This document shows positions 1-64,000 of a DNA stretch of 64,000 nt, piece by piece (positions within the stretch are counted from its first letter, which is position 1; each line of letters begins with the position of its first letter). Made by a program: the position numbers and the translations under genes. A model generated the notes under the pieces. It searched no databases, was not told where the DNA came from, and was given only the letters and a program-made list of their open reading frames with translations. Source of the DNA: an uncultured Muribaculaceae bacterium (lineage in GTDB: Bacteria > Bacteroidota > Bacteroidia > Bacteroidales > Muribaculaceae); the NCBI GenBank assembly GCA_910583525.1, contig CAJTXL010000009.1, positions 6,023 to 70,022 on the forward strand, in the 5' to 3' direction.

Positions 1-566
1 GAGTTGTCGACGCGGTCTTTAACCTGGCTTTTGAGTGTTGCGCGGACAGCGTCGTCGCTCTGGCCGGCCGTTACGATGTCCTGGAAGACAACGGAGAAGT
101 CGGCCTGTGGCTTTGACTGACGGTAGAGGTCGACAAAGGAGCTTACGAAGTCGTCGCTCTGGTGTGATGCCACGATTTTTTCGGCGCCTGCGAGAGCGGC
201 TTCGAAGACGGAGTCGGTGTCGCCCGCTTTCATTGAACGGAGCATGTCGGGCATGTCGACCTGCAGGATGACGTTCATGCCGCCTTTTAGGTCGAGGCCG
301 AGGCCAACGCCCCATTTGCGTACGTCGTTGAGAGTGTAGTAGCCCATGTACACTTTTTTGTCGCCGAGCGAGTCCATGTAGTGCTTGTAGGCCTGGTTGT
401 AAGCAGCGTCGTCATTGTCGCCGGATTCCTGGATGGCATAAGTTGCGGCCTGGCTCTCGTACTTGTTTGAGATGTATGTGAACGAGAGGTAGAAGAGGCA
501 TACCAATGCCAAGAAAATAGCGATAACACCGGCCACGATGCTTCCTAATTTTCCTTTGCTTTGCAT
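1..566 (-). CDS. secDF: Protein translocase subunit SecDF, N-terminal part (gene continues beyond the left edge)
   Basis: Absent from the ORF track because it is truncated. The reverse complement from ATG 566-564 reads MQSKGKLGSIVAGVIAIFLALVCLFYLSFTYISNKYESQAATYA...GLGLDLKGGMNVILQVDMPDML...SQVKDRVDN with no stop down to position 1. It shows a short N-terminus, one TM helix and a periplasmic domain with the LKGG motif, as in Bacteroidota SecDF fusions. Confidence 0.75.
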   Translation of the reverse strand, partial: MQSKGKLGSIVAGVIAIFLALVCLFYLSFTYISNKYESQAATYAIQESGDNDDAAYNQAYKHYMDSLGDKKVYMGYYTLNDVRKWGVGLGLDLKGGMNVILQVDMPDMLRSMKAGDTDSVFEAALAGAEKIVASHQSDDFVSSFVDLYRQSKPQADFSVVFQDIVTAGQSDDAVRATLKSQVKDRVDN

Positions 567-680
567 GTAATAATATGGTTAAATAATTAATAAATATTCA
601 CAAGGGTTGTTTTGGCTCGCAAATATAGCGAAAAATATCCACTTGGGTGCTATTGTCGTGCGGTTTTTTTGATTTATGTG

Positions 681-2453
681 TCAGAAGCGCAGTGATACGC
701 CTGCGAGACCGTGTAGTCTCTGCGCGCATAGGTTGGGCAAAAACTGGTAGCGGTGCGCGAGCAGGTTTTCGAGATTGACGAATACGTCGAAGTTGTCGTA
801 GATGCTGTATGTTGCGCCGATTGAGAGGTCGTTTTTGTTTCCGAGGTTCTGTTTTACGTATTTATACATGCGCCCGGTGACGCCGACTTGGTCTTGTTGA
901 CATTGCAGATATGAGCGGCATGCGCGTAGATTGTATGTGAGTGATAGATTGAGTTTGTCGATGGGGCGGCATGCGAGGCTGACGTCGATTGTGTGGCGCG
1001 TCCTATCGAGCGCTTCGGGTGAGGCGGCGGTGTTGGCGCTGAAGAAAGTTTGTGCGCCCGCATCTAAGGTGAGGATGTTGCGGTAGGTGTATGATATCCG
1101 GGCGTTCAGGTCGAAGCCTGCCATATTGATGTCTTCCAAGTATAATGAATGGGTGGGCATTGTCAGTATCATGGGGTAGCGCTTTATCGAAGCATACCGG
1201 CCATAGACGGATAGGGCGAGCGCCGGAACGGGGCGAAGGTTTATTCCGAGTTTTATGTCGACAGGCATGGATACGCTTGACGAAGCCCTGTGGCCGGGCA
1301 GGAAGGGGCTATAGTTGTATTGGTCGGACAAGGTGAAGAATTTTTCGCCGCCGTCGGCAGTGATGAACGCGGAGAATGCGGTTGCCGGCAGCCATGTGGC
1401 CTCAACGGCCGGTGCTATGCGGAACGAGGGGCCGTCGGTGTTGTGGGCGATGTCGAAGCGCGCGCCGAGGTGCATTTTGAAGTTGTCGAAAGATAGGTCG
1501 TAGGACGGCGTCAGCGACCATAGCCACGGAGATGGGGTTATGTCAGAAATAAATAACGGGCTTATGTCATGAGGGGCGGCGTCAGGTGACCATCGCCGGG
1601 TTATCCACCCGTGGCGGTGTAGCAGGTCGAAAGAGGCGTCGATGTTCAGCAGTTGTTTTTTGTCGGAAGCCAGTGGAATGGAAATGTTTGCATTGGCTGT
1701 GAGACGGTCGTCGGAGGCTTTTTCGAGGTCATGGTAGCGATATTCTGCCGGGTCGGCGCCAGACATAAAGCCGGCGTTGGATGATGCAACCTGGTTGTTT
1801 CCGAGCCTGAATGTATGATAGCTGAGGTTTGCAGCGTATGATATGTAGCCGTGCTTTTCGATGCCTAAGCCGATGTTGAAGGTGTTGATGCGTTGTTTCT
1901 GCATTCGCGGCCAGGGAGTGGGCGACTTGAGGGCGGCGTGCATGTAGTTGGTTTGGGCTGAGAGGAGAAGGCCGTTGTCGAGGCGGTGAGAGGCGGCGAG
2001 CAGCAGGCGTGCGGTGTTGTCGCTTATGCTTTTTTTGCCGATTTGCGGAAGGGGTGTGTCGTAGGAGTAGCCGTTGAATGATGCGGCGGCATCGAGGTGG
2101 GAGTCTTGGGTATCGACGATGCGGTATCCGGCTGCTGCGGCGAGGTTGTAGATGGGAAAGTATCCGGCCCATAGGTAGCCACGACGGCTGTCGGGAGCTT
2201 CTGTGCCGTTGTGGAGTGCGAGGCTGTCGGGGGCTGCGGTGCCGTCGAAGTCGGCTGCTCGGCTGTATTGGACGGGGCGTATGTCGGGGTGTGTGCCGGG
2301 GAGCTGCGGCATGGCCGGGAAGACGCCGGGAAGGGGTGATGCTTTGGGGAGTGCCAGTTCGATGTCGCGTTCGACCGTTATTTCGGTCGATAGGTCTTGG
2401 GCGAGCGCCGAGGCTGCGAGCAATGCGGTGAGTATGAATATGGTGCGTTTCAT
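681..2453 (-). CDS. Outer-membrane beta-barrel protein, family not recognised
   Basis: 590-aa ORF with a Sec signal (MKRTIFILTALLAASALA/QD), strand-like alternating pattern throughout, and a C-terminal ...GLAGVSLRF aromatic terminus typical of OM barrels. Its ATG (2453-2451) lies 1 nt after the stop of the upstream TPR gene. Confidence 0.6.
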   Translation of the reverse strand: MKRTIFILTALLAASALAQDLSTEITVERDIELALPKASPLPGVFPAMPQLPGTHPDIRPVQYSRAADFDGTAAPDSLALHNGTEAPDSRRGYLWAGYFPIYNLAAAAGYRIVDTQDSHLDAAASFNGYSYDTPLPQIGKKSISDNTARLLLAASHRLDNGLLLSAQTNYMHAALKSPTPWPRMQKQRINTFNIGLGIEKHGYISYAANLSYHTFRLGNNQVASSNAGFMSGADPAEYRYHDLEKASDDRLTANANISIPLASDKKQLLNIDASFDLLHRHGWITRRWSPDAAPHDISPLFISDITPSPWLWSLTPSYDLSFDNFKMHLGARFDIAHNTDGPSFRIAPAVEATWLPATAFSAFITADGGEKFFTLSDQYNYSPFLPGHRASSSVSMPVDIKLGINLRPVPALALSVYGRYASIKRYPMILTMPTHSLYLEDINMAGFDLNARISYTYRNILTLDAGAQTFFSANTAASPEALDRTRHTIDVSLACRPIDKLNLSLTYNLRACRSYLQCQQDQVGVTGRMYKYVKQNLGNKNDLSIGATYSIYDNFDVFVNLENLLAHRYQFLPNLCAQRLHGLAGVSLRF

Positions 2454-2454
2454 T

Positions 2455-5439
2455 TTAGTCCTGTTTTTCGCCGAGTCGGCTGTCTATCATCATGAAAATG
2501 TCGGTTTCGCTGCCGGGGTAGTTGTCGCGCAGGGCTTCGAGGTATTCTTTTGCTTCGAAGTTTTTGCCTTGTGCGGCGTAGATGTCGCTTATTAGGATGA
2601 ATGCTCGAGCGACCCAGTAGCGGTGCGGCGAGCCTGAACGTGTGAGTTTCTGCGCGATTTCGAGCGCTTTTTTGTCTTTTCCGGCGTCGTGGAGTGCATC
2701 GGCGGCTTCGTAGGCACTTTTTGCGCCGAAGAGGTCGGCGGTGTCGGCTGACATTTCGAGCCACATCGCTATGGCGGCGTCGTTGTCGCCGGCATCCTGC
2801 AAAGCGGATGCTTTGGTGAATTTTGCTTCTGTGCCGGCTGCGGCACCTGCCGATGAGGCTATTATTTCGTCGGCGATGTTTCCGGCGAGGGCCATGTCGC
2901 CGATGTCGCGTGCGGTGCGCATTACGCCGAGGCGCGCCTGTGTTGCCGTGGCGGCGTCGGATGCTTTCTGCCTGAGCTGCTGCCACAGGCTGAGGGCGAG
3001 TGGCAGGTCGCCGTTTTTATATGCGTTTTGGGCGAGGATGGCGAGTGCGCGTTCGGCGGCTCGGCTGTCGGGGTATCGGTCGACGATGGCGGATGCGATT
3101 TCATGCGCTTGTGCGGCTTGTCCGTTGCCGGCGGCGTTGTCGAGTAGCATTCCCATGGCGAGGGGTGCGTCGGGCGAGGTGGGGTATTTTTTGACGAATG
3201 CTTCGAGCTGAGCGGTCTCGCCGCGTTTTTCGTAGGCTTTGACGGCGGATTCGTATGCGAGTTCTTCGGCCTCATCGGCGCTGACGGCCGGCGCTTTGTC
3301 GACGCTCGACATGAAGGAGAGGTATTTGTCGGCGTTTCCGGCGTCGGCGTAGATGTTTTTGAGGAGCGCGGCGGCCTGTGCGGCTTCGTCGGATGTGGGA
3401 TAGAGCCGTATGACCGCGCGGTATGCTTCGACGGCTTCGTCGTTGCGGCCCATGTCGAGGAGTGTCATTGCCATCTGCAGATAGCCGCGGCGTCCTTGTG
3501 ATGTCTGTGGGTAGTCGGCGATGAGTTTGCGGTATGTTTCGACAGCGTCGGCGTTGCGGCCGAGGCTGATTTGTGCCTGTGTGGTTTCGAGGAGCGCGTC
3601 GGGCATGAGTGCGGATGAGCCGAAGCTTCGGCGGAATGTGTCGAGGGCGTCGAGTTTGCCTTGATAGTCACGCATGTATCCTTTCATGCGTGCGGATGCG
3701 AGCGTGGCGTAGTCGCCTGCGGCCGGATTTGCCTGATATGCCTGCGAGTAGTATGCGGCGGCTTGGGGGAAGTCGGCTTTTGCGAAGCTTATGTCGCCGA
3801 GGCGGTTGAGGGCGTCGGCTTTGGCGGCTTTGTCGGTGAGCGCTTTCGCTGCCTGTGTGAAGTATTCGGCGGCTTGCCCGGCTTTGTTTTGGCGATATAG
3901 TGAGTATGCGAGGCCGTAGAGTGCGACGGGGCGGTTTGGCGCGTCTTTGGATGCCATCCGGAGATATGCCTGAAACTTGGCTGCGGCATCGTCGTCGAGG
4001 TTTTTGGCCTGTGCGAGGCGTGCCTGCGCGAGTGTGGTTTCGGCGGCTATTGTCGGGCTGTGTCTGCTGAGGGCGGCGGCCTGCGCGAGGTGGCTGTCGG
4101 CTTGGTCGAGGCGGCCCTGGCGGAGCTCTTCGAGGCCGAGGGCGTAGAGCGTGCGCTGTTTGGCCTGCAATATTTTGGGCGATGGCGAGGCGATGAGGTT
4201 GATGCGTGCGAGTGCGCGGCTGTAGTCGTGGTCGGCCATGTATCCGGCGGCGAGGTACGATGCCACGCGGTCGGTGTAGGGGCCTGAGGGGTATAGGCGC
4301 AGGAATTCTTCGAATGTCTCAGCGGCGGAGGCGAAGGGGACGTCGGCGCCGGCGAATTTGGCTACGGCGTAGTTGTAGAAAGCGGCTTCTCTGACGGCCG
4401 GGTCGTGGTCGGCTTTTGCGGCTTTGTCGAAGGCGAGGATTGCGGCTGAGGTGTCGCCGGTTTCCATGAAGCATTGTCCGGCGTAGAGGTATGCCGACTG
4501 GCGGAGTGCGCCTTGGCCCCTCTCGGTGACGGGGATGAAGCGGTATATGGCGTCGTTGTAGCGGCCGGCGTTGAAGTCGGCGATGCCCATGATGTAGAGT
4601 GCCGACGGCATGGGGGTGTCGGCGTTGGCGATGTATCTGCGCAGATAATCGGTTGCGGCGTCGAGGTCGCCTTCGTGGTAGAGGCTCTCGCCTGCGATGC
4701 GGTTCATCTCGGCCTGTACGTGGCGCGGGAGACCGTCGCGGCGAAGCAGTCGTCGTGCTGTGGCGAGTGCGTTGCGGTAGTTGCCTTGGGCGAAGTCGAT
4801 TGAGGCAAGGTAGTAGTCGGTCATGTCGCCGGGTGGCGTGGCTGTGTTTACTGCTTTGAAGCGTTCGCGGGCCCGGTCGTATTTGCCTTCGTCGAAGTCG
4901 AGTTTGCCGAGGTAGAACATGGCTGCCGACCTGAGGGGACGGTATTTTGCGGCTCGTTCGAAGGAGCTTCGTGCGAATGCCGGCTCATGGACGTCTATGG
5001 CGCATATGCCGCGCCGGTATGCCATTTGGGCGGCGTCGGCTGCCGGCATGCCGCTGTAGTATGTCTTTTTGTAGGCTTCGAGGGCTTGGGCATACATGCC
5101 TTGGGCGTAGAGGCTGTCGCCGATGCCTTTTTGCGCGAGGTAGCAGCGGCTGTCGTAGGGGTAGTCGCGGAGGAAGTCTTGGAATGCGTCGGCGCTGTCG
5201 GCGTAGCGTCCGAGCTTCAGAAGCCACATGGCGCGGCGGTAGGCAATGTCGGCACGGGTGGTGGCGTCTGTCGTTCCGTCAATCAGGCGGAGCTGGTCGA
5301 GCGCGCCTTGGTAGTTTTCTTGAGCGGCCATGGCGTCGGCACGGGCGAGGTCGCCGATGTCGGTAGTGGCGTTGAGCTGAGCCATGGCGGAAAGCGAGGC
5401 CAAGGCCAGGAATATGCCGGCAAATATATGTTTTTTCAT
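2455..5439 (-). CDS. Very large periplasmic tetratricopeptide-repeat (TPR) protein
   Basis: The ORF runs 2455..5472. I chose ATG 5439, which gives MKKHIFAGIFLALASLSAMA/Q (a signal peptide with no lipobox Cys). The rest is about 990 aa of Ala/Leu/Tyr-rich 34-residue helical repeats (A..Y..G.Y..A...F pattern repeated many times). Confidence 0.75.
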   Translation of the reverse strand: MKKHIFAGIFLALASLSAMAQLNATTDIGDLARADAMAAQENYQGALDQLRLIDGTTDATTRADIAYRRAMWLLKLGRYADSADAFQDFLRDYPYDSRCYLAQKGIGDSLYAQGMYAQALEAYKKTYYSGMPAADAAQMAYRRGICAIDVHEPAFARSSFERAAKYRPLRSAAMFYLGKLDFDEGKYDRARERFKAVNTATPPGDMTDYYLASIDFAQGNYRNALATARRLLRRDGLPRHVQAEMNRIAGESLYHEGDLDAATDYLRRYIANADTPMPSALYIMGIADFNAGRYNDAIYRFIPVTERGQGALRQSAYLYAGQCFMETGDTSAAILAFDKAAKADHDPAVREAAFYNYAVAKFAGADVPFASAAETFEEFLRLYPSGPYTDRVASYLAAGYMADHDYSRALARINLIASPSPKILQAKQRTLYALGLEELRQGRLDQADSHLAQAAALSRHSPTIAAETTLAQARLAQAKNLDDDAAAKFQAYLRMASKDAPNRPVALYGLAYSLYRQNKAGQAAEYFTQAAKALTDKAAKADALNRLGDISFAKADFPQAAAYYSQAYQANPAAGDYATLASARMKGYMRDYQGKLDALDTFRRSFGSSALMPDALLETTQAQISLGRNADAVETYRKLIADYPQTSQGRRGYLQMAMTLLDMGRNDEAVEAYRAVIRLYPTSDEAAQAAALLKNIYADAGNADKYLSFMSSVDKAPAVSADEAEELAYESAVKAYEKRGETAQLEAFVKKYPTSPDAPLAMGMLLDNAAGNGQAAQAHEIASAIVDRYPDSRAAERALAILAQNAYKNGDLPLALSLWQQLRQKASDAATATQARLGVMRTARDIGDMALAGNIADEIIASSAGAAAGTEAKFTKASALQDAGDNDAAIAMWLEMSADTADLFGAKSAYEAADALHDAGKDKKALEIAQKLTRSGSPHRYWVARAFILISDIYAAQGKNFEAKEYLEALRDNYPGSETDIFMMIDSRLGEKQD

Positions 5440-5469
5440 GTTTTTCTGTCTGAAAGTGTGTTTGAAATG

Positions 5470-5477
5470 CAAAAATA
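5470..5477 (-). promoter_or_regulatory. Candidate Bacteroidetes -7 box (TAttTTTG) for the TPR/barrel operon
   Basis: The reverse complement of caaaaata is TATTTTTG, which matches TAnnTTTG about 30 nt upstream of ATG 5439. Confidence 0.3.
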
Positions 5478-5984
5478 CGGATAAGTAGAGAGCAATGCAA
5501 AATTTATTTGCGCATTGCCGGTTGTCTCTTAAAGGAGATTTAGTGATTCAATCGGTGTAAAAGTTCGCAAATTTTGTGTACATTTGCAGGCCGACTGAAC
5601 ATAGGGCCCCCTGTCGGAGGGTTTTGAGGGAGGGCGGCAAGACATTTAGACAAAGGCGTTTATCAGCGCTTCTGTTCTTGGCATCTTGAAATCTGGCAGT
5701 TTCAAATCGCAGTCAAGGAAGAGGCAACGGTAGATGTCCATGGATATGTAAATCATGTTTGGTGGCGGTTCTTCGCGACGACGGAGCCGACATCGTGCAT
5801 TTGCATATTTGCGTGGGCTCTGCGTTGCTCGTTCTACTGCGACAGGCACATGCCAGAGCCTCAAGATGCAGAACGGGCAATGGTTCGATACCCACGCTTT
5901 TTTTCTTCATTTCCGGCTTGAGGGTATCGGCCGGTCAAATTAAATTTTGAGAGGGTAATATCCTTTCTTGTCAACTAAACCATT

Positions 5985-7895
5985 ATGAAAAGAGTAATTA
6001 TGCTGTTATGTATGGTCTTTGCCTTGTGCGTTGGCGCAATGGCGGCAACGTACACCGAGGGCAATCTACAGTTCTCTGCTGTTTCTGACGGCAAGGTGTC
6101 GGTATCGGGCTATGTCGATGAGCCTGAGGGTGATTTGGAAATCCCTGCGGTAACTTCTCGCGGCGATGCGGTGTGCGCTGTCGAATGTGAGGCTTTTAGT
6201 AATTGCACCGGATTGACTTCGGTGAGTTTCCCTGAATCACTGACTTCGATAGGCGAATATGCTTTCTCCTGGTGCACGGGTCTGACATCTATAGTCTTTC
6301 CTGAATCACTGACTGAAATCGGAGGGGGTGCTTTTGCCTCGTGTCGGGGCGTGACCACATTGAATCTTCCTGAAACATTGGCCAAAATCGGTGATAGTGC
6401 CTTCAGCGGCATGGGCTTGACTTCGTTGTCTCTTCCGAAGTCGCTTGCCGCAATCGGAAATTTTGTTTTCTACGGCTGTGCCGGTTTGACGACGTTGAAT
6501 TTTCCCGAGTCGCTGACTTCAATCGGCGATGATGCGTTCAGGGACTGTGCCGGCTTGACGACGCTGGCTTTTCCGGCGTCGCTGACTTCGATTGGAGCAA
6601 ATGCATTCAGGGGGTGTGCCGGTTTGACGTCGTTGACTTTCCCTGAGTCGCTGACTTCAATCGGAGAATTTGCGTTTGAGGGCTGTGTCGGTCTGACGTC
6701 GTTGAGTTTTCCCGAATCGTTTACTTCAATCGGAAACGCGGTTTTTTCGGGCTGCACGGGTTTGACTTCGTTGCATTTTTCCGAATCTCTGACTTCAATC
6801 GGTGCTTCGACGTTCAGTGGCTGTACGGGTCTTAAGTCGTTGAGCTTGCCAGAGTCGCTGACTTCAATCGGAGATTATGCTTTTCATGGATGCTCAGGCC
6901 TGAGTTCGTTGAAATTACCGGGGGCGTTGAGTGATATCAGAACTTATGCTTTCAGTGATTGCACGGGTTTGACTTCGGTAATATTGCCGACGTCGCTTGG
7001 CTTTTTGAGTGATGGCGTATTTAACAATTGTACGGGCTTGACTTCGGTGGTTTTTCCGAAGTGGCTTTATTCAATAGGGCGGCAAGCTTTCAGCGGATGT
7101 CTTAATTTGAAATCGTATGGAGTGGATGCCGAGAATGGATATTTTACTTCGGTCGACGGGATTCTGTACGACAAGTCCCGTAAGACTATCGTCCTGTATC
7201 CGAATGCTTATGGAAGTCATTTTTCTATTCCTGATGGTGTAGAGGCGATTGGCGAGGCTGCTTTCAGTGGATGTGCGAACTTGACTTCGGTGGCGTTTCC
7301 GGAGTCTCTGACATCAATCGGCGAGGCGGCTTTCTTCGAGTGCACGGGTTTGGCGTCGATGAGCCTGCCCCGGTCTGTCACTGTGATTGAGGCTTCTGTT
7401 TTTCAAGGCTGCACGGGCTTGACGTCGGTTAAGTTTTCTGATGGGCTTGTGTCAATCGGACGTTTGGCTTTTTTGGAATGTTCCGGTCTTGGAGAGGTGT
7501 GTTTCGGAACAAAGCTTGATACAATATCGTTTGGCGCATTTTGGGGATGTACGTCACTTGATAAAGTGACCTGTCTTGCGCCGGAACCACCGGTTACAGA
7601 CAGTCCTTTTGGAGATGATACCTATGGCAAGTGCGAGCTTTATGTGCCGGAGGGTTCTCTTGAGCGATACAAGGAACAGAGTTCCAATTGTTGGTGGCAG
7701 TTTTCGAGTATCAGGGGTCTCGATATGTCTGGTGTCGGCGACCTCGAGACGGGTCGAGACGAGCCTGTGACGGTTTACGGGCTTGACGGTGTAGTGGTTT
7801 TCGATGGTCTTTGCAGCGAATTGCGTTCTGTGTCTCTCCCACGGGGACTCTATATCGTGAAGGCTCCGAACGGTGCTGTTAAACGGGTTTTCTGA
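5985..7895 (+). CDS. BspA-type leucine-rich-repeat surface protein with T9SS C-terminal sorting domain
   Basis: Signal peptide MKRVIMLLCMVFALCVGAMA. About 20 tandem 23-aa units (FPESLTSIG..AF.GC.GLTSL.). The C-terminus VTVYGLDGVVVFDG...LPRGLYIVKAPNGAVKRVF matches the T9SS CTD pattern. Confidence 0.85.
   Translation: MKRVIMLLCMVFALCVGAMAATYTEGNLQFSAVSDGKVSVSGYVDEPEGDLEIPAVTSRGDAVCAVECEAFSNCTGLTSVSFPESLTSIGEYAFSWCTGLTSIVFPESLTEIGGGAFASCRGVTTLNLPETLAKIGDSAFSGMGLTSLSLPKSLAAIGNFVFYGCAGLTTLNFPESLTSIGDDAFRDCAGLTTLAFPASLTSIGANAFRGCAGLTSLTFPESLTSIGEFAFEGCVGLTSLSFPESFTSIGNAVFSGCTGLTSLHFSESLTSIGASTFSGCTGLKSLSLPESLTSIGDYAFHGCSGLSSLKLPGALSDIRTYAFSDCTGLTSVILPTSLGFLSDGVFNNCTGLTSVVFPKWLYSIGRQAFSGCLNLKSYGVDAENGYFTSVDGILYDKSRKTIVLYPNAYGSHFSIPDGVEAIGEAAFSGCANLTSVAFPESLTSIGEAAFFECTGLASMSLPRSVTVIEASVFQGCTGLTSVKFSDGLVSIGRLAFLECSGLGEVCFGTKLDTISFGAFWGCTSLDKVTCLAPEPPVTDSPFGDDTYGKCELYVPEGSLERYKEQSSNCWWQFSSIRGLDMSGVGDLETGRDEPVTVYGLDGVVVFDGLCSELRSVSLPRGLYIVKAPNGAVKRVF
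6165..7485 (+). repeat. Tandem ~69-bp coding repeats (LRR units) inside the LRR gene
   Basis: Repeated DNA strings such as cctgaatcactgacttc.atcgg / gagtcgctgacttcaatcgg recur every ~69 nt. The boundaries are approximate. Confidence 0.7.
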
Positions 7896-7928
7896 GCTGT
7901 TTCATAACCCCGTCGATGCATCATTGAG

Positions 7929-8071
7929 AGAGGCTGTGTCAAAATTGATAATGAAAGGATTTACTTTGATGTATAAGTGCTAATCACCTGTAAATAAGCA
8001 GTATGTCAAAGATGTGTTGCTGTGGGCTATGGGTGTTTTTTTGAAAATTCTACAATTTTGACACAGCCTCT
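7929..8071. repeat. 19-bp perfect inverted repeat flanking a ~105-nt AT-rich spacer between convergent genes
   Basis: agaggctgtgtcaaaattg (7929-7947) is the reverse complement of caattttgacacagcctct (8053-8071). The arms resemble the GC-clamped hairpin terminators common after Bacteroidales genes, but here they are split by an insert. Confidence 0.6.
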
Positions 8072-8105
8072 ACGTTTTGCGGTGTGTTGGAGTGGGATGT
8101 TCTTT

Positions 8106-8306
8106 TTATGTGTCGGGGATGGTTGCGAGTGCTTTTTCGTTGCGTGTCTGTGTGAAAGAGGTGAATGTGTCGAAGATGTCGGCGAGTGCTATTGTAGCGT
8201 TGCGGACTTGTGTGTCGAACATTTCGACGCCTCGTGCGGTGCCGTGTGTGCGCCCCAGGAGAGCGTCACCGACGCCTGATATGTCTTCGAAGAGTTTTAG
8301 CTGCAT
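8106..8306 (-). CDS. C-terminal segment of the phage portal protein (66 aa), in frame with 8307..9416 across a TAG
   Basis: MQLKLFEDISGVGDALLGRT...FDTQVRNATIALADIFDTF. Its ATG (8306-8304) directly follows the TAG at 8309-8307 in the same frame. The sequence reads as the natural continuation of the portal (crown region). Confidence 0.6.
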   Translation of the reverse strand: MQLKLFEDISGVGDALLGRTHGTARGVEMFDTQVRNATIALADIFDTFTSFTQTRNEKALATIPDT

Positions 8307-9416
8307 CTACAGGAGCTGGTATGCGCCGCTGCCCGATGTGTTGGTGATGACTTGCTGCGGAAGTGGGCCTTCGTCGCCGCGGATGGGGATTACGCCGTCG
8401 GAGTGCGCCCACACGCGTGTGATGTCGTCCCATTTGAGATTTTCGACCATCTGTCTCATGGGGAAGAGCAGGACGCCTTTTGCGGATGTTGCCATCATTT
8501 TGTCTATCATGACGATGAGGCGGTTGATGTAGCGCTGCTGGTCGATGACGTCTTCGACGAAGGAGTGGACTTCGCCGTCGGTGAGGGGGTAGAGTTTTAC
8601 GGCGAAGGGGTGGCCTTGGTGGGGATAGGGTGAGTCGAACTCGGACAGGACGGTTCCGTCGGGTGCGAGGTAGCGGCAGTGCCATGCGAAGTCCATGCCG
8701 GTGCTGCCGGGTGCCGTCTCGCGGCAGTCGAATGTCCATACTTCGATTACGCGGCAGCGTGCGGGTGTGGCTGCGCAGAAGAAGTTTTCGGCGTCGGATG
8801 CTTCGCCGAGGCTTATGGCAGGGGCTATGCCGGAGCCGTCGCCGCCTTGAGCATAGAGCTGACGGAGTTCGGCCACGCGTTCGGGCGAGCCTGCGCCGAA
8901 GCGGTTGATGACTTCGGGGAGTGTCATGTCGTGCAGCATGCCGATGAGGTCGATGTCCCATCCTCGCGGGTCTTTGAATGCGTTGACGAAGAAGTCGCGC
9001 GGGTCTACGTTGTCGACCCATACGCCGTAGCCGCCCCAACGGCGTTCGTCAACGATACGCTGGATTGCGCAGCCTGATATGAGGAATTCTTCGAGCAGTC
9101 GGCTGTCGAGTTCGGCGAGGCTGTTGCGTTGGGCGAGAGGCTTGAGATTTTCGTCGTTGTAGACACCGGCTTCGGCTGCCTGAGTGCGGTAGCGGCCCAC
9201 GACGGTCTTTACGAGCTGACGAATGAGGTTGTTCGTTAGAGGCTTTGCGCCGCTTTCTTCGAGGAGGCGGCCTTCGACTATGGTGCGGCCTTTGCTGTCG
9301 GTGACGGTGTCGCACCATTGGTTGCCGTAGGTGTAGTTTTTGTAGCGTTGGCGGCGCGCCCTGAGGTCGGCAGCGGCGCACCATGCCTTGTAGGCTGCTT
9401 CGAGGATGCTGTTCAT
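8307..9416 (-). CDS. Phage portal protein, N-terminal 369 aa, ending at an in-frame amber codon (possible pseudogene or split gene)
   Basis: The real start is MNSILEAAYKAW at ATG 9416-9414; the Arg-rich upstream part of ORF 8307..9788 is an artefact. Portal-like strings are present: YKNYTYGNQW, LTNNLIRQLVKTVVGRY, VIEVWTF, HPFAVKLYPLTDGEVHSFVEDVIDQQRYINRLI. The ATG overlaps the stop of the upstream gene (ATGA). Confidence 0.6.
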   Translation of the reverse strand: MNSILEAAYKAWCAAADLRARRQRYKNYTYGNQWCDTVTDSKGRTIVEGRLLEESGAKPLTNNLIRQLVKTVVGRYRTQAAEAGVYNDENLKPLAQRNSLAELDSRLLEEFLISGCAIQRIVDERRWGGYGVWVDNVDPRDFFVNAFKDPRGWDIDLIGMLHDMTLPEVINRFGAGSPERVAELRQLYAQGGDGSGIAPAISLGEASDAENFFCAATPARCRVIEVWTFDCRETAPGSTGMDFAWHCRYLAPDGTVLSEFDSPYPHQGHPFAVKLYPLTDGEVHSFVEDVIDQQRYINRLIVMIDKMMATSAKGVLLFPMRQMVENLKWDDITRVWAHSDGVIPIRGDEGPLPQQVITNTSGSGAYQLL

Positions 9417-10000
9417 ATGGGTTGTATTGTCGGGGACGGGTCGAGGAGTATGGGGAGTGCGGCTTCGTCGATTGTGTAATAGTCTTCGCCGGGGTCTATT
9501 GCGGCTGTCACGGTAAGGGCCTGAGGGTGTATGCCAACGGCCGGCCATGCGAGGATGTCGGGGGCGGAGCCTGCGACGGCGCCTCGGGTGAATACGGCCA
9601 CGGGGTGTGCGGCTGTGGCGGCTGTGTAGGGGTTCTGTTGGCGCGATATTATTGTGTCGGCTTCGTCGGGCGGCCTTACTTCGACGGCCCGGAGCCATCC
9701 GTTGAGGCGGACGTCGAATATGCGGCGGCACATTGCCGGTGCGGCTATGAGCGCTCCGCCGGTGCCCGGGTCTTCGTTGCGGACGCACGAGACGGTGGCG
9801 GCGATGTTGTCGGCTGCGACGAGGCTGCGGTCGCCGTGGTCGAGGATGTCGAGGTAGCGGCGGCGGAGTTCTGTTTCGAGGACTGCGTCGATGTCGATGC
9901 CGTCGGTGCGCTCGACGGTACAGTCGGCGCGCAAAGGCTCAAGGCCGCCGGCAATTCGGCGGCGCTTGAGCATTTCGGCTTTTGAGAGGGTTATTTTCAT
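9413..10000 (-). CDS. Hypothetical 195-aa protein of the phage head module
   Basis: MKITLSKAEMLKRRR... starts at ATG 10000-9998, inside the longer artefactual ORF 9413..10609. ATGA overlaps occur at both ends (with the capsid stop and the portal start). No family recognised. Confidence 0.6.
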   Translation of the reverse strand: MKITLSKAEMLKRRRIAGGLEPLRADCTVERTDGIDIDAVLETELRRRYLDILDHGDRSLVAADNIAATVSCVRNEDPGTGGALIAAPAMCRRIFDVRLNGWLRAVEVRPPDEADTIISRQQNPYTAATAAHPVAVFTRGAVAGSAPDILAWPAVGIHPQALTVTAAIDPGEDYYTIDEAALPILLDPSPTIQPI

Positions 10001-11286
10001 GCGTTTACGGTTTTGCCGATTACGCGGATGTGGGCGTTGGGGTAGCGCAGGACGAGGCAGGATGCTTCGGTGAGGACTACGGCGTCGGTGTTTCGCTGTC
10101 CCGAGGCGCGTAGGTCGAGCTTCTCGGCCTGGAAGGGCACGTGCACATATTTTGTGAGGTAGTTGGGGTCGAGGACGAAGCCGTCGGCGGCGTGTCCGCA
10201 CTGGTCGAAGACTTCGGAGTGGAGAACGTAGAGCGTGCCGAAGTTCGAGACGAGTTCTTTGAACTCGATGCCCCATTTGACTTTTGTCTCGCCTGCGGCG
10301 ACTACTTTGTTGTACTGCACTTTGGAGAGTGCTTCGACAAGAGCTGTGCCCGCGATGAGGATTTTGCGCTTGGAGCCATTGTTGCCGGTGAATGCTTTGC
10401 TGCACAGTTCGATGAGGTCGGCTTCGCTGAGTGTGTCGAGGGCGAGTTCGACGCTGCGCGGCGCCTGACCCCATATGCCGCCGGTGAAGTAGACGTTTTC
10501 GTTTTTGGCCGGGTCGAAGATTACGGAGCGGTGGCCGAAGAGGAAGTTTTTCTCCATTCCGAGGCGCATGTCGATGATAGCGGCTTCTTCCTGGTCGGAG
10601 AAAGACCAACCGACTTCTTTGCCTGCGATTTTTGCGAGGGTGCTCTGCTCGACCTGCATTTTGAATATCTGGCAGTTGTTCGCGGCTTTTCGTGGCATGG
10701 CGGAGAATTGTGCCGTCTGCACGTCGAGTTCGGTGGCGGCTCGGCCCATGCGCACCAGGCGCGTGCCTTTGGCGAGCTGCGGCAGGGCTATGAACGAGCC
10801 GCCCATGCCGCTTTGGGGCGTTCCGTTGAGTGGCACGACTTCGATGCCGCCGTCCTGCGGACGCCCTATGACGTAGAGCACGAGCGGCCCTGCGGCTGTT
10901 CCGGCCGGCGCGCTACCCTGCACGGCGGGCACGAGGACGGTTTCGGAGATATCGAAGATGTTGTCGGCCGAGGTCTTGATGATGTAGGTCATCAGTCCGT
11001 TGCCTCGGTCGACGCCGTCGTTGGGGCTTGTCGGCTCTGTGACTTCGGCTTCGGTGACTTTGGTGTCGACAGAGTAGTATTCGACGGTCATTGCGGTGGC
11101 CTTGCGTGTGTTGGCGCAGCGCGTGAGCTGGTCGATTGGCGTCGACATGGGGCGCACTTTGACGATGCGGCTGTCGATTGAGTTGCGCAGCAGGCCGGGA
11201 GCGGCCTGTGCGATGTTTTCTGTTGTTGCGGCGGTGCCTGCGATGTGTTTGCCTCCGGCGGTGCCGGCTACGATGTTTTCACTCAT
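9997..11286 (-). CDS. Phage major capsid protein (HK97-fold, SU10/DUF5309-like as far as I can judge)
   Basis: 429 aa. The N-arm AAPGLLRNSIDSRIVKVRPMSTPIDQLTR followed by MTVEYYSVD resembles the N-terminal signature of SU10-type major capsid proteins as I remember it. Size and position (between a scaffold-like gene and the portal) fit. Confidence 0.6.
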   Translation of the reverse strand: MSENIVAGTAGGKHIAGTAATTENIAQAAPGLLRNSIDSRIVKVRPMSTPIDQLTRCANTRKATAMTVEYYSVDTKVTEAEVTEPTSPNDGVDRGNGLMTYIIKTSADNIFDISETVLVPAVQGSAPAGTAAGPLVLYVIGRPQDGGIEVVPLNGTPQSGMGGSFIALPQLAKGTRLVRMGRAATELDVQTAQFSAMPRKAANNCQIFKMQVEQSTLAKIAGKEVGWSFSDQEEAAIIDMRLGMEKNFLFGHRSVIFDPAKNENVYFTGGIWGQAPRSVELALDTLSEADLIELCSKAFTGNNGSKRKILIAGTALVEALSKVQYNKVVAAGETKVKWGIEFKELVSNFGTLYVLHSEVFDQCGHAADGFVLDPNYLTKYVHVPFQAEKLDLRASGQRNTDAVVLTEASCLVLRYPNAHIRVIGKTVNA

Positions 11287-11322
11287 AGTAAATAGTAAGT
11301 AGTTGTAAAAAATGTTTTGGGC

Positions 11323-11673
11323 TTAGAAGCCGTCCCAGAAGTCGGGACGTATGTTTGCGAGGAAAGTGGGGTACGAGCGGTCGTCGCCGTCATTCTGCCG
11401 TTGTGCCTGCGCGGCTGACTGGTACATTGCTATTTCTGGGTGCTCGGCGACGGGAGTCGGGTCGGGAGTCGTCCTGTCGGCTTCTGGCGCCGGTGCCGGT
11501 TCGGGGTCTTTCGGCAGCAAGGTTGCGAGCAGTTCGACGGGGTCGCCTCCTGCGGCGATGGCTGCAAGGACGTGCGCGCACTCGCTGTTGGCGCTTATTG
11601 CTCTGAGCAGTTCGGTGTCGCTGCTGCCGTCGGTGTCGCCGTTGACGGGCGGCGGGGTGGGATTTTCTTCCAT
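11323..11673 (-). CDS. Small acidic Pro-rich protein (116 aa), scaffold-like candidate
   Basis: MEENPTPPPVNGDTDGSSDTELL...RSYPTFLANIRPDFWDGF from ATG 11673-11671, inside the longer ORF 11323..11910. It is acidic and low-complexity, and is the first gene of the head module, 36 nt before the capsid gene. Confidence 0.5.
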   Translation of the reverse strand: MEENPTPPPVNGDTDGSSDTELLRAISANSECAHVLAAIAAGGDPVELLATLLPKDPEPAPAPEADRTTPDPTPVAEHPEIAMYQSAAQAQRQNDGDDRSYPTFLANIRPDFWDGF

Positions 11674-11702
11674 TTTTTTCGATTTTTTTGTGGGTTGTGG
11701 CG

Positions 11703-11710
11703 CAAAGTTA
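11703..11710 (-). promoter_or_regulatory. Candidate -7 box (TAacTTTG) for the phage head module
   Basis: The reverse complement of caaagtta is TAACTTTG, about 30 nt upstream of ATG 11673. Confidence 0.35.
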
Positions 11711-11808
11711 CGGCGGTGCCTGCCGGAGCGTTTGCGGAAAATCTCCGGCGTCGGGAAAAAGGCCGGGGATGCCGGCCGTTTTTTTCTCGGCATGTGAGGA
11801 AAAAATCG

Positions 11809-11816
11809 TAAATTTG
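11809..11816 (+). promoter_or_regulatory. Candidate -7 box (TAaaTTTG) only 4 nt before the DUF1573 ATG (would imply a leaderless mRNA)
   Basis: taaatttg lies at 11809-11816 and the ATG at 11821. Confidence 0.25.
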
Positions 11817-11820
11817 GGGC

Positions 11821-12888
11821 ATGAAACATTTGCTGATTTCTGCAATAGCTGTTCTCGCCGCTTTTTCGGGGGCTGCCGTCGACGATGTGAAGTGGCTTGA
11901 GACGAGCCATAATTTCGGGGCCTTCGACGAAGACCTCGGCCCTGTGACGTGCACGTTCAAGTTTGTGAATACTCTTGACGAGCCGGTGTCGATAGTGGTG
12001 GCGCGTTCGTCGTGCGGCTGCACGTCGCCGGTGTATTCGCGCGACGCCGTCGAGCCGGGCGATACGGCCTCGATTTCGGTGACATATGACCCGGCAGGCC
12101 GCCCGGGGCGTTTTACCAAGTATGTCGGGGTGCAGCTTTCTGCCGGCCCGGCACAGCCGAAGCTTTACATAAAGGGTACGGTGGTGGGTTCGGCCAAGAG
12201 TGTGGCGCGGCGTTTTCCTGTTGACTGCGGCGCCGACATGCAGCTTGCAAAGGGCGTGCTTATGACAGGAGAGGTCGCTAAGGGGCAGCTGCGTACGGTT
12301 TTCCTTGAGGCATATAACCGCTCGACCGACACGATACGTCCACGCATAGAGGGTCTTCCGCCTTATTTAGAGGCTGTGGCGTCGCCCGAGGCTGTTCCGC
12401 CGGGCGAGCAGATGTCGTTTATCTTCTATTTCCACTCGGCACGGTGCGAGCAGTACGGCCTTGTGTGCGACACGGTGTATGTGTGCCGCGACGCAGACAG
12501 TGCGGTGCGCTGTCCGCTGCCGACGGTGGCTATCGTGAGCGAGGATTTCTCGAAGATGACGGCGAAACAGCTGGCAAAGGCTCCGCATTGCCGTCTGTCG
12601 GAAACGAGCCTTGATTTCGGCAGACTGGGCCGGGAGCCGGTATCGATGGAGTGCACCGTCCGCAACACAGGCAAGTCGCCGCTGAAACTGCGGCGTGTAT
12701 ATACTGCCGACGAGGGCGTTGCGGTGTCGGTATCGGCCGACACGGTGAAGCCCGGCAAAGAGGCCGTTCTCACCGTCACGGTAGACCCCCGAAAGTTGCC
12801 GGGGGCATTGCTCAACGCCCGGATTTCAATCGTTACGAACGACCCGGATGCGCCCAACACGACCTTACGGGCGGTCGGGGAGCTGTAG
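11821..12888 (+). CDS. DUF1573 domain-containing protein (multi-domain, secreted)
   Basis: Signal peptide MKHLLISAIAVLAAFSGAA, then HNFGAFDEDLGPVTCTFKFVNTLDEPVSIVVARSSCGCTSPVYS...PGDTASISVTYDP, which is the DUF1573 signature (SCGCT). A second copy-like module lies at the C-terminus (LDFGRL...MECTVRNTGKSPLKL). Confidence 0.75.
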   Translation: MKHLLISAIAVLAAFSGAAVDDVKWLETSHNFGAFDEDLGPVTCTFKFVNTLDEPVSIVVARSSCGCTSPVYSRDAVEPGDTASISVTYDPAGRPGRFTKYVGVQLSAGPAQPKLYIKGTVVGSAKSVARRFPVDCGADMQLAKGVLMTGEVAKGQLRTVFLEAYNRSTDTIRPRIEGLPPYLEAVASPEAVPPGEQMSFIFYFHSARCEQYGLVCDTVYVCRDADSAVRCPLPTVAIVSEDFSKMTAKQLAKAPHCRLSETSLDFGRLGREPVSMECTVRNTGKSPLKLRRVYTADEGVAVSVSADTVKPGKEAVLTVTVDPRKLPGALLNARISIVTNDPDAPNTTLRAVGEL

Positions 12889-13060
12889 ATAGCGTTTCTG
12901 CGCCCCTATCGCGCTACGCTGTAGCTTTGCGTTGTCAGGACAGGTTTGCCCGGGTCGCGCGCCGCCTAAAGGGGCGCTTGCCCGGGCCTATTGCAGTTTG
13001 CGCCACTCTGTGGCGTTTGCCCCGAATGGGGCGATGTGTAATATGGTAGCGACGTCTACA
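12889..13060. repeat. Cluster of short GC-rich hairpins with TTTGC-initiated units (REP-like) between convergent genes
   Basis: Units: tttgcccgggtcgcgc..., cttgcccgggcc..., tttgcgccactctgtggcg (stem cgcca/tggcg), tttgccccgaatggggc (stem gcccc/ggggc). There is a direct repeat ttgcccggg at about 12947 and 12979. Confidence 0.45.
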
Positions 13061-13116
13061 TTTGTTATGCGCTGAAATTTCGACCTGAGCCAAAACTGAC
13101 TCTTATTGTTGAACTT

Positions 13117-13650
13117 TTATTCAATGAAATTTTTGAGATCAAAGAACATGAGGCGAGTTTCTTCTGCTTTATCTAAATCTGAGAAGAAGCGGAAGCCGTT
13201 CTTTTCATAGAATGGTGCGGCAGAAACAAGAGCATCGACTGTTATGAAACGACAACCGAGCCGTTTGACGGTTGCGAACGCGTATTTGATATTGTCTAAA
13301 ACAAATGTTCCAACGCCAGTTCCAGTATATCTTTCATTCACTGCAAGTCTGCCAATTTTCACCGCCGGGTAATTTCTACGGCGTTTGGGATTGGGGATGT
13401 TGCGGTTCAGCCTGTTCCAAACATTCTTTTCATCTGGATTGAATGAAATTTTGTCGGCGAGCAGGCTAAAATATGCCACGGTCACATTTTTTTGTAAATC
13501 CTCAAGGAGATATGTTACAGCCATCAGCTCTTTCTGAAAATGCTTTGCATCATCAAAAAGAAAACCGTTCAAATCATCATTTGTGCATCTGAACGGTTTA
13601 ATTATTGTGTCATCGGAGAGTTGAATTTGAGTCAGTTTCGAGAAGTCCAT
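13117..13650 (-). CDS. GNAT-family acetyltransferase, TacT/KacT-like toxin candidate
   Basis: 177 aa; ...YPAVKIGRLAVNERYTGTGVGTFVL...GCRFITVDALVSAAPFYEKNGFRFF (acetyl-CoA-binding G.G.G motif). It is AT-rich and starts 1 nt after the stop of a small upstream ORF. Confidence 0.65.
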   Translation of the reverse strand: MDFSKLTQIQLSDDTIIKPFRCTNDDLNGFLFDDAKHFQKELMAVTYLLEDLQKNVTVAYFSLLADKISFNPDEKNVWNRLNRNIPNPKRRRNYPAVKIGRLAVNERYTGTGVGTFVLDNIKYAFATVKRLGCRFITVDALVSAAPFYEKNGFRFFSDLDKAEETRLMFFDLKNFIE

Positions 13651-13651
13651 A

Positions 13652-13810
13652 TTACCATTGGAAATTGCTTATGGATTTCATGACTTCGTAGGCCTTGCGC
13701 GCCCTTTCTTTCTCCTCTTTTGACACCGGCATTGGCTGCGAAATCATTTTTTCGAAGCGCTGTGCATCCTTACCGAATAACTCAGGGGTTTCTTTAATTG
13801 GCCGTGCCAT
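13652..13810 (-). CDS. Small putative antitoxin (52 aa) paired with the GNAT gene
   Basis: MARPIKETPELFGKDAQRFEKMISQPMPVSKEEKERARKAYEVMKSISNFQW from ATG 13810-13808, inside ORF 13652..13891. MARPIKETP-type small proteins commonly precede toxin genes in Bacteroidales (from memory). Confidence 0.5.
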   Translation of the reverse strand: MARPIKETPELFGKDAQRFEKMISQPMPVSKEEKERARKAYEVMKSISNFQW

Positions 13811-13942
13811 TGTTGGAAAGTTTTTTTGATTTGTAATTACAAAGATACAACAAAAATCTGATATAGAGGGTTGAAAAAATGGTTTTTGCAACTTCGCGTG
13901 GTAAATGGGAGCTTGCGCTTGTCTGTAATTGGTGCTCCGTAC

Positions 13943-14794
13943 TTATTTTATCAATAGTTTTTCGCGTTTTACGGGTTTGCCGTCTTTGTTTGTCTGCACA
14001 ATATATAGACCTTTTTTCAAGTCTTTCAGGAGATATGGATTGGCGGCCTTTTTGATGAAAGCGCCGTTTATATCGTAGATTGTGATATCGTCGTAGCCGT
14101 TTTCCGAAACGGTGCAGTTTGAAATGCCGGAGCTGTTATATGGCTCCAACTCAATGGTTTCTTGTGCAGAGCCGTATTTGTTTTGGACAAGGATGTCTAC
14201 CCAAGCGTAATACAGCGAATTTATCAGGCCTGTCTTTACATGAGCTAAAAGGGACTCGTTTACACCGATAAGCCTTCGTACCGAACTAAATTCTTCTTCA
14301 ACAAATATGTCAAGACGGTTCGCTCCATAATAATGGACGTTAAACGTCAGGTAGAAATAGTCGGGGTCTTTTTCATCCCAAACGCGATTGATGTCGGTTA
14401 TTGCGCTTATGTATGGCTCTGCTGACAAAGATATGTTAAGTGACGGCGCAGACTGCGGTTCTCCGTTTATTGTGTATCGGCATTCGACCAAGCCCGAAAG
14501 GTCGCCGGTTGCGGTGTGTGCGTAGTTGTCGGTGTTGTCTACCGGTTTGGTCGTGAATTTCGGTTGGGAACTTGTTTCTATTTCGACATAATTGCCGGAT
14601 GTGTCTTTTAGCTTGAAAGTCCAGTTGTAGTTGTCGATTTCGGGAAGATTTTCGGCAGATAGGCTATAGGTGTGAACGGCGTAGACTGAGCCGGTGCCGT
14701 CGTTTTCGATATTGTCGCATACAATTGCCGTGTTGGCAAAAGCTAAAACGGGAACAAGGGTGAACAGGATTGTCGATAGGATATTCTTGCGCAT
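13943..14794 (-). CDS. Secreted hypothetical protein with T9SS C-terminal sorting domain
   Basis: Signal peptide MRKNILSTILFTLVPVLAFA. The C-terminus ITIYDINGAFIKKAANPYLLKDLKKGLYIVQTNKDGKPVKREKLLIK has the CTD pattern. AT-rich. Confidence 0.7.
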   Translation of the reverse strand: MRKNILSTILFTLVPVLAFANTAIVCDNIENDGTGSVYAVHTYSLSAENLPEIDNYNWTFKLKDTSGNYVEIETSSQPKFTTKPVDNTDNYAHTATGDLSGLVECRYTINGEPQSAPSLNISLSAEPYISAITDINRVWDEKDPDYFYLTFNVHYYGANRLDIFVEEEFSSVRRLIGVNESLLAHVKTGLINSLYYAWVDILVQNKYGSAQETIELEPYNSSGISNCTVSENGYDDITIYDINGAFIKKAANPYLLKDLKKGLYIVQTNKDGKPVKREKLLIK

Positions 14795-14937
14795 TTTTAG
14801 ACCATTTTTTGCAAAAGTAGTTATTTTTTTAGTATTTGTGTCGTTGTAGCGGAAATTTTTATCGGGTTCTCGACATTTGTTGAGGGGTTTGTCGGGGATA
14901 GTTTTTATTTTTGCGGAAACAACAATATATTGTCCTT

Positions 14938-15618
14938 ATGAAAAACCGATTGTTTACATTGTTTCTGCTGTTAGTGTGCGCCACGCTGTACGTGAGTGCC
15001 GGCAGCGCGCGTGCCGACATTCTGATGAAGAACGGCATCAAGTATGAGGGTGTAGAGGTGTCGCCTCCATGGGGAGCCGACAAGGAGCTGAAGGCTAAGA
15101 TTGACGGTAAGAAGACGAAAATCACGTCGGATTCGATTGACATGGTGGTGATTTGGCACAAGGACCGCCCCGACGAGCAGTATGTGATAAAATGGATGCG
15201 TGCGCTGATTTTCCGCCATAAGGAGAACCGGCTGGAGAATGCCTACCGGTCGTGGTTCGCTCTTCATCAGGCCGGCGACCATCTGTCGTATTGGATTGAG
15301 ATTAACTCGTTCAAGCTCAAAAAGAAATATATGAGGATTTCAGTCCCTCAAGAGGCGCATTTTTTATGGCGTGACTGTGATGACGGGCCTTGCAAGGTTA
15401 ATACGCAGCGCGGCGCCGGTCGTACCCGTGAGTGGCTGACGGCGTTTTTGGACTCGGACAAGGAGCTTTGCCGCAGCCTAAATGAAGACCTTGACATTGG
15501 CAAATGGAACGGGGACTACTATTTCAACGGGATGACGCTCTACGAAAAGCTTGTGAAGGAGTATACGCCTGGGCGTAAGTGCGGCGAGAGCGTGGTTTCT
15601 GCCGGGGATGTGGAATAG
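14938..15618 (+). CDS. Hypothetical secreted protein
   Basis: The ORF track begins at a TTG (14911). The first ATG, 14938, gives MKNRLFTLFLLLVCATLYVSAGSA (signal peptide). No family recognised. Confidence 0.55.
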   Translation: MKNRLFTLFLLLVCATLYVSAGSARADILMKNGIKYEGVEVSPPWGADKELKAKIDGKKTKITSDSIDMVVIWHKDRPDEQYVIKWMRALIFRHKENRLENAYRSWFALHQAGDHLSYWIEINSFKLKKKYMRISVPQEAHFLWRDCDDGPCKVNTQRGAGRTREWLTAFLDSDKELCRSLNEDLDIGKWNGDYYFNGMTLYEKLVKEYTPGRKCGESVVSAGDVE

Positions 15619-15626
15619 AGGAGTTG

Positions 15627-15716
15627 CCAAAAGTGTAGGGACATGCCTTTGGCATGTAGGCTGATTGACAGACACATTACGCTTCTACGTGCCAAAGGCA
15701 CGTCCCTACATTTTGG
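15627..15716. terminator. Long imperfect inverted repeat (about 32 bp arms, each with a nested mini-hairpin), a likely bidirectional terminator between convergent genes
   Basis: ccaaaagtgtagggacatgcctttggcatgtag (15627-15659) pairs with ctacgtgccaaaggcacgtccctacattttgg (15685-15716). The two A/C mismatches become G-U pairs if transcribed from the minus strand. Confidence 0.55.
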
Positions 15717-15755
15717 GGGTTCGCATTCTCATGCAAGGTATGTGAGGCCACCGGG

Positions 15756-16961
15756 TCAGCGGCATTTGTCGAGCGCTTCGGTGATGGCTTTTTTGTCGAG
15801 GTTTTGGCCGATGAAGACGAGCTTCACCATGCGGTCGCCGTATACGGGATCCCAGTCGGCGGCGAGGCCGGGTTCCTGGCGCATCAGTTGTTCGAGTTCT
15901 TCTTTGGGGGCCGTTGCGAACCAGTAGCCGGCTTCGGTGAGTTTCTTCTGCACGCCGGCCTGCTCGAAGAGGTATGACATGTCGGTGTTGTGCCTGAAGT
16001 ATAATATGCCTTTGGCGCGGATTATGTTGGAGGGCCACTGGCGTGCTATGAAGTAGTCGAATTTGTTTATGTCGAAGCCTGGGCGGCAGTGGTATACGAA
16101 TGTCTGTATGCCGTATTCTTCGGCTTCGCCTTCGTCGTGGTGGTGATGGTGGTGTTCGTGGCCGTGTTCATGTTCGTGCCCGTGGTGGCCGTGCTCGTCA
16201 TGGTCGTCATCATCGTCATCGTCGTGGTGGCCTTCGATTGCGTCAATCCATGCGGCTGATGTTGCGACGCGCTCAAAGTCGAACATTCGGGTGTCAAGCA
16301 GTTGTGTGAGGTCGATGTCGCAGTAGTCGCATTCGATGATTTTGGCTTTGGGCTGGAGTGCGCGGATTATGGCTTTTATGCGTCCGGCTTCTTCGGGTGT
16401 TACTTCGGATATTTTGTTGAGGAGTATTATGTTGCAGAATTCGATTTGTTCGATTACGAGGTTCTCGATGTCTTCTTCGTCGATGCCGGGGCGTTTGAGG
16501 TCTTCGCCGCAGGCGAACTCCGATTTCATACGCAGGGCGTCGACGACGGTGGCTATGCAGTCGAGGCGCGGCAGGCCGTGACGGGTGTATTTTGCTTCCA
16601 TGTTTGGCATGGAGCAGATGGTCTGCGCAATGGGTGCGGGTTCGCATATGCCGCTGGCTTCGATGACGATGTAGTCGAAGCGGCCTGTGGCGACGATGTC
16701 GCTGAGCTGTTCGACCAAATCCATTTTGAGGGTGCAGCAGATGCAGCCGTTCTGCAGCGCGACGAGGTCGCCTTGGTCTTTTTTGCCTACTACGCCGCCT
16801 TTCTGTATCAGCGAAGCGTCGATGTTGACTTCGCCTATGTCGTTTACTATTACGGCAAAGCGTATGCCGCGTTCGTTTGAGAGTATGCGGTTGAGCAGTG
16901 TTGTCTTTCCGCTGCCGAGGTAGCCGGTGAGCAGAAGTACGGGAATGTCTTTTTGTGCCAT
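15756..16961 (-). CDS. COG0523/CobW-family GTP-binding metallochaperone with His/Asp-rich insert
   Basis: The P-loop LLTGYLGSGKTTLLNRIL, a CxCC motif (NGCICCT), and the stretch HHDDDDDDDHDEHGHHGHEHEHGHEHHHHHHDEGE are typical of Zn-associated COG0523 GTPases. Confidence 0.85.
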   Translation of the reverse strand: MAQKDIPVLLLTGYLGSGKTTLLNRILSNERGIRFAVIVNDIGEVNIDASLIQKGGVVGKKDQGDLVALQNGCICCTLKMDLVEQLSDIVATGRFDYIVIEASGICEPAPIAQTICSMPNMEAKYTRHGLPRLDCIATVVDALRMKSEFACGEDLKRPGIDEEDIENLVIEQIEFCNIILLNKISEVTPEEAGRIKAIIRALQPKAKIIECDYCDIDLTQLLDTRMFDFERVATSAAWIDAIEGHHDDDDDDDHDEHGHHGHEHEHGHEHHHHHHDEGEAEEYGIQTFVYHCRPGFDINKFDYFIARQWPSNIIRAKGILYFRHNTDMSYLFEQAGVQKKLTEAGYWFATAPKEELEQLMRQEPGLAADWDPVYGDRMVKLVFIGQNLDKKAITEALDKCR

Positions 16962-16975
16962 TGGAATATATGGTT

Positions 16976-17018
16976 TACGGCCCGGAGCGGCATCGGGGTA
17001 GATGCAAGCTCCGGGCCG
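16976..17018 (-). terminator. 12-bp perfect GC-rich hairpin between nagB and the COG0523 gene
   Basis: acggcccggagc (16976-16987) pairs with gctccgggccgt (17007-17018), with a 19-nt loop. There is no clear U-tract on the minus strand. Confidence 0.35.
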
Positions 17019-17045
17019 TTATTTGATGTTATCGGGGAATGTTTA

Positions 17046-17855
17046 TCAGAATTGGGTGCCGGGGTCGAGGTTTGCTTTTTCGATGTCTTTGAAGTAACGG
17101 TATGTGCCTACTTTAAGTTCTTCGCAGGCTGCTTCGTCGGCAACGATAATTGCTTTGGGGTGCATCTGGAGTGCGGATATTGTCCACATCTGCGATATGC
17201 CGCCTTCGACGCCGTGGCGGAGTGCGCGGGCCTTGTTGTGGCCGTTGACCATGAGCATTACCGAGCGTGCGGCCATCACTGTGCCGACGCCGACGGTGAG
17301 GGCTGTCTTGGGCACGAGGTCGACGTTGCCTTCGAAGAAGCGCGAGTTGGCGATGATGGTGTCGGTGGTGAGTGTCTTTACGCGCGTACGTGATGTGAGC
17401 GACGAGCCGGGCTCGTTGAAGGCGATGTGGCCGTCGGGGCCTACGCCGCCCATGAAGAGGTCGATGCCGCCATATTTTTTGATTTTGTCTTCAAAGCGAG
17501 CGCATTCGGCAGCGAGGTCGGGAGCGTTGCCGTTGAGTATGTTTACGTTTTCGCGCGGAATGTCAATGTGGCTGAAGAAGTTGTTCCACATGAAGCTGTG
17601 GTAGCTTTCGGGGTGGTCTTCGGGCAGACCGACGTATTCGTCCATGTTGAATGTGACGACGTTTTTGAAAGATACTTTGCCTTCTTTGTGGAGTTCGATG
17701 AGGCGGCGGTACATGCCCAGTGGCGAGCTGCCGGTAGGGCATCCGAGCACGAAGGGTTTCTCGGGCGTGGGGTTTGCTTCGTTGATGCGTGCTGCGACGT
17801 AGTTGCCGGCCCAGCGCGAAAGGGTCTGATAGTCGGGTTCGATTACGAGTCTCAT
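17046..17855 (-). CDS. nagB: Glucosamine-6-phosphate deaminase
   Basis: [24 protein letters not shown]...[44 protein letters not shown]...; full-length NagB pattern. Confidence 0.92.
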
Positions 17856-17909
17856 TTGATAAGTCTAATTGGTCTAATTAGTCTGATTAGTTGTCAGTTG
17901 TGTATTTTC

Positions 17910-18557
17910 TTAGAAGAGCCAGGCGGCTGTTATTGTCCAATAATTGTTTTTGCTGTCGACTTTTGTGCCGTTGATTGGAGTGAGTGCGCTTACGGTCTTT
18001 GTCATGCCGAGGCCATATGATGCGCCGACCTGCAGGTGCGTGAAGAGCTGTAGGCCTATGCCGAAGTTCCATGCGACGTCGAACGATTTGTTCTCGTAAG
18101 CGTCGGTGATGGCTTTTTTCGATGCGAGGAACGCGAAGCTCGGGCCTGTGAAGACATAGGGCGATATGATTTTGCCTACGATAGGCAGGCCGATTTTGTA
18201 TTTGATGTTGAGGGGAATTTCGATGTAGTCGCGTTTTTTGTAGCGGTTGGAGTTTAGCAGGTCAGCTGTCGGGTCATCTGACGGTTTCAGTTGGTTGCCT
18301 TTGTAGTTTGAATCGGATACGCGGTGCACGTACATCACCGAAAGGTCGAAACCGAGATTGATTACGGGGATTGTGAATTCGGCCTGTACGCCGCCTGTGA
18401 AACCGGCGCGGTTGTCGTTGTTGAAGACGTCTTTGTCGAGGCGCATTGAGTTTACGGCAACGCCTACGCGCGGACCGATGCGGAACTGTGCCATGGCAGG
18501 CATGGCAGCAACCATTATCATTGCGATGGTCAGCGTCAGTGCTTTCAGTTTTTTCAT
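17910..18557 (-). CDS. Small outer-membrane beta-barrel (porin-family/PorT-like fold) protein
   Basis: 215 aa; signal peptide MKKLKALTLTIAMIMVAAMPAMA/Q; 8-strand-type pattern; C-terminus WTITAAWLF. Confidence 0.7.
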   Translation of the reverse strand: MKKLKALTLTIAMIMVAAMPAMAQFRIGPRVGVAVNSMRLDKDVFNNDNRAGFTGGVQAEFTIPVINLGFDLSVMYVHRVSDSNYKGNQLKPSDDPTADLLNSNRYKKRDYIEIPLNIKYKIGLPIVGKIISPYVFTGPSFAFLASKKAITDAYENKSFDVAWNFGIGLQLFTHLQVGASYGLGMTKTVSALTPINGTKVDSKNNYWTITAAWLF

Positions 18558-18687
18558 ATTGGAGTAATGGATTGATTGAATATTCAGCTGTTTATGTTGC
18601 CGCGAGGTTTACGGCACAACGCAAAATTACAATTTTTAATGCACAAAAGCACTATGTTGGGCGGAAAAATTTGTAATTTTGCTCATT

Positions 18688-19008
18688 ATGAACGCAGAAC
18701 AACGCCTACAAATCGAAGAAAAAGTGGTCGAGACGCTCCGCACGGTCTACGACCCCGAGATACCTGTCGATATCTATTCGCTCGGACTGGTTTACCGCAT
18801 CGACCTTGCCGATTCGGGCGACCTGACTGTGGACATGACGCTGACTGCGCCGAACTGCCCGATGGCCGATTTCATTCTCGAAGATGTGCGTATGAAGCTT
18901 GAGGGCATCGAGGGCGTTGCGGGCGTGACGGTGAACATTGTCTTTGAACCTGAGTGGACGCAGGACATGATGAGCGAGGAAGCCAAGCTCGAACTGGGGC
19001 TGCTATGA
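18688..19008 (+). CDS. DUF59/SufT-like Fe-S assembly protein
   Basis: MNAEQRLQIEEKVVETLRTVYDPEIPVDIYSLGLVYRIDL...LTAPNCPMADF...; classic DUF59 (MIP18) motif. The ATG at 18688 is preferred over the TTG at 18679. Confidence 0.8.
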   Translation: MNAEQRLQIEEKVVETLRTVYDPEIPVDIYSLGLVYRIDLADSGDLTVDMTLTAPNCPMADFILEDVRMKLEGIEGVAGVTVNIVFEPEWTQDMMSEEAKLELGLL

Positions 19009-19781
19009 GCGGAATGCCGAAACAGCGGAGCCGCACTTATTTTCTGAGCGACATACACTTGGGAGCGAGCTACGTGTCCGACCGCATCGCTCACGAGCGG
19101 CGTGTGGTGGAGTTTCTGCGCTCGATAGAGACCGACGCACGCGCCGTCTATCTTCTTGGCGACATCCTCGACTATTGGTTTGAATACCGCACGGTGGTGC
19201 CGCGAGGATATGTGCGTTTCTTAGGGCAGCTCGCACGCATGGCCGACATGGGCATAGAAATCGTGTGGTTCATAGGCAACCACGACATATGGCTGTTCGA
19301 CTATCTGCGCGATGAAATAGGGCTTCGCATAGTCGATACTTCGGAAGGAGGCATCCACGAGGAAATCGACGGCACGCATTTTTTTCTCGGCCACGGCGAT
19401 ACTTTCGGACGTCAGCCGTTTTCATACCGTGCCCTCAGGGCGCTGTTCCACAACCGTTTTTGTCAAAAGCTTTATGCCGGCATCCATCCTCGGTGGACGA
19501 TACCGTTCGCGCACGGGTGGAGTTCGCACAGCCGCAAGGGCAGCGCACGGCCTTCGGCTGTCTTCGGTGCCAAGGCGCGAGCGGCGGTCGAGGTGTTTGC
19601 GCGGAGCCTGTGTTCGCGCGACCCTGAGCTGAGGTACATCATCATCGGCCATCATCATGTTGCGCTCGACGAGCCTGTCACGCCCGGTTGCCGTCTGCTC
19701 ATCCTCGGCAATTGGCTCGACCGCTCGACATATGCCGTGTTCGACGGTCGGGAGCTGGAGCTACGCGAGTACGAGCGCTGA
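19005..19781 (+). CDS. lpxH: UDP-2,3-diacylglucosamine diphosphatase-like metallophosphoesterase
   Basis: MSGMPKQRSRTYFLSDIHLG...YLLGDILDYWFEY...GNHD...GHGD; calcineurin-like motifs in LpxH order. The ATG overlaps the DUF59 stop (ATGA). Confidence 0.7.
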   Translation: MSGMPKQRSRTYFLSDIHLGASYVSDRIAHERRVVEFLRSIETDARAVYLLGDILDYWFEYRTVVPRGYVRFLGQLARMADMGIEIVWFIGNHDIWLFDYLRDEIGLRIVDTSEGGIHEEIDGTHFFLGHGDTFGRQPFSYRALRALFHNRFCQKLYAGIHPRWTIPFAHGWSSHSRKGSARPSAVFGAKARAAVEVFARSLCSRDPELRYIIIGHHHVALDEPVTPGCRLLILGNWLDRSTYAVFDGRELELREYER

Positions 19782-19827
19782 AAAAAAATACCTATTTTTG
19801 GGTATTTCATGCCCGTTGTACCTTCTG

Positions 19828-19835
19828 TAACTTTG
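19828..19835 (+). promoter_or_regulatory. Consensus -7 box TAacTTTG in the lpxH-downstream spacer
   Basis: taactttg lies at 19828-19835. An intrinsic terminator follows about 40 nt downstream. Confidence 0.25.
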
Positions 19836-19866
19836 CATCAGAAATTTACGGAATTGTTTGTGACAT

Positions 19867-19903
19867 AAAAAACTCCACGACGATGATGCCGTGGAGTTTT
19901 TTT
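19867..19903 (+). terminator. Intrinsic terminator hairpin with A- and T-tracts
   Basis: aaaaaa ctccacg (19873-19879), a 10-nt loop, then cgtggag (19890-19896) ttttttt. Confidence 0.6.
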
Positions 19904-19924
19904 GGATTTGTACCGATAAATTTT

Positions 19925-19932
19925 TAATTTTG
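19925..19932 (+). promoter_or_regulatory. Candidate -7 box TAatTTTG for the 19972 gene
   Basis: taattttg lies 40 nt upstream of ATG 19972. Confidence 0.35.
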
Positions 19933-19971
19933 CATGTTGCATTTATAATTATAAAAACCATTCTAACAGCT

Positions 19972-21255
19972 ATGTTCCGTACAACTTTTTTGCGGCTGTC
20001 GCTTGCTCTTGCCATGGCAATCGTAGGCGTTGCCGACTTGTTTGCCGACATTGTGGTGCTTGCCGACGGCACCACAAAGACGGTGTATAATATCGAAGTC
20101 GCCTCGAAATATCTATATTACACGCAGACTCCCCAAGATGAAAACATAGAGCGTATTCCTTTAGATAAGGTATTCGCATATAAAATCGGCGACGGCCAGC
20201 TTGTGGCACTGAATGGCGCTCAGGCGCCTGTTGCGGCCGAGCGGGCTGCGGCTCCCCAGGCAGATACGCCGGTCGGAGAGGTTGCCCCCGTCCCCTCGGC
20301 CGACAACTTGCGGCTCATCGGTCTCTATAACAGCCACGCTCCGTTGGAGTATAAAGGCAAAAAGCCGCAGCCTGACAAATACACCGGTTATTTCATCTCT
20401 CTGTGGGGCATGGAAGAAACGTCGGTGTTGTCGGACAGCGTTCTGGAAATCGGATTCGAGCATGTATACCTCGACGGCGACAAAGACCGAAGCGTTGTCG
20501 GCGAGCGGCTGAAAGTGACCAACAAGACATCTGTGCCGGTCTACATAGACCTTGCCAACTCTTTCAGGCTGATGAACAACGGGTATTCAGAACCGTATTT
20601 CACGAATTCGGTGTATAACGAGGGGGCTTCTTCGACAGCCGGCGGAAGCCTCAATTTGGGCGCCGTGACAAATGCGCTTGGCGTAGGGGGCGCAGTCGGA
20701 GCGCTTGCCAACGGAATAAATGTCGGCAAGGCGGATACTCGTTCGGCAGGCATATCGAAGGCCGAGCAGCAGTATCTTGTTGTGCCTCCGCGAAGCTCGG
20801 TTACCATGCCTGGCCGTAAGGTGTCGAACGGCAAGACGATATTGGAGTGCTACGAGCCTATTTATTTCAGCCAAAAGAAAATAGGAGAGTCTCAAGAAAA
20901 GTATTATCTGAAAGAAGGATGGGTCACGGAACTGACAATGATAGAAGATATGAAAGCGCAAAAGGTGGCTGATGACCAGGCCGCCACCCGTGAGTCGCTT
21001 GAAATAAAACGCTGGCTGCAGACCGACTATACGCCCGAAAACACACCCAAGAAGCTGGGCTGGATAGTCACGTATTCGACGCAGCCCGATTTCAGCCGTT
21101 ATACGTCTTTGCCCGTACATATGTTTATGAGAGGCGCTTTCGGCTTGAATGTCAATAGCAACAGTTACTATTTTTACTATAATGCCAAAACGTATGATAT
21201 TTCGCCGAACCTCGATTATATGATAACCGGCGGAGGACGTGTTGGCAAGAGGTAA
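19972..21255 (+). CDS. Hypothetical exported protein (427 aa)
   Basis: ATG 19972 gives MFRTTFLRLSLALAMAIVGVADLFA (signal peptide). There is a Gly/Ala-rich central patch (GGSLNLGAVTNALGVGGAVGALANG). No family recognised. Confidence 0.55.
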   Translation: MFRTTFLRLSLALAMAIVGVADLFADIVVLADGTTKTVYNIEVASKYLYYTQTPQDENIERIPLDKVFAYKIGDGQLVALNGAQAPVAAERAAAPQADTPVGEVAPVPSADNLRLIGLYNSHAPLEYKGKKPQPDKYTGYFISLWGMEETSVLSDSVLEIGFEHVYLDGDKDRSVVGERLKVTNKTSVPVYIDLANSFRLMNNGYSEPYFTNSVYNEGASSTAGGSLNLGAVTNALGVGGAVGALANGINVGKADTRSAGISKAEQQYLVVPPRSSVTMPGRKVSNGKTILECYEPIYFSQKKIGESQEKYYLKEGWVTELTMIEDMKAQKVADDQAATRESLEIKRWLQTDYTPENTPKKLGWIVTYSTQPDFSRYTSLPVHMFMRGAFGLNVNSNSYYFYYNAKTYDISPNLDYMITGGGRVGKR

Positions 21256-21283
21256 GAAGGCATTTAGCCCTTAGACTATAAAA

Positions 21284-21320
21284 ATCGCCCCTGAACAGCG
21301 CTGCGCTGTTCAGGGGCGAT
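21284..21320. terminator. 17-bp perfect hairpin, bidirectional terminator between convergent genes
   Basis: atcgcccctgaacagcg (21284-21300), loop ctg, then cgctgttcaggggcgat (21304-21320), flanked by aaaa and ttt. Confidence 0.75.
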
Positions 21321-21341
21321 TTCTGTATCTGAGGATGTGTT

Positions 21342-22718
21342 TTATTCGAAAGAGCCCATTTTGAGGTAGTTGACTTCTTCTTGTGTGAGGTAGCGCCAGC
21401 GTCCGCGGGGCAGGTTCTTCTTGGTGAGGCCGGCGAAGTATACGCGGTCGAGTTTGACGACGTGGTAGCCGAGCGACTCGAATATGCGGCGCACGATGCG
21501 GTTGCGGCCTGAGTGGATTTCGATGCCTGCCTGGTTGCGGTCGGTCTCTGTTGCGTAGCTTATGGCGTCGGCGTGTATGGGGCCGTCGTCGAGTTCGATG
21601 CCGTCGGCGATGCGCTGCATGTCGTCTTCAGAGATGTCGCGGTCGCACCATACGTGGTATATTTTTTTCTTGACGAATTTGGGGTGTGTGAGCTTCGAGG
21701 CGAGGTCGCCGTCGTTGGTGAGCAGGAGCACGCCGGTTGTGTTGCGGTCGAGGCGTCCGACGGGGTATATGCGCTCGTTGCATGCGCCTTTGACGAGGTC
21801 CATGACGGTGAGGCGCCCGTTGGGGTCGTCGCTTGTGGTGACGCAGTCTTTGGGTTTGTTGAGCAGGATGTAGCATTTGCTCTGCAGGGTCACGACTTTT
21901 TCGTCGTATTCGACAACGTCGTTGTGCGTGATTTTTGTGCCGAGTTCCGTTACAACCTGTCCGTTTACTTTTACGAGGCCCTGCTGGATGAATTCGTCGG
22001 CTTCGCGGCGCGAGCATATGCCTGCGTTGCTCATGTATTTGTTGAGGCGAATCTGTTCGTTCGGGTCGGGGATTTCGACTTCGTACTCAACGCGTTTGGG
22101 GCGCGGCGTGAAGCTTTTGCCGCGAGCCTGGAATGAGCCGTCGCCTTGAGGCCGGTTGTTGTAGGGCCGTTTGTTATAGCCGCCCTGGTTGTTGTAAGGG
22201 CGCTTGTTGTAACCGCCCTGGTTGTTGTAGGGCCGCTGTTGGCGTTCGCCGTTGTTGTTGTAGCCGCCTTGGTTGTTGTAATTGTTGTTGTAGGGGCGTT
22301 TGTTGTAACCGCCCTGGTTGTTGTAGGGGCGTTGCTGGCGTTCGCCGTTGTTGTAGCCGCCCTGATTGTTGTAGTTGTTGTAGGGGCGCTGTTGGCGTTG
22401 GCCGTTGTTGTAGTTGTTGTAAGGGCGTTGCTGGCGCGGTTGATATGGGCGGGGCTGGTATTCGTTGTTTTCTCCGTCGTGGTTATTGTAGTTGTTGTAG
22501 GGACGTTGCTGGTGGGGCCCATTGTTGTATCCGCCTTGGCGCGGCTGGTATGGGCGTTTTGGACGGAAGCCGTCTCCTTCGCCTTCGCCATCGGCTTCGG
22601 GAGTGCGTGGTTTGTACCCGGTGTTGTTGAGATTTCCGTCGTTGCCCTCCTCGGGTGCGCGGAAAGGTTGTCCGATACGCGGACGTTTAGGTTTTTTTTC
22701 GTTGGAGTTAGTGTCCAT
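21342..22718 (-). CDS. rluB: RluB/RsuA-family pseudouridine synthase with S4 domain and a ~220-aa low-complexity N-terminus
   Basis: S4 domain: IRLNKYMSNAGICSRREADEFIQQGLVKVNG. Catalytic region: LLNKPKDCVTT...IYPVGRLDRNTTGVLLLTNDGDL. The N-terminus consists of RPYNN/GGYNN repeats. Confidence 0.85.
   Translation of the reverse strand: MDTNSNEKKPKRPRIGQPFRAPEEGNDGNLNNTGYKPRTPEADGEGEGDGFRPKRPYQPRQGGYNNGPHQQRPYNNYNNHDGENNEYQPRPYQPRQQRPYNNYNNGQRQQRPYNNYNNQGGYNNGERQQRPYNNQGGYNKRPYNNNYNNQGGYNNNGERQQRPYNNQGGYNKRPYNNQGGYNKRPYNNRPQGDGSFQARGKSFTPRPKRVEYEVEIPDPNEQIRLNKYMSNAGICSRREADEFIQQGLVKVNGQVVTELGTKITHNDVVEYDEKVVTLQSKCYILLNKPKDCVTTSDDPNGRLTVMDLVKGACNERIYPVGRLDRNTTGVLLLTNDGDLASKLTHPKFVKKKIYHVWCDRDISEDDMQRIADGIELDDGPIHADAISYATETDRNQAGIEIHSGRNRIVRRIFESLGYHVVKLDRVYFAGLTKKNLPRGRWRYLTQEEVNYLKMGSFE
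22149..22562 (-). repeat. Degenerate tandem coding repeats (QQRPYNNYNN / QGGYNKRPYNN) in the rluB 5' region
   Basis: Recurrent DNA such as gttgttgtaggg.cg.t.g..g / gccctggttgttgta. Protein residues ~53-190 are almost entirely N, Q, Y, G, R and P. Confidence 0.8.
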
Positions 22719-23137
22719 ATCTTAGATGGTTTGTTGTGTTTTCGGTGTTGAACTATAGGCGATTATGCCGCCTTCTCGGCGAAAGTTGCATTTGTCGGCG
22801 GATTTTGGCATTTGCCGTATTTGCGGTAATGAAAATGGAGTTTTTTTGTTTTGTGTTCTGGAAACGTGTTTTGCAAACAGAAACCTTAATGTGATATACG
22901 TTGCAAAATTAATAAATTAAAGCTCCGCACATCGTTAAATATTCTTAAATCAATATCAACGCGTTTCCTTTCTATTGAAAACATGGAAAACGCGGTTCTT
23001 GTTCAGAAGTTGTGGCGTCAAAAAGAAATGTAGCGTAAAAATGCCCAAAAATCTTTAATTTACAAATCTTTAGGTGTCTGCAAGGCGTTTATTGGACAGT
23101 TAACTTATGATTCATCGATAAAAATTGGTATATCTCT

Positions 23138-23641
23138 ATGGCTTCAGAAACTTTCCAGAACAAACTCCTCTCTGTGCAAAGCAATTTGCTGAGTTTTGCC
23201 TATACCTTGACCTCGAACCGCGAGGATGCCTATGACCTTCTGCAGGATACGACGCTCAAGGCTCTTGACAACGAAGACAAATATGTCGAGAACGTGAATT
23301 TCAAGGGCTGGGTGTTTACCATAATGCGCAACCTGTTCATAAACAAATACCGGCGCAATGTCCGCTCTGCCGTTATCATTGACTCGAGCGATGACCTGTA
23401 TATACTCAATGTGTCGCAGGATTCGGGCTTCGAGACTCCCGAAGGGGCGCTGTCGGCCAAGGAAATCTCGGATATGATTGCCGGGTTTTCGGAGGAACTC
23501 CGCGTGCCGTTTTCAATGTATCTTGCCGGGTATAAATATGCCGAGATAGCAGAGCGTATGGTTCTGCCTCTCGGCACTGTCAAAAGCCGCATTTTTATGG
23601 CGCGGAAACGTCTTCAGCGCACACTTGGCGGTTATCGTTAG
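23138..23641 (+). CDS. ECF-type RNA polymerase sigma-70 factor
   Basis: 167 aa. Region 2: REDAYDLLQDTTLKAL...FKGWVFTIMRNLFINKYRR. Region 4: YKYAEIAERMVLPLGTVKSRIFMARKRL. Ends with TAG. Confidence 0.85.
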   Translation: MASETFQNKLLSVQSNLLSFAYTLTSNREDAYDLLQDTTLKALDNEDKYVENVNFKGWVFTIMRNLFINKYRRNVRSAVIIDSSDDLYILNVSQDSGFETPEGALSAKEISDMIAGFSEELRVPFSMYLAGYKYAEIAERMVLPLGTVKSRIFMARKRLQRTLGGYR

Positions 23642-23667
23642 CTTTTGAGGGTGTGCGCATGGTTCTT

Positions 23668-26472
23668 TTAGCGTCCCATGCGCCGGCCTCCCCGGCCTCC
23701 CGGCGGCGGACCCATGGGTCCGCCCCATGCGTTTCGGTCGGCGGGTTCGTTGCCTTTTCCGAAGGTGTTGAATCGGTAGCTGAACGAGAGCATCACATAG
23801 CGTGTGAGCGAGTTGTAGCGGCTGTCGTCGATATAGTTTGCGGTTATGCTGCGGCGGATGTTCGAGCGTTGGCCGAGCAGGTCGTATGCCTTGAGCGAGA
23901 CGGCTGCGGCGCGGTTCTTGAGGAATTCGTATGATACGGTTGCGTTCCACATCCACGTCTTTGTGTCGTAGCCCTGGGAGTATCCCGAGGTTGCCGAGTA
24001 GTTTATGTCGGAACTGAGAACGATGCCGATAGGGGTGTTGTATGTGGCGTAGAAAGAGCCGCCGTATGTGTGCACGGTGCGGTCGGCGCCTTTTTGGACG
24101 CTGTTCGAGACAGTCTGCAGGCCGTAACGGGGCCGCAGCTCGAACTCGAGGTTGTCGGGGCGCCATGCCATGCCGAAGCTTTCGTTTACCATGAACGAGC
24201 CGGAGCGGTTGCGCATGCCGTTGTTGAAGCCTATGCTGTTGGAGTAGTTGAGGAATATGTGGTTGTTGAATGTGATTGTGCGGTTTGCCGGCAGGGGGAA
24301 TGAGACCATGTTCATTCCTCGCACGCTCCAGACACCGTTGACGTTTTCGTATGTGGTTGTCTGTCCGCCTGTTTCGTTGTCGAATGTGGTTTTCGAGACG
24401 ATTGAGTTCTGCTGGTACTGTGCGTCGAGCATGGCCATGATGGCGCGCTGTGCGTCGGGGTTGAAATCCTGAAAGCGCAGGTTGACGCTGTGGCTGAATG
24501 TGGGATTCAGGTTTGGGTTGCCGACAACTATGCGCAGAGGGTCGGAACGGTCGGGCACGGGCTGCAACTGGGTCATCGAGGGTTGTGAGGAGCGTCCCCA
24601 ATAGTTGAGGTTGAGGCTCCGTGTCTTTGTCAGGCGCAGGCGGTAGCGCAGATACGGTGCGAAATTGAGCACGTTGCGGCGCGGAATGTCTTTGTCGGAG
24701 TCTATGAGGTTTCGCGAGCGTGATGTCTGTGGCACGAGCGACAGGCCTACGTTTAGGGTTCCTTTTTTGCTGATATGACGGTAACCTACACGTACGTCCT
24801 GGTTCATGTAGTCGTTTCGGAAGCGGTTCGACAGCTCGGGATTGAACACGGCTTCGTCGCCAATGACGGGGTCGCCGTCCCATCCGTCAGGAAAGCTTAC
24901 GGGGTAGTCGTAGGTGAGCTTGTCGGCGTTGTTCCATCGGTAGGAGAAGCGGTAGGACACTTCAAGGAAGTTTCCTTTGGCTGCGTTGCCCAAGGGTTCG
25001 GTCCAGCTGACGCGTGCGCTGACGTTGTTGCTCCATGTGTGGTTGTCGGCGTATTGGTCGTATAGGTCTATTGAGTCGTTGAAGAGGAAGAAGCGGTTGC
25101 GTGAGTATGTGTCGGAGTTTTCGCGGACGTTGCTCATGGAGTAGTTGAGCATGACGGAGAATGAACGTCCGCGTTTGCGGCGGAAATTGTGGTTGTAGAT
25201 GAGGCGGCCGCCGAATTCGAATGAGTGTCCGTCGGATGTTCCGCGGTTTATGCTTCGGCTCACTTCGGTGCGCGCGGCGTCGCCGGCGAAAGTCGACGAA
25301 GAGTCGTTCGAAGCCGAATTGTTGTAGTTGAGCGATATGTTAGGCCTGAATTCGAGGGTGTTGAAGCTGTCGGGCTTCCACACCAGGCGGAAGTCGGCGC
25401 GAATGTTGTGCCCTTTGTCGCGGCTGTATTTGCGGCTCGAAGTGGTTGAGCTTGAGTCGGCGAAAAGATACTGGCGGTCGGATGTCGTGCGTGTGTCGCG
25501 GTCGGTGTGGCTGTACATCAGGTTGCCGCCCACGCGCAGTATTTCTTCTTTTCCGACGTTGAAGTTTATGCCGAACGACTGCGCCGACGTTATGCCGTTG
25601 TCTCCTCCGAATCGCCTGAAGCGTCCGGCGGCTCCGTCGGCAAAACCGGGTTCGTTGATGTTGTTGGCGCCACCGAGGAATGTAATCTGGTTGCCGTTCC
25701 AGAAGCGGTTTACGGTGAAAGTGCCGCGGTACCGGTTGTCGGTGCCGTAGCCGGCTTCGACGTTTCCGAACCATCCGTTTTTGCGGTCTTTCTTTACGGT
25801 GAGGTTTATTACGGTTTCGTCTTCGCCGTCATCGACGCCAGTAAGGCGGGCCAGGTCGCTTTTGCGGTCGACCACCTGCAGTTTCTCGACCATGTCGACG
25901 GGCAGGTTGCGCGAAGCCACGGTGGGGTCGTCGGAGAAGAATTCTTTTCCGTCGACGAGTATTTTCTTGACTTCTTTTCCGTTGGCGGTGATTTTGCCGT
26001 CGGTGCCCACTTCTACGCCGGGCAGACGCTTGAGCAGGTCTTCGACCACGGCGTTGGGTTGTGTCTTGTAGGACTCGGCGCTGAACTCGACGGTGTCTTC
26101 CATCACTTTTATGGGTGTGCGTATGCCCCGGACAACGGCCTCGTTGAGCATGATTGCGCTTTCTTGCAGCACGAAGGGCTTGAGGCGTATGTCGGCGTCG
26201 GCCACGCGGACATCGCGTATCTGTGGCGTGTATCCGACATATGAAACTTCAACGAGGTATCGTCCCGGTTTGACACTTTCTATGGCAAATCGGCCGGAGT
26301 CGTTGGTGACGGCTCCTTTTACAAGGCTTGAGTCGGTTGCCGCCAGCAATCTTACCGAGGCTTGCATGAGGGCCTCGTCGGATGCGTCTTTTACCATACC
26401 ACGAAGCGTGACGGCCTTCGCGGTCGCCACGTTCATGAATGCAAAAACCATCAAAACAATAAGTTTTTTCAT
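23668..26472 (-). CDS. Large outer-membrane beta-barrel protein with N-terminal carboxypeptidase-regulatory-like domain (TonB-dependent-receptor-like)
   Basis: MKKLIVLMVFAFMNVATAKA signal (ATG 26472). LRGMVKDASDEALMQASVRLL...GRYLVEVSYVGY is a CarbopepD_reg-like fold, followed by a plug-like VVRGIRTPIKV.EDTVEF and a long barrel. The Gly/Arg-rich tail GGPMGPPPGGRGGRRMGR is typical of this family. Confidence 0.75.
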   Translation of the reverse strand: MKKLIVLMVFAFMNVATAKAVTLRGMVKDASDEALMQASVRLLAATDSSLVKGAVTNDSGRFAIESVKPGRYLVEVSYVGYTPQIRDVRVADADIRLKPFVLQESAIMLNEAVVRGIRTPIKVMEDTVEFSAESYKTQPNAVVEDLLKRLPGVEVGTDGKITANGKEVKKILVDGKEFFSDDPTVASRNLPVDMVEKLQVVDRKSDLARLTGVDDGEDETVINLTVKKDRKNGWFGNVEAGYGTDNRYRGTFTVNRFWNGNQITFLGGANNINEPGFADGAAGRFRRFGGDNGITSAQSFGINFNVGKEEILRVGGNLMYSHTDRDTRTTSDRQYLFADSSSTTSSRKYSRDKGHNIRADFRLVWKPDSFNTLEFRPNISLNYNNSASNDSSSTFAGDAARTEVSRSINRGTSDGHSFEFGGRLIYNHNFRRKRGRSFSVMLNYSMSNVRENSDTYSRNRFFLFNDSIDLYDQYADNHTWSNNVSARVSWTEPLGNAAKGNFLEVSYRFSYRWNNADKLTYDYPVSFPDGWDGDPVIGDEAVFNPELSNRFRNDYMNQDVRVGYRHISKKGTLNVGLSLVPQTSRSRNLIDSDKDIPRRNVLNFAPYLRYRLRLTKTRSLNLNYWGRSSQPSMTQLQPVPDRSDPLRIVVGNPNLNPTFSHSVNLRFQDFNPDAQRAIMAMLDAQYQQNSIVSKTTFDNETGGQTTTYENVNGVWSVRGMNMVSFPLPANRTITFNNHIFLNYSNSIGFNNGMRNRSGSFMVNESFGMAWRPDNLEFELRPRYGLQTVSNSVQKGADRTVHTYGGSFYATYNTPIGIVLSSDINYSATSGYSQGYDTKTWMWNATVSYEFLKNRAAAVSLKAYDLLGQRSNIRRSITANYIDDSRYNSLTRYVMLSFSYRFNTFGKGNEPADRNAWGGPMGPPPGGRGGRRMGR

Positions 26473-26616
26473 TTCTCTCATTTCCATGTCACAAAGTTAC
26501 TCTAAAAACGGGTGTCTTGCAAGCGCTTCTCTACTTTAGGCTTCCGATTATAGAAAAACGCCCCGATTTTGTCGACAAACAGAAAAAAAGGATTATTTTT
26601 GCAAAAAAATGCGTCA

Positions 26617-27390
26617 ATGTCGACATTTTTATCCGCAACAATAATAACAGCCAACGAGGCACACAACATAGAGCGTTGCCTCAATTCGCTCATAGGTGTG
26701 GCCGACGAAATCGTCGTGGTCGATTCGATGTCGACCGACGGCACCGTCGACATATGCCGCCGCTACGGGTGCAAGGTCACCGAACGGGTGTTCGCAGGCT
26801 ACGGCTCGCAGAGGCAGTATGCCGTCGGTCTTGCAAATGGCCGGTATGTTCTGTCGATAGATGCCGATGAGATGCTTTCGGAGCCGTTGCGAGAAAACAT
26901 CATAAGGCTCAAAAACGAGGGGTTCACGCACCGTATGTACTCTTTCAGAGTGGTGAATTATATTTGCGGCCGGCCTATGCGACGCAGCGGCATGCAGCCC
27001 GATTTGCAGACACGGCTGTTCGACCGCCGATATGCCAACTGGGATTTGCTTGACGTGGGCGAGCGGCTGTCGTATCCGCGCGGTGTGCGGCCGGCTTTTG
27101 TTCCGGGCGACATAATGCACTACCGTTGCAACGATTTCGACGAGCTTGATTTCAAGGAACTGCGTAATGCCGAGATGCGTGGGCGTGTTCTTGCCGCCGC
27201 CGGCATCGATGCGCCTGCCCCGATGTCATGGCTGAGGGCCGCGTCGGCGTATCTCCGTTGCCAACTCCGCGACGGCGCCATACTCGACGGTGCTGCCGGC
27301 ATGCGTATAGCACGTGCGCGATTTATCGCCACTCTTGCGGCATATCGTGCCGCAAGGCGTATAGTTCACGAAGGAGGTGGAAGCCGATGA
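26617..27390 (+). CDS. Family 2 glycosyltransferase (LPS core type)
   Basis: MSTFLSATIITANEAHNIERCLNSL...DEIVVVDSMSTDGTVDI...SIDADE; GT2 DxD pattern. ATG 26617 lies within ORF 26569..27390. Confidence 0.8.
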   Translation: MSTFLSATIITANEAHNIERCLNSLIGVADEIVVVDSMSTDGTVDICRRYGCKVTERVFAGYGSQRQYAVGLANGRYVLSIDADEMLSEPLRENIIRLKNEGFTHRMYSFRVVNYICGRPMRRSGMQPDLQTRLFDRRYANWDLLDVGERLSYPRGVRPAFVPGDIMHYRCNDFDELDFKELRNAEMRGRVLAAAGIDAPAPMSWLRAASAYLRCQLRDGAILDGAAGMRIARARFIATLAAYRAARRIVHEGGGSR

Positions 27391-28463
27391 ACGTTGTGCA
27401 TCTGGTGTCGAACCGTGTGTGGGGCGGCGGTGAGCAGTACGTGCTTGGCCTTTGCCGTGCCTTCGATGCCGATGGCCACAGCGTGGCCGTGGTGACCCGT
27501 GGCTACAAGGATGTCGACCGTCATTTTGTGTCTGCCGGTTTCATGCCGGGCAAGCTGACGCTGAAAGGGCGGCTCGATTTTATAAGTCCCATAGTCTTTG
27601 CCCGTGTGCTCAACCGCATGGAAGCCCCGGTGGTAGTGCATGTGCATAATTTCAAAGATGCTGATACTGCCGTGAGGGCACGTCGTCTTATGGCCGACCC
27701 GACAAAGGTGCGCATAGTGATGACGCGCCATCTCGCCAAGGCCGCCAAAACCGGCCGTTATGCCCAAGAACTCTATGGGGCACTCGACGCCCTGATATTT
27801 GTTTCAGAGACTGCGAAAAAAGAATTCATGTCTTCGTCGCCGGTTATAGACCCGTCGAAAGTGCATGTGATATATAATGCCATAGTGCCCTCGCCGGAGA
27901 CCTCAGCCGGGGAATGCCGCCGCGAGGCCGGAAAGGTCGTGCTGCTATATGCCGGCCGCATATCGCCCGAAAAGGGTCTTGAAGTGCTTGTCCGCGCAAT
28001 GGCTTTGTTGCCGGAAAGCATATGTCTGTTTGTTGCCGGGCAGGGCCGGAGCCGCGATGTGGTTCCGCTTATGGAATTGGCGCGTGCGCTCGGTGTCGAC
28101 GGCCGTATCGAATGGCTCGGCCATGTCGACGGCATCGCGGCGTTGATGTCGACGGCAGACATAGGGGTCGTGCCGACGACGGCAAAAGAGGCTTTCGGGC
28201 TGACCGTGCTTGAGTTCATGTCGCAGGGCGTGCCTGTGGTGGCTACATGCAACGGCGGTCCGGCAGAGATAATAAGCGACGGTGTCGACGGTATGCTCGT
28301 TCCGCCCTCCGACCCCGAAGCTCTCGCCAAAGCCATTGCGGGTCTTGCCGCAGAGCCGGAATTGAGAAAAAGCATGGGGGCTAAAGCGGCAGAGACTGCC
28401 GATGTCCGTTTTTCGTACGATAATTTCTACCGGCAGATAATAGATGTCTATACACGTCAATGA
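27387..28463 (+). CDS. Family 4 (GT-B) glycosyltransferase
   Basis: MNVVHLVSNRVWGGGEQYVLGL...; C-terminal EAFGLTVLEFMSQGVPVVAT..GGPAEII (E-x7-E motif). The ATG overlaps the upstream stop (ATGA). Confidence 0.8.
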   Translation: MNVVHLVSNRVWGGGEQYVLGLCRAFDADGHSVAVVTRGYKDVDRHFVSAGFMPGKLTLKGRLDFISPIVFARVLNRMEAPVVVHVHNFKDADTAVRARRLMADPTKVRIVMTRHLAKAAKTGRYAQELYGALDALIFVSETAKKEFMSSSPVIDPSKVHVIYNAIVPSPETSAGECRREAGKVVLLYAGRISPEKGLEVLVRAMALLPESICLFVAGQGRSRDVVPLMELARALGVDGRIEWLGHVDGIAALMSTADIGVVPTTAKEAFGLTVLEFMSQGVPVVATCNGGPAEIISDGVDGMLVPPSDPEALAKAIAGLAAEPELRKSMGAKAAETADVRFSYDNFYRQIIDVYTRQ

Positions 28464-29215
28464 AAGCTGACATAAAACTTAACCCTGATTTGGTGGCGCT
28501 TGCACCCGAACTTGCCGATAGGTTGGCTTCAGACGGCCTGCCGACGGATACCCGTGAAATTTTCAGGGGACGCAACGTGGTGGCTACGACTGCCGACAGG
28601 GCGCTGTGCATAAAATCGTTCCGTAAGCCCGGTGCGTTCAAGTCGGTAATGTACGGTTATCTTCGCAAGCCCAAGGCTCTGCGAGCCTTTGAAAACGCAA
28701 TGCGCCTCACCGCGATGGGCGTGGCTACGCCCGAACCGTTCGGCGCCGTCGTTTGTTCTGAAAACGGCATGCTCGGCTGTTCGTACTACATATGCCGTTA
28801 TATGCCCGGCTGGAACGAACTGCGGAGCGTGCAGAACCGTTCCGATTTTCCGGCCATCGCACGCGAATTGGCCGAATTTACCCTCGGTCTTCACCGCAAG
28901 GGCGTGTTCATGAAAGATTTTTCTATGGGCAATGTGCTTTTCAGACAGACGGATGACGGCGGCTATGAGTTCACCTTGGTCGACATCAACCGCATGGCCT
29001 TCGATGTGCATGACCGTGGCACGCTTATGCTTAATTTCAGAGGCATACTCGAAACCGCCGAAGCTACCGCTACATTCGCACGCGAATATGCAATTGCCGC
29101 CGGAGAACCGGATGTGGATGCTTTCGTGGTTGAGGCGGCAGAGATATTCCGCCGACATCAGGTAAAAGTCGAGCGCAAGAAAAAAATCAAGAAATTCTTA
29201 AAAAGGAAGAAATGA
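28460..29215 (+). CDS. Lipopolysaccharide (Kdo/WaaP/InaA-family) kinase
   Basis: ...IFRGRNVVATTADRALCIKSFRKPGAFKSVMYGYLRKPKALRAFENAMRL...GVFMKDFSMGNVLF...LVDINRM; Kdo-kinase-like layout. ATGA overlap. Confidence 0.7.
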   Translation: MKADIKLNPDLVALAPELADRLASDGLPTDTREIFRGRNVVATTADRALCIKSFRKPGAFKSVMYGYLRKPKALRAFENAMRLTAMGVATPEPFGAVVCSENGMLGCSYYICRYMPGWNELRSVQNRSDFPAIARELAEFTLGLHRKGVFMKDFSMGNVLFRQTDDGGYEFTLVDINRMAFDVHDRGTLMLNFRGILETAEATATFAREYAIAAGEPDVDAFVVEAAEIFRRHQVKVERKKKIKKFLKRKK

Positions 29216-30024
29216 CAGACAGGCCCAAAATATCGGCAGTGGTGCACACCTATAATTCGGAAAAGCATCTCGACAAAGTGCTGTCGGCGTTGAACCGGCT
29301 CGACGAAATTTTGGTGCTTGATATGGAGAGCACCGACCGCACTGTCGAAATAGCGCAAGCTCACGGGGCGCGTGTGATTGTCAAGGAGCGTGGCGAACAT
29401 CGGATACCTGAAGCCTACAGGGATTTCGCCGACCATGCCGCTGCCAATGACTGGATACTTGTTGTAGACTCGGATGAGATTGTGCCCCCCGGTCTGCTTG
29501 ATTATCTGTTTGCCGAACTCGAACGTGACTATGAAAGTCCGAGAGGTTATATGGTGGCGCGTAAAAATTATTTCATGGGCAAGTGGATGCGTTCGTCTTA
29601 CCCTGACTATACGCCGCGGATGTTCAAGAAGGACGGTTCCTATTGGCCCTATGCGGTGCATACGTTCCCGACCTACGAAGGGCCGACGGTGTATGTGCCC
29701 AAGGAGCGGACAGAACTTGCCTTAATCCATCTTGCAAATGAAGATACCGGTACGCTTGTCCGCAAGATGGACACCTACAGCAACTACGAGCTTGAGCGAC
29801 GCGGCCGTTCGTATTCACCGTGGAAGTTTATCTACGAGCCGCCGTTCCGTTTCTTCAAATCGTATGTGCTCAAGGGTGGTTTCCGCGACGGTATGCCGGG
29901 CTTCATCCATTCGGTGCAGGACGCGTTCTACCGCTTTACCCTGCTTTCGAAACTTGAAGAACATCGGCAGGCCGGAGAGGCTGCAGAAAAGGATATAGAC
30001 CGCGATGCCTCGGTCGTAAAATAA
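29212..30024 (+). CDS. Family 2 glycosyltransferase
   Basis: MTDRPKISAVVHTYNSEKHLDKVLSALNRLDEILVLDMESTDRTVEIA...VVDSDE. ATGA overlap with the kinase gene. Confidence 0.8.
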   Translation: MTDRPKISAVVHTYNSEKHLDKVLSALNRLDEILVLDMESTDRTVEIAQAHGARVIVKERGEHRIPEAYRDFADHAAANDWILVVDSDEIVPPGLLDYLFAELERDYESPRGYMVARKNYFMGKWMRSSYPDYTPRMFKKDGSYWPYAVHTFPTYEGPTVYVPKERTELALIHLANEDTGTLVRKMDTYSNYELERRGRSYSPWKFIYEPPFRFFKSYVLKGGFRDGMPGFIHSVQDAFYRFTLLSKLEEHRQAGEAAEKDIDRDASVVK

Positions 30025-30036
30025 TGATTTACAGTT

Positions 30037-31704
30037 ATGCCTAAGATAATTGTCTATTGCAAGAATATAGAAGCTTCGCTCGAAGTTCCGGGTGGGTCAA
30101 CCCTTGCCGAGATTGCCCGTTCGCTTGAAGGGCGGCTCGGCTTTGAGCCGATATGCTGTAGGGTGAACAACAAGACCGAGAACCTCGGCTATGCTGTCTA
30201 CGGTCCGAAGCAGCTTGAGTTTCAAGACCGTAGCACCGGCTCGGGTCCTCGTGTCTATACGCGTTCGCTGTGCATGATGCTTTATGCGTCGGTTGAGGCT
30301 GTTGTGCCCGGCACGAAGCTTACGATAGAGCATTCGATTTCGCACGGCTACTATTGCCGTCTCGGCGGCTTCGACGATGTGCCCGCCGAGCTTGTAGCGG
30401 CTCTCAAGCACCATATGCTCGCGTTGGCCGGCGCCGATTTCCCCTTTGAGAGGCATCAGAAGCTTACGACCGAGGTTATGGAGATGTTCGAGCGTCAGGG
30501 CCTGCACTCCAAAGCGGAGCTGTTGCGCACCACCCGTCAGCTCTATACCACATATTATACTCTCGGCGATGTCAGCGACAGCTATTACGGGGCCTTGGCT
30601 CCATCGACAGGTTTGGTCGATGTGTTTGACCTTATCAAATATAAGGAAGGTTTTCTGTTGCTGCCGTTCGACCCTGACGAGCCGGAGCGTGCCGCGACCC
30701 CGATAAGACAGGAGAAAATGTACCGCGCTTTCACGGAGTATCTTCTGTTCAACCGTATTGTCGGGGTGCGCGACGTTGGCGAACTGAACACTTATATCAT
30801 GCAGCACGATGCGGCCGACATAGTAAATGTCGCCGAGGCTCTTCACGAGAAGGCGTTGGCGCGTATCAGTGACGACATCACTGAGCGCTACCGTTGCGGC
30901 GGAGCGCGTATAGTCCTTATTTCGGGGCCTTCGTCGTCGGGCAAGACCACGACGACGAAACGGTTGGCCATACAGCTGATGACAAATCTGCTGAGGCCGC
31001 AGATGATTTCGCTCGACGACTATTTTGTGAACCGAGAATGCACTCCGCGCGACGCTACGGGCGACTATGACTATGAATCGCTCTATGCACTCGACCTCGA
31101 AAAGTTCAACGCCGACCTCAGCGCGATACTTGCCGGCGAAACGGTTGAGCTGCCTACCTATAATTTTGAACTTGGCTGCCGCCAGTACCGTGGGAACAAA
31201 ATCAAACTTGAGCCTGGCTCAATACTTCTTATCGAGGGCATACACGGGCTTAACCCCGAGCTTACGGCGCAGATACCCGAGCAGTTCAAGTTCAGGCTGT
31301 ATGTGTCGGCGCTGACAACGCTGTCGATAGATGACCATAACTGGGTGCCGACGACAGACAACCGTCTTCTGAGGCGCATAATCCGCGACCACAAGTACCG
31401 CGGCACCTCGGCCGAGGAAACCATCAGGCGTTGGCCGAGTGTGAGGCGCGGCGAGGAGAAATGGATATTTCCATATCAGGAGAATGCCGACGCGATGTTC
31501 AACTCATCGTTCGTGTTCGAGCTTGCGGTGATGAAGGATTATGCCGAAAGCATTCTCAGCGGCGTGCCGTCGGATGTGCCCGAATATGCCGAGGCTTACC
31601 GGTTGCGTAAATTCCTGAGTTATTTCAGGCCGATAAGCGCGTCGTTGCTGCCTTCGACATCGTTGCTGCGAGAGTTCCTTGGGGGCAGTTCGTTCAGATA
31701 CTGA
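30037..31704 (+). CDS. Nucleoside/uridine-kinase family protein with N-terminal TGS-like domain
   Basis: 555 aa; P-loop ISGPSSSGKTTTTKRLAIQL, then ...EGIHGLNPEL...; a domain order known for Bacteroidales 'nucleoside kinase' genes. Confidence 0.75.
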   Translation: MPKIIVYCKNIEASLEVPGGSTLAEIARSLEGRLGFEPICCRVNNKTENLGYAVYGPKQLEFQDRSTGSGPRVYTRSLCMMLYASVEAVVPGTKLTIEHSISHGYYCRLGGFDDVPAELVAALKHHMLALAGADFPFERHQKLTTEVMEMFERQGLHSKAELLRTTRQLYTTYYTLGDVSDSYYGALAPSTGLVDVFDLIKYKEGFLLLPFDPDEPERAATPIRQEKMYRAFTEYLLFNRIVGVRDVGELNTYIMQHDAADIVNVAEALHEKALARISDDITERYRCGGARIVLISGPSSSGKTTTTKRLAIQLMTNLLRPQMISLDDYFVNRECTPRDATGDYDYESLYALDLEKFNADLSAILAGETVELPTYNFELGCRQYRGNKIKLEPGSILLIEGIHGLNPELTAQIPEQFKFRLYVSALTTLSIDDHNWVPTTDNRLLRRIIRDHKYRGTSAEETIRRWPSVRRGEEKWIFPYQENADAMFNSSFVFELAVMKDYAESILSGVPSDVPEYAEAYRLRKFLSYFRPISASLLPSTSLLREFLGGSSFRY

Positions 31705-31715
31705 ACGATATGCAC

Positions 31716-31756
31716 AAAAAACCGACGCACCGGCGAACCGGTGCGTCGGTTTTTTT
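31716..31756. terminator. Perfect bidirectional intrinsic terminator
   Basis: aaaaaa ccgacgcaccgg (31722-31733), loop cgaa, ccggtgcgtcgg (31738-31749) ttttttt, between convergent genes. Confidence 0.85.
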
Positions 31757-31770
31757 GTGCTGTTATCAGG

Positions 31771-33594
31771 TTATTTTACGACAACCTTGCGTGCCGAAGA
31801 GGCTGAGCGGAAGATGTATATGCCCGGAGCGAGTGCCGGAACATCTGAGGGAGCGACTCCTTTGGCGACGCAGATGCCGGTTATGCTGTAGATGTCTAGC
31901 GGAGTGTCGGCACTGCCTGCTATGGCGTCGATGCCCGAAGTGTTGTTGTCGAGGCTTATGTGGCTGAGCATCACCGATGCCGGTTTGGAAGTGTATGACG
32001 CTTTGAAGCGCAGCCGGAAGCCCGGCCATGCCTTGTATTCGGAGAGGTCGATTGTTTCGTGTTTCCAGTTGGTCTCGATGTCTTCGATGTCGTAGGTCGA
32101 TGCGTTGGTGCCTTCGCTGATTGATATTTTTTTCACGGGCACGAAATCGCCTTTTCCGTCGGAGGCTTCTACGGTCAAGGCCGCGTCGTTGTCTGATATG
32201 GCGTAGTAGTATAGTGACAGTTCGGGTTTGGATGCCGATTTGATGTCGATATACCACGAAGTCATGGTCGCTTCCTTGCCTTGGCTCGAGGCGCCGGTGA
32301 ACAGTGTGTATGCAATGTTTTCACCTTTGAAAATCGGTTGCACGGTGGGGTCGTAGTAGCCGTCGCCGGTTTTTGCCGGGCGTCCGATGGTCCATGTCGG
32401 TTTTGAGGCGCTGAAGCTCCATTTCTGCTGAGTGTCGTTTCCGTAGCCTGCGCCGACGAATTTGTCGCTGAAGGGCAGGGCTACGTCGGGGCCTATGCCG
32501 AAGGGTTTGTCGGCGTAGTTTGTGCTGTTGGCAAAACAAAGGTCGTTGCCTTCGCCGACTTCGGTGTATGGAACTACCTGGTAGTTGACGAGTTTTGCCT
32601 CTTCGAGGTCTTCGCCTTTGTCGGTGTAGCTTTGTGCTTCGATGTTTTCGGCAAGCAGCTTGCGGTTGTCTTCGCCGTATCCCCATGTGCGGTAAACGTT
32701 GTATGTTACGGCGTATGGACCCATCTGTCCGCCCGATATTCCGGCTGTGGGTGCAGTCCAGGAAAGTTCTACGTGGCGTTCTTTCTGTGCTCCGGTGATT
32801 TGTATTGCACCCGGTGTTTCATATCCGACATACATGCGGCGGCGTACTGAGATGGCATTTCCGTAGGGGCCTTCGGCCACTACATACCATGTGTTGTCTT
32901 TGTTGAGCGTGAATTTTTCGGTGGTGAATGTGTATTCCTGTCCTTGAACGGGGTCGGGGTATGTTTCGGTCGGCGTGTCGTTGGGCGTAGGAGGTGTCTC
33001 CTGACAATAAAGTTTGAATGCCGTGAAATAGTTTTCGGGCAGTTTTACGGCGTTTCCGCTTGTGTCGAGGTATTCGGTGGGTACCGTCGACTTGATTGTG
33101 ACCGTTTTCATGTCGGCGGATGCTTTGGCGTCGTCGATATAGAATTTGGAATAGTTGTAGCCGGGTTTGAGCGGAGTGCTTGACTCGGGCGATTTTTCGC
33201 CGTCGGGGCCTTCTATTTCAACGTATGCGGTATATGTGTATTCAAAGCCGTATTGCCATGCCGGAATGGCGTTGTCGGCTCGGTTTATTGTCTGGCCGGG
33301 CGATACGCCTTTTACAGAGAATACTTCGACGGAGTCGTTGGAGATTGCTTTGCATGAGCGCACCACTGTCATTGTGAGTGTCGTGCCGGCTTCGAACGGG
33401 TCTCCTTCGTAAAAGAAGTTGAAATAGCTTGTGGGCGCTTTTACCGAGCAGTTGACGACGCCGGTGCCGTCTTCAAGCCCCCAGGAGTATGTTGCCGTGG
33501 GAACTGCCGGTTTGAGGGCGTTTGCGGCTGCCGGAAACAGCATTGCCGCAGCAATTAGGTAATAGGAGAGTTTTTTTGGTAGAGCAGGCATCAT
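31771..33594 (-). CDS. Secreted multi-domain protein with T9SS C-terminal sorting domain
   Basis: ATG 33594 gives MMPALPKKLSYYLIAAAMLFPAAANA. It has Ig/FN3-like repetitive beta-rich sequence. C-terminus LDIYSITGICVAKG...APGIYIFRSASSARKVVVK. Confidence 0.7.
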   Translation of the reverse strand: MMPALPKKLSYYLIAAAMLFPAAANALKPAVPTATYSWGLEDGTGVVNCSVKAPTSYFNFFYEGDPFEAGTTLTMTVVRSCKAISNDSVEVFSVKGVSPGQTINRADNAIPAWQYGFEYTYTAYVEIEGPDGEKSPESSTPLKPGYNYSKFYIDDAKASADMKTVTIKSTVPTEYLDTSGNAVKLPENYFTAFKLYCQETPPTPNDTPTETYPDPVQGQEYTFTTEKFTLNKDNTWYVVAEGPYGNAISVRRRMYVGYETPGAIQITGAQKERHVELSWTAPTAGISGGQMGPYAVTYNVYRTWGYGEDNRKLLAENIEAQSYTDKGEDLEEAKLVNYQVVPYTEVGEGNDLCFANSTNYADKPFGIGPDVALPFSDKFVGAGYGNDTQQKWSFSASKPTWTIGRPAKTGDGYYDPTVQPIFKGENIAYTLFTGASSQGKEATMTSWYIDIKSASKPELSLYYYAISDNDAALTVEASDGKGDFVPVKKISISEGTNASTYDIEDIETNWKHETIDLSEYKAWPGFRLRFKASYTSKPASVMLSHISLDNNTSGIDAIAGSADTPLDIYSITGICVAKGVAPSDVPALAPGIYIFRSASSARKVVVK

Positions 33595-33787
33595 AAGCAG
33601 ATAGTCGTTAATGATTAGGTTTATACTCGCAAAGGTAATGTCAATTTGTTGAGTTTCCAAACATTTTGACATGTATTTTGCGCCTATGGCATCTTAAGAT
33701 GCCTGAAGAGGACAAAAAGTTCCCCGGCAGACGTCTGTCGATGCGTCTGCCGGGGAAATGATAGGTTTTGTATTTCGTTGCCGTTTC

Positions 33788-35995
33788 TTAGCGGACTACG
33801 ATTTTGCGTGTCTGTGTCCGTCCGTCGGCAGTTACGCTGAGCACGTAGATGCCGGGGGCGGTACCGTCGGTTTCGATGGTTGCATTTTCGCCGGTAGCGT
33901 TAACCGAAGCAGCGAGTGCGCCAGTCAGGCTGTAGATGCGTGCTTCGATAGCCGATGCTCCCGGTGCGAAGATGTCGAACCGGCCGTCGGCAATCTGATT
34001 GACGAGTATGTCGCTTTCTGCGGTGACGTTGTTTACGGCGCTCATGCCGAGGATTTTCTTGAGTCCGGCGAGGGCGTCTATTTTGCCGTAGCCGAATTTC
34101 TCGGGTGCGGCTTCGGTGTATTTGTCCTTTATTGCAGTCTCGGCTATGATTTCTTTGACTCGGTCCATGGTCAGGGTGGGGTCGGCCTGCAGCCAAAGGG
34201 CGAGGATGCCTCCGGCGAGCGGTGCGGCCATAGAGGTTCCCGACATTTCCATCCATTGGTGGTCGCGGGTCTTGTCCTGGCGGAGAGCAACTACGTATCG
34301 GCCTTCATAGGGGTCGTTGTCTGCTGCAAAGTAGTAATTGTTGTAGGATGCGATTATTGCTTGTCCGGGTGCCGCAACGTGGGGCAACGGACGGCCGTCG
34401 AAGGTTTTTCCGTAGGATGAGAAGTCGGCGATGTCGCCCGTGTGGCTTTCTGCGATGTAGTTGAGGAAGCCGGAGAATGTGGGCCACTTTTCTTTGTTGG
34501 TGTATGCGCCTACGCAGAGGATGTTGTCGCCGCATGCCATGTCGTTGATAGACTGGGTGTCGTCGCCTTCGACATAGCCTTTGCCGGCCATGTTGCTGTC
34601 GAGGAAGTAGACGCCTTGGTCGGCATACATGTCGATGGTCTTGCCTTCTTTTCCTTCTACGGTTATGACGGGTTTGACGTTTTTGGCTTTGCCTTGCAGA
34701 AGTACTGTCACAAGTGAGTTGTAGCGGTTGTTTTCGGGGTTAAGCTCGTTTGTGAAGATGACGTATGATTGCGAGGTGAAGATGGAGTCGAGGGCGAAAT
34801 CGCGGACGCAGCCTTTGTAGTTCATCGCCAATCCTTCGACGCCTATAGTGCCGGTTTGGGTTACATCGACAGAGTAGGTGTAGATGGTTTTGTCGCTTAT
34901 TGTGTCGACCGCAGAGAATGTGACTTTGAAAGGGGTGTTGTCTTCCGACCAGATGTCGCAGACGCCCATGACTTTGCCGTCTTCGGAGATGAAGGTCTTG
35001 ACGGATGTGTCGCCTGCCGCGAATTTCTTGCGGATTGACATTGGTGTCGAGCCTTCGTTGCCCGAAGAAACTGTGATGAGCATTTTTTTGCCTACTTCGG
35101 CAAGAAAACGGTCGGCTGCTGTTGTGCCGTCGTGCGGGCCACGGTTGTGGCCGAGCGATAGGTTCATTACTGCGGGCTTGCCTTTTTCTTCGGCGTACTT
35201 CATGATGCGTTCGGCGGCAATCAGGATGTTGTTGCCGTCGAGTGTGCCAGAGCAGGGAGCGAGTTCGGCTCCGGTCGCTACGCCGTAGTAGGGCACGTCG
35301 TAGTCACTGCGTTGGTAGCATCCGCCGTTTCGCGGATTGACGGTTGCCACTACGTCGGCCTTCCCTTTATAGCCTCCGGCCATGATGCCGAGCACGTGTG
35401 TGCCGTGGGTTTCGTCGTATCGGTCGGTGGTGTAGTTCTGTATTGCTTCGGGGGTCAGATATTCGCGCACTGACGCGTTTCGGCCCTGGATTACCCAAAG
35501 GGCCGACGTGCGGGGTTTTCCGGCTGCATCGAGGAAGTTTGCGTGGTTCACGTCGAGGCCAATGTCCATAATGCCGCATATTACGCCTGTGCCGTCGTAA
35601 GCTTTGTCGAGGCCTGTGCCGGCCTGTACCTTATCGACGTTTGTGAGCACACGGGCGGTGTCCATGTGCTTATGGTTTGAGTAGCCGAGTGATATGCGTT
35701 TTACTTCGGGCATGGCGGCAACGGCTTCGATTTGCTGTGCTGAGAGGCTTACGATTGCCATGTCGGCTATTTGGCTGAGCACTTCTCCGCCGAGTTCTTC
35801 AATCTGTGAAAGGACGCCGTTGTCGGTCATTGTGACGATGACGGCAACTTTTTCGGCTTCGTCATCGGCGGCACGCGACTGGATGTCGGGTGTCATGCTC
35901 AGGAACTGGGCTGCCGATGGGTCGAGCTTGCTTTGCGCCGGTGCGATTGCCGAGCCGGCAGCGAGCGCTAAGGCTAATAGTATGACTTTTTTCAT
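33788..35995 (-). CDS. S8 (subtilisin-family) serine peptidase with T9SS C-terminal sorting domain
   Basis: MKKVILLALALAAGSAIAPA signal (ATG 35995). The triad contexts are GVICGIMDIGLDVNH (Asp), HGTHVLGIMAG (His) and SGTSMAAPLAGG (Ser). C-terminus ARIYSLTGALAA...APGIYVLSVTADGRTQTRKIVVR. Confidence 0.9.
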   Translation of the reverse strand: MKKVILLALALAAGSAIAPAQSKLDPSAAQFLSMTPDIQSRAADDEAEKVAVIVTMTDNGVLSQIEELGGEVLSQIADMAIVSLSAQQIEAVAAMPEVKRISLGYSNHKHMDTARVLTNVDKVQAGTGLDKAYDGTGVICGIMDIGLDVNHANFLDAAGKPRTSALWVIQGRNASVREYLTPEAIQNYTTDRYDETHGTHVLGIMAGGYKGKADVVATVNPRNGGCYQRSDYDVPYYGVATGAELAPCSGTLDGNNILIAAERIMKYAEEKGKPAVMNLSLGHNRGPHDGTTAADRFLAEVGKKMLITVSSGNEGSTPMSIRKKFAAGDTSVKTFISEDGKVMGVCDIWSEDNTPFKVTFSAVDTISDKTIYTYSVDVTQTGTIGVEGLAMNYKGCVRDFALDSIFTSQSYVIFTNELNPENNRYNSLVTVLLQGKAKNVKPVITVEGKEGKTIDMYADQGVYFLDSNMAGKGYVEGDDTQSINDMACGDNILCVGAYTNKEKWPTFSGFLNYIAESHTGDIADFSSYGKTFDGRPLPHVAAPGQAIIASYNNYYFAADNDPYEGRYVVALRQDKTRDHQWMEMSGTSMAAPLAGGILALWLQADPTLTMDRVKEIIAETAIKDKYTEAAPEKFGYGKIDALAGLKKILGMSAVNNVTAESDILVNQIADGRFDIFAPGASAIEARIYSLTGALAASVNATGENATIETDGTAPGIYVLSVTADGRTQTRKIVVR

Positions 35996-36194
35996 TGTTG
36001 CTTTTTCCTTTGTGTATATGTGCAAGATTTTAGTTGCAAATATACATGTTTTGTTGAATAATTCAACGTTAATGTGTCGAAACAAATCACAAAACAGTCT
36101 AAACGGTTGCGTTTTGAACGAGTCTGTAATTTTGACGCTTCCGGGTTGGCGACCGGTGCCTTAGGGGGCGCCGGTCGCTTTGTCGGAAGATTTT

Positions 36195-38189
36195 TTAACG
36201 GCGTTTCACTTTGTCAGTGGGAACAGCGTTGTATATGTTTTTGCGCTCGGCTTTGTAGCTTTGGTGCAGTTTTACCTCACGAGTCTCGCCGTTGCGACGG
36301 ACTACGTTGCGCGGAGCTTTAGGCGACAAGTCCTTGCCTTTGAGGCTGAGGTAGAAGGGTCCTGTCTTCTTGAGTTCGGCATCATAATCGGCCGGCGTGG
36401 CGTCTTTGAGTTCGAAGCCCGGCGTGAGGTTGGTATAGCTCCAATCGAGGTTGCCGGCATCGTCTCTCATGCCGCCCCAGGCGATAAGGAGCGATGCTCC
36501 CGGGAAGGTGATGCATTGGTCGGCGTCCATCTCTCCGAAGTAGCCCCAACGTTTTATTGTTGCCGGACGTGTTCCGCCTTTTAGTGCTTCGTCAGCTCTG
36601 GACCAAACGTACATTTCGCCGTTGCGTTCACTCATCATTATTCCGAGCGGAGCCTGGTTGACGTATACCATTTCCTTGTCCTCGAAGTTGATTTCGATGT
36701 AGTAGTTGCCTTTGAGGTCGTAGTTGGGATCGGCATAAGGCCATCCGCCGTTACGGTAGCGGTAGGGGTTTACGAGGCGTATGAGGCCGGGGTTTACGGT
36801 CGATTGTTCGACTTCGGTGTCCCATGTCTCAGGTTCCATGCTGCTGTAGTATGGATAGATGAAACCGTCGGTATATTCACACAGTCCTATCGAGCGCCAC
36901 GTGTAGGGCACTATGCGCTTGTACTCGAAGGCATATGCAGTTCGGCATGCATATTCACCGTCTTTGTTGTATCCGACCGCTACTACTGTGTAGTATCCCG
37001 AATCGTGAAGGATGAAACGGAATTTTGAAGTCTCGTCGTAATAGAGCGGATAATCTTCGTTGTTTATGAGCGATTCGGCTTCTTTCGTGGCTTGAGCTTG
37101 GGTGAGTTTTCCGTCGCATAGTTTATAGGCGTATGAGAATACGTCTTCTGTGCGGTGGATGCTGATTTCGATTTCTTCTTCGTTGGTGTCGGTGGGTATT
37201 ACAATTCCATCGTAGTTGACTGTCAGTGCGTAGTCGGGGAAGCCGGGAAGCTGGTAGTAATCGTCTTGCTGCATCACCATTCCGCTTGCCGTGTAATAGA
37301 TGGCGTTGACAACAAAGAGTCCTTGGTCGATAATGTAGCCTGACATCGATTTGAAGTCTTCGGGAGAAGCTCCTTCCGGTATGGCTCCCGGGTTTATCTC
37401 GGTGACGTATGTGTAGACGTCGGTATATTGGAGGTCTTCGTTGTTGTAGTCGATGTTAAGGCTCATCGGTTCGAATCGGATGGCGTTTACTGCTTTGTCT
37501 TCATCGATGTATTCGAGGGTATCTACGAATATTGTTCCGTTGTTTCCGTTGCAGAGACTTTGCCATTTGTTTTCGTCCTGTAGTTCGGGGCATTCGTAGT
37601 CGCCGAATTGGAATTTCTTGCGGTCAAGAACGAGCGATTTCGATTCGTAGACAGGAATAGGTTTTTCGTCGAAGTCGCGCAGACCGCTCATTGTCACCAG
37701 AGCCGGTTCTGAACCTTTGAATGGCTTATAGTCGGTCCATGGTGAATATATGATTGTGAAGGTCTGTTCTGACAATCCATATTTTGAAGTGTGCTCGCCG
37801 AGGATTTTCATCTTCATCTTGTACTTTTCTTCGGGAGTGACGTCGGCGAAAGTCACTTCGATGGGTACAGGGATAGATGTTACTCCGACAGGAAATGTCA
37901 CCTGAGTCGTGGGGTCGAAGATGTTCGTTGTCGGGTCGCCGTTGGCCTCGGTGATTGTAGTCTCAAGCTGTACTGTGAGCTCATCTGTGGCTTTTGAGCG
38001 GAACAGCTGTACAGAGACCTGCGAAGCTCCGTTGGTGATTTCCACTTCGGTGGGCTCGGCGTCGGAGAAGTAGACAGCATCGCCCTTTTCTTCCGGTGTC
38101 GGGCTGTAGGTTTTTTCATCGCTGCACGACCATAGTCCGACAAGAATTGCGCCGGCTGCGAGAGCGGAAAATATTTTGCTTGTTTTCAT
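36195..38189 (-). CDS. Surface lipoprotein in the SusE/F position of the SusCD locus, family unknown
   Basis: MKTSKIFSALAAGAILVGLWSC/SDEK lipobox. 664 aa, immediately downstream of the SusD-like gene. Confidence 0.65.
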   Translation of the reverse strand: MKTSKIFSALAAGAILVGLWSCSDEKTYSPTPEEKGDAVYFSDAEPTEVEITNGASQVSVQLFRSKATDELTVQLETTITEANGDPTTNIFDPTTQVTFPVGVTSIPVPIEVTFADVTPEEKYKMKMKILGEHTSKYGLSEQTFTIIYSPWTDYKPFKGSEPALVTMSGLRDFDEKPIPVYESKSLVLDRKKFQFGDYECPELQDENKWQSLCNGNNGTIFVDTLEYIDEDKAVNAIRFEPMSLNIDYNNEDLQYTDVYTYVTEINPGAIPEGASPEDFKSMSGYIIDQGLFVVNAIYYTASGMVMQQDDYYQLPGFPDYALTVNYDGIVIPTDTNEEEIEISIHRTEDVFSYAYKLCDGKLTQAQATKEAESLINNEDYPLYYDETSKFRFILHDSGYYTVVAVGYNKDGEYACRTAYAFEYKRIVPYTWRSIGLCEYTDGFIYPYYSSMEPETWDTEVEQSTVNPGLIRLVNPYRYRNGGWPYADPNYDLKGNYYIEINFEDKEMVYVNQAPLGIMMSERNGEMYVWSRADEALKGGTRPATIKRWGYFGEMDADQCITFPGASLLIAWGGMRDDAGNLDWSYTNLTPGFELKDATPADYDAELKKTGPFYLSLKGKDLSPKAPRNVVRRNGETREVKLHQSYKAERKNIYNAVPTDKVKRR

Positions 38190-38209
38190 TGCGGATTATA
38201 TTTAGGAGG

Positions 38210-39883
38210 TTAGCGGATAGCGTCGTACAGGCCGGCCGGTGAGGGCGAGTTGTAGCCTACGATAGCCTTGTTGTTGTCGGACTCCTGACGTACTATTACG
38301 AAGTTCATCCAAGCCGGGCGCCCGTTGGTGTTGAAGGTGTCGAGGCCTTTTTCGAAGTTTGTGCCGGGATAGAAGCGTGTCACGTCGTAGTCGAGGCGTT
38401 TGATGTCGAAGAATGTTATGCCTTCGCCCCACAGTTCGATGCGTTTCTGCAGGATGATTTCTTTGACAACATCTTCGGGAGTGTTTGCGCGTGTCGAGTA
38501 AGTCGAGAAACGATAGCTGCGCATGAAGTCGAGGAGTTTCTGTTTGCCGCGTCCGGCGTCCTGATGGGCTGCGGCTTCAGCTTCGATGAAGTACATTTCC
38601 TCGACGCGCATCAGCGGATATGCCGTTGCGGTGCCTACGGTGTAGTCTTCCATGTTGCCGTTTCCGGGGCGGAACTTGACGCTGATGTACGGGCCGTCGA
38701 AGTTCTGCTGTGCGAATTCGTTGTTTATGAACGGTATCTGTTCGCCGAGCTGGCTGCCTTCGGGCGCCGTGAACGAGAGTTTACGGAAATCTCGGTCATC
38801 GATGGCTTTATATAGGCTTGCGCCTATTTCGGGGAATGCGCCTTGTGCCGGAGAGCAGTATCCAAACGTGCTTTCGGGACTCATGAACGAAGCCCAGGTG
38901 CGGATGCCGCCTGCTTGCACTACGTCGTCTTCGGTCACGTATTGTCCTGCGAAGAGCCATGAGCTGAACGATGCGTCGTTGAAGCCTTTGGTGGTGTCGA
39001 GCCATTCTTCGCGTGTTAGGGGTGTCGCTTTTGATGTTTCGATTGCGAGGCGTGCATATCGCTCCGCTTCTTTGAACGCGGTGTTTGCCGCAGCGGCGTC
39101 GGCTTTGATTTCGTCCTGGTAGCTGGCATCCCAAAGATACAGACGTGCCATCAGACCGTATGCCACAGCAAGGGTCGGTATTGTCTTTTCGGCTACGGTA
39201 GCCGCGCCGTCGTAGAGAGCGATTGCTTCGTCGAGGTCTTTCTTGATGAACGCAACCATGTCGTCGTGGCCAACACGTGGATTGTTGCGCATCTGTTCTT
39301 CGGTGGTCGTCTCTGTCACGATGGGAACGGTGAGACCGAGGATGTCGTTGCCTTCATCCGAGAGGCCGGCGTTGAATTCGGTAGGCAGGAACTCATACTG
39401 TCGCGCTATGTCGAGGTAGACAAAAGCTCTGTAGCTTAAGCCGGCGGCGCGGTAGAGCCGCAGCTCGGGGTTCTCGGGATTTTCGGGAACTACCGACAAC
39501 ACAGAGTTTGTGGTGAGGATTTGTTCGTAGTAGAAGTTCCACGGGTATTGGCATACGAGGTATTCCATGCCCAAGGTTATGCTGTTGGAGCTCCATGCGG
39601 CGAACCAGTTGTATCCGCCGGCATCACGGACGTACATGTCTTCGGTCATGACGTCGCGAATGTGGAGCATCGACGCATATCCGAAGTCGAAGTGGTTGTC
39701 GGGGCTCAGGGTTATTACGTTCAGGTGTCCGGGCATACCCCACACGAGGGCTTCGACGCCTTTTGGCGACCCCTGCAGCTGGTCGGCCGTGATTATGCTC
39801 GACGCAATGGGGTCTTCGATACATCCCGTAAGCAGCGGAGCGGAGAGGGCTGCCGCGATAAGGGATTTATATATTGTTTTCAT
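38210..39883 (-). CDS. RagB/SusD-family nutrient-binding outer-membrane lipoprotein
   Basis: MKTIYKSLIAAALSAPLLTGC lipobox. Helical TPR-like body with typical SusD strings (LRLYRAAGLSYRAFVYLDIARQY, YLMRVEEMYFIEAEA, ELWGEGITFFDIKR). It lies 13 nt after the SusC-like gene. Confidence 0.9.
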   Translation of the reverse strand: MKTIYKSLIAAALSAPLLTGCIEDPIASSIITADQLQGSPKGVEALVWGMPGHLNVITLSPDNHFDFGYASMLHIRDVMTEDMYVRDAGGYNWFAAWSSNSITLGMEYLVCQYPWNFYYEQILTTNSVLSVVPENPENPELRLYRAAGLSYRAFVYLDIARQYEFLPTEFNAGLSDEGNDILGLTVPIVTETTTEEQMRNNPRVGHDDMVAFIKKDLDEAIALYDGAATVAEKTIPTLAVAYGLMARLYLWDASYQDEIKADAAAANTAFKEAERYARLAIETSKATPLTREEWLDTTKGFNDASFSSWLFAGQYVTEDDVVQAGGIRTWASFMSPESTFGYCSPAQGAFPEIGASLYKAIDDRDFRKLSFTAPEGSQLGEQIPFINNEFAQQNFDGPYISVKFRPGNGNMEDYTVGTATAYPLMRVEEMYFIEAEAAAHQDAGRGKQKLLDFMRSYRFSTYSTRANTPEDVVKEIILQKRIELWGEGITFFDIKRLDYDVTRFYPGTNFEKGLDTFNTNGRPAWMNFVIVRQESDNNKAIVGYNSPSPAGLYDAIR

Positions 39884-39896
39884 TGTCCTTGCTGTT

Positions 39897-42800
39897 TTAG
39901 AATGTTACGGTAAAGCCGCCCGAGAGTGTGCGGATAGGTGCGTAATATGTGTTGTTGACGCCGCCTGTCATAGACTGGCGCGGGTCCATGCCTTTGCGCT
40001 TGCTCCATACCCAGATGTTATCTGCGGCGAAGTAAACGCGGAGCTTGCTCAGATGCAGGTCTTTGACGATTTTGTTAGGCAGTGTGTAGCCGAAGTTTAT
40101 GTTTTCGACAGAGAGATAGGAGGCATCGGTGAGCCAACGGTCGGAAGATTGTGTCGTGTATTCGTCCTTGAACATAAATCGCGGCACCGAGGTGTTGCGA
40201 TTTTCGGGAGTCCATGCTTTGTACATGTCTTTGTGGATGTTCACGCCGCGTGTGCTTGTGGTGGGCACGCCCATGTATCCCGAATAGTTGGTGTCGTTTA
40301 CCTTGCCGCCGATTTGATAGTTGAAGGTTGCGGAGAGGTCGAAGCCTTTATACTCGAACGAGGTGTTGAAGCCGCCATATACCGGTGCGAGGGGAGAGCC
40401 GCAGAGGTACTGCGTGGCGGTTGACGCGTCGTGGGTCGTTGTGAGCGTTTCGTTGCCGTTTTCGTCGGTTACGGTGCGGTAGTACATCGCAAGGCCGTTT
40501 TCGGGGTTTACGCCGGCGTATTTGTACATCAGCATTGTGTACATCGGCAGGCCTTCGCCAAAGAAGATGCCGCTGTTCGAGTAGCCGCGGTAGCCGTCGA
40601 TTTCGAGGCCTTTACGTTCTTCGGGGAGCATGGTGATTTTGTTCTTGTACCATGTGAAGTTGATGCCGAAGGTCCATGTGAAGTCCTTGGTGCGTACGGG
40701 AACGGTCTGAAGGTCTACTTCGATACCGGCGTTCATCATGTTGCCGACGTTGTCGTAGTATCCCATGAAGCCGGAAGATGCCGGGAGGGGGAATTGCATG
40801 AGCATGTCGTGTGTGGTGCGGTAGAAGCCGTCGATGCCGCCGTTGAGGCGTGCATTGAAGAGTTCGAATTCGATGCCGAAGTTGAGGCTCGCTCCTTTTT
40901 CCCATGTTATGTCCTCGTTGCCTTTTGTGCTGGGAGAGGCGCCCGGATGACCGTTTGCGTTTACGAGGGTGTAAGTGTCGACGTAGCGGAAGCTACCGAT
41001 TGCGTCGTTGCCCTGTTCTCCGTACGAGGCCTTGAATTTGAGCATGTTTACCCAATCGACGTTGAAGAACTCTTCTTTGTTTATAATCCAAGCGGCTCCG
41101 AAGCTCCAGAACGAGCCCCAACGGTGGTTGGGATGGAAGTGCGAAGATGCGTCGCGGCGGAACGAGAATGAAGCGAAGTAGCGTTTCGCGTAGTCGTATT
41201 GCGCGCGCCCGAACCATCCTTCGGTATTGTAGGAAGAATATGATGAGTTGGGCGAGCCGTCGATGATTGCGCCGTCGAGTTCGTCGTTGGTGGGCAGGAA
41301 CATGTTCTGCTTGCGGCCTGAGAGGCTTTCGAGCGTGGTCTTATACCATTCGTGGCCTAAGAGGACGCTCGCGTCGTGCTGACCGAATACGTGGTTCCAG
41401 TCGAGAAGCTGCTGGAATGTGTAGTCCATGTTTCGTTTGTGGCTTTTGTCGACGATACCGCCGGATGAAGCGAACTGTCCGTAGAACGGGTTCAAAGTCG
41501 AGGTCGAGCGCCATTCCTGAAGTGCGATGTTGTTGTTCGATGTGAATTTGAAGTCGTTGAGGAAGCGCACTTCGACGAACGCCGTGCCGTTGAAGTTGTT
41601 GGCTATTGTTTTGTCGACGTTGAGGTTCGCGTCGGAAATGGCGTTCGAGCCGGTGAGGAACGGACGTTTCATGCCGGCGTTTAGGCCTGCGCCGTAGTCG
41701 TAGCGCAGGATGCCGTTGTCATCGCGCATGATTTGCTTGTCGGCACCGCGCATGAACATGGGGTAGATGGGTGCCACCTGTGTGGCTACGGCGAATATGT
41801 TGCCTGTCGAGTTTCCGTCGCCTTCGCCGGTGGTAGCTTTCATGTTGATGTGAGAGTAGGCCACGTTGGCTCCGACTTTGAGGTATGGTTTTGCCTGGAA
41901 GTCGGCGCTGAGACGGCCGGTGAAGCGGCGGTAGTCAGAGGGAGCGCGTACGATACCCTGGTTGTCGAGGTAGCCGACCGAAACCATAAGGTTGCTTTTG
42001 TCGGTGCCCTGGCTTATGTTGACGTTGTATTCCTGGCGGAGGCTTGTCTTGTAGGTCTCGTCCATCCAGTTGTCGGGGTACAGCCAGAATTGGCCCATGT
42101 CTTTTACGTTGGCGAGGTATCCGAGCTTGGCGTTGGGGTTGAGGCGACCGTTTTCACCGATGAGCTTCATGCCTGTGGGCAGGGTGTATATGTTGTATCC
42201 CAAGCCGTAGGTTGAGTTGGATGTGATTTCTTGGTTTGCCCACAAATATGCCTGTTGTGGTGTCATGCCCTGACCGCCGATATTTACCGGGGTGCTGGAG
42301 TTCGCCGGCAGGTAGATTTCTTTGGGGTATGTGGCGTAGTTGTAGAGCGCCTTGTAGTACATCTCCATATATTCGGCCGGGTCGGTGATGTAGTCGTAGT
42401 CCTGCGAGGAGCGGTGGTTTGCGCCCCATTTTGCGTCGACGGTGACTGTAGCTTCGCCGAGTTTGGCACGTTTGGTTGTTATAAGGATGACGCCGTTAGC
42501 GCCGCGGGCGCCGTATAGAGCGTTCGATGCGGCGTCTTTGAGTACTGACATCGACTCAATGTCGTTGGTGTTTAGCGAGTTTATGTCGCCAGTGAACGGC
42601 GAGCCGTCGACAATCACCAGCGGCGAGTTGCTTGCGTTGAGCGATGAAAAACCGCGAACGCGGATTGTGGGGTCTGAGCCGCCGGGAGCGCCCGAAGCGT
42701 TCGACAGCTGCAGTCCCGGCACTTTGCCCGAAAGAGCGTCGAGCACGTTTGTGACCTGGGTCTTTTCGATGGATGCGGAGCCTACCGTCGCGGCAGAACC

Positions 42801-43157
42801 CGTGAAAGATGACTTGGTCTGTTTGCCGTATGCGACTACGATGACGGGGTCGAGCAGCTCATTGTCTTGGTGAAGCTGTATGAGCATTTTCCCGTCTTTG
42901 ATGGATACGACCTGGGTCTGATATCCTATGTAGGAAACGGTCAGACTTTTGGCCGATGCCGGAACTTTTATCGAGAAATTACCGTCGATATCGGTTGTGA
43001 CACCGTTTTTGTTTTCGGTGCCGACTGTCACAGAGACGCCTATCAGCGGCTCGCCGTTCTCAGCATCAATGACAGTGCCTTGAACCGAACGCGTCTGTGC
43101 CGACGCACTCAGGCCCAATGTGATGACTGCCACAAGTAGTAGAAACAGTTTTTTCAT
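39897..43157 (-). CDS. SusC/RagA-family TonB-linked outer-membrane transporter
   Basis: 1086 aa. Signal peptide, then CarbopepD_reg domain (VQGTVIDAENGEPLIGVSVTV), plug (VVVAYGKQTKSSFTGSA...), barrel, and C-terminal ...SGGFTVTF. Confidence 0.92.
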   Translation of the reverse strand: MKKLFLLLVAVITLGLSASAQTRSVQGTVIDAENGEPLIGVSVTVGTENKNGVTTDIDGNFSIKVPASAKSLTVSYIGYQTQVVSIKDGKMLIQLHQDNELLDPVIVVAYGKQTKSSFTGSAATVGSASIEKTQVTNVLDALSGKVPGLQLSNASGAPGGSDPTIRVRGFSSLNASNSPLVIVDGSPFTGDINSLNTNDIESMSVLKDAASNALYGARGANGVILITTKRAKLGEATVTVDAKWGANHRSSQDYDYITDPAEYMEMYYKALYNYATYPKEIYLPANSSTPVNIGGQGMTPQQAYLWANQEITSNSTYGLGYNIYTLPTGMKLIGENGRLNPNAKLGYLANVKDMGQFWLYPDNWMDETYKTSLRQEYNVNISQGTDKSNLMVSVGYLDNQGIVRAPSDYRRFTGRLSADFQAKPYLKVGANVAYSHINMKATTGEGDGNSTGNIFAVATQVAPIYPMFMRGADKQIMRDDNGILRYDYGAGLNAGMKRPFLTGSNAISDANLNVDKTIANNFNGTAFVEVRFLNDFKFTSNNNIALQEWRSTSTLNPFYGQFASSGGIVDKSHKRNMDYTFQQLLDWNHVFGQHDASVLLGHEWYKTTLESLSGRKQNMFLPTNDELDGAIIDGSPNSSYSSYNTEGWFGRAQYDYAKRYFASFSFRRDASSHFHPNHRWGSFWSFGAAWIINKEEFFNVDWVNMLKFKASYGEQGNDAIGSFRYVDTYTLVNANGHPGASPSTKGNEDITWEKGASLNFGIEFELFNARLNGGIDGFYRTTHDMLMQFPLPASSGFMGYYDNVGNMMNAGIEVDLQTVPVRTKDFTWTFGINFTWYKNKITMLPEERKGLEIDGYRGYSNSGIFFGEGLPMYTMLMYKYAGVNPENGLAMYYRTVTDENGNETLTTTHDASTATQYLCGSPLAPVYGGFNTSFEYKGFDLSATFNYQIGGKVNDTNYSGYMGVPTTSTRGVNIHKDMYKAWTPENRNTSVPRFMFKDEYTTQSSDRWLTDASYLSVENINFGYTLPNKIVKDLHLSKLRVYFAADNIWVWSKRKGMDPRQSMTGGVNNTYYAPIRTLSGGFTVTF

Positions 43158-43263
43158 CCTTAGAAAAAATTAGACATAAAAGTGATTGATATATAATGCT
43201 TTTTCAGATTGCCGCACGTCTTGACAGAAGCAGAGAAGCAAGTGTGTGCGACGTATTGTCGGG

Positions 43264-43271
43264 CAAAGTTA
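43264..43271 (-). promoter_or_regulatory. Candidate -7 box TAacTTTG for the SusC-like operon
   Basis: The reverse complement of caaagtta, about 105 nt upstream of ATG 43157. Confidence 0.3.
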
Positions 43272-43397
43272 GCACAAATATTTCGTAATAATAAATATTT
43301 GGCAAGAAAAAAAGTCGAAAATTAACATTTTGAGCGGCAATACGTCCTTTTTGTGGTCGATTGGAGCGCGCATATTGTCGGTGGGGTGTAAAAACAC

Positions 43398-43405
43398 TAT
43401 CTTTG
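43398..43405 (+). promoter_or_regulatory. Candidate -7 box TAtcTTTG for crcB
   Basis: tatctttg lies 19 nt before ATG 43424. Confidence 0.35.
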
Positions 43406-43423
43406 CGGAAAAATCGCTTTGAT

Positions 43424-43801
43424 ATGTGGACTGAAATAATATGTGTAGGGGCCGGTAGCTGTCTGGGCGGCATCATGCGCTATTTGTCGACAAAATATAT
43501 ACAGTCGGCCGTTGCGGCCACGTTCCCGTGGGGAACGCTTGCCGTGAATGTTGTAGGAAGCCTGATTATAGGGTTTGTTCTCGGCCTGGTCGACCGTGGC
43601 ATAGCAATACCTCCCACTGTCAAGCTTTTCCTTACGGTGGGCTTTTGCGGCGGTTTCACCACTTTTTCTACGTTTGCGAATGAGAATTATCTCTTGTTCC
43701 AATCGTCGCAGTTTCCTGTGGCGCTGCTTTATGCCGGTGTAAGTGTGCTTGCCGGCTTCGCAGCCGTCTATCTTGGCTATTTTTTTGCCAAGTGGGTGTG
43801 A
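43424..43801 (+). CDS. crcB: Fluoride ion channel CrcB/Fluc
   Basis: MWTEIICVGAGSCLGGIMRYL...FPWGTLAVNVVGSLIIGF...GFCGGFTTFSTFANE; 125 aa, four TM helices. ATG 43424 lies inside ORF 43361..43801. Confidence 0.9.
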   Translation: MWTEIICVGAGSCLGGIMRYLSTKYIQSAVAATFPWGTLAVNVVGSLIIGFVLGLVDRGIAIPPTVKLFLTVGFCGGFTTFSTFANENYLLFQSSQFPVALLYAGVSVLAGFAAVYLGYFFAKWV

Positions 43802-43869
43802 AATATCAATCGTACTATTAGACGAGTACGGTGTGCCGAATATTACGCGGCATGGATTTTTTTATAATT

Positions 43870-43906
43870 GAAACCGCGGATACCATTATGGTACATCCGC
43901 GGTTTC
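43870..43906. terminator. Hairpin between convergent crcB and upp
   Basis: gaaaccgcggat (43870-43881) pairs with atccgcggtttc (43895-43906), with additional inner pairing tacca/tggta. Confidence 0.6.
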
Positions 43907-43908
43907 GG

Positions 43909-44562
43909 TCATTCTTTTGTGCCGTATGCGAGGTCTCCGGCATCGCCGAGGCCCGGCACTATATAGCTGTGGGCGTTTATTTCGGGGTCGATGACGCCTA
44001 CCCACAGCTCGGAGTCGGCCGGCATTACCGATGCCATGTAGTCGACTGCTTTCTGCGATGCTATCACCGATGCCACGTGCACTTTTGAGGGCAGGCCTTT
44101 TGTAAGAAGAGCACGGTAGCTCAGCTCCATCGAGGCCCCGGTGGCGAGCATTGGGTCGCACAGGACGAGCGTCTTGTTGTCGAGCAGGGGCGAGGCGAGG
44201 TATTCGATGCAGATGTCGAAGTTCTCTTTTTCCTTGTACTTGCGGTATGCCGACACGAAAGCGTTTTCGGCGTTGTCGAAGTATCGGAGAAATCCCTGGT
44301 GGAAGGGCACGCCTGCGCGGAAGATGGTGGCGAGCACGAGCTGTTCGTCGATGACGTCGCATTGTGCGTCTACGCCTAATGGTGTGGCGATGCCGGTTTT
44401 GCGGTAGTGCAGGGTGCAGCTTATTTCGTATGCGAAAATCTCGCCGAGGCGTTCGAGATTGCGGCGGAAACGCAGCCTGTCGGTCTGAGTGGTGGTGTCG
44501 CGCATTTCTGCCAGGTACTGGCTTACGAGCGAGGGGTGTTCGGCGAAGTTGTGGATTATCAT
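43909..44562 (-). CDS. upp: Uracil phosphoribosyltransferase
   Basis: MIIHNFAEHPSLVSQYLAEMRDTTTQTDRLRFRRNLERLGEIFAYE...LVLCDPMLATGAS...YIVPGLGDAGDLAYGTKE. ATG 44562 lies inside the longer ORF. Confidence 0.9.
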   Translation of the reverse strand: MIIHNFAEHPSLVSQYLAEMRDTTTQTDRLRFRRNLERLGEIFAYEISCTLHYRKTGIATPLGVDAQCDVIDEQLVLATIFRAGVPFHQGFLRYFDNAENAFVSAYRKYKEKENFDICIEYLASPLLDNKTLVLCDPMLATGASMELSYRALLTKGLPSKVHVASVIASQKAVDYMASVMPADSELWVGVIDPEINAHSYIVPGLGDAGDLAYGTKE

Positions 44563-44609
44563 TGTCAGGGTCTTTTTTTTGAGTATAACGCGGTTGGTGC
44601 GTGAGCGGT

Positions 44610-45398
44610 TTATTCTGCTTCGAAGCGGTCGCCTGCAAGCTTGAGGTTGTTTTCGCGCACGAAGTGCAGTATTTCGGCGCGCACCGGAGTGTCGTCGATG
44701 TCTGTCTCTATTCGTTTGAGCGCGTTGAAGACCGATGTCGAGCACTGGTATATGTGGCGGTATGCTTTTGCGACGTCGTCGATTTGGGCTTCGGTAAATC
44801 CGGCGTGTTTGCGCATCACGACAGAGTTCACTCCGTAGTATGTCACGGGGTTGTGGGCCATTATTGTGTATGGAGGCACGTTCGAGCTGATGCGTGTTCC
44901 GCCTTTTATGAGGGCGAATTTGCCTATGTGCGAGCGTTCGTGCAGTACGACAGATGATGACAGGATTGTGCCTTCATCTATTTTGACGTCGCCGGCGATT
45001 GTCACGCTGTTGCCGATGACGCATTTGTCGGCGATGTGGGTGTCGTGCCCTATGTGGCTGTCGGCGAACACGAAGCTGTCGGCTCCTACGCGTGTTCCAC
45101 CGTCGGCCGCTATGCCCCGGTTGATTATCACGTGCTCGCGGATTATGGTGTTGTCGCCTATGTAGCAGAACGATGGGCCGCCTTTCCAGCGGAAGTCCTG
45201 CGGGTCGGCGCCTACGATTGCGCCTTGGTATACTTTGACTTTTGCCCCCAAGGTTGTTCCGTGGATGACTGATGCGTATGGCATTATTTCACATCCGTCG
45301 CCGATTGTAGTGTCGGCGTCGATATATGCAAAAGGATGGATTGTGACGTCTTTGCCGATTTTGGCCGAAGGGTCGACGTATGCTAACGGGCTTATCAT
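44610..45398 (-). CDS. lpxA: Acyl-ACP--UDP-N-acetylglucosamine O-acyltransferase
   Basis: MISPLAYVDPSAKIGKDVTIHPFAYIDADTTIGDGCEIMPYASV...; hexapeptide repeats plus the LpxA C-terminal helical domain. ATG 45398. Confidence 0.88.
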   Translation of the reverse strand: MISPLAYVDPSAKIGKDVTIHPFAYIDADTTIGDGCEIMPYASVIHGTTLGAKVKVYQGAIVGADPQDFRWKGGPSFCYIGDNTIIREHVIINRGIAADGGTRVGADSFVFADSHIGHDTHIADKCVIGNSVTIAGDVKIDEGTILSSSVVLHERSHIGKFALIKGGTRISSNVPPYTIMAHNPVTYYGVNSVVMRKHAGFTEAQIDDVAKAYRHIYQCSTSVFNALKRIETDIDDTPVRAEILHFVRENNLKLAGDRFEAE

Positions 45399-45842
45399 AG
45401 TATCTGTCGTTTTTAGGTTTGTGAGGCAAATATACGGATTTTTTATTTCAGGGTACACTTCTCGTGCCTTTTTAACCGTATTTTTTGCCACATTTATGCA
45501 AGAAAGGCTAACAGCAGCAACAGGAGCAGCAGAATTGTCTTGAGGAGTTCGCCCATGGTCGTAACAATAGTATTCCGGCGGCCTGTTCCTTCGGCGCCTA
45601 TGCGTTTATACAGAAAAAGCGTGGAACGATGTTCGGTTTATTTCAGAGTAGGCATCGCCAAACGCCTGATATGGAATAAACAGTCCACTCCCACGCCTTA
45701 CCGTATATCGGCTTCCCCTTGTCGGGGAGTGGATATGCGACAAGCAAGGGCGTTGTCTTGACTGCTTTATCCTCCATATCAATGAAAAAATTGGCGATTT
45801 TCCTCTGTGGAATAAAGCAAGAAACGCTTTCAGATATGTAAT

Positions 45843-45865
45843 ACGCAGGCCGTTATGGCCTGCGT
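45843..45865 (-). terminator. 9-bp GC hairpin just downstream of eda
   Basis: acgcaggcc (45843-45851), loop gttat, ggcctgcgt (45857-45865). The U-tract is weak. Confidence 0.4.
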
Positions 45866-45916
45866 TGCAAAGGTACGAAATAAATTCTTTAAGACAAAAA
45901 AGTAGTTCAGCTGCGT

Positions 45917-46579
45917 CTATTTGTTTGCGACGGTTTGCAGGGCGTTCTTGCACATGTCGGTTATGTATTGCCAGTCGGCGGCCTGTATGCGCTCTTTGGG
46001 GAAGAGTTTGCTGCCCATGCCGACGCAGTAGACGCCTGCGCCGAACCATGATTTGAGGTTTTCTTCGCTCGGCTCGACGCCGCCTGTGACCATTAGCTTC
46101 GACCATGGCATGGGGGCGAGCAGGCCTTTGACGAATTTGGGGCCGAGCACGTCGCCTGGGAAGACTTTGCAGAGTTCGCATCCGGCTTCCTGGGCGAAGC
46201 CTACTTCTGAGATGCTTCCGCAGCCGGGAACGTAGGGCACTTGCCTGCGGTTGCATACTTTTGCGACTTCGGGGTTGAAGAGCGGGCCTACCACGAAGCA
46301 TGCGCCGAGCTGCATGTATAGCGCCGCGGTGCCGGGCTCGACTACGGAGCCTACGCCGAGTGCCATGTCGGGGCATTCTTCGGCGGCGTATTTCATGAGG
46401 GTGCCGAATATTTCGTGGGCGAAGTCTCCGCGGTTTGTGAACTCGAATACGCGTACGCCGCCGTCGTAGCATGCCTTAAGGACTGCTTTCGCTGTTTCGG
46501 GGTCTTTGTGGTAGAAGACGGGCACTATGGGGGCCGCGCCTATTTTTGCCATTACGGCCTGTTTGTCGAATCGTGCCAT
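45917..46579 (-). CDS. eda: KDPG / 4-hydroxy-2-oxoglutarate aldolase
   Basis: 220 aa; ...[34 protein letters not shown]...VGSV...PGCGSISE...KVFPG... Eda pattern. Confidence 0.85.
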
Positions 46580-46583
46580 AGTC

Positions 46584-47606
46584 TTATCGTTGTACGCGTC
46601 CGTTTGCGTTTCCCTTTGCCAAAGCTTTGACTTCGGCTTCGGTAACGAGGTTGAAATCTCCGTTGATTGTGTGTTTGAGCGCCGATGCCGCCACGGCGAA
46701 TTCGAGGGCTTCGTCGGGGGTGTCCATTGTAAGGAGCCCGTGTATCAGGCCGCCCGAAAATGAATCGCCGCCGCCTACGCGGTCGATGATGGGGTCGATG
46801 TCGTAGCGTTTGCTCTGATAGAAGTCTTTGCCGTCGTAGAGCATCGCTTTCCAGCCGTTATGTGTGGCCGAGAAAGATTCGCGCAGGGTCGACACAACAT
46901 ATCTGAAGCCGAATTCGGCCATCATTGCCTTGAAGATGCCTTTGTATCCGTCGGCGTCGGTGTTGCCGGCCTCGACGTCGGCGTCTGGCTTGAAACCGAG
47001 GCACAGTTCGGCGTCTTCTTCGTTGCCGATACATACGTCGACATATTGCATGAGCGGCTTCATGATGCTTTGCGCCTTTTCGGGAGTCCACAGTTTCTTG
47101 CGGAAGTTGAGGTCGACGCTGACGGTGACCCCATGGCGTTTTGCGGCCTCACAGGCGAGGCGCGTGATTTCGGCGGCTTTGTCGCTGATTGCCGGCGTTA
47201 TTCCGCTCCAATGGAACCAGTCGGCGTCTTTCATTATTTCGTCGAAGTCGAAATCTTCGGGGTCGGCTTCGGCGATGGCAGAGCCGGCACGGTCGTATAT
47301 TACTTTCGACGGCCGCATCGAAGCGCCTGTCTCGCAGTAGTATATGCCGACGCGCTTGCCTCCGCGCGCTATGTGTGCGGTGTCTACGCCGTAGCGGCGC
47401 AAGGCGTTTACGGCGGCTTGTCCGATTTCGTGTTCGGGCAGTTTGGAGACGAAGACGGCATGGTGGCCGTAGTTGGCGCAGCTGACGGCCACGTTGGCTT
47501 CGCCGCCGCCCCATATCACGTCGAAGCTGTCGACTTGCACGAAGCGGCGGCAGCCTTGCGGAGAGAGGCGGAGCATGATTTCTCCTAATGTTACTATTTT
47601 ACTCAT
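46584..47606 (-). CDS. kdgK: 2-dehydro-3-deoxygluconokinase (PfkB family)
   Basis: [21 protein letters not shown]...[14 protein letters not shown]...; C-terminal [17 protein letters not shown]. 4 nt before eda. Confidence 0.85.
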
Positions 47607-47634
47607 TGTGTTATAGTTGGATGATATGATGACT

Positions 47635-48942
47635 TCAGTTGATTTCGGCCATTAGTTTTACGGCATCGACGTATCGGGCAATTCCTTCGGCCACGGCTTT
47701 TGCATCGCGCATGGCGTGTACTACCGTCGCCGGGCGGTTCGTGACGTCGCCCCCGGCGAATACGCCTTTGCGTGTTGTCATGCCGTAGGGGTTGTCGCGT
47801 GTTAGGACGTATCCTTTGTCGTCGACTTCGATGCCTTGTGTCGTTGATACTATCCGTGCCGCCGGAGAAGAGCCTACGGCGAGGATGAGCCGGTCGAGCG
47901 GCATTGTCTGTTTTGTGCCGTCGGTCTCTACGGTTATCGAGTTGAGCCTGTTGCCTTGACCTCCTTCGATTTCGGTTACCGACGAGCTCCACATGAAGCG
48001 GACGCCTTCGGCGACGGCTTCGTCGTACTCGGCCCGCAGTGCCGACATCTTGTCGATTGTGCGGTGGTATATTATCGACACTTCTGCGGCGCCCATTCTG
48101 AGTGCCGTGCGTGCTGCGTCGATTGCCGTATTTCCGCAACCGATTACGGCAACTTTGTCACCTTGCGATATTACGACTTCTTTGCGCGATATACATCCGC
48201 TTTGGAAAAGGCTCACCCTACGTAGAAACCAAATGGCCTGCCGCACTCCGGGGTGGTTTATGCCAGGAATGTCGAGTTTCTTGGGCTTACCGGTGCCGGT
48301 TCCCATGAATATGGCGTCGAAGCCTTCGGCAAAGAGGTCGTCGACGGTGAAGTCGCGTCCGATTGTAGTGCCGAGCCGGAATGTGACCCCGAGGTTCTCG
48401 ATTTTTTTGATTTCGCGCCTGACGACTTCTTTAGGGAGCCTGTACTCGGGTATGCCGAATTGGAGCACACCGCCGGCTTCGGCCTCCATCTCGAAGATTT
48501 CTACGGCAAAGCCTTGGCGCGAGAGGTCGCCGGCAATGGTCAGGCCTGCCGGGCCGCTTCCGATTACGGCTACGCGTCCGCGGCTCTTTTCGGGGATTGC
48601 TTCATGCGAGAGGCCGGCTTCGCTGTCGAAGTCGGCCACGAAGCGTTCGAGCTTGCCGATGTGCAGCGGTTCTCCTTTTTTGCCAAGTACGCAGTTTCCT
48701 TCGCATTGCCTTTCGTGTCCGCATACGCGTCCGCACACGGCAGGCAGGTTGCTGCGTGTGTTTATTATTTTCATGGCGTTGCCGAAATTGCCTTTGGCGA
48801 TTTCGGCGACCCAGTCGGGGATGTCGTTGCTTATGGGGCATCCCTTTTTGCATGCCGGCAGCTTGCAGTGCAGGCACCGCTGTGCCTCTTTGACTGCTTC
48901 GGCAAGGGTATAGTTTTCTGATACTTCTTTGAAGTTGTCCAT
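47635..48942 (-). CDS. GltD/NfnB-like NAD(P)H-dependent Fe-S flavoprotein oxidoreductase
   Basis: MDNFKEVS... (ATG 48942). Cys clusters CLHCKLPACKKGCP and CGRVCGHERQCEGNC, then a VAVIGSGPAGLT dinucleotide fold and a second VAVIGCGNTAID; the glutamate-synthase small-subunit architecture. Confidence 0.8.
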   Translation of the reverse strand: MDNFKEVSENYTLAEAVKEAQRCLHCKLPACKKGCPISNDIPDWVAEIAKGNFGNAMKIINTRSNLPAVCGRVCGHERQCEGNCVLGKKGEPLHIGKLERFVADFDSEAGLSHEAIPEKSRGRVAVIGSGPAGLTIAGDLSRQGFAVEIFEMEAEAGGVLQFGIPEYRLPKEVVRREIKKIENLGVTFRLGTTIGRDFTVDDLFAEGFDAIFMGTGTGKPKKLDIPGINHPGVRQAIWFLRRVSLFQSGCISRKEVVISQGDKVAVIGCGNTAIDAARTALRMGAAEVSIIYHRTIDKMSALRAEYDEAVAEGVRFMWSSSVTEIEGGQGNRLNSITVETDGTKQTMPLDRLILAVGSSPAARIVSTTQGIEVDDKGYVLTRDNPYGMTTRKGVFAGGDVTNRPATVVHAMRDAKAVAEGIARYVDAVKLMAEIN

Positions 48943-49862
48943 TATTTCATTTCGAGATACTGTATTTTGTCCATGTCGCCATAGTCGAGGTTCTCGCCTC
49001 CCATGCCCCAGATGAACATGTAGTTCGATGTCCCGGCGGCGGCGTGGATAGACCATTCGGGCGACATGACGGCCTGCTCGTTGTGGAGCCATATGAGGCG
49101 GTTTTCCTGCGGCTCGCCCATCAGGTGGCATATGGCGTTGCCCTGCGGCACGTTGAAGTAGAAGTAGCACTCTACGCGGCGGTCGTGGGTGTGGGCCGGC
49201 ATGGTGTTCCAGACGGAGCCGGGCATCAGTTCCGTCAGGCCCATCTGCAACTGGCAGGGGCCCTCATGCAATACGTTGCTTACTATCAGCTGGTTTATTA
49301 TGCGGTCGTTGCTTTCTTCCATCGAGCCGGCTTTGATGCGGTTTGCCTTTATCGAGCCTTTACGGCCGTCGATTGTTATGAGCTGTGTCTTGTAGGCCGT
49401 GTGCGCCGGGGTGGAGTTGAGGTAGAATTTTGCCGGTTCGGTGTCGGATTTCGAGCGGAAGCTTACTTCTTTGTTCCCTCGCCCTACATATAGCGCGTCT
49501 TTGAAGTGCAGTTCGTAGTCTTTGCCGTCGACGGTGACGATGCCGTCTCCGCCTACATTTATCACGCCGAGTTCGCGCCGCTGAAGGAAATAGTCGGCTT
49601 TCAGCGGTTCGATGGCCTCAAGCTTTATCGTTTTGCCCACGGGGATTACGCCGCCGTATATTATGCGGTCGTACATCGAGTATGTGAGGTTTATTTTGTT
49701 CTCTTCGAGCACCCGGGGCATCATGAAATGCCTGCGCAGCTGCTCGGTGTCGTAGTTTTTGACGTCGTCGGGGTGGCATGCCCTGAGGATTGTGTATTCG
49801 GTCTGTGCCTGTGCCGCGAATGCGATTGCGGCGGCAGCGATTGCGGTCAGTAGTTTTTTCAT
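48942..49862 (-). CDS. kduI: 5-dehydro-4-deoxy-D-glucuronate isomerase with an N-terminal signal-peptide-like extension
   Basis: ...[16 protein letters not shown]...[14 protein letters not shown]...[34 protein letters not shown]...[22 protein letters not shown] aligns along its whole length with KduI as I remember the E. coli and Bacteroides proteins. The start [18 protein letters not shown] (ATG 49862) overlaps the upstream stop (ATGA). Confidence 0.88.
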
Positions 49863-51280
49863 TCTTCGGATTGGATTTCGGTTGAGTTTTTTTCGAGCAT
49901 CAGTTGTCTGTTGCGCAGTATGTTTACACGGTTGCGCCACATCATGAAGCATGTGAGCAGGACAATGGCGCTCGCGCCTATGTAGCGCAGGTTTACGGTG
50001 CCTTGGTAGAGAAGCCATGCCAACGGCGAGGCGGCGAAGTCGAGCGAGCCGCCCTCGAAGCCTTGCGGTATCGCCACGGCGGTGTCGGCCGTCATGGCGA
50101 AAACGTCGTGTGCGGCCAGGGTGAATGCCGGGGCGATGTCGGTTACCATATATAGCCCGGCGGTCATTATAATCAAGCCTGTGATGAAAGTCTTTATCAC
50201 GTTGCCTTTTGTAAACGGTAGCACCAGGGGGAAGATGTAGAACATGCCTGCCAATGATGCCAGCGGCAGAAACTGGTTGCCGGGCAAAATAACAGCCAAC
50301 AGCAGCGATGCCGGAATCAGCAGCAGCGAAACTACCAGTGTCGTGGGGTGCCCTATGACAAGTGCCGGCGACATGCCTATGTTGAGGCCATCGGCATTTT
50401 TGAACTTACGGGCTATCAGCCGACGGGTGGCGTCGGAAATCGGTTTGAGGCCTTCGATGAACAAGCCGGTGACGCGCGGTATCAGCTCCATGACGGCTCC
50501 CATCTTTATGCCGAGACCGAGGATGTAGGGTATGTGGTCGACGATGGCGCTCCAAGAGGTGCATGTGAGGCAACCTACGGCAATGCCGACGACAACGCCG
50601 AGGAAGAGCGGCTCGCCGAGCAGCCCGAATTTCTTCTTGAGGCCTTCGGCGTCGATTTCGAGGCGTTGCATTCCGGGAATTTTGTCGAGGCCTTTGTTTA
50701 TTGCCCATGCAAAGGGTGCGAAACCTGCGCAGAAAGGCTGTGGAATGGATATGCCGTCCACATCCTTGTAGAAGCGCTGAAACTTCTGCGCTGTCATGTC
50801 GGCGATAATCAATGTGGCGATGTAGCATATTATGGCGCCGAAAAAGCCCCATGCCAGCGACGATGTGGCAAAGTATATCACGGCTCCGATGAATGCGAAG
50901 TGCCAGTAGTTCCACAGGTCGATGTTTACGGTGCGTGTTGTCTGTGTGAACAGCATGAGCAGGTTCACGCCGAGGCATACGGGTATTATAAGCGCCCCGA
51001 CGGCGGTGTTGTATGCCACGGCTGCAGCCGCCGGCCAGCCCATGTCGAACACTCTGAGCTGCAGGCCGTATATGCCTACTACGGTGTCGAGCGCCGGTCC
51101 GAGCGCCGATGTGAGCAGGGCGGTGACTATCGACAGGCCGATGAAGCCTACGCCCACTTTAAGGCCGCTTTTCAGGGCGTCGCCGAGCCGTATGCCTATG
51201 CACAGCCCGAGGACGGTGAAGATGACGGGCATCATCACCGCGGCCCCGAGGCTGATTATGTAGCTGAATATCTGTTCCAT
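49859..51280 (-). CDS. PTS galactitol-type EIIC (GatC)-like membrane permease, stand-alone
   Basis: 473 aa, polytopic. The N-terminus [50 protein letters not shown]...[14 protein letters not shown]...[12 protein letters not shown] parallels E. coli GatC segment by segment. Confidence 0.75.
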
Positions 51281-51281
51281 G

Positions 51282-52085
51282 TCAGGGCTGTTTGCCTATG
51301 TATGCGAGAATACCGCCGTCGACGTACAGTATCTGTCCGTTTACGAAGTCCGATGCGTCGGAGGCGAGGAACACGGCCGGGCCCATGAGGTCTTCGGGCG
51401 TTCCCCAGCGTCCGGCCGGAGTTTTGGCTATGATGAATTTGTCGAAGGGATGTAGCGAGCCGTCGGGCTGTATTTCGCGCAGCGGTGCCGTCTGTGGTGT
51501 GGCGATGTAGCCCGGCCCTATGCCGTTACATTGTATGTTCGCGGCGCCGTACTCCGAACAGATGTTACGGGTGAGCATCTTCAGGCCTCCTTTTGCGGCT
51601 GCGTATGCGCTGACTGTCTCGCGGCCGAGTTCCGACATCATGGAGCATATGTTTATTATTTTGCCGTGTCCTTTGCGTATCATGCCGGGTATTACGGCTT
51701 TTGCGCATATGAACGGCGCCACAAGGTCGATGTCGACTACCTGACGGAAGTCTTCGACTGCCATCTCTTCCATCGGGATGCGTTTGATGATTCCGGCATT
51801 GTTGACGAGAATGTCGATTGTGCCCACTGTCGCTTCGATGTCGGCTACCATTGCTTTGACGGCATCTTCGTCGGTAACGTCGCAGAGATATCCTTTTGCG
51901 TCGATGCCTGCGTCTTTGTAGTTCGCGATGCCCGTTTCCATCGATTTTTGCGTGTGGCAGTTGTAGACTATGCGTGCTCCGGCCTGGTGGAGCGCTTTCG
52001 CGATAGCAAATCCTATTCCGTAGACGCCACCGGTGACGAGGGCTACTTTTCCTTCGAGCGAGAAGTTTACCATATCCTTATTCAT
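51282..52085 (-). CDS. kduD: SDR-family 2-dehydro-3-deoxy-D-gluconate 5-dehydrogenase / gluconate 5-dehydrogenase
   Basis: LEGKVALVTGGVYGIGFAIAKAL (TGxxxGxG), NNAG, and YAAAKGG (YxxxK). Located beside kduI. Confidence 0.8.
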   Translation of the reverse strand: MNKDMVNFSLEGKVALVTGGVYGIGFAIAKALHQAGARIVYNCHTQKSMETGIANYKDAGIDAKGYLCDVTDEDAVKAMVADIEATVGTIDILVNNAGIIKRIPMEEMAVEDFRQVVDIDLVAPFICAKAVIPGMIRKGHGKIINICSMMSELGRETVSAYAAAKGGLKMLTRNICSEYGAANIQCNGIGPGYIATPQTAPLREIQPDGSLHPFDKFIIAKTPAGRWGTPEDLMGPAVFLASDASDFVNGQILYVDGGILAYIGKQP

Positions 52086-53274
52086 ATTTTATTTGCAGAG
52101 GGTTTTCGAGTCGGTGTTTGTATTGTTCGAGATAGCGCGTCCATGCCTCGAACGATTTGATGTCGGCTTTGTCCCAGCCGAAGCCCCAGTAGTATGTGAA
52201 TGTGTCGTCAGGGCTGTAGGTGTCTTTGCAGATGAGGTGACCGTCGGCTTCGAGGCATTCCTGAAATCCGCCGGGGCGGATACAACCTATGAAAATGCGG
52301 CCGTTTCCGTCACCTTGCGTCGGGTCGGTGTAGGCTATGTATCGGGTTTCGTGGTTGGCTGTTCTTTGCCCGTCGTCGTGCAGTGCTATGCCGACGCCTA
52401 TAGGCTTTGGCTGCGTCGTGCCGCTGAACGTTAAGGTCGTTTTGTTGAGGTGTGAACCGGCGTCAAGTGTGATTAGTCGTGTTTCGCATATAGCAGAGTC
52501 CTCTTCGAGTGCAAACGTGGGGTATGTCAGCCTTGCTGTGAAGCGCAGTGGGCCGTTGTCGAGGATTTCGGCGGTGGTGTAGTTTTTTGGCAACACGATT
52601 TCGGCGGAGTCCATCAACGCGGCGCATCCGGCACCCAATGTCGGGCCTACGGCGTAGCAGTCCATGCCGAAACCGTGGTCGTTGTGGTACGAGAATGTCC
52701 TGAGGAATTCGTCGGCCCGGTCGGTCGAAACGGCGCGGATGCTGTCGAACGTTCTCCAGTTGTCGGGGTTTATGTCGTCGGCGTAGAATTGAGGCAGTAT
52801 TATGCCTGCGGTATTGCGCTTGAGCCAAAGGTCGTATCCGTAGAGGCGTTCGCCTTTGTCGTATTTAGCCATGGCGTATGCCCTGAAGCCGACAAGGTCA
52901 TTTTCCCACGAAAGGTCGTTGTCGCGTTCGGGGTAGATGTCGCCGAACGCCGCCGATGCCACATGCAACGGTTTGTCACCTGTGGATATTCTGTATCGGG
53001 TTTCTCCATCGGCTTCTATATCGACGGGAAATATCAGTTTGCCGTCGTAGGTCAGCTGCGACGGGATAGTCTCGCCGTCGAGGTCTTCCACTATATAATG
53101 TTTGCCAGCGAGAAGCCTCGGCAGCCTTGCGGTGTCGAGTTCTACTATTTCATTGAGCCGTTGGATGCCTGACGGGTTGCATACGGTGACAGACACTTTG
53201 TCTGCCTTTGTGCATGCAGTGAATGCCGAGGCGGCTATTATTGCCGGTATTACGTGTTTTAAAGTCCGTTTCAT
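52078..53274 (-). CDS. Lipoprotein, probably DUF4861 family (commonly linked to kduI/kduD in Bacteroidota)
   Basis: MKRTLKHVIPAIIAASAFTAC lipobox; 398 aa; first gene of the uronate operon, overlapping the kduD start by 8 nt. The DUF assignment is from memory of synteny and length only. Confidence 0.5.
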   Translation of the reverse strand: MKRTLKHVIPAIIAASAFTACTKADKVSVTVCNPSGIQRLNEIVELDTARLPRLLAGKHYIVEDLDGETIPSQLTYDGKLIFPVDIEADGETRYRISTGDKPLHVASAAFGDIYPERDNDLSWENDLVGFRAYAMAKYDKGERLYGYDLWLKRNTAGIILPQFYADDINPDNWRTFDSIRAVSTDRADEFLRTFSYHNDHGFGMDCYAVGPTLGAGCAALMDSAEIVLPKNYTTAEILDNGPLRFTARLTYPTFALEEDSAICETRLITLDAGSHLNKTTLTFSGTTQPKPIGVGIALHDDGQRTANHETRYIAYTDPTQGDGNGRIFIGCIRPGGFQECLEADGHLICKDTYSPDDTFTYYWGFGWDKADIKSFEAWTRYLEQYKHRLENPLQIKYE

Positions 53275-53352
53275 GGCGGATTATGCTAAGATGATGGCGG
53301 AAGAAAGTAGGTTATTATTGTGCAAACATACCATCGTCTTTCAAAACGCCGC

Positions 53353-53360
53353 CAAAGTTA
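53353..53360 (-). promoter_or_regulatory. Candidate -7 box TAacTTTG for the uronate operon (a second TAtgTTTG lies at 53324-53331)
   Basis: The reverse complement of caaagtta, about 80 nt upstream of ATG 53274. Confidence 0.3.
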
Positions 53361-53474
53361 ACGATTTTTTGACGAGCTACAATGCCACTTGCCCACAAAT
53401 CGCTGCAAATTCTTTGTAAAACGGCATGTCCCAACTTCTTTTTTGCAAGACAAAAAGAGCCGTATATGGTTGTG

Positions 53475-54695
53475 TTACAGCTTCTGAAAATTGTCGTTAA
53501 TCAAAAACTGCCTTAACGGCATGTGAATAATGCCATCATAAACGGTAGACTTTGTTATCGGATTCATGGAAACTACATATTTGGGGTAGTTATCATTAAT
53601 CTTCATTAGATTTCCAAACTCACGGTTCATGGTACGTTCATCGGCAATCAGATAAGCGACCTGTATGTACATGGGTTGGCCCTTTTTCTCAGCCACGAAA
53701 TCTACTTCTCCCGACGGTAGCACTCCGACGGCTATTTTGTAACCGAGGTTTTTAAGGTGCAGATAAACGGCGTTTTCAATAACTTTCTCAATATCTTTAG
53801 CGCGGTTGTTCCCTACAAGCAAATTGCGTAGGCCAAGGTCTTCAAAATAATATTTGTCAGTTGTTTCCAACAGCCTCTTGCCGTGGATGTCGTATCGTGG
53901 AACTTTATTTATTATATATGCGTTGGATGCGGCTTTGAGGTAATTTAAGGCAGACAATGGGGTGAGTTCAACTTTTTGTGACTTCAGATATTTGGATATT
54001 GATGTCGCTGAGACCAATTGCCCGGTGTTGTCGCTAATATACGACATCATGTTTTCAAATAGGGTGACATTTCGCAAGCCCTCTCGCTTTACCACATCTT
54101 TAAGTACTATGGTGTTATAGATGTTTTGGATATATTCCCAAATCATATCTTCGTTTTGCAGCCCAAGACGATAAAGGTGTGGGAGACCACCATAGAAAAG
54201 ATATCTGTCGAGGCTTTCAGGAGAATCCGTCAGCTTATGGAACTCGAGGAATTCGTTATATGAAAGACTTTGGATGTGAATGTCAATATATCGTCCTCCG
54301 AGATATGTAGAAAGCTCGGACGACATCATCTTGGCATTGCTCCCGGTTACGACAATTTGACATTCCTCATCGGCATTGAGACTGCGCAGTGTGTTTTCAA
54401 AGCCTTCAATATCCTGAACTTCGTCGATAAACAAATAGTTGTCGTCATTTTCTCGGAATTTGTCCCTAAGGAATGCCGACAAGTCTTCGTCAGTGCGGAT
54501 TTCTGCATATATCTTCTTCTCTTTGTTGATATACACAATATTGGCTTCGGGTTTGTCGCTTTTAATTACCTGAGCAAGTTGTCGGAGTATAAAGCTTTTA
54601 CCGACACGCCTTTGGCCGGTTAGCGCAATTATCATACCTTTGTTAAAAAAACGCAGGATATGGTCAATATATATATTACGAGAAATTATTTCCAT
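53475..54695 (-). CDS. AAA-type ATP-binding protein with DUF4143-like C-terminal region (COG1373-like)
   Basis: MEIISRNIYIDHILRFFNKGMIIALTGQRRVGKSFILRQL (Walker A), LFIDEVQ (Walker B). AT-rich. ATG 54695. Confidence 0.75.
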   Translation of the reverse strand: MEIISRNIYIDHILRFFNKGMIIALTGQRRVGKSFILRQLAQVIKSDKPEANIVYINKEKKIYAEIRTDEDLSAFLRDKFRENDDNYLFIDEVQDIEGFENTLRSLNADEECQIVVTGSNAKMMSSELSTYLGGRYIDIHIQSLSYNEFLEFHKLTDSPESLDRYLFYGGLPHLYRLGLQNEDMIWEYIQNIYNTIVLKDVVKREGLRNVTLFENMMSYISDNTGQLVSATSISKYLKSQKVELTPLSALNYLKAASNAYIINKVPRYDIHGKRLLETTDKYYFEDLGLRNLLVGNNRAKDIEKVIENAVYLHLKNLGYKIAVGVLPSGEVDFVAEKKGQPMYIQVAYLIADERTMNREFGNLMKINDNYPKYVVSMNPITKSTVYDGIIHMPLRQFLINDNFQKL

Positions 54696-54871
54696 GCCAC
54701 AAAGATATCCAATTTTATTTGGTATACCAAATAAAATTGGCAAAACAACTAAATTTGTTTTGTACGATTAATAGATTTTTTTGTGGGTGATTTTCTCTTT
54801 GGCTTCTTTTGTGACACAAAAATTAGACAAGTTTGGTTTTGTGTTCGACTTATCCTAACTTTGCAATCAGT

Positions 54872-55702
54872 ATGAGAAAAGATACATTGTATGTCAGCGA
54901 TATGGACGGGACTTTGCTTGGCGCCGATTCGCGCATATCGCCGTTTTCTTCGGAAATCATATCGGATTTGAGCCGTGACGGTGCTCTTATAACGGTGGCT
55001 ACGGCGCGCACTCCGGCTACTGTGCGACCGCTATTGGATGGTACGTTCACCGTGCCGCCGGCTGTGGTCATGACCGGCTGTGCCATGTGGGACCGTCAAG
55101 CCGCCCGGCTTGTCGAACCGCACTTTCTGCCGGAGCTCGACGTTGATACCATTGTAGGATTATGCAGGCAGCACGGTTTTAGCCCGTTTGTTTACGTGTT
55201 GTCGGATGACGGCCTCACGCTTGATGTCTATCATGAAGGTGCAGAGCTTAACCGTGCCGAGCGCAGTTTTTATGAGGAACGTGCAAGGCTTAAACGTTTT
55301 CATCTCGGAACGCCTGCGCCTGCCCGTGCTCGGCAATTCGGCATGCTGTTTTTTGCCATGGGCAAATCGGACGGCATCCGTGTGGCGGCAGATGCTATAT
55401 CCGCATCGACCGATTGCACTGTCAGCTGTTGCCACGATGTTTTCAACCCCGAAGTTGTCACTCTCGAGATTTTTCCTCCGGGAGTCGACAAAGCTCGGGC
55501 GGTGTCGGGCTTGAAGAAAAAGCTCGGGGTGGAGCGCCTGGTGGTGTTCGGTGACAGCCTCAACGATGTGCCGATGTTTGCCGTTGCCGATGTGGCGGTC
55601 GCCGTGGGCAACGCTTTGCCCGAAGTCAAAGCTGCGGCCGATGTCGTAATCGGCCCGAACTACACCGACTCTGTGGCACGGTTTATTGCCGAAGACGCCT
55701 GA
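54872..55702 (+). CDS. Cof-type HAD-IIB family hydrolase
   Basis: MRKDTLYVSDMDGTLLG (DxDGT motif I), ...ATARTP..., and a C-terminal VVFGDSLNDVPMF (motif IV). Confidence 0.8.
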   Translation: MRKDTLYVSDMDGTLLGADSRISPFSSEIISDLSRDGALITVATARTPATVRPLLDGTFTVPPAVVMTGCAMWDRQAARLVEPHFLPELDVDTIVGLCRQHGFSPFVYVLSDDGLTLDVYHEGAELNRAERSFYEERARLKRFHLGTPAPARARQFGMLFFAMGKSDGIRVAADAISASTDCTVSCCHDVFNPEVVTLEIFPPGVDKARAVSGLKKKLGVERLVVFGDSLNDVPMFAVADVAVAVGNALPEVKAAADVVIGPNYTDSVARFIAEDA

Positions 55703-55808
55703 AATACCGCAGAGGCTACTGAAAACCAAAAAACGAGAACTTTTTGCATGGCGACGTTGTGTATATTGTATATTCTTTGTATATTTGCACTATAAATCAA
55801 GAACAACT

Positions 55809-56108
55809 ATGGCAACGACAATCGAAATTAAACGAAAAAACATAGACCTGCCCGTCGATACGCTCCGTACTTTGTCTATTATGGCGGCATCAGTGGGCAA
55901 AAGTCTTAAAAAATACATCGAGGAAACTTTGATAGCCAAGGCCTCCGGCGCAAAAATCGAAGTCTACGAGAACCCTTCGCCGAGTGGAGACCCCTGGTTC
56001 GACGACCCTGAGAACATGGCCTCGGTAATGCGCGGAGTGGCTGAGCATAAGGCCGGTTTGGGGCGTAAGGTCACTATGGATGAAATCAGGGAGATGCTTG
56101 GCGTATGA
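55809..56108 (+). CDS. Antitoxin partner of the YoeB-like toxin
   Basis: MATTIEIKRKNIDLPVDTLRTLSIMAASVGKSLKKYIEETLI...; 99 aa. Its stop overlaps the toxin ATG (ATGA). Confidence 0.6.
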   Translation: MATTIEIKRKNIDLPVDTLRTLSIMAASVGKSLKKYIEETLIAKASGAKIEVYENPSPSGDPWFDDPENMASVMRGVAEHKAGLGRKVTMDEIREMLGV

Positions 56109-56380
56109 TATACGATATCATAATTCTTCCCGAGGCCGAGCGTCATTTTCACGAATGGTATAAATCGGGGCAGAAGAAAGCAATCGCCAAAATTGAGGCC
56201 TTGTTAGCCGAACTGAAGGAGCATCCTACAACAGGAACCGGCCAGGTCGAACAGCTCCGTGGCAATCTCTCCGGATATTGGAGCCGCCGCATAGACAAGG
56301 CGAATAGACTTGTGTATTCTATTGAGGAAGATGTTGTAACGGTCACGGTCGTATCGGCAAAGGGGCATTATGGCAGATAG
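56105..56380 (+). CDS. yoeB: Txe/YoeB-family type II toxin
   Basis: MIYDIIILPEAERHFHEWYKSGQKKAIAKIEALLAELKEHPTTGTGQVEQLRGNLSGYWSRRIDKANRLVYSIEED.VTVTVVSAKGHY; YoeB hallmark G.WSRRI...RLVY...GHY. Confidence 0.8.
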   Translation: MIYDIIILPEAERHFHEWYKSGQKKAIAKIEALLAELKEHPTTGTGQVEQLRGNLSGYWSRRIDKANRLVYSIEEDVVTVTVVSAKGHYGR

Positions 56381-56412
56381 GTCAATCGTATTTTCTTAGA
56401 AACATACTTGTC

Positions 56413-56436
56413 AAGAGAAGCGCATGCGCTTCTCTT
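56413..56436 (+). terminator. Perfect 24-nt palindrome after yoeB and upstream of rubrerythrin (terminator or operator)
   Basis: aagagaagcgcatgcgcttctctt, followed by atgttt. Confidence 0.5.
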
Positions 56437-56544
56437 TATGTTTAATGCCGCTGCAATAGGAGTCCACATCGTTTGAACCATACCGGCAGGAGGTTTGTTA
56501 GTAAATCAGTGAATGAAACCAATGAACTGAAAACACCTCCTATC

Positions 56545-57135
56545 ATGACCAAAAAAAGTATAAAGGGTACAAAAACTGAAAAGAACATAGTAATGGCCTA
56601 TATGGCTGAGTCGAGCGCATATAGCCGCTACACATTCTATGCCTCGCAGGCCGAGAAGGAAAATTATTTCCCGATAGCCCGTATTTTTACAGAGACGGCC
56701 AACAATGAGCTGCGCCATGCCAAGGTATATTTCAAGATGCTCGAAGGCGGTAATCTGCCCGTGACCCTTGATGTCGATGCCGGAGTCATCGGTACGACGG
56801 CCGAAAACCTACAGACGGCGGCGCACGAAGAACTTGTCGAAGGCTCGCAGATGTACGAGGCTGCCGCCAAGGTGGCCCAAGAGGAAGGCTTCGACGAAAT
56901 AGCCGAGCATTTCCGCTCGATAGCGCAGATAGAAATGCGTCACCGCCGCCGTTTTCTTCATTACCTCAAGCAGGTCGAAGAGGGCACGGTATGGAAGCGC
57001 GACCACGAAATAGTATGGAAGTGCCTTGTATGCGGATACGAATACAAGGGAACCGAACCTCCTGTAGAATGCCCGGCTTGCGACCATCCGCGCGAACACT
57101 ACATGGCTATGGACTATGTAGAAGGCCTCGAATAA
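56545..57135 (+). CDS. rbr: Rubrerythrin
   Basis: MTKKSIKGTKTEKNIVMAYMAESSAYSRYTFYASQAEKE...ELRHAKVYF...; C-terminal rubredoxin-like CLVCGYEY...CPACDHP. Confidence 0.9.
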   Translation: MTKKSIKGTKTEKNIVMAYMAESSAYSRYTFYASQAEKENYFPIARIFTETANNELRHAKVYFKMLEGGNLPVTLDVDAGVIGTTAENLQTAAHEELVEGSQMYEAAAKVAQEEGFDEIAEHFRSIAQIEMRHRRRFLHYLKQVEEGTVWKRDHEIVWKCLVCGYEYKGTEPPVECPACDHPREHYMAMDYVEGLE

Positions 57136-57167
57136 CAGCCACTCATCGCAACTACTTCATAAAAGCC

Positions 57168-57204
57168 ACACGAGGCATGCACCGTAATGGAGCATGCCTC
57201 GTGT
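57168..57204. terminator. 13-bp hairpin between convergent rbr and rplS
   Basis: acacgaggcatgc (57168-57180), an 11-nt loop, gcatgcctcgtgt (57192-57204) attttg. Confidence 0.7.
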
Positions 57205-57226
57205 ATTTTGTCGTTGTGGCTGCGTA

Positions 57227-57592
57227 TCAGTCGTTTGCCTTGTTCACTACGCGGCGCTCTTTGATGCGGGCTTTTTTGCCGGTGAGGGCGCGGAGATAGT
57301 AGAGTTTCGCACGACGCACTTTACCGTATTTGTTCACGGTGATTGAGTCGATGAAAGGCGAGTCCATGGGGAAAATACGTTCAACGCCGATGTTTTCGCT
57401 CATCTTGCGCACGGTGAAACGTTTCTTGGCGCCTTCGCCAGAGATGCGGATAACCACACCGCGGTACTGCTGGATACGCTCCTTGTTGCCTTCTTTGATG
57501 CGGTAAGCCACGGTGATGGTGTCGCCGGGGCCGAAGTCGGGGTGCTGTTTGCCTGAAGCGAAGGCTTCTTCGGCAATTTTAATCAAATCCAT
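57227..57592 (-). CDS. rplS: 50S ribosomal protein L19
   Basis: [11 protein letters not shown]...[68 protein letters not shown]...[12 protein letters not shown]. Confidence 0.95.
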
Positions 57593-57759
57593 TGATGTGT
57601 AATTGATTTAGAATGTTAACATTACTCGCAATATTCGCAGGCTGCATGTCCTGCCAGAGATTACGAAATCGACCGCAAAATTAAGTTTTTTTTCTCAAAC
57701 TCGCAAATAATCAGCGAGAAAAAGTTTTTTTGAGGGCGCGTGGTGTCTATGCCATAAAG

Positions 57760-58830
57760 TTACGGGATTGATACTTTGTAGGCGCTTCCGTTTTCGGTGG
57801 TGATGACATATATACCTGCGGTCAATGTCGCCGACATGCCTTTGTCGAGTGAGGCACAGAGCCGTCCCGACATGTCGTAGACTTTGATATCGGCACAGGC
57901 GGTGACACTATGCCCGGCGATGCGCACCGGCACTTCGTCCGACACTTCTATTGCCATAGTTCCGGCAGAACCATCTTCGGCGATGTTGGCGAATTTGCCC
58001 CACTGGTAGTGGCTGCGATAGACATCTGCACTGCCTTTTGGCACATAGAGGGTGGTGTGCGCGTAGATGTAGTCGTCGAAGTGGAAAGTCTCAATAGTTT
58101 GGGGCTTCGGGTTCTTTGTCTTGAGCGCTTTCAACACAGGCACTCCCGTGGCTTCGTCTTTTGGCATATCGTCAAGACGGCACCAATTATCGAAAACTGT
58201 CGGCAAAGTTATCTCGCGAAGCGATGTGCAGTGCACCTCGCTATAGAAGTGGCTACTGAAATAAATAGACGAGAGATGGTCGTGCAACGATAAATCGAGC
58301 GTCTCAAGCGAAGGGCACATGCCGAAAAGTTCGGCTCCCATCTTGCAGGAGACATCAGTCATCGCTACAGTTTTCAGCTTGGGGCAATTGAAAAAGGCTC
58401 CGTCCCATATATCGTCGATGGTCGAGGGGAGCTTCACCGACAGAAGGTCTTCGCAACCGGCGAAAGCGGCGTAGTGGATGCGCGTCACCGTATAGGTTTT
58501 TCCGTCGTGCTCAACGGTAGATGGTATGTCGATATTCCACTTATAGCAACCGGTGTAGCCTTTGTCGCCAAAATTTCGCAAGGATGAGTAATATTCCGGG
58601 GTGTCGCACATGAAATATGCTTCAGTGTCATTGTAAAAGTAGCCGTCGTCGACTACCGCCACACGGTTGTTGTCCTTATCGATTATGAAATAATATATGC
58701 CGTCGGAGGCGAAGTCGTGGGTGTATGTGGTCGGGTCGGCTATCTGTGCAAAGGCATGCCCCGTAGTCATTGCAAAGAGCATGCACAAGATTTTTGCAAA
58801 AAGCTGTTTCATAAATATTTCCTTTTTCAT
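57760..58830 (-). CDS. BspA-type leucine-rich-repeat protein with T9SS C-terminal sorting domain
   Basis: Signal peptide ...MKQLFAKILCMLFAMTTGHAFA. LRR units (AAFAGCEDLLSVKLPSTIDDIWDGAFFNCPKLKTV). C-terminus IKVYDMSGRLCASL...LTAGIYVITTENGSAYKVSIP. Confidence 0.8.
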   Translation of the reverse strand: MKKEIFMKQLFAKILCMLFAMTTGHAFAQIADPTTYTHDFASDGIYYFIIDKDNNRVAVVDDGYFYNDTEAYFMCDTPEYYSSLRNFGDKGYTGCYKWNIDIPSTVEHDGKTYTVTRIHYAAFAGCEDLLSVKLPSTIDDIWDGAFFNCPKLKTVAMTDVSCKMGAELFGMCPSLETLDLSLHDHLSSIYFSSHFYSEVHCTSLREITLPTVFDNWCRLDDMPKDEATGVPVLKALKTKNPKPQTIETFHFDDYIYAHTTLYVPKGSADVYRSHYQWGKFANIAEDGSAGTMAIEVSDEVPVRIAGHSVTACADIKVYDMSGRLCASLDKGMSATLTAGIYVITTENGSAYKVSIP

Positions 58831-58902
58831 TAGTAATGAATAACCGTTTCACAAAATTAAACAATATTTTGCTAATGCCAACTTTTTTGGCAATACAATG
58901 GC

Positions 58903-58942
58903 AAAATAAAATAGCGTGAAAGAACCCCGACTTCTTTCACGC
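58903..58942 (-). terminator. Intrinsic terminator of the DUF3791/DUF3990 cassette
   Basis: On the minus strand: gcgtgaaagaa (58942-58932), a 7-nt loop, ttctttcacgc (58924-58914), followed by tattttatttt. Confidence 0.7.
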
Positions 58943-59040
58943 ATAAGGGTTGTTCAGATACCTGTTGGTTAACTATATGAACAAAATTTGTTTGACAGAC
59001 TGAAGGATTTGTTACGTTGATACATGGTCGGCGAGGCTGC

Positions 59041-59262
59041 TTAAATCTCTTCCAAGAACATCTGATAGAGGGCGACGGGGCCGTAGTGCCATAGTTTGGT
59101 TTCTTCGTCTTCAAGTTGGCGGTATGTCTCAGATTGGTATATGCGGTTTAGCGCCTCGGTAATCGGCAGTCCGAAGTCGTCGGCATACATCACGGCCATT
59201 TTGCTGACCTTGCCTGGTAGCAAAAGATATAGGTTCTCTGATGTTACCTTTCTTTCGGTCAT
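59041..59262 (-). CDS. DUF3791-like small protein (second copy)
   Basis: 73 aa; ...KMAVMYADDFGLPITEALNRIYQSETYRQLEDEETKLWHYGPVALYQMFLEEI. ATGA overlap with the DUF3990 stop. Confidence 0.6.
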   Translation of the reverse strand: MTERKVTSENLYLLLPGKVSKMAVMYADDFGLPITEALNRIYQSETYRQLEDEETKLWHYGPVALYQMFLEEI

Positions 59263-59747
59263 TTTGTAATCTCCTCGGCTTTAATGAACGTTATGGCTCT
59301 TAATGCAGCTTCAGTATGTAACAGTATCTGATTAACTAACTTGTATGCTTTTAGTTCGGAAATCAAATCTTGTTTGCTAAATAAGCCGGCTTCATAGAGG
59401 GCGAACGCCGCGTAAACACGGTCGTTTGCAACCGGGCCTTTCACAATGTCGTAATCGTGGGCGTAATATTTGTTCATTCGATTTGCCATAACGAAGTCGA
59501 GCCATTCCTCGTTAGGCTTGTCAAATGATAAAACCGACAATTCTGTTTCTAACTCAGGGTTATATTCATAAATATTTATCCAGCCATGCTCTATGCCTCC
59601 TTTGAACTTGCGCCTTACCCAACTTTCGGCCTGTTCATGTGAAGAGGTCAGATAAAATCCGGCTCCATAATCGAGGGTTCTATTCGGTTCTCTGATTTCA
59701 GGCGCTTCTACTTTGTCGACACTGCCGTGATAAAGTTTCATAGACAT
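59259..59747 (-). CDS. DUF3990 domain protein (ART-like motif pattern, see findings)
   Basis: MSMKLYHGSVDKVEAPEI...LDYGAGFYLTSSHEQAESW...GWINIYEYN...EEWLDFVMANR...DYDIVKGPVANDRVY; matches my memory of DUF3990 (N-terminal LYHGS, GP.AND). Confidence 0.65.
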   Translation of the reverse strand: MSMKLYHGSVDKVEAPEIREPNRTLDYGAGFYLTSSHEQAESWVRRKFKGGIEHGWINIYEYNPELETELSVLSFDKPNEEWLDFVMANRMNKYYAHDYDIVKGPVANDRVYAAFALYEAGLFSKQDLISELKAYKLVNQILLHTEAALRAITFIKAEEITK

Positions 59748-59968
59748 TATTTATGTGTTGAGAGATATTCGTTGATTTCTTCTAAAATCCATAGAGGACT
59801 TTGAGAATGAATCGGTTCAAAATTCTCCGCCAGGAAATTCGTCAGCCCTGTTTCGTTGAATATATGTGAAACATTGCCACCGGTCATTCTGTTGGCATTT
59901 TTATAGGCTTCGATGCAAAACGCTATGAAATACGCTATGTCATCGTTATGTTTCTGGTCGCTTTTCAT
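59747..59968 (-). CDS. DUF3791 small protein (first copy)
   Basis: MKSDQKHNDDIAYFIAFCIEAYKNANRMTGGNVSHIFNETGLTNFLAENFEPIHSQSPLWILEEINEYLSTHK from ATG 59968. Its stop overlaps the next ATG by 1 nt (TAATG). Confidence 0.65.
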   Translation of the reverse strand: MKSDQKHNDDIAYFIAFCIEAYKNANRMTGGNVSHIFNETGLTNFLAENFEPIHSQSPLWILEEINEYLSTHK

Positions 59969-60032
59969 ATTCTGTTGATGCTCTTCGTTATTTAAAAATG
60001 CTCTCAGATTGCGTGGCGTTGATTGCTTGCGA

Positions 60033-61193
60033 CTATTTGAAGGCTTCGGCAGCTTCGCGGATGGCGTAGAACATGCGGCGGTCGGCATCGGTGAGTTCGA
60101 CGTTTCGGCGAGCCATCATGCGTGCGGCGATGTCGAAGAATTTTGTCATCGAGACTTCGGAGAAGCCTGCCGTGGAGCCTTCGCTGAACGATGCCACGAA
60201 GTTGCGCGGAAAGCCCGAGCCGTGGATGTTCACGCCCACGCCGAGCACTGTGGCGGTGTTGAACATGGTGTTTATGCCGGCTTTTGAGTGGTCGCCCATT
60301 ATTAGTCCGCAGAACTGCAGGTTTGTGCGCAGGAAGCGCCCTGTGGGATAGTTCCAGAGGCGTATGGGGGTATAGTCGTTTTTGAGGTTCGAGGCCACGC
60401 ATCCGGCGCCGAGGTTGCACCATTCGCCTATGACGGCGTTGCCCAGGAAGCCGTCGTGGGCTTTGTTGGAGTAGGCCTGCAGGACTACGTTGTTGAGTTC
60501 TCCGCCTACTTTGCAGTATGGGCCGAGAGTGGTGGCGCCGTAGATTTTAGAACCCATGTTCACTACGGCATGTGTACATAGCGCAATGGGGCCGCGCAGC
60601 ATGGAGCCTTCCATGATTTCGGCGTCTTTAGCTACGTATATGGGCCCGGCATTGGTGTTGAGGAAAGCGCCTTCGACATGCGCACCCTCTTCGATGAAGA
60701 TGAGCGAGGGGTCGCCGATGACGGTGTTTGTGGAGTTGACGGGCTGGCTTGTGCGTCCGAAGGTGATGCGGCTGAAGTCGTCGATTATTGCCTTGCCGTT
60801 GAAGCCGAATATGTCGTAAAGATGCTCGATGGCACATATTTCGCCGCCGAAACGGACTTCGGCGTTGGTCTCGGCGCCCCTGTGTGCCACTTCGGTGGTG
60901 CCTGCGAGGAGTTTTTCGCCGGGGCGCAGTGCCTTGACGGCTTCGACCAGTTCGGCAGTCGGCAGCACGTGCCCTGCTATGTGCAGTGCCTCGGCGGCTT
61001 CTTCGGGCGAGGCCTTGGGGTATTTCTCTTCTAAGTATGTGGCGGCGACGTCCCAGCGGTATTCGCCGGGGAGCATGGCCTGCCATTTTTCGGCTATGGT
61101 GTCGATGCCTACTCTGATTGCGCCTACGGGGCGCGTGTATGTGATTGGTAGAAGTTCGGCCCGTATGTCGGGATTATCGCTTATTATTATCAT
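60033..61193 (-). CDS. GlmU-family / putative sugar nucleotidyltransferase with left-handed beta-helix
   Basis: MIIISDNPDIRAELLPITYTRPVGAIRVGIDTIAEKW... (first ATG 61193; the track start is a TTG). Hexapeptide repeats occupy the C-terminal half. Confidence 0.7.
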   Translation of the reverse strand: MIIISDNPDIRAELLPITYTRPVGAIRVGIDTIAEKWQAMLPGEYRWDVAATYLEEKYPKASPEEAAEALHIAGHVLPTAELVEAVKALRPGEKLLAGTTEVAHRGAETNAEVRFGGEICAIEHLYDIFGFNGKAIIDDFSRITFGRTSQPVNSTNTVIGDPSLIFIEEGAHVEGAFLNTNAGPIYVAKDAEIMEGSMLRGPIALCTHAVVNMGSKIYGATTLGPYCKVGGELNNVVLQAYSNKAHDGFLGNAVIGEWCNLGAGCVASNLKNDYTPIRLWNYPTGRFLRTNLQFCGLIMGDHSKAGINTMFNTATVLGVGVNIHGSGFPRNFVASFSEGSTAGFSEVSMTKFFDIAARMMARRNVELTDADRRMFYAIREAAEAFK

Positions 61194-61210
61194 GATTTTT
61201 TCGTTATGGG

Positions 61211-63958
61211 TCAATGTGCTTCGAGCCAGTTTTTGCCTGTTCCTACGGCTACTTCCATTGGCACGCGGCCTTTGTATGCTTTTTCCATGTGCTCCACCAC
61301 GAGCTGCTGTAGCTGCTGCAGTTCGTCGGGAACGACGTTGAACACCAGTTCGTCGTGCACCTGCATAAACATGCGCGAGCGGAGCTTGCGGCGTCGCATC
61401 TCGGCATCGATTGTCACCATGGCTATTTTGATGATGTCGGCGGCAGAGCCTTGCAGCGGCGCGTTGATGGCGTTTCGTTCGGCATAGGAGCGCACGGTGT
61501 TGCTCCGCGATGTTATGTCGGGTAGGTAGCGCTTGCGGCCCATAATGGTGGTGACGAAGCCGTCGTTACGCGCTTTTTCGATGGCCTGCTCCATGTAGCG
61601 TGCCACGCCGGGGTACGTTGCGAGGTAGCCTTCGATGAGTTCTTTCGCTTCGGAGCGCGGTATGGCGAGGCGTTCCGACAGACCGAATGCCGAGATGCCG
61701 TATATTATGCCGAAATTGGCGGTTTTGGCGTTGCGGCGCTGTTCGTCGGTGACGTCGGCGATTTCCTCGTGGTATATCTTGGCGGCGGTGGCGCGGTGTA
61801 TATCTTCGCCCGAGAGGAATGCGTCGACCATTCCCTTGTCGCCGCTGAGGTCGGCCATCAGGCGCAGTTCTATCTGCGAGTAGTCGGCCGACATGAGCAG
61901 ACAGCCGTCGTCAGGCACGAATGCGCGGCGTATGTCTTTGCCGTCGGCGGTGCGGATTGGAATGTTCTGCAGGTTGGGGTTGGTCGACGATATTCGCCCC
62001 GTGGCGGTGACGGTCTGGTTATAGGTGGTATGCAGTTTTCCCGTAGCCGGGTTTATGAGTTTGGGGAGAGCCTCGATATATGTGGCGAGCAGTTTTTTCA
62101 GTCCGCGTATGTCGAGTATCTTCTGCACTATGGGGTTGCTTTTGCTGTATTTTTCGAGTACGTCTTCTGCTGTCGACCATGCTCCGCCCTTTGTCTTTTT
62201 TGCCTTGGGGTCGATTTGCATTTCGTCGAAGAGCACTTGTCCGACTTGTGTCGGCGAGCTTACGTTGAAGGGATGCCCGGCAAGCTCGAACGTCTCTTCT
62301 TCGAGTTCTGCGAGGCGTTCCGACAGCTGCCGTGCGAGACCTTGCAGCTCAGACACGTCGATGCGTGCGCCTTCCCATTCCATCGAGGCGAGTACGGCTA
62401 CAAGAGGCAGCTCTACGTCGTTGAGGAGCGCGGCCTGCCCTTGGCGCTGTATTTCGTCGTTGAGCACGGGCATCAGCATCAGCGCCGTTGCCGCTCTCTC
62501 GCACGCGGTTTCGGGCTTGCTTTGCTGTTCGTAGCGTTTCGCAGCCCCTGTGTCGTAGTCGGCAATGCGTGTGCCGAGGTATGTCATTGCGAGAGTACCG
62601 AGGTCGTGGCGTTGCTCGGGTTGGCATAGGTAGTGGGCTATTGACGTATCGAACCATCCGGCGCCGTCGAAAAGCAGTCCTTCGCGCCTGAGTATAAGCA
62701 TGTCGCGTTTTATGTCGTCGCCGACTATAGTGACGGGTGTTGTGAACAAGGGGCGCAGAAGCGCCGTTGTCTTGCTACGGGTGTCTTTGTCGGCAGCGAA
62801 GGGTATGTATGCCGTTTCGGGCTTGCCGTCCTTGTTATACGCCAATGCGATGCCGAAGGTCTTGGCCGTCATGGCTTCGTTGCCTGTGCTGTTGAGCGAC
62901 ATTGCGACTGTCTTGTGGGCGATGGCTTCGTCGATGAACGCCTTGACGGCATCGCTGTCGGTCAGCTCCCGGATGTCATAGTCGGCGACTTTTGCGGCCG
63001 GCGTTTCCTCGGGCATGTCGAAATCGAACAGCGAGGGAGTCGTTTCAGTCCGTTCGGGTTGCACTTTGGCCTCGGGCGCGGTAGCGGCAGAGTATTTTGC
63101 AGCGAATGATTTGAACTCAAGTTCTTTGAACAGTTGCAGCAGGGCTTCGGTGTTGGGCTGTTTGCGGCGCAGCAGTTCCGTGTCGAAGTCTACGGGAGCG
63201 TCGGTAACGATTGTCACCAAATGTTTCGACATGCGTATCTGTTCTGCATTGTCGATGATTTTTTTCTGCAAAGCGCCTTTGAGGGCGTCAGTGTTTTCGA
63301 GCAGATTTTCGACCGAGCCGAACTCCACAATAAGTTTCGCCGCGGTCTTTTCGCCTACGCCGGGGCAGCCAGGCACATTGTCCGACGCGTCTCCTTCGAG
63401 CGCGAGCAGGTCGATGACCTGCCTTGGGCTGTCGATGCCGTATCTGTCGCACACCTCCTTGGGCCCCCGGACTTCAAAGCCTTGTCCCTTTATGGACGGA
63501 CGGTACATGAATGTGCGGTCTGTCACGAGCTGCCCGTAGTCCTTGTCGGGCGTCATCATATACGTCGTAAAGCCCTCGGCTTCGGCCTTGCGTGCGAGGG
63601 TGCCTATAACGTCGTCGGCTTCGTAGCCTTTGACCTCTATTACGGGTATGCGGAAGGCTTCGAGCAGAGCCTTGATATATGGTATCGCAGCCGTTATGTC
63701 TTCGGGCTGCTTGTCGCGCCCGGCTTTGTACTGAGGATATTCGTCGTGGCGGAAAGTGTGTCCGTGCTCAGGGTCGAAACATACGGCGATATACCCCGGG
63801 TCTTCTTTTCGCAGAAGGTCTTCGAGAGTGTTGAGGAAGCCGAATATGGCCGATGTGTTCATTCCGGCCGACGTTACTCTTGGTGCGCGCATCAGGGCGT
63901 AGTAGGCACGGTATATCAGGGCGTATGCGTCGAGCAGGAACAGTTTCTTTTCTTCCAT
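61211..63958 (-). CDS. polA: DNA polymerase I
   Basis: 915 aa. 5'-nuclease N-terminus (MEEKKLFLLDAYALIYRAYYA), and pol motifs DYSQIELR, RRNAKTANFGIIYG and QVHDELVF. Confidence 0.95.
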   Translation of the reverse strand: MEEKKLFLLDAYALIYRAYYALMRAPRVTSAGMNTSAIFGFLNTLEDLLRKEDPGYIAVCFDPEHGHTFRHDEYPQYKAGRDKQPEDITAAIPYIKALLEAFRIPVIEVKGYEADDVIGTLARKAEAEGFTTYMMTPDKDYGQLVTDRTFMYRPSIKGQGFEVRGPKEVCDRYGIDSPRQVIDLLALEGDASDNVPGCPGVGEKTAAKLIVEFGSVENLLENTDALKGALQKKIIDNAEQIRMSKHLVTIVTDAPVDFDTELLRRKQPNTEALLQLFKELEFKSFAAKYSAATAPEAKVQPERTETTPSLFDFDMPEETPAAKVADYDIRELTDSDAVKAFIDEAIAHKTVAMSLNSTGNEAMTAKTFGIALAYNKDGKPETAYIPFAADKDTRSKTTALLRPLFTTPVTIVGDDIKRDMLILRREGLLFDGAGWFDTSIAHYLCQPEQRHDLGTLAMTYLGTRIADYDTGAAKRYEQQSKPETACERAATALMLMPVLNDEIQRQGQAALLNDVELPLVAVLASMEWEGARIDVSELQGLARQLSERLAELEEETFELAGHPFNVSSPTQVGQVLFDEMQIDPKAKKTKGGAWSTAEDVLEKYSKSNPIVQKILDIRGLKKLLATYIEALPKLINPATGKLHTTYNQTVTATGRISSTNPNLQNIPIRTADGKDIRRAFVPDDGCLLMSADYSQIELRLMADLSGDKGMVDAFLSGEDIHRATAAKIYHEEIADVTDEQRRNAKTANFGIIYGISAFGLSERLAIPRSEAKELIEGYLATYPGVARYMEQAIEKARNDGFVTTIMGRKRYLPDITSRSNTVRSYAERNAINAPLQGSAADIIKIAMVTIDAEMRRRKLRSRMFMQVHDELVFNVVPDELQQLQQLVVEHMEKAYKGRVPMEVAVGTGKNWLEAH

Positions 63959-64000
63959 CGTGTCGGGTGGTATTTCGTTTGTGCAAATGTACGCAAAAAA

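Follow-up and report, generated by a model that had tools for sequence, protein, structure and literature searches.

A phage-derived head-and-neck gene block kept across Muribaculaceae, a probable locus of a split, GTA-like system

The four-gene block at positions 8106–11673 (minus strand) of the window, i.e., of the whole 64-kb stretch of Muribaculaceae DNA analysed here, is the head-and-neck half of a phage-derived machine that has been kept across the family; it is not a dead prophage stump. In our opinion, sequence comparison makes it probable, on balance, that the block is one locus of a split, vertically inherited, GTA-like system derived from a Bacteroides-type podophage.

Products of the four genes

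The block consists of ORF116, the capsid gene, X, and the portal gene, and is flanked by host genes on both sides. The layout described in the first-pass annotation holds: the four genes are co-directional on the minus strand at the coordinates it gave, the ATGA overlaps at 10000–9997 and 9416–9413 are both read in the sequence, and the gaps to the nearest host genes are 210 bp on the left, where an LRR gene ends at 7895, and 147 bp on the right, where a DUF1573 gene starts at 11821. X is translationally coupled to both of its neighbours, capsid and portal. The gene on the right (11821–12888, plus strand), which encodes a DUF1573/Ig-like secreted protein of 355 aa (Pfam DUF1573, 5.9e-40), occupies this adjacent, divergent position in 33 of the roughly 70 related loci, while all other flanking genes differ; it is a persistent neighbour and possibly associated with the head module.

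The major capsid protein (9997–11286, minus strand; 429 aa) has the HK97 fold and belongs to the SU10_MCP/DUF5309 family. It matches Pfam SU10_MCP (PF17236) at 8.3e-51 (173.6 bits, cutoff 24.1) and phrog_26635 at 1.3e-85, and its profile also matches the solved VP1 phage capsid in the PDB. Although the structural model is poor (pLDDT 57), its top Foldseek matches are HK97-fold phage capsids, those of VP1, crAss001, and P1. The initial designation of this protein as an HK97-type capsid is thus backed by sequence profiles and by structure comparison.

The product of X (9413–10000, minus strand; 195 aa) is a predicted podovirus ring/adaptor, or head-to-tail, protein. Its AlphaFold model (pLDDT 87.5) combines helices with a beta-sandwich, the architecture of ring proteins, which form dodecamers on the portal clip (PMC10172136). 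The best Foldseek matches are the tail-barrel ring chains of phicrAss001 (7qoj_E/F, E 3e-4) and, in BFVD, crAss-like or podovirus structural proteins (E 4.5e-6); scores against tail tubular protein A entries are non-significant. By hhalign, X matches gp54 of the phage BF1-TP2 (probability 85%, E 7e-6), with which it has the motif QxNxYTxxTxxxPVxV in common. The X family comprises 617 clusters at 50% identity.

ORF116 (11323–11673, minus strand) encodes 116 residues that are mostly Pro/Glu/Ala-rich and disordered-looking and that end in a conserved C-terminal motif, ...SYPTFLANIRPDFWDGF. Searches against family profiles returned no match; over 200 contigs contain the protein, either exactly as here or as a variant. 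Most related loci have an ORF of 50–230 aa at the same position, ending in [SC]PxFL(A/S)(N/H)(I/L)RPxFWD, and the more distant versions also contain EAExRGYxRGRNExIE, which weakly resembles (hhalign E 0.002–0.007) a protein of 263–283 aa encoded just upstream of the capsid gene in phages BS-TP4 and BF1-TP2. The original guess that ORF116 is scaffold-like accordingly has in its favour the position, the conserved C-terminal motif, and this weak profile similarity.

The same layout, in which a disordered linker leads to a short C-terminal motif, is that of encapsulin cargo loading. It may be asked, therefore, whether the block specifies an encapsulin-type nanocompartment, i.e., a cytoplasmic HK97-fold shell that holds no DNA and is loaded with the small upstream protein through its C-terminal peptide. 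Encapsulins are likewise HK97-fold shell genes in host chromosomes with no surrounding prophage, and no phage genes adjoin the block. Unlike encapsulins, however, which are not known to have a portal or a portal-binding ring protein, the operon always includes both; the lineage retains a terminase that comes from the same phage source and is catalytically intact; the capsid protein falls into the phage family PF17236 and not into an encapsulin family; and the supposed cargo has no enzymatic domain and is placed like, and weakly resembles, a phage scaffold. We consider a nanocompartment very unlikely.

A Bacteroidetes-type -7 promoter box, TAACTTTG, is read from the sequence at 11703–11710 (minus strand), 30 nt upstream of the ORF116 ATG, with an A-rich leader after it. 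Of 70 related loci, 64 have a TAnnTTTG box (mostly TAACTTTGCA) upstream of the small ORF or the capsid gene, usually as the sole copy within 800 nt. It should be noted that this motif type is generic for promoters in the source genome, with 50 copies in the window.

Conservation of the block and the stop codon of the portal gene

The block was compared across 80 species representatives of GTDB, almost all of them labelled as Muribaculaceae, in which the capsid homologues are 53–89% identical; about 71 of the loci were evaluable for the portal. The order capsid-X-portal is kept in every evaluable locus, and the capsid ORF is intact in 80/80; the block is flanked by different housekeeping genes in each lineage. 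The first-pass annotation had asked whether the same genes recur without other phage genes, and in most relatives they do: within ±10 kb of the relatives' loci, no integrase, tail, lysis, or replication genes were found, and the DUF1573 gene and the small upstream ORF are the only recurrent families. It had also asked about selection. Nei-Gojobori dN/dS, taken over the closest pairs only, is 0.05–0.20 for the capsid, 0.09–0.24 for the portal, and 0.12–0.21 for X, thus 0.05–0.24 overall, values that are rough because dS is saturated for most pairs. Pairwise distances of the three proteins correlate with one another (r about 0.76–0.78).

The GC content of the module follows that of its flanks (r = 0.83 across 63 loci, over a range of 45–68%). 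The description of the source module as host-like in composition needs qualification: it resembles the adjacent GC-rich host genes and differs from the AT-rich islets of the window, but its GC of 0.606 compares with 0.536 in the 8-kb flanks.

These observations bear directly on whether the block is a neutral remnant, an edge left by the decay of an old prophage or capsid-forming satellite and not erased so far. The loss of all integrase, tail, and lysis genes would fit such a remnant, as would the nonsense codon in the source portal and the frameshifted, IS-disrupted, and deleted portals of several other species. At the family level, however, this reading is already contradicted: the order is held in about 80 species, with mostly intact ORFs and with capsids that are as little as 53% identical; each of the three large genes has a dN/dS far below 1; the promoter and the scaffold C-terminal motif are conserved; the composition has ameliorated to each host; and a complete prophage at the same site, which the first-pass annotation had named as the observation that would count against its view of the module, was seen in no close relative. 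Neutral decay is, in our judgement, extremely improbable. Of the origins first suggested, the decayed prophage stump and the remnant of a capsid-forming satellite are both rejected on the grounds of the conserved order, the 80/80 intact capsid genes, the mostly intact portals, the low dN/dS, the host-like composition, and the lack of integrase and replication genes; the domesticated module survives as a particle, not as a compartment.

The portal gene calls for separate discussion. Its first 369 codons (8307–9416, minus strand) end at an in-frame TAG (8307–8309), and a further 66 codons (8106–8306, minus strand) continue in the same frame from an ATG directly after the TAG; because of this TAG, the portal is annotated as 369 + 66 aa. 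The assignment as a portal, already made in the first-pass annotation, is borne out by matches to P22_portal (1.1e-8; 34.5 bits, cutoff 26.1) and to phrog_156 (7.7e-27). The first piece covers positions 14–374 of the 681 in the latter profile; the 66-aa piece continues it (positions 397–459, E 4e-4), and intact orthologous portals align with this piece in their C-terminal part. The protein spans only positions 14–459 of the profile and therefore is without the C-terminal third of phage portals. The nonsense codon itself was absent from the first-pass annotation.

In most species (most of the approximately 71 evaluable loci) the orthologous portal is a single ORF of about 425–465 aa. It is conceivable, then, that the family's system is real and that the nonsense mutation has inactivated it in the source species, where the block would be a recently dead copy. 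We give this possibility somewhat less than an even chance. The TAG lies at codon 370 of 436, the truncated 369-aa product occurs on 77 contigs, and a search with seven single-codon reversions turned up no intact allele. Moreover, portals have been lost independently in a minority of other species, by frameshifts (L004/L012, L031), IS insertions (L052), or deletion (L054), and the system is therefore dispensable. On the other hand, scaffold, capsid, and X are intact in the source species and occur as identical or near-identical sequences in more than 100 samples. Since the TAG stands directly before an in-frame ATG (TAGATG), reinitiation could give a two-piece portal; and since its column varies across orthologues (Q, S, or E, most often as a CAG codon), readthrough would be tolerated whatever the residue inserted. 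The codon is apparently common in the population, so in the source species the system is possibly impaired, or else the portal is made in two pieces.

The terminase operon and the origin of the genes

No terminase is encoded in the 64-kb window, nor within ±10 kb of the block in most relatives. To this extent, the earlier statement that the module lacks a terminase is correct, but the lineage does have one, and the term "orphan" has to be abandoned: in related genomes, a large terminase (TerL) and a protein of about 800 aa (p800), for which searches detected no relatives, form a separate two-gene operon that is as widespread as the head block. In L062, L069, and L046, TerL lies 5–9 kb from the capsid gene, each time on a single contig, whereas in L091–L096 the p800-TerL operon sits between different housekeeping genes. 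L091 and the capsid locus L014 belong to one MAG (CAJUJB01), on separate contigs; such same-genome co-occurrence hinges on binning, because most of the genomes are MAGs. In L062 and L069, an almost identical element precedes the -7 box in both the head operon and the terminase operon, which suggests possible co-regulation.

Comparison of these TerLs with those of phages shows no change in the Walker A, Walker B, coupling, or nuclease residues; the TerL profile matches T4 gp17 at 2.7e-16, and dN/dS for the closest pair is 0.10. The best phage relatives of capsid, portal, and TerL are the same three Bacteroides podophages, BF1-TP2, BKO1-TP3, and BS-TP4 (PQ571263, PQ571269, PQ571277), at 38–39%, 35–36%, and 36–41% identity, respectively. 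This shared set of relatives points to a single origin of the three genes. Genes for a tail fibre, nozzle, small terminase, holin, or endolysin were not identified.

The homologous phage proteins are all longer than those of the block: 622–657 aa against about 430 for the portal, 263–283 against 116 for the scaffold, and 478–480 against 429 for the capsid. Such trimming raises the possibility of anti-phage interference, in which shortened copies of capsid, scaffold, adaptor, and portal (and of terminase) from a podophage lineage engage the parts of infecting relatives, by co-assembly or titration, and thereby poison morphogenesis or packaging. The endogenous retroviral gag and env genes of mammals provide comparable interference; related podophages do infect Bacteroides, a genus of the sister family; and strong selection acts even though tail and lysis genes are not seen. 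Nevertheless, we regard interference as unlikely. A decoy needs neither a TerL in which every ATPase and nuclease residue is conserved nor a complete, coupled assembly set, and 36–41% identity to the only known phage relatives makes co-assembly with them doubtful. PADLOC returned no match to known defence systems, and neither the phage collection nor IMG/VR contained a recognisable Muribaculaceae phage with corresponding parts; in IMG/VR, a pattern-based scan with clade-specific capsid peptides yielded no relative.

A proposed particle and its comparison with known systems

The GTA-like system that we favour would have arisen when a Muribaculaceae ancestor acquired the block from a Bacteroides-type podophage and kept it as ordinary chromosomal genes. 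The operon would be transcribed from the host-type promoter TAACTTTG. HK97-fold capsid, portal, scaffold, and ring/adaptor would supply the parts of a portal-bearing procapsid with a neck, in which the conserved C-terminal peptide of the shortened scaffold would dock on the capsid protein and the ring/adaptor would sit on the clip of a portal shorter at its C-terminus than those of phages. From the second operon would come the motor for DNA packaging, a TerL of the T4 gp17 type with all catalytic motifs, together with the approximately 800-aa protein. The output would presumably be a small, tail-poor, DNA-packaging particle, i.e., a GTA-like viriform; its assembly, packaging, release, and transfer we infer from the gene content.

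The three podophages have in common with the block the order scaffold-like gene, capsid gene, small gene(s), X-like gene. Unlike the block, they have complete 64–68-kb genomes with giant virion proteins and lysis and regulatory genes, and their portal gene is not beside X but on the other side of the terminase gene, at a distance of several kb from that of the capsid; the earlier remark that the gene order of the block is unusual is thus borne out against its nearest phages.

The cf-PICI satellites resemble the block in that they have capsid, portal, and head-tail connector genes of their own but none for a tail. They are mobile islands that also encode an integrase, a small terminase, and usually a protease, along with modules for regulation and replication, whereas no integrase or other such recurrent gene family was found within ±10 kb of the block, which is fixed across species between housekeeping genes.

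The block also closely resembles GTAs and related viriforms, such as RcGTA of Rhodobacter, BaGTA of Bartonella, VSH-1, Dd1, and VTA, to which FpGTA of Faecalibacterium has recently been added (PMC12946183). Unlike these, the system has an independent origin in a Bacteroides-type podophage: its capsid belongs to the SU10_MCP family, its portal is of the P22 type, its ring protein is crAss-like, and its TerL is of the T4 type. So far it comprises only six candidate genes, and no gene for a tail, a small terminase, or lysis has been recognised. Like GTAs, it has phage-derived head and packaging genes without replication, integration, or lysogeny genes; these are spread over more than one chromosomal locus, have host-type promoters, and show vertical-looking inheritance across a whole bacterial family under purifying selection. 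We found in the literature neither a described GTA in Bacteroidota nor a prior description of this system. Given that the packaging motor gene is present elsewhere in related genomes, the block may therefore belong to the first GTA-like particle system in Bacteroidota.

The head operon and its products

The four head genes in the window all lie on the minus strand, bracketed by a convergent leucine-rich-repeat gene that ends at 7895 and a divergent DUF1573 gene that starts at 11821. They encode ORF116, a scaffold-like protein of 116 residues (11323–11673); the capsid protein of 429 residues (9997–11286); X, a protein of 195 residues (9413–10000); and the portal (8307–9416, with an in-frame continuation at 8106–8306). 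Both ATGA overlaps that the first-pass annotation reported within this block are present in the sequence, and its capsid and portal assignments are supported by profile matches. The capsid matches the Pfam family SU10_MCP (PF17236; 8.3e-51, 173.6 bits against a gathering cutoff of 24.1) and phrog_26635 (1.3e-85), and its profile also matches a solved phage VP1 capsid. The portal matches P22_portal (PF16510; 1.1e-8, 34.5 bits against a gathering cutoff of 26.1) and phrog_156 (7.7e-27). Given the low confidence of the capsid structure model (pLDDT 57), only the ranking of its matches was used; phage HK97-fold capsids still rank first.

X and ORF116 had been left to be identified. The structure model of X, a confident one (pLDDT 87.5), combines helices with a beta-sandwich, the same two-domain layout as that of the phicrAss001 ring proteins. 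The best Foldseek matches are tail-barrel ring proteins of that phage (7qoj_E/F; E 3e-4); with a TM range of 0.46–0.56 among the matches, the fold similarity is significant but moderate. X also matches crAss-like or podovirus structural proteins (E 4.5e-6), and T7-type tail tubular protein A entries appear among the structural matches with non-significant scores. In the crAss001 structural atlas, the ring proteins consist of a helical domain and a beta-sandwich and form dodecamers stacked on the portal clip; a single ring of this kind is attributed there to other podoviruses (PMC10172136). In addition, the X profile aligns with gp54 of Bacteroides phage BF1-TP2 (probability 85%, E 7e-6), which is encoded two genes after the capsid. 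On its modeled fold, X is a candidate podovirus ring/adaptor protein of the crAss001 R1–R5 type.

ORF116 has no family match and no enzyme domain in Pfam, PHROGs, and further family searches. In most related loci, the ORF at this position encodes about 50 to 230 residues and ends in [SC]PxFL(A/S)(N/H)(I/L)RPxFWD; distant counterparts additionally bear EAExRGYxRGRNExIE. The latter motif aligns weakly with a 263–283-residue protein whose gene immediately precedes that of the capsid in related phages, and it is equally distant from a similar C-terminal ending in the ORF116-type and the phage proteins. When profiles are compared, the small ORF scores weakly against the phage proteins (E 0.002–0.007, probability 6–15%); homology to the scaffold is argued mainly by position and motif placement. 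ORF116 can be read as a putative shortened scaffold whose C-terminal peptide would bind the capsid protein, a reading for which position speaks well and sequence weakly.

Among 50,697 phage records, only the Bacteroides podophages BF1-TP2, BKO1-TP3, and BS-TP4 have a similar capsid and portal (35–39% identity). In these phages, the portal gene lies beyond the terminase gene, several kilobases from the capsid gene, whereas in Muribaculaceae it lies beside X; the gene order was thus rightly singled out as unusual. The Muribaculaceae proteins are all shorter than their phage counterparts, which, speculatively, may go with a smaller head. A scan of IMG/VR with peptide patterns from the capsid alignment found no relative, the patterns being specific to the Muribaculaceae clade, so that distant viral relatives could escape them.

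Several elements surround the operon. A Bacteroidetes-type -7 box (11710–11703, minus strand) lies 30 nt before the ORF116 start codon. Farther upstream of this box, the 147-bp divergent region between DUF1573 and ORF116 contains a G+C-rich hairpin, GGCCGGGGATGCCGGCC (11761–11777); in related loci, roughly the same position is occupied by a hairpin that differs in sequence. On the other side of the operon, in the gap that separates the portal stop from the end of the convergent leucine-rich-repeat gene, a perfect 18-bp inverted repeat, GAGGCTGTGTCAAAATTG (7930–7947 and 8053–8070), encloses 105 nt. The repeat folds far better than shuffled sequences (z = -4.85), has no other copy in the window, and may be either a bidirectional terminator or a small insertion of the MITE-like kind. 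Rfam has no match at 5400–13200. Farther away, a GNAT acetyltransferase gene (177 residues) and a small ORF just upstream of it occupy an AT-rich islet (13117–13891; GC 0.41) and look like a toxin-antitoxin pair. The window (1–64000) shows positive GC skew throughout, in each of its 1-kb bins, and a monotonic rise in cumulative skew, which places the whole of it on one replichore.

Conservation and selection across Muribaculaceae

Capsid homologues with 53–89% identity are abundant in Muribaculaceae; 80 species-level loci and four further contexts were fetched. The order capsid-X-portal is kept in every species-level locus that extends far enough. The capsid ORF is intact in 80 of 80 loci, and most of the approximately 71 portals are single ORFs of about 425–465 residues. 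The neighboring genes are ordinary housekeeping genes that change from lineage to lineage; when all ORFs within ±10 kb were clustered, the only other families to recur were the small ORF upstream and the divergently transcribed DUF1573 gene (33 loci). Neither the window nor the approximately 80 loci have integrase, tail, lysis, or replication genes within ±10 kb of the operon. The synteny comparison that the first-pass annotation proposed therefore reveals a block conserved without other phage genes, and the dN/dS comparison gives low values: the closest pairs gave Nei-Gojobori values of 0.05–0.20 for the capsid, 0.09–0.24 for the portal, and 0.12–0.21 for X, all of them rough, as most pairs are saturated at synonymous sites.

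The composition of the module follows its host. Its GC content ranges from 45 to 68% and tracks that of the host flanks (r = 0.83; 63 loci), while pairwise distances of capsid, X, and portal correlate with one another (r about 0.76–0.78). In 64 of 70 loci, the small ORF has a -7 box in front of it, mostly TAACTTTGCA and usually the sole copy within 800 nt; since this motif type is generic for promoters here, it represents a conserved host-type promoter rather than a special signal. Taken together, the conserved order and ORFs, low dN/dS, host-tracking GC, correlated distances, and conserved promoter lead us to reject both a neutral remnant and a mobile satellite, two of the origins originally considered. 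A decaying prophage remnant, expected to show a patchy distribution, relaxed selection, and a build-up of disruptions, is contradicted by the family-wide intact ORFs and low dN/dS, disrupted portals being a minority that includes the one in the window. A capsid-forming satellite of the cf-PICI type, in which an integrase, att sites, and modules for replication and regulation flank the head genes, is at odds with the lack of an integrase or any other recurrent gene family within ±10 kb. The operon for scaffold-like, capsid, predicted ring, and portal proteins is conserved and under selection, and by these sequence comparisons it appears to have been inherited vertically, under purifying selection, across the host clade.

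The portal of the window is one of the disrupted minority. An in-frame TAG lies at 8307–8309, and the next 66 codons extend the portal profile (positions 397–459 of 681); this is thus a nonsense-interrupted gene of 436 codons that lacks the C-terminal third of phage portals. At the TAG column, which is variable, other species encode Q, S, or E, CAG being the commonest codon; in the window, an ATG directly follows the TAG. The truncated product of 369 residues is present on 77 contigs, and none of the versions in which Q, E, S, W, Y, K, or L replaced the TAG had an exact match. Reassignment of TAG, as in some Bacteroidota phages, was considered and rejected: TAG occurs only once, orthologues never have it at this column, and the genes have host composition. 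For this species, it is about equally likely that the system is impaired and that it works with a two-piece portal.

Independent portal damage is also found elsewhere, namely frameshifts (L004/L012 and L031), a deletion (L054), and, in an isolate chromosome (L052 11732–17007; OX620685.1), a split by about 4 kb with three DDE (IS) transposase genes. Such damage in several species makes the system look dispensable in the family. This isolate, a Muribaculaceae strain in culture, amounts to a natural knockout and could serve as a negative control. In the deletion locus (L054 11272–13700), the capsid is intact and X and portal are replaced by unrelated genes, including one for a BACON-domain protein. 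Another MAG (CAMWMR01) has near-identical capsid-X-portal blocks on two contigs (L028 and L029), by duplication or as an assembly or binning artefact.

A terminase operon of the same ancestry

Searching the related loci with proteins of the Bacteroides phages revealed a large terminase (TerL) 5–9 kb from the capsid in three genomes (L062, L069, and L046). In L062 and L069, a coupled gene for about 820–850 residues without a recognizable family, here called p800, precedes TerL; the L046 contig ends inside TerL, so the gene upstream is not visible there. TerL homologues (50–82% identity, about 615 residues) occur across Muribaculaceae as widely as the capsid does. Six further loci contain a two-gene p800-TerL operon amid unrelated housekeeping genes (ftsZ cluster; SusC/D; dnaX with pta-ackA), with host genes only and, again, no integrase, tail, lysis, or replication genes around it; one of these TerL loci (L091) belongs to the same MAG as a capsid locus (L014). 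The description of the module as an orphan is thereby overturned. Its lack of a terminase holds for the 64-kb window, where both TerL and p800 are absent, and fails for the related genomes.

The TerLs retain every residue common to phage TerLs in the Walker A-like, Walker B, coupling, and nuclease motifs, their profile matches T4 gp17, and dN/dS is 0.10 in the closest pair; judged by these features, they look functional. The three Bacteroides phages named above are also the closest to them among phages (36–41%), so that capsid, portal, and TerL trace to one phage lineage. Related genomes thus carry a conserved terminase operon of the same ancestry, catalytically intact by its motifs. It should be noted that the product recorded in GenBank as a phage "tail spike protein" (L003 7921–9948 in BF1-TP2; L090 7856–9952 in BS-TP4) appears to be the large terminase: its homologues, the TerLs of Muribaculaceae, have phrog_2 and T4 gp17 as matches, and the ATPase and nuclease motifs are common to both.

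For p800, no match was found in Pfam, PHROGs, NCBIfam, PADLOC, or PDB sequences, by tblastn against the 50,697 phage records, or by hhalign against phage proteins encoded downstream of the X homologue. The genes between TerL and capsid in L062, L069, and L046 were dismissed as parts of the system, being host-like (nuclease/phosphatase, ion channel, outer-membrane protein, racemase, regulators). In one subclade, a gene for 142 residues directly follows the portal (L062 13372–13800, with equivalents in L069, L077, L055, L072, L042, and L046). Its product, a candidate for either a regulator or a small terminase, weakly matches the winged-helix family Penicillinase_R; the window lacks this gene.

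In L062 and L069, both operons bear a near-identical element (GTGTTAAA, a short hairpin, and TTTTG) at equal distance from the -7 box, which suggests that they may be co-regulated. A permissive regular expression, meant to find a regulon by this upstream arrangement, caught mostly generic AT-rich promoters; the near-identical element alone was kept as evidence. A host gene pair encoding aspartate-semialdehyde dehydrogenase and a Na+/H+ exchanger lies just 3' of the portal in L004 (13313–16453) and just upstream of p800-TerL in L091 (3387–6574), a hint of formerly closer linkage between the two operons.

Proposed function and comparison with known systems

The products of the head operon would assemble into a procapsid that has a portal and a neck ring, the terminase would fill it with DNA, and the particle might then serve DNA transfer in the manner of gene transfer agents (GTAs). 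On present sequence data, the finding is best described as a candidate GTA-like viriform, i.e., a putative phage-derived particle system. To a fuller proposal we assign somewhat less than an even chance: that Muribaculaceae carry a minimal podophage-derived GTA-like system, composed of head/neck and terminase operons, that packages host DNA in small capsids (shortened scaffold, trimmed portal), is the first in Bacteroidota, and is a candidate source of unexplained coverage in virus-like particle (VLP) fractions. A full-text literature search found no description of the module, nor of a GTA in Muribaculaceae or Bacteroidota. A short-tailed GTA in Faecalibacterium (PMC12946183) and a mouse gut report in which Muribaculaceae (Duncaniella) contigs are uniformly covered in the VLP fraction, without an explanation (bioRxiv 10.64898/2026.07.08.737213), are relevant as leads only.

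The trimmed structural proteins could instead interfere with phages, but the intact terminase and the constant portal and ring argue against this role, and no protein matches a known defence model in PADLOC. Even with such a function, the selected, family-wide retention of capsid, portal, and terminase calls for explanation. If the genes do make DNA-carrying particles, a major gut bacterial family, dominant in mouse and human, possesses an inbuilt means of exchanging genes that goes uncounted in current surveys of prophages, plasmids, and conjugative elements, and a further phylum, together with a podophage ancestor, would be added to the known range of GTA-like domestication. The very small recognizable gene set (scaffold, capsid, ring, portal, terminase, and one unknown protein) is, in our opinion, attractive for dissecting the needs of capsid assembly and packaging, and the proposal is directly testable because cultured isolates carry the locus, intact in, for example, Muribaculaceae Isolate-002 NCI (L085).

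An encapsulin-like compartment is a further rival, and the module shares an HK97-fold shell with encapsulins. Encapsulins, however, are closed shells without portal or packaging machinery, whereas here portal and ring are constant members of the operon and an intact TerL is present in the lineage. Encapsulins also enclose enzymatic cargo with a targeting peptide; the small protein here has a conserved C-terminal peptide but no enzyme domain, and resembles a scaffold weakly in sequence and by position. The comparison with GTAs and other viriforms is closer. These have a tail or adsorption apparatus and a release function, whereas no tail/nozzle, fibre, small terminase, or lysis genes were recognized near either operon; such genes may lie at other loci, p800 may cover some of the roles, or the system may do something else. 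GTA particles package essentially random host DNA, in pieces that cannot accommodate their own genes; the VLP-fraction coverage of Muribaculaceae is the one lead in this respect. GTAs are also expressed under host regulatory control, to which the conserved -7 box (64 of 70 loci), a box of generic type, and the element common to both operons in L062 and L069 may point. In three further features the likeness holds: the structural and packaging genes are phage-derived (head genes in the window, TerL in its relatives), genes for replication, integration, and lysogeny are absent around both operons, and vertical inheritance under purifying selection is indicated across 80 species.
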